Below are positions 1 through 17,406 of a DNA stretch of 17,406 nucleotides, one piece after another; positions within the stretch are counted from its first letter, which is position 1, and each line of letters starts with the position of its first letter. The stretch is from Candidatus Aenigmatarchaeota archaeon. Lineage in GTDB: Archaea > Aenigmatarchaeota > Aenigmatarchaeia > GW2011-AR5 > JAGGXF01. The notes beneath the pieces are model-generated. The model had not been told where the DNA came from and made no database searches. It worked only from the letters and a program-made list of their open reading frames with translations. Location of the stretch: NCBI GenBank assembly GCA_029932645.1, contig JAOZPR010000004.1:26048-43453 (forward strand), read 5' to 3'. Made by a program: the position numbers and the translations under genes.

Positions 1-2
1 AA

Positions 3-773
3 ATAAATGAACTTCTCGCGCAGGGCGGTGGAATCGTAGCTATCGCTAATTTGACAGCAGGCCAAACTAACGACGGAATATTTAACACCATATTCAATCT
101 TTCATGGAACTCTGGCGGTAGTGGTAGCAGCAATAGTGTATTCAATGATATAACAGACCCGCGTAACGTGTCGTATAAAATAGCAGACTACTTTGTTTCT
201 GTGCCGTTTAGAGTTAACACGTCTTATGATCACGAAGGAGAATTCTATATACACGGCAACGAGCACACGATAGAAACATATTATAATTCCACAGGCGAAT
301 ATGCTATATTTAATACTAAATATTATGAAGAGGGTGATATCATTGTTGTGGACGACGTGCCTGTAAAAGTTGTCCGTATAAACGCCAATGTTTCGCTGCC
401 GGAGTTTGAGTCTGTCGACCTGTCTATAATAAATGCAAGCTATGAATTTTATGGCCTGCCTTGGGACGCGACTACAAATAAAATAGCAAAGGATAAAAAA
501 ACCGTGTTGGTTAGTGATGAACTGTCGTCTGTGAAGGCAAACTATTATATAACAAAATATGGTAAAGGCAGAACTGTGTGGATACCTGAGTATGAGAAAA
601 AATATACAGATATAAACCAACTGCTAAAGGCCTCCATATTGTGGGCGTCTGGTGAAGAATTCATTATCGATGATAAAACATTACCAAAACAGTATATGGA
701 AGTCAGCAGAATCATTAATGACAATGGTGTGTCTTATACAGTGAGCCTGTTGATATGGCGCATATTCTATTAA
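3..773 (+). CDS. 5'-truncated hypothetical protein, probably secreted or surface-located; C-terminal part only
   Basis: The frame is open from base 3 (INELLAQGGGIVAIAN...), so the TTG at 51 is probably not the start. It is N/S/T/Y-rich with several N-x-S/T sequons. The segments LAQGGGIV and YGKGRTVWI recall a class I glutamine-amidotransferase-like fold. It ends in a hydrophobic strand, TVSLLIWRIFY. Confidence 0.6.
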   Translation: MNELLAQGGGIVAIANLTAGQTNDGIFNTIFNLSWNSGGSGSSNSVFNDITDPRNVSYKIADYFVSVPFRVNTSYDHEGEFYIHGNEHTIETYYNSTGEYAIFNTKYYEEGDIIVVDDVPVKVVRINANVSLPEFESVDLSIINASYEFYGLPWDATTNKIAKDKKTVLVSDELSSVKANYYITKYGKGRTVWIPEYEKKYTDINQLLKASILWASGEEFIIDDKTLPKQYMEVSRIINDNGVSYTVSLLIWRIFY

Positions 774-875
774 GGCCTGTTCTAATTACTAATTATTATT
801 AACTATTAACAATGACTAATATTGTTGACATTGCTTATTGTTGTTGATTGCTTCTGATTGGCCGCTTCTGACACA

Positions 876-889
876 ACAGCTTTATTAGC
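876..889 (+). promoter_or_regulatory. Putative TATA box for the nmd3 operon
   Basis: ACAGCTTTATTAGC; TTTATT begins at 881, 29 nt before the ATG at 910, which has no SD. This fits a leaderless or short-leader transcript. Confidence 0.35.
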
Positions 890-909
890 TTTCCCGAAAA
901 AATATAATC

Positions 910-1545
910 ATGTTTTGCATCAGATGTGGAAAGCCAGCCTGGAAAGATAACTTGTGTAAAAAATGTTTTTTAGAAACACACAAGCTCTTTGAGCTAAAGG
1001 TGCCCGTCATAAAAATAAAAGAATGTGAGTGCGGGCGATATTTTCTGAAAAAGTGGACAAAACCAAAAAAAAGTTTGGTTGATGATATAACAGAAAAAAA
1101 TATTAAAACCTTTGGCGAAGTTGTAAAAAAAGATGTTTCTTGGAAAAGACAGGGAAACAGGTATGTCGTAACAGTCAGGTTGTCTGGACTTGTTGGCGGG
1201 CTGAAAAAAGAGGAGGAAAAAGAGTATATTATAATTGCGAAAAAAAATGTTTGTGATGTCTGCACAAAAAAAAGAGGGAGCTATTACGAAGCCAAGATAC
1301 AGCTCCGCGGAGTTCCTTTGAAAAAGGCCTTGTCGGTAATACCAGAAAAGTATAATGATACTATAACCAAGGTGGAAAAAACAAAAAATGGTTTTAATAT
1401 ATATCTGTCTGATAAAAAAATAGCAGCAAGAATCATAAGAGAACTTAGACATCTAAATATGAAAATAAAAGCTTCGTACAAGCTTATTGGCATGAAAAAA
1501 GGTAAAAAGATATATCGGAACTATTATTCGGTAAGACTTCGGTAA
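910..1545 (+). CDS. nmd3: NMD3-family ribosome biogenesis protein, short form
   Basis: N-terminal FCxxCG...LCxxCF zinc knuckles, a further CxCG, and the CDVC...GSYYEAKIQLRG signature of archaeal Nmd3. Confidence 0.85.
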   Translation: MFCIRCGKPAWKDNLCKKCFLETHKLFELKVPVIKIKECECGRYFLKKWTKPKKSLVDDITEKNIKTFGEVVKKDVSWKRQGNRYVVTVRLSGLVGGLKKEEEKEYIIIAKKNVCDVCTKKRGSYYEAKIQLRGVPLKKALSVIPEKYNDTITKVEKTKNGFNIYLSDKKIAARIIRELRHLNMKIKASYKLIGMKKGKKIYRNYYSVRLR

Positions 1546-1574
1546 AATCTTCAATAAAAACTAGGTGAACGTAG

Positions 1575-1859
1575 ATGGAAGAAATACAGATGAGGGTCAG
1601 GACACCAAGGGGAAGACAACTGCTTGGAGTAGTTGAAGCTATGCTCGGTGCTGGAAAATTTAGAGTGAAATGCACGGATATGAAGATAAGAATATGCAGA
1701 ATACCCGGAAGGCTTAGAAGAAGGATGTGGGTCAGACAGTCTGCTGTTGTACTGGTGGAGCCATGGGAAATTCAGGGTGATGAAAGAGGGGACATCGTCT
1801 GGAGATATACAAAAACGCAAGCGAACTGGCTGCAGAGAAAGGGACTGCTTGATATATAG
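1575..1859 (+). CDS. eif1a: Translation initiation factor aIF-1A
   Basis: GVVEAMLG...VKCTD...[16 protein letters not shown]...VLVEPW...RGDIVWRYT...WL is the typical aIF-1A pattern. SD AGGTGA lies upstream. Confidence 0.97.
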
Positions 1860-1885
1860 CAGCACGTTGTTCTTCTTGAGCGTGA

Positions 1886-2392
1886 TTGGTGGTTAAAATT
1901 ATAAAGCATGTTCTAATCCCAGAAGAAAGGGTTGCTGTTTTAATTGGCCGTGGTGGGTCTGTTAAGAAAGAGTTAGAAAAGCATGGTGTTAAAATAGCAA
2001 TCGAAAAGGAATGTGTCAAGATATCTGGAAACGCATTGAATGTCATGGTAGTAGAAAGTGTTGTTAAAGCCATTGCTCGGGGATTTTCGCCAGAAACGGC
2101 TTCATCTTTATTCAACGAAGAGAATGTCCTGCAAATAAGACCAATCGAGCTGGAAAAAAATCAGCTCAGAAGGATAAAAGCGAGAGTTATAGGAACGAAA
2201 GGCAAAACTAGAAAAAATCTTGAGTTGCTTACCAATACAAAAATGTCTATATATGGAAAAACAGTATCTATAATAGGCAGGCCAGATAATGTAAAGCTTT
2301 GTCTTGGGTCGATAGAAAAATTAATTAATGGGTCTTCACATAAGTTTGTATATCAGTATCTTGAAAAAAGGTGTCATCATAATGAGCAATGA
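1886..2392 (+). CDS. dim2: KH-domain 16S rRNA maturation protein Dim2/Pno1
   Basis: Two KH GxxG motifs (VLIGRGG, RVIGTKGKTR), AIARGFSPE and C-terminal GSSHKFVY. The start may be TTG 1886 or GTG 1889. Confidence 0.92.
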   Translation: MVVKIIKHVLIPEERVAVLIGRGGSVKKELEKHGVKIAIEKECVKISGNALNVMVVESVVKAIARGFSPETASSLFNEENVLQIRPIELEKNQLRRIKARVIGTKGKTRKNLELLTNTKMSIYGKTVSIIGRPDNVKLCLGSIEKLINGSSHKFVYQYLEKRCHHNEQ

Positions 2393-3968
2393 TAATAATG
2401 AAAAAACGGCAGAATATTTTGCAACGCAGCAGAAAGAAATATCTGTATCGCAGTTCTTTGAAAAGAATAAGCATTTGCTCGGTTTTGATAATCCGACAAA
2501 AGCCCTTCTCATGATAGTTAAAGAAGCTGTTGATAATAGTCTAGACGCGTGCGAAGAGGCAGAGACGGTGCCAAACATTAAGGTGGTTGTAAAAAACTCT
2601 GAAGGCAACAACTTCAGGGTATCTGTAACAGACAATGGCCCTGGGATTGTAAAAGAACAAATACCGAAAATCTTTGGTAAGTTGCTGTACGGCTCTAAGT
2701 TTCATCACCTAAAGCAAAGCAGGGGACAACAGGGCATTGGTATCAGCGCTGCTGTGCTGTTCTGTCAGCTGATGACAGGCAAGCCAGCTAAAATCTGGTC
2801 CAAAACAAGTAATAAAAAATATACACATTATTGTGAACTTTTGATAGACTCAAATAGAAACGAACCGGATGTTATAAAAGAGGAGGATATTGAAAATTCC
2901 GTGATAAAAGAGCATGGAACAAAAATAGAGATGGAAATTGTTGGCAGGTACAGACGAAAGCAAGGTGTTGATGACTACTTGAAACAAACATCAATATCAA
3001 ATCCGTTTGCAAAGATAACGTATCATAGTCCTGATGGGAAAAAAACTGTCTTTCCGAGATCTGTCACTAAACTCCCTAAACCTGCCAAAGAGATTAAACC
3101 ACATCCGTATGGCGTTGAGTTTGGTATTCTGGATAGAATGCTGAAAAAGACAAATGCAAAGACACTGGTTTCATTCTTAACAAAAGAGTTTTCCAGTGTC
3201 GGAAGCAAAGGTGCGAGGGAGATATGCAAGCTTGCCAAGCTAAAGAAATCCGCTTCACCAAGCTCTCTGAAAAGAGCCGAAATAAAAAAACTTCTTCTTG
3301 CTATGCAAAAAGTAAAGATACAAAGGCCGCCGCTGGACTGTATATCACCAATAGGCGAGGAAGAGTTCAAAAAGAGTCTTAAAAAAGAGTATCCCGAAGC
3401 TGAGTTTGTAACAGCAATTACAAGAGAGCCTGCTGTTTATAGAGGAACTCCGTTTCAAATCGAGGTCGGCCTGGCCTATGGCATTGATGGAAGAGACGAC
3501 AAGAGTGCAGAGATTCTAAGGTTTGCAAATCGTGTACCCCTGATGTATCAGGCTGGTGCCGGGGCTATACTAGAAGCTGTGAAAAAAACCGACTGGAAAC
3601 GCTATGGCCTTCAGCAACCAGCAGGCAGTATTCCATTGGGACCACTTATAATTGCTATTCACATGGCGTCTTCTTGGGTGCCCTTCATATCTGAAAGCAA
3701 GGAAGCTATAGCACCATACCCAAACATTGTTAAGGAGATCAAACTGGCTATTCAAGATGCTGGCAGAAAGTTGTCTTCATTTTTATCCGGAAAAAGGCGT
3801 TTGGGTGAACAAAAAAGAAGACTGCAGGCGTTTGAAAGGTATGCCACAGAGGTTGCTTACGCCTTATCAGAATTAACTGAAAAAAATAGAAAAGAGATAG
3901 AAAATAAAATAATCGAACTGATAAAAGAGAGAACCAAGCTAAGAAAAGATGGTGATGGTAATGAATGA
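2382..3968 (+). CDS. top6B: DNA topoisomerase VI subunit B
   Basis: GHKL motifs VKEAVDNSLDA, DNGPG and QSRGQQGIG, plus RFANRVPL and VPFISESKEA. Start placed at ATG 2382 because of the SD-like AGGTG at about 2369. Confidence 0.97.
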   Translation: MSNDNNEKTAEYFATQQKEISVSQFFEKNKHLLGFDNPTKALLMIVKEAVDNSLDACEEAETVPNIKVVVKNSEGNNFRVSVTDNGPGIVKEQIPKIFGKLLYGSKFHHLKQSRGQQGIGISAAVLFCQLMTGKPAKIWSKTSNKKYTHYCELLIDSNRNEPDVIKEEDIENSVIKEHGTKIEMEIVGRYRRKQGVDDYLKQTSISNPFAKITYHSPDGKKTVFPRSVTKLPKPAKEIKPHPYGVEFGILDRMLKKTNAKTLVSFLTKEFSSVGSKGAREICKLAKLKKSASPSSLKRAEIKKLLLAMQKVKIQRPPLDCISPIGEEEFKKSLKKEYPEAEFVTAITREPAVYRGTPFQIEVGLAYGIDGRDDKSAEILRFANRVPLMYQAGAGAILEAVKKTDWKRYGLQQPAGSIPLGPLIIAIHMASSWVPFISESKEAIAPYPNIVKEIKLAIQDAGRKLSSFLSGKRRLGEQKRRLQAFERYATEVAYALSELTEKNRKEIENKIIELIKERTKLRKDGDGNE

Positions 3969-5034
3969 TGTAACTAAAAAGCTGAATAGCCTAGGTGAAG
4001 ATATATTAAATGATATTGAAAAAGGAAAAAACCCAGGAATGGAAATACCGATAAGAAGCCTGTCTAATATAATTTATAATAAAAAAACGAAACAGCTTAC
4101 ATTAGGCAACAAAAAATTAAAAAGATCTTTCTTTAATGTGGCACACTCCAAAAAATTCATGCAAACACTCTTGGTTGCAGCATTCTGTAAATCTCTTGTA
4201 AAGGAAAATATACACACTAGTATAAGGGATATGTACTATAATCTGAAAAGAACATTCCCAGGTTCAAAAGAGAACACGTTCGATCAACAGTCAGAATCAG
4301 ACCCGATAATAGTCGACCTCGAGGTTATGCTTAATGTGTTACGTGAACAGCTCAGACTGACAACGGACAGAAAAGGCATTGTTGCTGGTAATGTGGTGAT
4401 AAGAGACCGCGGTGATTTAATCGACTGGTCAAAGCTTGGTTCTGGTGGCTGGTCTATACCATCGACTGTTGAGGAAGTTGAATTCAAAAAAGTTGATGCT
4501 GACTTCGTCTTGGTTATAGAAAAAAATGCTGGATTTGAGCGGTTGCATGAAGATAAATTTTGGAAAAAACATAACTGTATCTTAATCGGAACAGGTGGCC
4601 AAGCTGCCCGTGGAGCAAGGTTATTAATACAGAGATTATCAAGCGAGTTCGGCTTGCCTGTATATGTTTTTACAGATGGCGACCCATATGGGTGGTATAT
4701 ATATTCTGTTATAAAATCTGGTTCAATGAGTCTGGCACATGTATCTGACAGGATAAGTACACCAAACGCGAAGTTTATTGGACTAACCATAACAGACATA
4801 TTTAAGTTTAACCTGAAAAAGTGCACAATTAAGGCTAGGGAAGTCGATATAAAAAGAGCCGGAGAGCTTTTAAAGTACGAATGGTTTCAGAAGCCAGAGT
4901 GGCAGAAAGAGATAAACCTTATGATAGAAAAGGGAGTAAAGGCAGAAATAGAAGCCCTGTCCCACCGGGGCCTGAAGTTTATGTCTCAAACCTATTTGCC
5001 TGAAAAAATTAAAAACAAGGAATTCTTGCCATAG
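3961..5034 (+). CDS. top6A: DNA topoisomerase VI subunit A (Spo11-like)
   Basis: IRDMYY with the catalytic Tyr, TOPRIM motifs VIEKNA and TDGDPYG, and KAEIEAL. ATG 3961 follows GGTGAT and overlaps the top6B stop; 3949 and 3955 are alternative starts. Confidence 0.97.
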   Translation: MNDVTKKLNSLGEDILNDIEKGKNPGMEIPIRSLSNIIYNKKTKQLTLGNKKLKRSFFNVAHSKKFMQTLLVAAFCKSLVKENIHTSIRDMYYNLKRTFPGSKENTFDQQSESDPIIVDLEVMLNVLREQLRLTTDRKGIVAGNVVIRDRGDLIDWSKLGSGGWSIPSTVEEVEFKKVDADFVLVIEKNAGFERLHEDKFWKKHNCILIGTGGQAARGARLLIQRLSSEFGLPVYVFTDGDPYGWYIYSVIKSGSMSLAHVSDRISTPNAKFIGLTITDIFKFNLKKCTIKAREVDIKRAGELLKYEWFQKPEWQKEINLMIEKGVKAEIEALSHRGLKFMSQTYLPEKIKNKEFLP

Positions 5035-5129
5035 CCTCAAGAGAACTAACACAGGTAGAAGAGAACGTATTCAATTGTTTTGTCGGGTTGCGTTGATTAA
5101 CTTCTAGAGATAACTCAAATGCCTCTTCT

Positions 5130-5158
5130 AAAACTTTTTAAAACATTGCGCTTATATA
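5130..5158 (+). promoter_or_regulatory. Putative BRE/TATA promoter(s) of the tRNA-Asn/tRNA-Phe pair
   Basis: AAAACTTTTTAAAA (about 5130-5143) and TTATATA (5152-5158) lie upstream of the tRNA start at 5182. Confidence 0.5.
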
Positions 5159-5181
5159 CAACAAAGTAGAGACGAAGACGT

Positions 5182-5337
5182 GCCTTCGTAGCTTAGTGGT
5201 ACTTTGCTCCGAGAGCAGAAGCACCAAAGAGCGTTCGGCTGTTAATCTCTCGTTAGAAAAAACGGCAACCGAAAGGTCGCAGGTTCAAAAGCTAATGGCG
5301 GGTTGCGGCCCGTATGCTGATATTCCTGCCGAAGGCG
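5182..5337 (+). tRNA. trnN: tRNA-Asn(GTT) with three introns: D-loop (about 5202-5226/5228), 37/38 (5245-5267) and T-loop 59/60 (5290-5323)
   Basis: The spliced product folds by hand: acceptor GCCTTCG/CGAAGGC, D-stem GCTT/GAGC, anticodon stem TTCGG/CCGAA with loop CT-GTT-AA (anticodon 5241-5243), variable loop AGGTC, T-stem GCAGG/CCTGC, T-loop TTCAAAT, discriminator G5337. CCA is not encoded. Confidence 0.92.
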
Positions 5338-5339
5338 TT

Positions 5340-5510
5340 GGGACGATAGCTCAGCCTGGTGAGCCTTTTCCTAAATGAATTGGTGTGCAAAGCACATCGA
5401 TTTGGGAAAGAAAAGCTTCAATGAAAAAGAAGGGATCGGGTAAGAGAGCGCACGGCTGAAGTTTTTGGACAGATACCGTGTTGTCGTGGGTTCAAATCCC
5501 ACTCGTCCCA
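5340..5510 (+). tRNA. trnF: tRNA-Phe(GAA) with two introns: D-loop 19/20 (5360-5443, 84 nt) and 37/38 (5462-5474, 13 nt)
   Basis: Acceptor GGGACGA/TCGTCCC, spliced D-arm GCTC-AGCCTGG|GA-GAGC, anticodon stem CACGG/CCGTG with loop CT-GAA-GA (anticodon 5458-5460, G37), T-arm GTGGG-TTCAAAT-CCCAC, discriminator A5510. CCA is not encoded. Confidence 0.93.
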
Positions 5511-5530
5511 TGTTTTTCTATGCGCTTTTC
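5511..5530 (+). terminator. Oligo-T archaeal terminator after tRNA-Phe
   Basis: TGTTTTTCT...CTTTTC immediately follows the discriminator. Confidence 0.45.
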
Positions 5531-5625
5531 AGTGAACAATTACATTTACATTACACAGATTTTTGCTGTAAATATATGACAAAAAATCTAATAGATATAA
5601 AAAGTTTTCTGCTTAATATGTATCC

Positions 5626-6291
5626 ATGAAATATAGATATCGAGCAAAGAGAAGTAAATTTAAAGAAGTAGCAAAGGTGCAAAAATCTGGTTCTGGAGAG
5701 GATTTGGACCTAATTTTAGAGAAACTTCGAAGAATTGCAAATAACAAAACAGTTATTGCAACTGTTTTTATTGTAGTTGGTATATTTGCATTATATTCCA
5801 TAACAACAGCTGTGACTGGCTATTATGCTTATCAAGAGGACCTAGAAAACGAGCTGAACCAAACAAAACAAGACTTGGCAAATGCTAAGGCGTTACAAGA
5901 ACAGTGTAAGAAAGATTTAACAACTTGCTCTAGTGAGAAAGTAACCTACCTGACTGAATTGTCAGATACAAAAGGCTTCCTTGAAGCGTGCGAAGAAGAC
6001 AGAGATGATTATAAAAGAGAATGGAATGACTGTAAGGATGAGATTGATGCCATGAATGATGACTTGAACGAGTGTGAGGAAGACCGGGACGAATACAAGG
6101 ACAAATGGGATGATTGCAGGGATGATAAAGAGGCGCTCCAGAACGAGTATAACTCACTCAGAAACAACTACATAGAAGACAAGTGTTGTGCCGGATTCCC
6201 TGGACAGACAATATACTGGAAACTAAGTGGTCAAGAGATTCTGTGTGCGACAAACCAGACATCTGGTTACTCATCATACAACTGTCCATAG
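5626..6291 (+). CDS. Hypothetical single-pass membrane coiled-coil protein with periodic Cys and a C-terminal Cys cluster
   Basis: Basic N-terminus, one hydrophobic segment (VIATVFIVVGIFALYSI), an acidic heptad region with a 28-aa tandem repeat, and a C-terminal CC...C...C. Confidence 0.75.
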   Translation: MKYRYRAKRSKFKEVAKVQKSGSGEDLDLILEKLRRIANNKTVIATVFIVVGIFALYSITTAVTGYYAYQEDLENELNQTKQDLANAKALQEQCKKDLTTCSSEKVTYLTELSDTKGFLEACEEDRDDYKREWNDCKDEIDAMNDDLNECEEDRDEYKDKWDDCRDDKEALQNEYNSLRNNYIEDKCCAGFPGQTIYWKLSGQEILCATNQTSGYSSYNCP

Positions 6292-6308
6292 CTTGTGAGT
6301 AGTTCTGA

Positions 6309-6324
6309 ACAAAGTTTTAAAAAA
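6309..6324 (+). promoter_or_regulatory. Putative BRE/TATA element upstream of endA
   Basis: ACAAAGTTTTAAAAAA has the same AAAG/C-TTTT(T)AA form as the elements at about 5130 and 8154. Confidence 0.4.
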
Positions 6325-6360
6325 CATTAAAGTAATTTTAAATAGGTAATTTTAGCTATG

Positions 6361-6400
6361 CTTAGTACTATGATAATTAATTTAGCACTATGATAATTAA
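6361..6400 (+). repeat. 20-bp tandem direct repeat (2 copies) in the endA leader
   Basis: CTTAGTACTATGATAATTAA and TTTAGCACTATGATAATTAA are 18/20 identical. Confidence 0.85.
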
Positions 6401-6411
6401 TGGTGATATTA

Positions 6412-7023
6412 ATGAAACGAAAAAAGTCCAAAAAAGAAACAAAAGCTGAGGAGAAAGAAACAGAAGAAAAAGATATAGAGAAAGGGACCAAAAAAGACAT
6501 AAAAGCTGTTCTTGAAGAAAATAAAATAATAGTTTGGGATGATTATGAAAATGTTTATGAGCCGGGCTACTATGGAAAAATCATGGACGGTTATCTGGAA
6601 CTGGCTTTTGTGGAAGCGTTGCTGCTTTTGAAGAGAGGGCGAATAAAAGTTTTTGAGGGCAAGAAAGAGTTGGATTTCAAGAAGCTGTTTGAAAAGGCCT
6701 GCGCACTGGACAGAAGACTACCTGAAAGATATCGGGTCTATGAAGAGCTTCGTGAGCGCGGACTTTTGGTAAGAACAGGATTTAAATTTGGCTGTGATTT
6801 CAGGGTCTATGACCGGGGTGTGCAACTCAGGAAAGGGCCAAAAAGTCAGAAGGAACACACGAAATGGATTGTATTCGCTGTACCAGAAGATTATACATGC
6901 TCTTTTCAGGAGTTATCAAGAGCTGTGAGGCTTGCTCATAACATAAGGGCTAAAATGCTTTGGGCTATCGTAGACAATGAAAACGATATCACATACTACC
7001 AGGTCACGAGGCATAAGCCTTGA
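6412..7023 (+). CDS. endA: tRNA-splicing endonuclease, single-unit alpha type, with an atypical active site
   Basis: LELAFVEALLL, RYRVYEELRERG..VRTGFKFGCDFRVY, KEH, RLAHNIR, acidic loop VDNENDITYY and terminal KP. ATG 6412 follows GGTGAT; 6400 is an alternative start. Confidence 0.95.
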   Translation: MKRKKSKKETKAEEKETEEKDIEKGTKKDIKAVLEENKIIVWDDYENVYEPGYYGKIMDGYLELAFVEALLLLKRGRIKVFEGKKELDFKKLFEKACALDRRLPERYRVYEELRERGLLVRTGFKFGCDFRVYDRGVQLRKGPKSQKEHTKWIVFAVPEDYTCSFQELSRAVRLAHNIRAKMLWAIVDNENDITYYQVTRHKP

Positions 7024-7056
7024 TTAGCTTCGCTATTTTGCCTAAATGGTGGTTGG

Positions 7057-8154
7057 ATGCCTGAAAAAGATATTTTTGTGAAAGATGTTCTTGTGAAAAA
7101 TGTTGTCACGTTGGAGCATGATAACACCCTTTCCGAAGCCCTTGGGACTATGAAAAAACATAGTCTTCATCAGCTTCCTGTTATGAAAAAGAAAAAATTT
7201 ATCGGAATGCTCTGTCTCAAAAATGTGATAACGAAAAATGTAGATCCCGAACACACAAAAATAGAGAGCTTAATAATAAAGCCTCCGATAGTAACTAATG
7301 AGCAGAAAATTGAAGATGTTATAGAGCTCTTGCTAAATACCGGGTTAAAGTGTCTGCCTGTCATGAGTAAAAAAATGGGTAAAAACTTAGATGGTGTTGT
7401 GTCTGAAACAGAACTGATAGACTTTGTGGACAAAAGCTGTTGCATTAAGGACCTTGCTTCTGAGCTATTAACTATTTCTGAAAACCAGACCATAGGAAAG
7501 GCGAGAAACATGTTCAGGGAAAAAAATGTTTCAAGATTGCCGGTCGTTGATAACAAGGGCAGACTCATTGGCATTGTGCGTGATATAGACCTGATAAAGG
7601 TCATGGAATCGAAAAAAGAAAAACTTTATGACGAAAAAATTCCAGTGGATAAGCTGTCTGTAAAAACAATTCTAACAAGCCCCATAATGGTGGATGAAAA
7701 AAAGAATGTCGAGGATATCATTCCGCTCATAAAACAACATGGTGAAGTTATAATAACACGTGACGGTCTGCCAACCGGAATAATAACAGCCAAGGACATT
7801 CTGGATCTGATGCGCTTTAAGCCGTCAAAAGAAATCTATGTTGAGATAACCGGATTGAAGGACGAGACAGAGCAAATAAAACTTGATGTAGATAAAGAGA
7901 TAAATAAATTTGTTAAAAAATTTGGCAGGACATTCAAAAATCTCGAATACCTGTTCATTCACGTCGAAAAACTAAGAAAAACTGGAACTAGAACGTATTT
8001 TGATGTGAGAACCAGATTTAAGACACCTCTTGGTATGTTTGTTTCCAGAGCAAAATCGTGGGATATTGTTGCCACTATTGCCAAGGCTCTGGAACGATTG
8101 GAGAAGGGGGTCAGAAAAAAGCATGAAAAAATAGCCGAAAGACACAAAATATAA
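7057..8154 (+). CDS. 4xCBS-domain protein fused to a C-terminal HPF/RaiA (S30AE)-like domain; probable ribosome hibernation factor (Hib-like)
   Basis: CBS motifs HQLPV..FIGML, KCLPV..LDGVVSETEL, SRLPVVD..LIGIVRDIDL and PTGIITAKDIL. The last ~105 aa (YVEITGL...KFVKKF...LFIHVEK...FDVRTRF...FVSRAKSWDIVATIAKALERLEK) follow the beta-alpha-beta-beta-beta-alpha pattern of HPF. Confidence 0.8.
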   Translation: MPEKDIFVKDVLVKNVVTLEHDNTLSEALGTMKKHSLHQLPVMKKKKFIGMLCLKNVITKNVDPEHTKIESLIIKPPIVTNEQKIEDVIELLLNTGLKCLPVMSKKMGKNLDGVVSETELIDFVDKSCCIKDLASELLTISENQTIGKARNMFREKNVSRLPVVDNKGRLIGIVRDIDLIKVMESKKEKLYDEKIPVDKLSVKTILTSPIMVDEKKNVEDIIPLIKQHGEVIITRDGLPTGIITAKDILDLMRFKPSKEIYVEITGLKDETEQIKLDVDKEINKFVKKFGRTFKNLEYLFIHVEKLRKTGTRTYFDVRTRFKTPLGMFVSRAKSWDIVATIAKALERLEKGVRKKHEKIAERHKI

Positions 8155-8212
8155 AGGTTTTTAAGCATTTTCAATAATTAGTTTTTAGTGTTTTGTTTGG
8201 TCAAAAGGAGGT
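8154..8212 (+). promoter_or_regulatory. Putative promoter and strong SD for the histone gene
   Basis: AAAGGTTTTTAAG (BRE/TATA, about 8154-8165) and SD AGGAGGT at 8206-8212, 6 nt before ATG 8219. Confidence 0.65.
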
Positions 8213-8218
8213 AATTAA

Positions 8219-8398
8219 ATGGCAGAAATGTTGGTTGTAAAGAGCAAAGTAAAGGCACTTGTAAAAAAGAAGTACAAGATGGCCTTTGGCGCAGATGCTG
8301 CTACTGAGTTGTCTAAAGAAGTAGGAGCTATGCTTGAGAAGGCTGCTAAAAGAGCAAAGGCAAACAGGAGAAGCACTATCAAAGGAAGAGATATTTAA
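8219..8398 (+). CDS. 59-aa histone-fold protein with truncated alpha-3 (DUF1931 / face-to-face-type-like); absent from the ORF track
   Basis: Manual translation: MAEMLVVKSKVKALVKKKYKMAFGADAATELSKEVGAMLEKAAKRAKANRRSTIKGRDI*. It has the histone signature A..RA....RxTxxxxD at the extreme C-terminus, plus its own SD, promoter and terminator. Confidence 0.92.
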   Translation: MAEMLVVKSKVKALVKKKYKMAFGADAATELSKEVGAMLEKAAKRAKANRRSTIKGRDI

Positions 8399-8405
8399 AC
8401 GACTC

Positions 8406-8443
8406 AAAGGCTCTTATGAGCCTTTTGGCTTTTTCTTTTTTTT
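8406..8443 (+). terminator. Hairpin plus T-tract terminator between the convergent histone and glyS genes
   Basis: AAAGGCTC-TTAT-GAGCCTTT (perfect 8-bp stem, 8406-8425) is followed by TTTTTCTTTTTTTT (8430-8443). Confidence 0.7.
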
Positions 8444-8448
8444 CGATT

Positions 8449-9966
8449 TCACGGCTCGTAAACGACTTTTCCAGCTTTCTCGAAATCTATTTCGTAGCGC
8501 ATGAGCTTGTTTATTGTTTCAATGAGGTCTTTTATCGCAACTCTTATCTGCACGGTCGTGTCCCTGTCCCTGAGCGTGACGGTGTCATCCTGCATGGTCT
8601 GGCTATCTACCGTGACAGCAAAAGCCGTGCCACGCTCGTCCTCTCTTGCATACCTACGGCCTATTGAACCAGACTCATCATAGAATACGACAAAATCTTG
8701 CTTCAGCATGTCTTGAACTTCCCTCGCCTTTTTCGGCATGCCGTCTTTTTTCACCAATGGCAGAACGACAACATCAACTGGTGAAAGGGACCTGGGAAAC
8801 TTCAATATTGTTTGGTCGCGCTCTTCTGAATACGCCATCTCTAACAAAGCATATAGATTACGGTCGATACCAAAGCTCAGCTCAATAACATGTGGTATTA
8901 TCTTCTTCCCGTCTATACTTATACTCATGCTCTCTCTGGAAATCTTTTGATGCCCAGATAGGTCATGGTCTGTTCTATAATGTATTCCTGCGACTTCTTT
9001 GAACCCACCCAAAGAAGCCAAGTCCAGCTCAATATCCCAGTGATATTTATTATAGAATGCCTTCTCTTCTTCTGATAGCTCCTTGAACCTGAATATTTCT
9101 TTGGGTATTTGCATAACGTTCAGATAAAACTGCTGGACCTTTGCCATATAATAAATATAAAACTTCGGCAGGCTCAGTTTTTTGTTCGCGTCTTCACATG
9201 ATATCTCGATAATATTTTTCCTGTCCTTCGTAGTAGTCAGCCTTAGCTTGTAATCTTTTACCTCATCCCATTTCGGATGTTCATTGATTTTATCCGGGTC
9301 AAAAAATATCTGCAGCTCTGCCTGAGAAAATTCTCTCGTTCTTATTAAAAGCTGTCTCGGGCTGACCTCGTTTCTGTATGCCTTGCCGATTATTGCCAAA
9401 CCGAGCGGAATTTTTTTTCTTAAGATTTCGAACATCCGCTTGAAGTTTATGTATGCACCCTGGGCTGTTTCCGGTCTTAGATACGCTCTTGATTCGGAAT
9501 CAGCGCCTATGTCAAGGGGGAACATCATGTTTAGTTCCCCAACCTCGGACAGCTTGCCACCACATTTCGGGCAGCGTATATCATGCTTAATTATTAGTTC
9601 TGTCAAATCCTTCGGAGACATGCCTTCAAAACTCTCCTTTAGCTGCTCCTCGACTAGATGGTCTGCCCGTTCTATGTTTCCGCACTTCTTGCACTTGCAG
9701 AGCGGATCCTGGAATGACTTGAGATGGCCGGACGCTTGAAAAACTTGTTCAGGCATTATGTTAGTTGGAAATATCTCATAGAACATATCGTCAAGGGATA
9801 GAAAAAAGTTGCGCCACGCATTCTCGAATTTGTTTTTCAGCAAAAAACCAAGATGACCATAATCATAGAAACCGCTGAAACCGCCGTATATCTCGGAGGA
9901 TTGCCAAAAGAATCCCCTGCGCTTGGCTAGCTCCTCTATCTTTTCAATGGTTATTTTTTTGGTCAT
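8449..9966 (-). CDS. glyS: Glycine--tRNA ligase (alpha2, archaeal/eukaryotic type)
   Basis: EIYGG..GFYDYG, YLRPETAQG, GKAYRNEVSPR..LIRTREFSQAE, IELSFGIDR, SIGRRYAR.DE anticodon domain and a CxxC...CxxC insert. Confidence 0.97.
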   Translation of the reverse strand: MTKKITIEKIEELAKRRGFFWQSSEIYGGFSGFYDYGHLGFLLKNKFENAWRNFFLSLDDMFYEIFPTNIMPEQVFQASGHLKSFQDPLCKCKKCGNIERADHLVEEQLKESFEGMSPKDLTELIIKHDIRCPKCGGKLSEVGELNMMFPLDIGADSESRAYLRPETAQGAYINFKRMFEILRKKIPLGLAIIGKAYRNEVSPRQLLIRTREFSQAELQIFFDPDKINEHPKWDEVKDYKLRLTTTKDRKNIIEISCEDANKKLSLPKFYIYYMAKVQQFYLNVMQIPKEIFRFKELSEEEKAFYNKYHWDIELDLASLGGFKEVAGIHYRTDHDLSGHQKISRESMSISIDGKKIIPHVIELSFGIDRNLYALLEMAYSEERDQTILKFPRSLSPVDVVVLPLVKKDGMPKKAREVQDMLKQDFVVFYDESGSIGRRYAREDERGTAFAVTVDSQTMQDDTVTLRDRDTTVQIRVAIKDLIETINKLMRYEIDFEKAGKVVYEP

Positions 9967-10090
9967 AATCTAATGTTGAAGGGAAAGGATAAAAAGATTC
10001 GTAATAATAGTTGTTTGTTATATTTTTTATTATATTTAAGTTTATTAAAATCAAGACAAGTCAAAATTGAAGCAAATCGGTGATGTAAAT

Positions 10091-11962
10091 ATGAAAAGAA
10101 GATGTACCCTTGTTTTTGTCTCCTTTGTCCTGGTTTTCTCAGTTCTTGTGTTTGCCCAGTCTGCTGAAATATATATACCAGCTGTCAAGGAAACAGAATA
10201 TGGGTACGAGGGTGTTCTTGCTGGTCTAAATGTGACTGTGCGGCCTGGCACAGGACATGTTTATGTGGATACACTTCCACTAACAAAAATAGATACACAG
10301 GCCTCTGCGCGGCTGGCAAAAGAAGTCACAGAAGAGGTGTTGGAAAAAAATCTGGATAACTATGACTTTTTTTACATCATAAGGAGCGATGCTCCTATAA
10401 TAGGAGGGCCCTCGGCAGGCGGAGCAATGGCTGCTGCAACAATCGCTGCTGTGCTCAATCTCAGTGTGAATAAAAATGTAATAATGACGGGTACAATAAA
10501 TCCGGATGGATCTATAGGACCTGTTGGTGGCATTCTGGAAAAGGCGCAGGCAGCTGCCCAGAAGAATATATCTGTGTTTCTGATACCTTCTGGACAAAGA
10601 ACAATCAGCATTGAAAAAAAGGAAAAAATAGAGATACCTCTTGGTATAAAGATTATCACCAAAACTGAAAAAATCGATATAATAGATTACGCAAAAAAGA
10701 AATGGGGTATGAACATAAAAGAGATAAAAAATGTTGATGAGGCGATTGAGTATTTCACCGCTTACAAAATAAAAAAGGAGATAATAGAGATAAAGTCAAA
10801 CCCTGTGTTGCAGGGCGCTATGAAGAACATGTCTTCTGATTTGTTGGTCTATGTAAAAAACAAACTGGCTGTTGCTAAAGACAAGAAGAAAGACGTGCCC
10901 TACAACTATGAAGATAATATAAACTCTCTGCTAGAGACATCTGAGAAAAGAATAAAAGATGCTGAAAGTCTGTATAAAAAGGGCAACTATTATTCTACAT
11001 CTAGTTATGCGTTTATTGCCTCTATACAGGCGGAGTATGTAAAAAATCTTATTGATCTGCTTAATGCAGATCCGAAGGAAGATTTTTTAGATGACTTAAT
11101 ATCTGAAAAAGAGGATCGAATAGATGATATGAAAATAAAAATCAGGGAACAGGAACCAGACAGCATAACAGATATAGAAATCCTGGCGACTGCTGAAGAA
11201 AGAATAACAGATGCCGAGTCAAATATAAAGGATGCGTGGAAAAACTTCTATAATAAAGATTATCTTGATGCTGTATATTTTCTAAGCTATGCTAGCGAAA
11301 GGGTAAAAACAGCTGATGCCTGGCTTAGCATCGAGAGCAGTTTTAGAGGAAATGGAACTGAACTCGATTTGGAACGTATAAAACCGCTTGTTGAGAGGCG
11401 AATAGAGGATGCGCTATCAGCCATAACCTATGCTCAGACAATAGGAATAAACGCTGATACAAAAAAACTTGAGAAGGCTCAAAAAGAATACGAGGGGTCT
11501 GAATATCAGTCTGCCCTGATAGATGCGATATCAGCAAGGGCAGAGGCAAACCTTCTGATGGAAATAAGAGGACTGGAAAAGAATGAAATAAAAGATAAAG
11601 TAATTGTTGCTGAACAGGATGCTACAAAAGCTATCTATAACTCAGAGGGTCATGGCGCTGTGCCTGTCCTAGCAATAAGCTATCTCGAGTATGCAAAAAC
11701 CTTTGTTGATTCTGAGCCCACAACAGCATTAAAATATTATAAGTATGCAAAGGCGTTTGCAAAGACGTCCGAAGACATCGTGAAAATCTTCAGTGGAGAA
11801 CCAAAAGAAATCAGTAAGAAAAATCTTGTTGAGCCAATAAAGGGCACGAAAGAAAAAGAAAACAGCTATCTGGCTCTGATGTTGCTCGCCGGTATAATTA
11901 TAGGATTTTTCTTTGGTAGGTGCCAAAGCAAGAAAAAAAGATGCAGATTCTCTTTGTTTTAA
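10091..11962 (+). CDS. Secreted, membrane-anchored archaeal S16 (Lon-like, ATPase-less) serine protease
   Basis: Signal-peptide-like start MKRRCTLVFVSFVLVFSVLVFA; Ser-Lys dyad motifs IGGPSAG and MTGTINPDGSIGPVGGILEKA; a long helical region; C-terminal TM YLALMLLAGIIIGFFFG and a basic tail. ATG 10091 follows GGTGAT. Confidence 0.88.
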   Translation: MKRRCTLVFVSFVLVFSVLVFAQSAEIYIPAVKETEYGYEGVLAGLNVTVRPGTGHVYVDTLPLTKIDTQASARLAKEVTEEVLEKNLDNYDFFYIIRSDAPIIGGPSAGGAMAAATIAAVLNLSVNKNVIMTGTINPDGSIGPVGGILEKAQAAAQKNISVFLIPSGQRTISIEKKEKIEIPLGIKIITKTEKIDIIDYAKKKWGMNIKEIKNVDEAIEYFTAYKIKKEIIEIKSNPVLQGAMKNMSSDLLVYVKNKLAVAKDKKKDVPYNYEDNINSLLETSEKRIKDAESLYKKGNYYSTSSYAFIASIQAEYVKNLIDLLNADPKEDFLDDLISEKEDRIDDMKIKIREQEPDSITDIEILATAEERITDAESNIKDAWKNFYNKDYLDAVYFLSYASERVKTADAWLSIESSFRGNGTELDLERIKPLVERRIEDALSAITYAQTIGINADTKKLEKAQKEYEGSEYQSALIDAISARAEANLLMEIRGLEKNEIKDKVIVAEQDATKAIYNSEGHGAVPVLAISYLEYAKTFVDSEPTTALKYYKYAKAFAKTSEDIVKIFSGEPKEISKKNLVEPIKGTKEKENSYLALMLLAGIIIGFFFGRCQSKKKRCRFSLF

Positions 11963-12014
11963 TTTTAAAATTTGATTTTAAAATAATTAAAACTAGTTAA
12001 AATAAGTGATAATC

Positions 12015-13319
12015 ATGTATCGCTTGACAGAAGAGGGTGAACAATACCTGAAAGATGGGTTGCCAGAAGAAAGACTGGCTGAGCTTGCACAAGCCCGTGC
12101 ATTAACAATTGAAGAGGCAGCAAAGCATATAGATAACTTTTCAATTGCCCTCGCATGGGGAAAAAAGAAAAATCTTATCAAAATAGAAGAGAATAAAATA
12201 ATTTTTATAAAATCGGGTAACAACGAGGAGCTAAAAAGCCTGGAAAAAGTAAAAAATGGCGAGGATTTAGATAAGGCTTCCGTCAATCGGTTGTTGAAAA
12301 GGAAGTTGATAAGAGAAGAAAGGGAAGATATTGACAAGCAGGCTGAAAAACAGCTGAGCTACATCTCCGGAAAAAACAGGCCTAGTGAGAAGGATATTAA
12401 ATCAAAAAGCAAAATAGACCGGTCTGACACGCCTATCACGCCGCAATTGATTAAAACTGGGTTGTGGAAAAAAATTGATTTAGGATTGCGACCAGTAAAT
12501 ATTCCGAAAAAATTAGATTATGTTTCAGGAAAGCAGCACATCATAACCACTTATATAGAAAAAATCAGGAAAATTTTTATCGAGCTTGGATTTACAGAAT
12601 TGGCAGGGCCGTTTGTTGAATCAAGCTTCTGGAACTTTGACGCCTTGTACCAGCCTCAGGACCACCCTGCACGGGATATGGCAGACACGTTCTTTTTGAA
12701 AAACCCATCGGTAGCGAGACTTCCTGATAAAAAAATCGTCGAGAAAGTCAAGGCCATGCACGAACATGGTGGTGATGTCTCAACAGGGTGGGGCTACAGC
12801 TGGTCCAGCGAAATCGCAAAACAGCTCGTGCTCCGTACGCATACAACATCTGTGTCAGCCAGGCAACTCGCCAAAACAAGTGGGCCTGGAAAATTCTTCT
12901 GTATAGGAAGGGTGTTTAGGAATGAAACAATAGATTTTAAACACCTTCCTGAGTTCACACAGATAGATGGTATTGTTGTTGATAAGGATGTTGGATTCAA
13001 AGACTTGCTGGGATATCTGAAAGAATTTTACAAAAGGCTCGGCTTCAAAAAAATAAGGTTTAGGCCGGCCTATTTCCCGTATACAGAAATGTCTGTGGAA
13101 CCAGAAGTCTACTTCGAAGAGAAAGACGAGTGGCTGGAACTTGGTGGTGCTGGCATATTTAGACCAGAGGTAACAAAACCATTGGGTATAGAATATCCGG
13201 TTCTCGCCTGGGGGTTGAGTCTTGAAAGACCAATAATGATGAGACTCGGATTAAAGGACATAAGAACTTTTTACTATATGAACGACTTGAAATTCCTGAA
13301 GGCTGTGGAGATAGATTAA
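12015..13319 (+). CDS. pheS: Phenylalanine--tRNA ligase alpha subunit
   Basis: FWNFDALYQPQDHPARDMADTF, VLRTHTT, RVFRNE..D..HLPEF, YFPYTE.S.E, ELGGAGIFRPE and AWGLSLER. The start is ATG 12015 or GTG 12006. Confidence 0.97.
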   Translation: MYRLTEEGEQYLKDGLPEERLAELAQARALTIEEAAKHIDNFSIALAWGKKKNLIKIEENKIIFIKSGNNEELKSLEKVKNGEDLDKASVNRLLKRKLIREEREDIDKQAEKQLSYISGKNRPSEKDIKSKSKIDRSDTPITPQLIKTGLWKKIDLGLRPVNIPKKLDYVSGKQHIITTYIEKIRKIFIELGFTELAGPFVESSFWNFDALYQPQDHPARDMADTFFLKNPSVARLPDKKIVEKVKAMHEHGGDVSTGWGYSWSSEIAKQLVLRTHTTSVSARQLAKTSGPGKFFCIGRVFRNETIDFKHLPEFTQIDGIVVDKDVGFKDLLGYLKEFYKRLGFKKIRFRPAYFPYTEMSVEPEVYFEEKDEWLELGGAGIFRPEVTKPLGIEYPVLAWGLSLERPIMMRLGLKDIRTFYYMNDLKFLKAVEID

Positions 13320-13320
13320 A

Positions 13321-14955
13321 ATGGCAGTAATTGAAATAAGCAGGAAGGATCTGGAAACACTTGTCGGAAAAAAACTTGGAGACAAAGAGCTGAAAGAAAA
13401 AATACCAATGATAGGAGCGCCTCTTGAGGCACTAATGAAAGATACTGTCCAGTATGAAATATTTCCGAACAGGCCTGATATGCTAAGTGTGGAAGGGTTT
13501 GCACGGGCTGTGAAGACTTTTTTAGGTGTAGAAAAAGAGCCGCGTGTTTATGAAGCGTCTGAAAGCGGTATAACCCTTTTTGTCGAGGATTCTGTGAAAT
13601 CTGTCAGGCCATATATAGCCTGTGCTGTTATAAAAAATATAACACTGACAGACGATGTCATAAAATCCCTTATGCAGACCCAGGAAAAGATTCATCAGAC
13701 TCTTGGAAGAAAAAGAAAAAAGGTTGCCATAGGAATTCACAATATTGGCGCTGTGAAACAACCATTCTATTACAAGGCTGTAAAACCCGAAGAAACAAGA
13801 TTTATTCCCCTTGATATGAAAAAAGAGCTTAATCTCGGGGAAATATTGAAAGAACACCCGAAAGGAATCAAATATGCAAGCATTCTGGAAGGAAAAGAAA
13901 GATATCCAATAATTCTTGACAAAAACGGCAACGTTCTGAGCTTCCCTCCGATAATAAACGGTGAGCTGACAAAGGTCACGAGCGATGTGAATAATCTATT
14001 CATAGATGTTACGGGAACAGACGAAAAGGCTGTTAATATCGCCCTTAATATTCTCGTGACGAGCCTGGCAGACCGCGGAGGAAAAATAGAAAGCGTCAAA
14101 ATTTTGAAAGGAAAAAAAGAAAAAAAGACGCCGTGCCTTGAATATAAAGAAATGAAGCTGGACATGTCCTATGTCATAAAACTTCTTGATATAGATATAA
14201 ATGAAGAAAAAATAAAGACGCTTCTGCAAAAAATGGGATTCGGTTATAAAAATGGTCTCGTGCAAGTCCCACCATACCGAGCAGACATTATGCACCAGAT
14301 AGACCTTGTGGAAGATATTGCAATAGCATACGGATATGAAAACTTTGAACCAAAAATACCTGTCAGCGGAAAAGGAAAAGGGCTAGAAAGGCAAAAGACA
14401 ATTAAAAAAATAAAAAATTCTATGATAGAACTTGGGTTTCAGGAAGTCGTTAACCTAATACTGACAAATGAAGAAAACGAATTTAGTAAAATGGGTCTGA
14501 AACCGAATAATTTTGTGAAGACAAAAAATCCCCTGACAACAGAGTGCACAATATGCAGAAAGAAGCTAATTCCGTCATTGCTCAATGTTCTAAGCCACAA
14601 CAAGCACAGAAAATATCCGCAAAAAATATTTGAGCTCGGATATGTTGTGGCCACAGACAATAGCGCAGAAACAGGAACAAAAGATGAGCTAATTTTGTCT
14701 GCTGCTATATCTGATGATGTGATTAATTACGGTGATATTGTTCTTATCCTCGATGAACTCATGAAAAAACTTGGGATAGGATATCAACTGAAAAAAGAGA
14801 AGCATCCTTCATTCCTGAAAGAAAGGTGCAGTAAAATTATTATAAGAGGAAACCCCGGAATGAGCGGAATAGTAGGAGTAATACATCCAGATGTTCTGAA
14901 AAACTTCTCCATAGAAAAGCCTACTATGGCTTTCGAAATCTTGTGGTCATTATAA
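13321..14955 (+). CDS. pheT: Phenylalanine--tRNA ligase beta subunit (archaeal type)
   Basis: NRPDMLSVEGFARA, QEKIH...GRKRKKVAIGIH, VLSFPPIING, VPPYRADIMH.IDLVEDIAIAYGY and G.IHPDVL.NF; directly follows pheS. Confidence 0.97.
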   Translation: MAVIEISRKDLETLVGKKLGDKELKEKIPMIGAPLEALMKDTVQYEIFPNRPDMLSVEGFARAVKTFLGVEKEPRVYEASESGITLFVEDSVKSVRPYIACAVIKNITLTDDVIKSLMQTQEKIHQTLGRKRKKVAIGIHNIGAVKQPFYYKAVKPEETRFIPLDMKKELNLGEILKEHPKGIKYASILEGKERYPIILDKNGNVLSFPPIINGELTKVTSDVNNLFIDVTGTDEKAVNIALNILVTSLADRGGKIESVKILKGKKEKKTPCLEYKEMKLDMSYVIKLLDIDINEEKIKTLLQKMGFGYKNGLVQVPPYRADIMHQIDLVEDIAIAYGYENFEPKIPVSGKGKGLERQKTIKKIKNSMIELGFQEVVNLILTNEENEFSKMGLKPNNFVKTKNPLTTECTICRKKLIPSLLNVLSHNKHRKYPQKIFELGYVVATDNSAETGTKDELILSAAISDDVINYGDIVLILDELMKKLGIGYQLKKEKHPSFLKERCSKIIIRGNPGMSGIVGVIHPDVLKNFSIEKPTMAFEILWSL

Positions 14956-14968
14956 TTGTGTGATAACT

Positions 14969-15685
14969 ATGACAGAACTCATACACATGAAAGACTGTTA
15001 TGTAAAAGAATGGGATGCTGTTATCGAAAGCATAAACAAAGACGCACAGGGCACATTTGTTGTTCTCGACAGGACAGCTTTTTATCCTGAGTCTGGTGGC
15101 CAGCTCACAGACAAAGGCAGTATTACATGGGACACACAAAAAGCAAATGTTGTCAAGGTCACAAAAGGTGGGTTGATAAAACATTATATAGACGGACCAG
15201 AACCGCCTATTGGCCAAACAGTACGTTGTGTTCTTGATTGGGACAGGAGATATAAACTGATGAGAATGCATACTGCCCAACACATCATATCTGCAGTCGC
15301 GCTGAAGAGATTCGGTTCTACAACAGTCGGCAACCAGATTCATACAGACCACTCACGGCTTGATATGCGACCTTCGACACTTTCTCAAGAGGATTTGATA
15401 TTTCTCGAGCATAAATCCAATGAAATCGTAGATTCGGCTATTCCAATAAAAATATATGAAGTTGACAGAGAAACAGCAGAAAAAAACCCCGAAGAATATA
15501 GATGTAACTTTGCACTGCTGCCAAAGTTCATCAAAAAAATCCGGGTCGTTGATATAGAAGGCTTTGATAAGGCAGTCTGTGCTGGCACACATGTCGCGAA
15601 CACGAAAGAGGTTGGCCACTTCAAAATATTGAAAAGAGAGAACAAGGGCAAGGAAACAGAAAGAATTATATATGAGCTTGTTTGA
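14969..15685 (+). CDS. alaX: Alanyl-tRNA editing protein, AlaX-M type
   Basis: VLDRTAFYPESGGQ..DKG plus zinc motifs RMHTAQH (HxxxH) and CAGTH (CxxxH); about 240 aa. The start is ATG 14969 or GTG 14960. Confidence 0.93.
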   Translation: MTELIHMKDCYVKEWDAVIESINKDAQGTFVVLDRTAFYPESGGQLTDKGSITWDTQKANVVKVTKGGLIKHYIDGPEPPIGQTVRCVLDWDRRYKLMRMHTAQHIISAVALKRFGSTTVGNQIHTDHSRLDMRPSTLSQEDLIFLEHKSNEIVDSAIPIKIYEVDRETAEKNPEEYRCNFALLPKFIKKIRVVDIEGFDKAVCAGTHVANTKEVGHFKILKRENKGKETERIIYELV

Positions 15686-15703
15686 CTGGCCTACTCTATT
15701 GGT

Positions 15704-15910
15704 CTATTCGATTCTCTTTGGTTTCCATTTAGCAGGCATTATGTCCTTTATCGCATTGTTACGAAATATTTCACTTACACTGTTTTCTTTTGCGCGCCTT
15801 CTTATGAATTCTGGACAGAGTGCAAACTCTTCTGAACATTTCTTATATATTTTTTTATAAGAGCAATCCGCCTCAAACGGGCATTTTTCCAGCATAGATA
15901 TACAACTCAC
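15704..15910 (-). CDS. Small Cys-rich hypothetical protein coupled to minD
   Basis: Its GTG overlaps the minD TGA (GTGA); ATG 15895 is an alternative start. Pattern CPF-x3-C-x8-C-x6-CPEF. It fills the gap between alaX and minD. Confidence 0.6.
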   Translation of the reverse strand: MSCISMLEKCPFEADCSYKKIYKKCSEEFALCPEFIRRRAKENSVSEIFRNNAIKDIMPAKWKPKRIE

Positions 15911-16674
15911 TCCTGCACAAAGAAGTTAAACAATCGCTGATACCACGGTTTGCTTACTTCAATGTCTTCTCCGACGACATTTGCAGCGAGTTTTTTAATT
16001 TTTTGGCTCACAAAAGCATTTGGTCTGTGCTGCACAACAGGTGTTCTGACCGAGATTGCCTCCTGAACAAGCTCATCTTCTGGTATTTCAGCTATTATAG
16101 GAATATTATCGAGCATTGCTGAGATATCACTCTTCTTCATTTCATACTTTTTTCTTTTTATCCTGTTCAAAACAACGCCAATAATTTTTGTTCCAAGCTC
16201 TTCAGCAAGTTTTACCGCTTTCAATGCGTCCGTAACAGAAGGTAGGTCAGGATTAGTAATGATTATTAACTCATCACTGGCCTCTATGGCTGCCAACGCC
16301 TCTCTTCCCAAGCCGGCAGCAGCGTCTATTAAGATTATGTCTGTCTTGCCTATGAGGTCAAGAAGAGCACCTGGTATGTCTCGAGCGTCCGCACCTTTCA
16401 AATCGTTAATGCCTATACCTGCTGGTATTATCCTGAGTCCGCTTTCATGCTGATATGTTGCCTCGTCTATTGTTGCCCGACCCTTCAGAACATCATGAAA
16501 ACCTGTCGGAAACAAATGAGCTCCCAAATGCATACCAAGGTTTGGTGTTGTCAGATTTGCATCAACAACAACAACATCATAACCCATCTTTGCCAGGGAT
16601 GCGCCAAGATTGGCAACTAGAGTTGTTTTTCCAGCCCCACCTTTACCAGAAACCACAGAAACTATTCTTGTCAT
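15907..16674 (-). CDS. minD: MinD-family ATPase (archaeal MinD)
   Basis: Deviant Walker A SGKGGAGKTT, VDANL..PNL, IDAAAGLG, GVVLNR, IPED..V and a C-terminal amphipathic helix WYQRLFNFF. Confidence 0.92.
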   Translation of the reverse strand: MTRIVSVVSGKGGAGKTTLVANLGASLAKMGYDVVVVDANLTTPNLGMHLGAHLFPTGFHDVLKGRATIDEATYQHESGLRIIPAGIGINDLKGADARDIPGALLDLIGKTDIILIDAAAGLGREALAAIEASDELIIITNPDLPSVTDALKAVKLAEELGTKIIGVVLNRIKRKKYEMKKSDISAMLDNIPIIAEIPEDELVQEAISVRTPVVQHRPNAFVSQKIKKLAANVVGEDIEVSKPWYQRLFNFFVQE

Positions 16675-16717
16675 CAGACCACGTTGAATTAAATATAAAG
16701 GGAAAAGATTTTATAGG

Positions 16718-17248
16718 TTATTTTACCCATGTTATGTCTGGTTGTTCCCTTTGTTTCGGTGCTGGCCTCTCTTTTATATGACCCAACACCATGGCTACTA
16801 CTGGTTCATATCCTTTTTTCATGCCCAATCTCTCCAGAAAACTTTGCTCAGCATGCTTTATCCTGCCTATGAAACATGTTCCCAAACCAAGCTCTGTGGC
16901 TGCCAGGACCATGTTTTCTGCCGCCATCGAACAGTCAACCACAGACCATTTATTACTCGTATCGCCGCATATTATAATAACCGCGGGCGCGCCATAAAAT
17001 ATCGGGTCGTCCACGTCTCTCAGCTTGTGACTCGGATCTGCTTCTTTCATAACATCTTGTATATGCTCAGAAAGCTCTTTTATTTTTTGCTTGCCTGTCA
17101 GCACCACAAATGACCACGGTTGCCTGTGATGTGCGCTCGGTGCCCACACACCGGCTTTGATAATCTTACTGATGGTCTCCTCTGGCACCTCTTTATCCAA
17201 ATATGCCCGAACACTTCTCCTCTTCTCAATTGCTTCGGTTACGTTCAT
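16718..17248 (-). CDS. Nitroreductase-family flavoprotein
   Basis: AIEKRRSVRAY, WAPSA...QPW.F and DCSMAAENMVLAATELGLGTC. ATG 17248 follows the SD-like GGGGTG. Confidence 0.93.
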   Translation of the reverse strand: MNVTEAIEKRRSVRAYLDKEVPEETISKIIKAGVWAPSAHHRQPWSFVVLTGKQKIKELSEHIQDVMKEADPSHKLRDVDDPIFYGAPAVIIICGDTSNKWSVVDCSMAAENMVLAATELGLGTCFIGRIKHAEQSFLERLGMKKGYEPVVAMVLGHIKERPAPKQREQPDITWVK

Positions 17249-17274
17249 GAAGAACACCCCATAAATATATCTGA

Positions 17275-17392
17275 TGCCCCCGACGGGATTCGAACCCGCG
17301 ACCCTCTGCTTTCTCCGTTTCTTCCGTCGACGCTTCTTTTTAAGAAGGGTCGATAGAAGGCAGATGCTCTGTCCAAGCTGAGCTACGGAGGC
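17275..17392 (-). tRNA. trnR: tRNA-Arg(TCT) with a 43-nt intron at 37/38 (17353-17311)
   Basis: Reverse complement: acceptor GCCTCCG/CGGGGGC, D-arm GCTC-AGCTTGGACA-GAGC (with the Arg identity element A20), anticodon stem TCTGC/GCAGA, anticodon TCT at 17357-17355, T-arm GCGGG-TTCGAAT-CCCGT, discriminator A. The intron pairs C32-U33-U34-C35 with GGAG before an AA|A bulge. Confidence 0.95.
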
Positions 17393-17406
17393 ATTTGCCA
17401 GATGTC

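Follow-up and report, generated by a model that had tools for sequence, protein, structure and literature searches.

The number of introns per interrupted tRNA gene has been given as "one to a maximum of three" (PMC3239211), and examples with three introns have been given from Pyrobaculum (PMC4390854). As far as the cited portions of this literature extend, three-intron tRNAs are mainly a property of the Thermoproteales, and three is the maximum. A second point of reference is ARMAN-2 (Ca. Micrarchaeum), for which the portions cited describe a pre-tRNA-Cys(GCA) that carries an intron at 59/60 and a pre-tRNA-Pro(GGG) with two T-loop introns (Fujishima 2011, PMC3239211). The ARMAN-2 introns are cut by an epsilon2 EndA, and 56% of the tRNA genes are reported there as disrupted (PMC3239211). 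Literature searches listed no paper dealing with tRNA introns in Aenigmarchaeota or Aenigmatarchaeota.

The gene examined here occupies positions 5182 to 5337 (156 nt) of the window, which is the whole 17,406-nt stretch of DNA that was analyzed. The host belongs to the Aenigmatarchaeota (DPANN), as indicated by the names attached to EndA homologs, and is a tiny symbiont-type archaeon, and its genome is a MAG of 43 contigs that is 89% complete. We consider, with a probability of about 90%, that the locus is a tRNA-Asn(GUU) gene whose three introns the archaeal protein-only splicing pathway is predicted to excise. On the evidence of its sequence, this three-intron gene is almost certainly functional; the mature sequence given here is a predicted one.

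The gene consists of four exons, with one intron in each of three loops, all on the + strand. Exon 1 (5182 to 5200) comprises positions 1 to 20 of the tRNA, namely, the 5' strand of the acceptor stem, U8 and A9, the 5' strand of the D stem, and the D loop as far as U20. Intron 1 (5201 to 5227, 27 nt) interrupts the D loop at 20/21, and an alternative placement at 5202 to 5228 gives the same product. Exon 2 (5228 to 5244) spans positions 21 to 37, with A21, the 3' strand of the D stem, G26, and the 5' strand of the anticodon stem, and ends in C32 U33 G34 U35 U36 A37. It is followed by intron 2 (5245 to 5267, 23 nt) at the canonical position, 37/38. Exon 3 (5268 to 5289) carries positions 38 to 59, which include the 3' strand of the anticodon stem, the variable loop, the 5' strand of the T stem, and U54 to A59. 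Intron 3 (5290 to 5323, 34 nt) lies in the T loop at 59/60, and exon 4 (5324 to 5337) supplies positions 60 to 73, that is, U60, the 3' strands of the T and acceptor stems, and the discriminator G.

Subtraction of the 27-, 23-, and 34-nt introns left a 72-mer, spliced by coordinate, that ARAGORN identified as tRNA-Asn(gtt). All positions in its stems of 7, 4, 5, and 5 bp were paired, and the sole non-Watson-Crick pair was a U-G wobble in the D stem. The 7-bp acceptor stem was followed by a discriminator G, which would serve as an Asn identity element, and the CCA was not encoded. The anticodon GUU, U33, and a purine at position 37 (A37), as in a canonical cloverleaf, were present in the spliced form, as were U8, A14, G18 G19, A21, G53, U54 U55 C56, A58, and C61, the conserved tertiary nucleotides of tRNA. 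Orthology was indicated by matches at 61 of 72 positions with the tRNA-Asn gene of genome G015 and at 58 of 72 with that of G009, both of which are intronless and lie upstream of tRNA-Phe.

The unspliced gene was not recognized by standard finders. ARAGORN reported no tRNA genes in the window and, when run in intron mode on the whole genome, none at 5182 to 5337. The Rfam tRNA model left this interval unmatched at the gathering threshold, at an E value of ≤10, and in a whole-genome search that produced 24 matches. A preliminary description, made from the sequence, had predicted that standard annotation would be likely to miss the gene or to call it a pseudogene, and both programs missed it. 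The gene limits that it proposed were borne out by the 7-bp acceptor stem and discriminator G, and its identification of a tRNA-Asn(GTT) that forms a cloverleaf only without three inserts agreed with the ARAGORN call for the spliced 72-mer. Elsewhere in the window, the sole Rfam tRNA match, at gathering score (54.7 bits), was a tRNA-Arg(UCU) gene on the minus strand (17275 to 17392) with a 43-nt intron at 37/38, which ARAGORN misread as Ser(aga).

The splice sites were then compared with the bulge-helix-bulge (BHB) geometry. At each intron, a stem of the tRNA itself (D, anticodon, or T) forms the outer helix and is directly followed by a 4-nt central helix, in which four exon bases face four intron bases; both cuts fall 2 bases 3' of the central helix, inside 3-nt bulges. 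The central helix of intron 1 is AGUG/CACC (three pairs and an A.C mismatch), its bulges are GU^A and AA^A (^ marks the cut), and its inner hairpin has eight pairs and one bulged A. Intron 2 pairs as CUGU/ACGG in its central helix, is cut in the bulges UA^A and CA^A, and has a weak inner hairpin, and intron 3 has the central helix UUCA/UGAU (a U.U mismatch and three pairs), bulges AA^A and AU^U, and an inner hairpin; for these two introns the size, position, helix, and bulges given in the preliminary description (CUGU/ACGG with CA^A in the one, AA^A and AT^T with a U-U mismatch in the other) were all found as claimed, as was the inner hairpin of intron 3. The h/H/h' scores were 4/4, 3/4, and 3/3 for intron 1; 4/4, 4/4, and 2/3 for intron 2; and 4/4, 3/4, and 2/3 for intron 3. 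Under a strict hBHBh' definition, with a 4-bp central helix, full pairing was present in intron 2 only, introns 1 and 3 pairing at 3/4.

In a control in which the intron letters were shuffled, the exons were kept fixed, and the geometry was scored at the cut sites implied by the cloverleaf, BHB geometry arose singly in 160, 269, and 391 of 5,000 shuffles for introns 1, 2, and 3, respectively, and at all three sites in 1 of 5,000. A permissive scan of the pre-tRNA was not discriminating, with 86 motifs versus a shuffle mean of 66.9 and a maximum of 126 (300 shuffles), and a BHB motif on its own is weak evidence. The MFE of the pre-tRNA was -59.9 kcal/mol (z = -3.67), and none of 200 shuffles folded as well. 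A cloverleaf with three BHBs evaluated at -43.2 kcal/mol, versus this minimum, and the MFE fold had another register (UGGU/ACCA) for intron 1 and was without the central helix of intron 3 and without the anticodon stem. Because the permissive scan was uninformative, the MFE fold adopted the other register, and the central helix of intron 3 paired at only 2/4 in the same-genus ortholog (genome G001), the tRNA-Asn motifs are better described as relaxed than as strict, as far as sequence and folding allow. A single nested fold accommodates the three motifs, and the introns therefore need not be removed in any particular order.

Comparison with relatives placed the inserts in an evolutionary context. 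In the G001 ortholog, the exons were identical at 72/72 positions and the introns at 43/84 aligned columns, and introns of 17, 18, and 32 nt were present at the same three sites. The 17-nt intron 1 matched that of the gene studied here in its central helix and bulges, and the 18-nt intron 2 had an H of CUGU/ACAG and an h' of 3/3. In the sister genus (G002), the D-loop and 37/38 introns were present and the T-loop intron was absent by exactly 34 columns. A structural finder was applied to 32 loci, which came from 31 genomes of the order. It recovered tRNA-Asn at 20 of them, and another gene was read by eye, with an intron at about 30/31, at one (L016, from G023) of the 12 loci in which the finder detected no tRNA-Asn; at the remaining loci the gene may be elsewhere or in a form that the finder cannot parse. 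The spliced forms of all 20 recovered genes (our gene and 19 relatives) were called tRNA-Asn by ARAGORN. The relatives' genes were mostly next to tRNA-Phe and EndA, and their three insertion regions were those of the gene studied here.

Counts of tRNA-Asn introns in the 21 genes, our own included, were zero in six, one in eight, two in four, and three in three. The three-intron genes were those of our genome, of G001, and of G040, which belongs to another family of the order and whose D-loop intron, placed by eye, lies near 15/16 rather than at 20/21. A D-loop insert was absent from 12 of the 20 genes recovered by the finder, and the G023 gene, read by eye, was a thirteenth without one. A T-loop insert was at the same place in 8/8 relatives that have one (cut sites by eye). 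One gene (L028 of G033, positions 653 to 809) has a 92-nt D region that may hold two inserts, as no single cut leaves a D loop with G18 G19; it was counted as one intron. Within the order, tRNA-Asn introns are graded from zero to three and an intron-free state exists for each site. This series of 21 orthologs, with exact presence or absence in sister genera, is suited to questions of gain and loss of noncanonical introns.

Retention of all three intron sites within the genus would also be expected if the introns were spliced and had a job of their own, such as holding D-loop and T-loop bases in helices until late maturation, guiding modification, or protecting the gene against homing endonucleases or elements that integrate. 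In introns 1 and 3, the central helices do sequester A14 to G17 and U54 to A57, including part of the contact region between the D and T loops. On the other hand, these are short sequences of 27, 23, and 34 nt that diverge rapidly (43/84), vary in length, and lack paralogs in the genome, and relatives manage without any or all of them. An additional role of this kind is unlikely, although less so than the other alternatives to a gene whose introns are simply removed.

The placement of the D-loop cut required separate consideration, since ARAGORN accepted 21 of 21 trial cuts and was blind to the cut position; placement at 20/21 therefore rests on BHB geometry and on the D loops of relatives. 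The preliminary description had given the D-loop insert as a hairpin of 17 nt. The hairpin is present, but it makes up only the interior of an intron of 27 nt, and a 17-nt size was rejected: subtraction of 17, 23, and 34 nt from 156 nt leaves 82 nt versus the 72 needed, with no D stem next to position 26. The same result bears on the possibility that the gene has only two introns, with the D-loop insert bounded in some other way (for example, as the 17-nt hairpin) or retained as an enlarged D loop. That possibility draws on the indifference of ARAGORN to the cut and on the MFE fold, which favors a register without 3-nt bulges. It is countered, in addition, by the intronless D loops of G022 and G032, which are identical to the product of the 27-nt cut, by the absence of the insert from 12/20 genes, and by the 17-nt insert of G001, which shares its location, central helix, and bulges with intron 1. 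A two-intron gene was judged very unlikely, and the three-intron structure was retained.

In an ad hoc structural scan of the host genome, which left about ten isoacceptors unparsed, 33 tRNA genes were recognized and 33/33 were interrupted, with 52 introns in total: one intron in 17 genes, two in 13, and three in 3. ARAGORN agreed with the anticodon in 33/33 spliced constructs. The genes with three introns were Asn(GUU), Val(CAC) (C27:15216-15377), and Gly(UCC) (C33:333-594), and a fourth such gene, tRNA-Ile(UAU), was located near C27:16419-16581 on the minus strand. The Ile(UAU), Val(CAC), and Gly(UCC) genes have a D-loop, 37/38, and T-loop arrangement like that of tRNA-Asn and differ from it in isoacceptor. 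No intron-free tRNA was detected in the genome by any finder; the lone "intronless" call by ARAGORN, for Gly(GCC) on C10, is better read as a gene of 124 nt whose D loop holds an intron. As all of the recognized genes have introns, interruption is the rule for tRNA genes in this genome. The earlier statement that triple-intron tRNAs are rare holds for the literature cited but not for this lineage, in which they are commonplace, with at least four such genes in this genome plus the tRNA-Asn gene of G040.

The T-loop introns (84 to 91 nt) of tRNA-Gly(CCC), Gly(UCC), Arg(CCU), and Asp(GUC), at C14:19423-19580, C33:333-594, C37:32424-32669, and C42:1866-2029, share a long common core and, by this sequence likeness, are a copied intron family. 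The family to which the Gly(UCC) T-loop intron belongs extends to three other tRNAs, whereas the tRNA-Asn introns, tested in this way for recent copying, had no paralogs in the genome, the best non-self match being one of 14 nt (E = 0.034). A tRNA-Pro-like gene at C5:10633-10725 reads AGG in its spliced form, which is unusual for archaea and is possibly a mis-parse of the intron position.

The genome appears to need this gene. An AsnRS is encoded (TIGR00457, 481.7 bits versus a cutoff of 342.6), and Asn accounts for 218 of 5,111 codons (4.3%) in 15 open reading frames of the window. A check proposed in the preliminary description, whether this is the only tRNA-Asn of the genome, was carried out on the 89%-complete assembly by a search for GUU anticodon arms, by short-word BLAST with the mature tRNA-Asn, and by the tRNA census, and no second tRNA-Asn was found by any of them. 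The anticodon-arm search gave 5,022 raw stem-loops genome-wide, of which 49 had a T-arm motif; on inspection by eye, only the tRNA-Asn gene itself and a tRNA-Val(GAC) were tRNA-like. The latter, at C14:19642-19822, shares its T arm with tRNA-Asn and was rejected as a second copy. Two further candidates were discarded: a "tRNA-Asn(att)" called by ARAGORN on C10, which is actually tRNA-Ser(CGA) with a D-region intron, and the end of C4, which duplicates the end of the C14 contig. At 89% completeness, the assembly may have missed another tRNA-Asn or another subunit of EndA.

Population DNA was examined through contigs covering all or part of the gene from six runs in five studies, one of which includes the likely source sample. 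No exon differences were present. Inside the gene there were just two variants, 5216 C>T and 5223 A>G; they lie in intron 1 and keep its pairing as G-U and U-G. No contig in these six runs skipped any of the tRNA-Asn introns. Single contigs covered 5100 to 5500 (X2, record 1), 5100 to 5600 (X3, record 9), 5100 to 5477 (X4, record 13), and 5211 to 5600 (X7), with 0 to 2 differences each, and those of X5 and X9 agreed. Runs in which this organism occurs came from hydrothermal vents and marine sediments. No RNA run was listed for 5000 to 5700 of the window, and the single RNA run from a sample with this DNA (X16, 2.5 million letters) gave no match, a result uninformative as to expression.

These results were set against the proposal that the locus is a decayed tRNA-Asn pseudogene from which the inserts are never spliced out, an alternative that the preliminary description had itself raised. 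A pseudogene could account for the failure of ARAGORN and Rfam to recognize the locus and for a mismatch in two of the central helices. It is at odds with the strong constraint on the exons, which are fully conserved in the same-genus ortholog when only about half of the intron columns are, with the confinement of population variants to an intron, with the interruption of every recognized tRNA gene, and with the lack of any other detected tRNA-Asn, intact or otherwise, in a genome that has an AsnRS and uses Asn codons. Decay was considered slightly less probable even than a two-intron gene. An assembly chimera or mis-join of the metagenome bin, for which the 43-contig nature of the MAG might speak, is scarcely credible given that contigs from independent runs (X2, X3, X4, and X7) span most or all of the gene.

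The surroundings of the tRNA-Asn gene suggested a shared transcript. A TATA-like box, TTATATA (5152 to 5158, +), precedes the gene's first base by 23 nt, and the box and its flanks are kept in G001; it is likely to be the promoter of an Asn-Phe transcript. A tRNA-Phe(GAA) gene (5340 to 5510, +), whose spliced form was called tRNA-Phe(gaa) by ARAGORN, begins 2 nt downstream and contains an 84-nt D-loop intron (5360 to 5443) and a 13-nt intron at 37/38 (5462 to 5474). It is followed by an oligo-T run (5513 to 5517, +), a likely terminator. The 2-nt gap between the discriminator and tRNA-Phe, together with the oligo-T run, makes it likely that the two genes are cotranscribed, with a predicted joint precursor containing five introns. 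The adjacency of the two genes is kept in relatives. The tRNA-Phe gene of G001 has a short D-loop intron only, and two further runs yielded contigs in which 20 and 25 other letters stood in place of the inner portion of the long tRNA-Phe intron. A 22-nt stretch over an exon-intron junction of tRNA-Phe recurs in tRNA-Lys(CUU) (C11:1025-1046), which hints at a shared intron. Among the 23 relatives with an EndA match (within G001 to G025), 19 had EndA within about 2 kb of the tRNA-Phe match on the same contig, and tRNA-Asn/Phe with EndA is a conserved neighborhood.

The tRNA-splicing endonuclease, EndA, is encoded 1 kb downstream of tRNA-Asn (6400 to 7023, +) as a 207-amino-acid protein with PF02778 and PF01974 domains and a TIGR00324 score of 100.4 bits versus a cutoff of 59.6. 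Its best solved relative was 1a79, the M. jannaschii homotetramer (E = 4.9e-33; Foldseek E = 5.5e-15). It was the only PF01974 match in the genome, and the best tblastn candidate for a second subunit (on C20, E = 0.027) was a radical-SAM protein and was rejected. Exactly one PF01974 match was present in 18 of 26 genomes, our own included; five genomes of family f7 also encode a protein of 398 to 485 amino acids with two PF01974 stretches. The gene has the alpha4-type architecture of one N-terminal and one catalytic domain, about 170 to 210 amino acids, and no beta-subunit gene in this 89%-complete genome, and from its size and its best match to 1a79 the enzyme looks like a homotetramer.

The active site was unusual. 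Tyr137 and His153 aligned with the catalytic Tyr and His, and the column of the catalytic lysine, which is the K of a V/T-R-K motif in 1a79, 3iey_A, 5x89, 4fz2, and 1r0v, was occupied by Ala184, so that the Tyr-His-Lys triad is incomplete. In the cited part of the ARMAN-2 study, K282 occupies this column (PMC3488258). Among 120 close homologs, the column was Ala in 119 and Thr in one, and the residue after it was mostly R (98), otherwise K (19), N (2), or H (1). A simple pattern found the motif in 69 of 150 diverse representatives, of which 61 had K at this column, 6 had A, and one each had T and E; those with Ala were the short enzymes closest to our EndA, some with T or L next. In an AF2 model (pLDDT 64), residues 182 to 184 lie in a loop that connects a helix and a strand. 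With Ala at the catalytic lysine column, the chemistry of this EndA is not that of the textbook. Relative to 1a79, the protein has six extra residues between Tyr137 and His153, and these correspond in the alignment to a lysine-rich loop in the alpha subunit from Nanoarchaeum, given in the cited source as residues 90 to 98 (PMC3488258). In the portion cited of a survey that terms this loop L3, alpha4-type DPANN EndAs with L3 go with more disrupted tRNA genes (Kaneta 2018, PMC5829648).

A pathway for the production of tRNA-Asn can be proposed. Transcription would start from the TATA-like box, with tRNA-Phe in the same precursor; the single EndA would make six cuts in the pre-tRNA-Asn, after which the four exons would be ligated by RtcB, which is encoded in the genome. 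Trimming of the ends and addition of CCA would follow, and the tRNA would be charged by AsnRS. As two of the central helices are mismatched, EndA would need a relaxed choice of substrate. The lone, short, lysine-less EndA with its Nanoarchaeum-type loop and its nearby substrates is a matched set for testing whether the loop confers relaxed specificity. We suggest tentatively, at somewhat less than an even chance, that in this genus every tRNA gene is interrupted and all splicing falls on one lysine-less EndA with a lysine-rich loop; if so, in no case yet seen would translation depend so completely on the splicing of tRNAs, and the active site would be a variant one. For annotation, ordinary pipelines would report tRNA-Asn as missing here and in relatives, which distorts completeness estimates and decoding inferences for DPANN genomes. 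Incomplete tRNA sets in DPANN have been noted, and manual searches called for, in the portion cited of Kaneta 2018 (PMC5829648).

As far as the crenarchaeal three-intron tRNA genes are described in the sources cited, the tRNA-Asn gene resembles them in having three introns, noncanonical sites beside 37/38, and splice sites of BHB type and in being hidden from plain tRNA finders. Unlike them, it comes from a DPANN aenigmatarchaeote and has one intron per loop, and the enzyme predicted to cut it is one short EndA of alpha type whose loop is like that of Nanoarchaeum, in contrast to the crenarchaeal (alpha-beta)2 enzyme with a crenarchaeal loop. With ARMAN-2, in the account cited, it shares a DPANN host, a 59/60 intron, relaxed BHB motifs, and many disrupted tRNA genes. 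The ARMAN-2 EndA is a three-unit epsilon2 enzyme with an ASL loop, however, whereas the EndA encoded here has one unit of 207 amino acids, and the disrupted fraction is 56% in ARMAN-2 versus 33/33 recognized genes in this genome; a three-intron gene is not mentioned in the cited portion of the ARMAN-2 account. Overall, these comparisons indicated that the type of gene is already known and that the tRNA-Asn gene adds another example of it rather than a new type.

Follow-up and report, generated by a model that had tools for sequence, protein, structure and literature searches.

The tRNA-splicing endonuclease (EndA) of a Candidatus Aenigmatarchaeota archaeon carries alanine at the position of the catalytic triad lysine, and this lysine is absent from all alpha-type catalytic EndA units that could be scored in the phylum. 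According to PMC6379350, all four types of archaeal EndA as well as Sen2/Sen34 share a conserved Tyr-His-Lys triad, and PMC3241643 likewise calls the triad conserved in the four types. An alteration that the sequence-only reading of this DNA had presented for one genome is instead a phylum-wide state. What is new here is the missing triad lysine; the basic loop that accompanies it, known as L3, and the enzyme family itself had already been described. A literature search returned no paper on Aenigmatarchaeota EndA and no natural EndA without the lysine, with subscription journals, figure alignments, supplement part 2 of PMC5829648 and bioRxiv supplements outside its scope.

An alpha4-type EndA with alanine in the triad-lysine column

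The endA gene resides in the window (the whole 17,406-nt stretch of DNA that was analysed) and encodes a protein termed P0001 (Table 1). P0001 matches PF02778, PF01974 and TIGR00324, each over the cut-off, and therefore has both the N- and C-terminal EndA domains. Its best PDB match by sequence is Methanocaldococcus jannaschii EndA, 1A79 (phmmer, E 4.7e-33). The same structure is the best fold match (Z 20.1, rmsd 2.2, 168 aligned) of an AlphaFold2 model of P0001 whose mean pLDDT is 75.4, with values of 54-66 at residues 121-150, a segment that includes the L3 loop. An ESM Atlas search with P0001 recovered the same family only, and its named relatives are Aenigmatarchaeota. An alternative start at an upstream ATG (position 6400) would yield a protein of 207 aa, and residues 1-26 form a charged tail of low confidence.

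Table 1. EndA gene, residues of its product and likely tRNA substrates in the window.
Feature	Position	Strand	Basis
endA, tRNA-splicing endonuclease (P0001), single alpha subunit, 203 aa	6412..7023	+	PF01974, PF02778, TIGR00324, 1A79
Lys125, GFKFG motif, basic pocket	6784..6786	+	invariant in 275/275; presumed column of ARMAN-2 K228
Tyr133, triad tyrosine (M. jannaschii Y115, N. equitans Y86)	6808..6810	+	aligned; 275/275
L3 (N. equitans-type) basic loop between Tyr133 and His149	6811..6855	+	gap-free against 3IEY_A; PMC3488258; PMC5829648
Lys144, candidate stand-in for the triad lysine	6841..6843	+	Lys in 275/275; gone in 9/9 beta partners
His149, triad histidine (M. jannaschii H125, N. equitans H102)	6856..6858	+	aligned; 275/275
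Arg173, bulge-binding arginine (ARMAN-2 R275 / A. fulgidus R280 column)	6928..6930	+	275/275
Ala180 (GCT), triad-lysine column	6949..6951	+	Ala 246, Thr 24, Ser 5, Lys 0 of 275
Lys181	6952..6954	+	codon position
Acidic L10 loop, Asp188-Asp192	6973..6987	+	aligned to 1A79; D188 268, E190 260, D192 233 of 275
Arg200, putative second (cross-subunit) bulge-binding arginine	7009..7011	+	Arg in 254/275
tRNA-Asn(GUU), likely substrate; introns in D-loop (5201-5227), at 37/38 (5245-5267) and in T-loop (5290-5323)	5182..5337	+	
tRNA-Phe(GAA), likely substrate; D-loop intron about 5360-5443 (ends +/-1-2 nt) and 13-nt 37/38 intron (5462-5474)	5340..5510	+	
tRNA-Arg(UCU), likely substrate; 43-nt 37/38 intron (17353-17311)	17275..17392	-	

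The acidic L10 loop and the catalytic residues are present in one chain, which is the alpha4 arrangement. In agreement with this type, there is one gene, the pocket and L10 belong to the same chain, and no beta gene is found in the assembly, which is 89% complete. P0001 does not resemble a structural (beta) subunit, as Tyr133 and His149 are invariant and no partner was found in the genome of the window. Of the features expected for a catalytic subunit, Tyr, His and the bulge-binding Arg are present, and the lysine 31 residues after His is replaced by Ala180. Arg173 stands 7 residues ahead of the lysine column, the same distance as in the alignment with 4FZ2. A second bulge-binding role is likely for Arg200, judging from how the family is described in PMC6379350 and PMC3488258.

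In the phmmer alignment of P0001 with 1A79, no gap occurs from His149 to the C-terminus, and Ala180 falls opposite M. jannaschii Lys156. The chains of 3IEY, 5X89, 4FZ2 and 1R0V that align with P0001 all have Lys in this column. Tyr133 and His149 are separated by a spacing of 16, which corresponds to a 6-residue insertion relative to 1A79. These results uphold the sequence-only reading, which had placed Ala at the catalytic Lys position, with a GCT codon followed directly by one for Lys, and had proposed an insertion of about six residues between Tyr and His. That reading had also seen no loop of the CSL/ASL (L1/L2) type at the YGK segment. Indeed, 4FZ2 has extra residues after its YGK motif, whereas P0001 has none relative to 1A79.

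Two trivial explanations for the absence of the lysine can be ruled out. An assembly error is rejected because the GCT codon is identical in contigs from two studies and because relatives also have Ala. Specifically, one contig each from runs X1 (depth 70.8) and X2 (depth 11.9), either of which may be the source of the window, shows no difference over positions 6300-7150; runs X6 and X9 give little or no cover of the Ala180 codon. All four alanine codons are used at column 180 among relatives (GCA 146, GCG 64, GCC 55, GCT 38, redundant loci counted). Also, Lys181 is not a catalytic lysine shifted by one residue, because column 181 is variable (Arg 142, Lys 43, Thr 34, Glu 25, Asn 18 and others) in a set of 275 non-redundant sequences pooled from database homologues, genome loci of the phylum and metagenome loci. 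A displaced Lys181 and an erroneous codon were both outcomes that the sequence-only reading had named as fatal to its proposal, and neither holds.

Loss of the lysine across the phylum

None of the 275 sequences carries Lys at column 180 (Table 1), and Tyr133, Gly142, Lys144, His149, Thr150, Arg170, Arg173, Arg179 and Trp184 are invariant in all of them. Among the best 119 of 1020 database homologues (own record excluded), column 180 is Ala in 118 and Thr in one, and the Tyr-His spacing is 16 in all. Loci from 128 Aenigmatarchaeota genomes, a set that represents part of the matches from the phylum searches, yielded 122 scorable alpha-type catalytic units, and every one lacks the lysine (Ala 111, Ser 6, Thr 5). 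One beta-like copy and two incomplete units, of which one ended at an internal stop and the other at the edge of the region taken, were left unscored. One endA gene (G056, L014:1501-2082) has an in-frame TAA immediately after the triad Tyr, reflecting either an assembly error or a pseudogene.

At least 120 metagenome loci were recovered with a pattern that left column 180 free, such that a Nanoarchaeum equitans-type sequence would have passed. None has Lys, and the 107 distinct sequences among those listed carry Ala (80), Thr (25) or Ser (2). A scan of viral contigs with two patterns gave no match. Furthermore, the lysine is readily seen in other EndAs: it is present in all eight epsilon2-type units inspected in the phylum. 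As a control, we also considered 86 proteins found with an epsilon2 unit, comprising epsilon2 fragments and Methanobacteria-like (mostly) and other alpha4 proteins. All 73 that were scored have Lys, 10 more have Lys in the motif, and three are incomplete.

Units without the lysine form one clade against outgroups (support 100/98, or 100/95 with the loop and column 180 masked). The other DPANN members of the outgroup are only N. equitans and ARMAN-2, which have solved structures, and P0208, a distant protein from another DPANN phylum with a spacing of 10 and Lys present. Because the Lys-less units are monophyletic, a single loss is probable, and it may have taken place in the ancestor of the phylum.

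Introns in tRNA genes of the same genome

The genome of the window (G000; 89% complete, 43 contigs) provides numerous likely substrates for EndA. Of 37 tRNA loci collected, none parses as an uninterrupted cloverleaf; five gave no parse, and the other 32 parse with 51 introns, although a few parses are doubtful. Introns are located at position 37/38 (16), in the D-arm (20), in the T-arm (7), elsewhere in the anticodon arm (5) and in the variable arm (3). Thus, 35 of 51 lie outside 37/38, and a crude rule assigns a relaxed motif to 43 of 51. Removal of its three introns converts the tRNA-Asn gene of the window into a 72-nt tRNA-Asn that is accepted by ARAGORN, and the tRNA-Phe(GAA) gene has a partial match to Rfam RF00005.

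The tRNA-Asn and tRNA-Phe genes are 2 nt apart and 0.9 kb upstream of endA, and ARAGORN overlooks both in the window. Several relatives also have tRNA-Phe or tRNA-Asn near endA, some of them intron-free. T-loop introns of 78-91 nt occur in G000 at C14:19580(-), C26:684(-), C37:32669(-), C42:1866(+) and C5:17556(-), and four of the five are nearly identical across different tRNA genes, which suggests recent copying. The same genome carries a tRNA-Pro with an AGG anticodon (C5:10633-10725, minus strand), unusual for archaea, alongside tRNA-Pro(UGG). Other neighbours of endA on the plus strand are a gene for a protein with four CBS domains immediately downstream (7057-8154), one whose 221-aa product is a coiled-coil protein that has a membrane anchor and Cys/Asp-rich repeats and matches no Pfam family over the cut-off (5626-6291), and ordinary Topoisomerase VI B and A genes (2385-5034) upstream of the tRNA-Asn/tRNA-Phe pair.

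The L3 loop and a candidate substitute for the lysine

The sequence-only reading had treated the basic insertion as a new feature, an interpretation that does not survive alignment with the N. equitans catalytic subunit. In a gap-free alignment with 3IEY_A, residues R140, K141, G142, P143 and K144 of P0001 are opposite K93, K94, G95, K96 and R97. These belong to the N. equitans-specific loop (residues 90-98, with K93, K94, K96 and R97), for which PMC3488258 proposes a role in RNA recognition and a second route to broad specificity. The same insertion is remarked on in PMC3239211. In PMC5829648 it is named L3, is found in alpha4 enzymes of several DPANN lineages and of Hadesarchaea, and is linked to disrupted tRNA genes. 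The counterpart loop of ARMAN-2 has no sequence likeness to that of P0001.

The N. equitans triad is composed of Tyr86, His102 and Lys133, with spacings of 16 and 31 and the lysine retained (PMC2761253). The presence of the loop therefore does not imply replacement of the lysine, because N. equitans has both together. Likewise, epsilon2 units have spacings of 12-18 and keep Lys. The sequence-only reading had offered co-variation between lysine loss and the insertion as a test of its idea, and in its strict form such co-variation can be rejected.

In the EndA reaction, the Tyr activates the 2'-OH, the His protonates the leaving group, and Arg residues sandwich the bulge base. The complex of ARMAN-2 EndA with RNA shows a non-bridging oxygen of the scissile phosphate bound by both the Lys amine and the residue after the His (PMC12397907). 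With Ala in the Lys column, this charge is therefore either supplied from elsewhere or dispensable. We judge that there is about an even chance that P0001 acts as an active alpha4 homotetramer in which Lys144 of L3 supplies the missing charge at the scissile phosphate.

Several features of the alignments point to Lys144 as the best candidate for a substitute, an assignment in which our confidence is evenly divided. It is invariant and never Arg in the 275 sequences, and column 141 exchanges Lys (193) and Arg (80; His in 2). N. equitans, which keeps triad Lys133, has Arg at the Lys144 column, and Lys144 disappears together with the His in the beta copies described below. To this extent, the suggestion of the sequence-only reading that a lysine of the loop may stand in for the triad lysine is credible. 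Invariance within one clade, however, represents a single evolutionary event rather than 275. Also weighing against the assignment, the ARMAN-2 mutants K241A and K244A, altered in its dissimilar L3 counterpart, cleave normally, whereas K282A is dead (PMC3488258).

A plausible series of events can be proposed. The loop would have arisen first, as N. equitans carries both loop and Lys, and the triad lysine would then have disappeared in a single event in the phylum's ancestor. A small residue at column 180 would have left space for a side chain from the loop, and Lys144 would take on the role of the triad lysine by bringing a positive charge to the scissile phosphate. The same basic loop would permit an alpha4 enzyme to cut relaxed introns in the D- and T-arms.

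The main rival, which is possible but which we rate below an even chance, holds that the enzyme needs no substitute lysine to be active. In this case, Tyr and His would suffice together with the Thr150 backbone and Arg170, Arg173 and Arg179, perhaps aided by a bound divalent metal or water, and L3 would only bind RNA and widen specificity. Thr150 and the three arginines are as invariant as Lys144 in the 275 sequences, and a lysine mutant of A. fulgidus EndA reportedly regained activity with divalent metals. Furthermore, in ARMAN-2 EndA bound to RNA, Lys and the residue after His contact one and the same phosphate oxygen (PMC12397907), and the role proposed for L3 is in RNA recognition (PMC3488258). 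Other observations weigh against this rival. The K282A change abolishes cleavage by the ARMAN-2 enzyme (PMC3488258). The complete exclusion of Arg from column 144 fits a specific role better than a general charge, and no new acidic metal ligand was identified near the site.

Lys-less EndA as the probable working enzyme

G000 has one EndA-like ORF and also has RtcB. A canonical paralogue elsewhere in the genome would have undermined the sequence-only reading, and no second EndA or beta subunit was found in this assembly (89% complete), either with three local profiles searched to an E of 10 or with PF01974, alignment A1 and the beta model NF007086. Profile searches also found a single EndA in four relatives whose genomes are in one contig (G162), two contigs (G031) or three (G036 and G098), and each of these has many tRNA matches of intron-bearing length.

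The strongest argument that the Lys-less protein is the working enzyme comes from the sequences of nine genomes in which endA is duplicated into an alpha and a beta copy that are neighbours or lie no more than about 1.5 kb apart (G061, G064, G080, G115, G116, G127, G128, G163 and G185; loci L342-L359 and L118). In the alpha copies the L10 motif is eroded, and Tyr, His, Ala and the G-x-K loop are all still present. In contrast, the beta copies have lost His in nine of nine cases along with the loop and Lys144, keep the acidic L10, and have no Lys in the column. Both copies nest within the Lys-less clade in the tree.

A comparable division is evident in family f10, where a fused two-unit EndA of 364-389 aa (L136:32-1198, L139, L137) has a structural-like unit first and a loop-bearing unit second. 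In the C-terminal unit, Tyr, His and the loop are all present, the Lys column holds Ser, and L10 is shortened. The N-terminal unit retains L10, Tyr and His; its pocket Lys is gone, as are the Arg of column 173 and the motif of the loop. By its sequence, this fusion would be an alpha'2-like form in DPANN. Both splits therefore indicate that, where labour is divided, catalysis falls to the unit that has the loop but not the lysine.

It is improbable that P0001 is weak or non-catalytic, with cutting performed by an unrelated nuclease or by a Lys-bearing epsilon2-type paralogue missing from the assembly. G000 is incomplete and in many pieces, and families f7, f11, f17, f20 and f22 do have an additional protein of about 400 aa. 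Epsilon2-type EndAs of about this size with an intact triad are encoded at L132:247-1434, L123, L129, L134, L135, L138, L140 and L141. Such an enzyme occurs beside the Lys-less one in f7, f20 and f22, and alone in f16 and some f22 genomes. However, the four genomes of one to three contigs have a single EndA, as do those of f1 (3 genomes) and 32 of 33 matching f2 genomes, the exception having two alpha-type copies. Moreover, Tyr, His and Arg are invariant in the Lys-less enzyme, whereas true structural copies in the phylum lose the His. Considering the sequences together, we find it very probable that P0001 is an active, stand-alone enzyme.

Another basic residue (Lys/Arg at 140 or 141, Lys151, Arg170 or one from a neighbouring subunit) is a very unlikely substitute despite the basic character of these columns (Lys in 256 of 275 at 140, Lys in 255 and Arg in 18 at 151, Arg170 in all), as column 140 is Ile or Val in nine sequences and column 141 His in two, Lys151 is retained in the non-catalytic beta partners, and Arg170 is also found in the Lys-bearing chains of A. 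fulgidus, M. kandleri and ARMAN-2.

Lys144 remains the favoured substitute, and a broader proposal that builds on it is tentative, with a likelihood somewhat short of even. The phylum would have relocated its catalytic lysine from position 180 at a helix end to Lys144 of the inserted loop, and the resulting homotetramer would cut relaxed introns wherever they lie in a tRNA. Within the phylum, the Lys-less enzyme would later have given rise anew to both an (alpha-beta)2 pair and a fusion of two units.

Significance and comparison with known systems

A phylum that depends heavily on splicing but has no triad lysine offers a natural test of what this residue does. It also provides a direct route to assigning a function to L3, which has been a matter of hypothesis since 2011-2012, and is relevant to the question of whether relaxed, non-canonical introns are within reach of an alpha4 enzyme. 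In addition, the paired and fused genes amount to recent, independent repeats of the transitions from alpha4 to (alpha-beta)2 and to fused two-unit enzymes.

P0001 is similar to the alpha4 EndA of M. jannaschii (1A79), with both domains, Tyr, His, Arg, the pocket and the acidic L10 in one chain encoded by a single gene. Unlike that enzyme, it has six extra residues in the loop between Tyr and His and Ala in place of Lys156, and its genome abounds in relaxed, non-canonical introns, a kind that alpha4 enzymes are held not to cut (PMC3488258).

The closest parallel for the loop is NEQ205 of N. equitans (3IEY), the catalytic subunit of an (alpha-beta)2 enzyme, which has the same Tyr-His spacing of 16, the same distance of 31 from His to the lysine column and a homologous basic loop. 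In contrast to P0001, NEQ205 still has its triad lysine, Lys133, with Arg opposite Lys144; it carries no acidic L10 and requires NEQ261.

P0001 also resembles the L3-bearing alpha4 EndAs of DPANN and Hadesarchaea (Kaneta et al., 2018; PMC5829648) in combining alpha4 architecture with L3 and with more disrupted tRNA genes. The portions of that paper and of its supplement part 1 that we consulted make no mention of triad lysine loss, and Aenigmarchaeota are named there a single time, when DPANN is spelled out.

Finally, the ARMAN-2 epsilon2 EndA (4FZ2, 9W2K) and the crenarchaeal CSL enzymes have a loop lysine that assists the enzyme, as is predicted for Lys144 of P0001. Their loop lysines, K161 and K44, are described as aiding catalysis and relaxed recognition (PMC12397907; PMC3488258; PMC3241643). 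Those loops reside in the N-terminal domain of enzymes with an intact triad, whereas the loop of P0001 is in the C-terminal domain of an enzyme whose triad lysine is gone.
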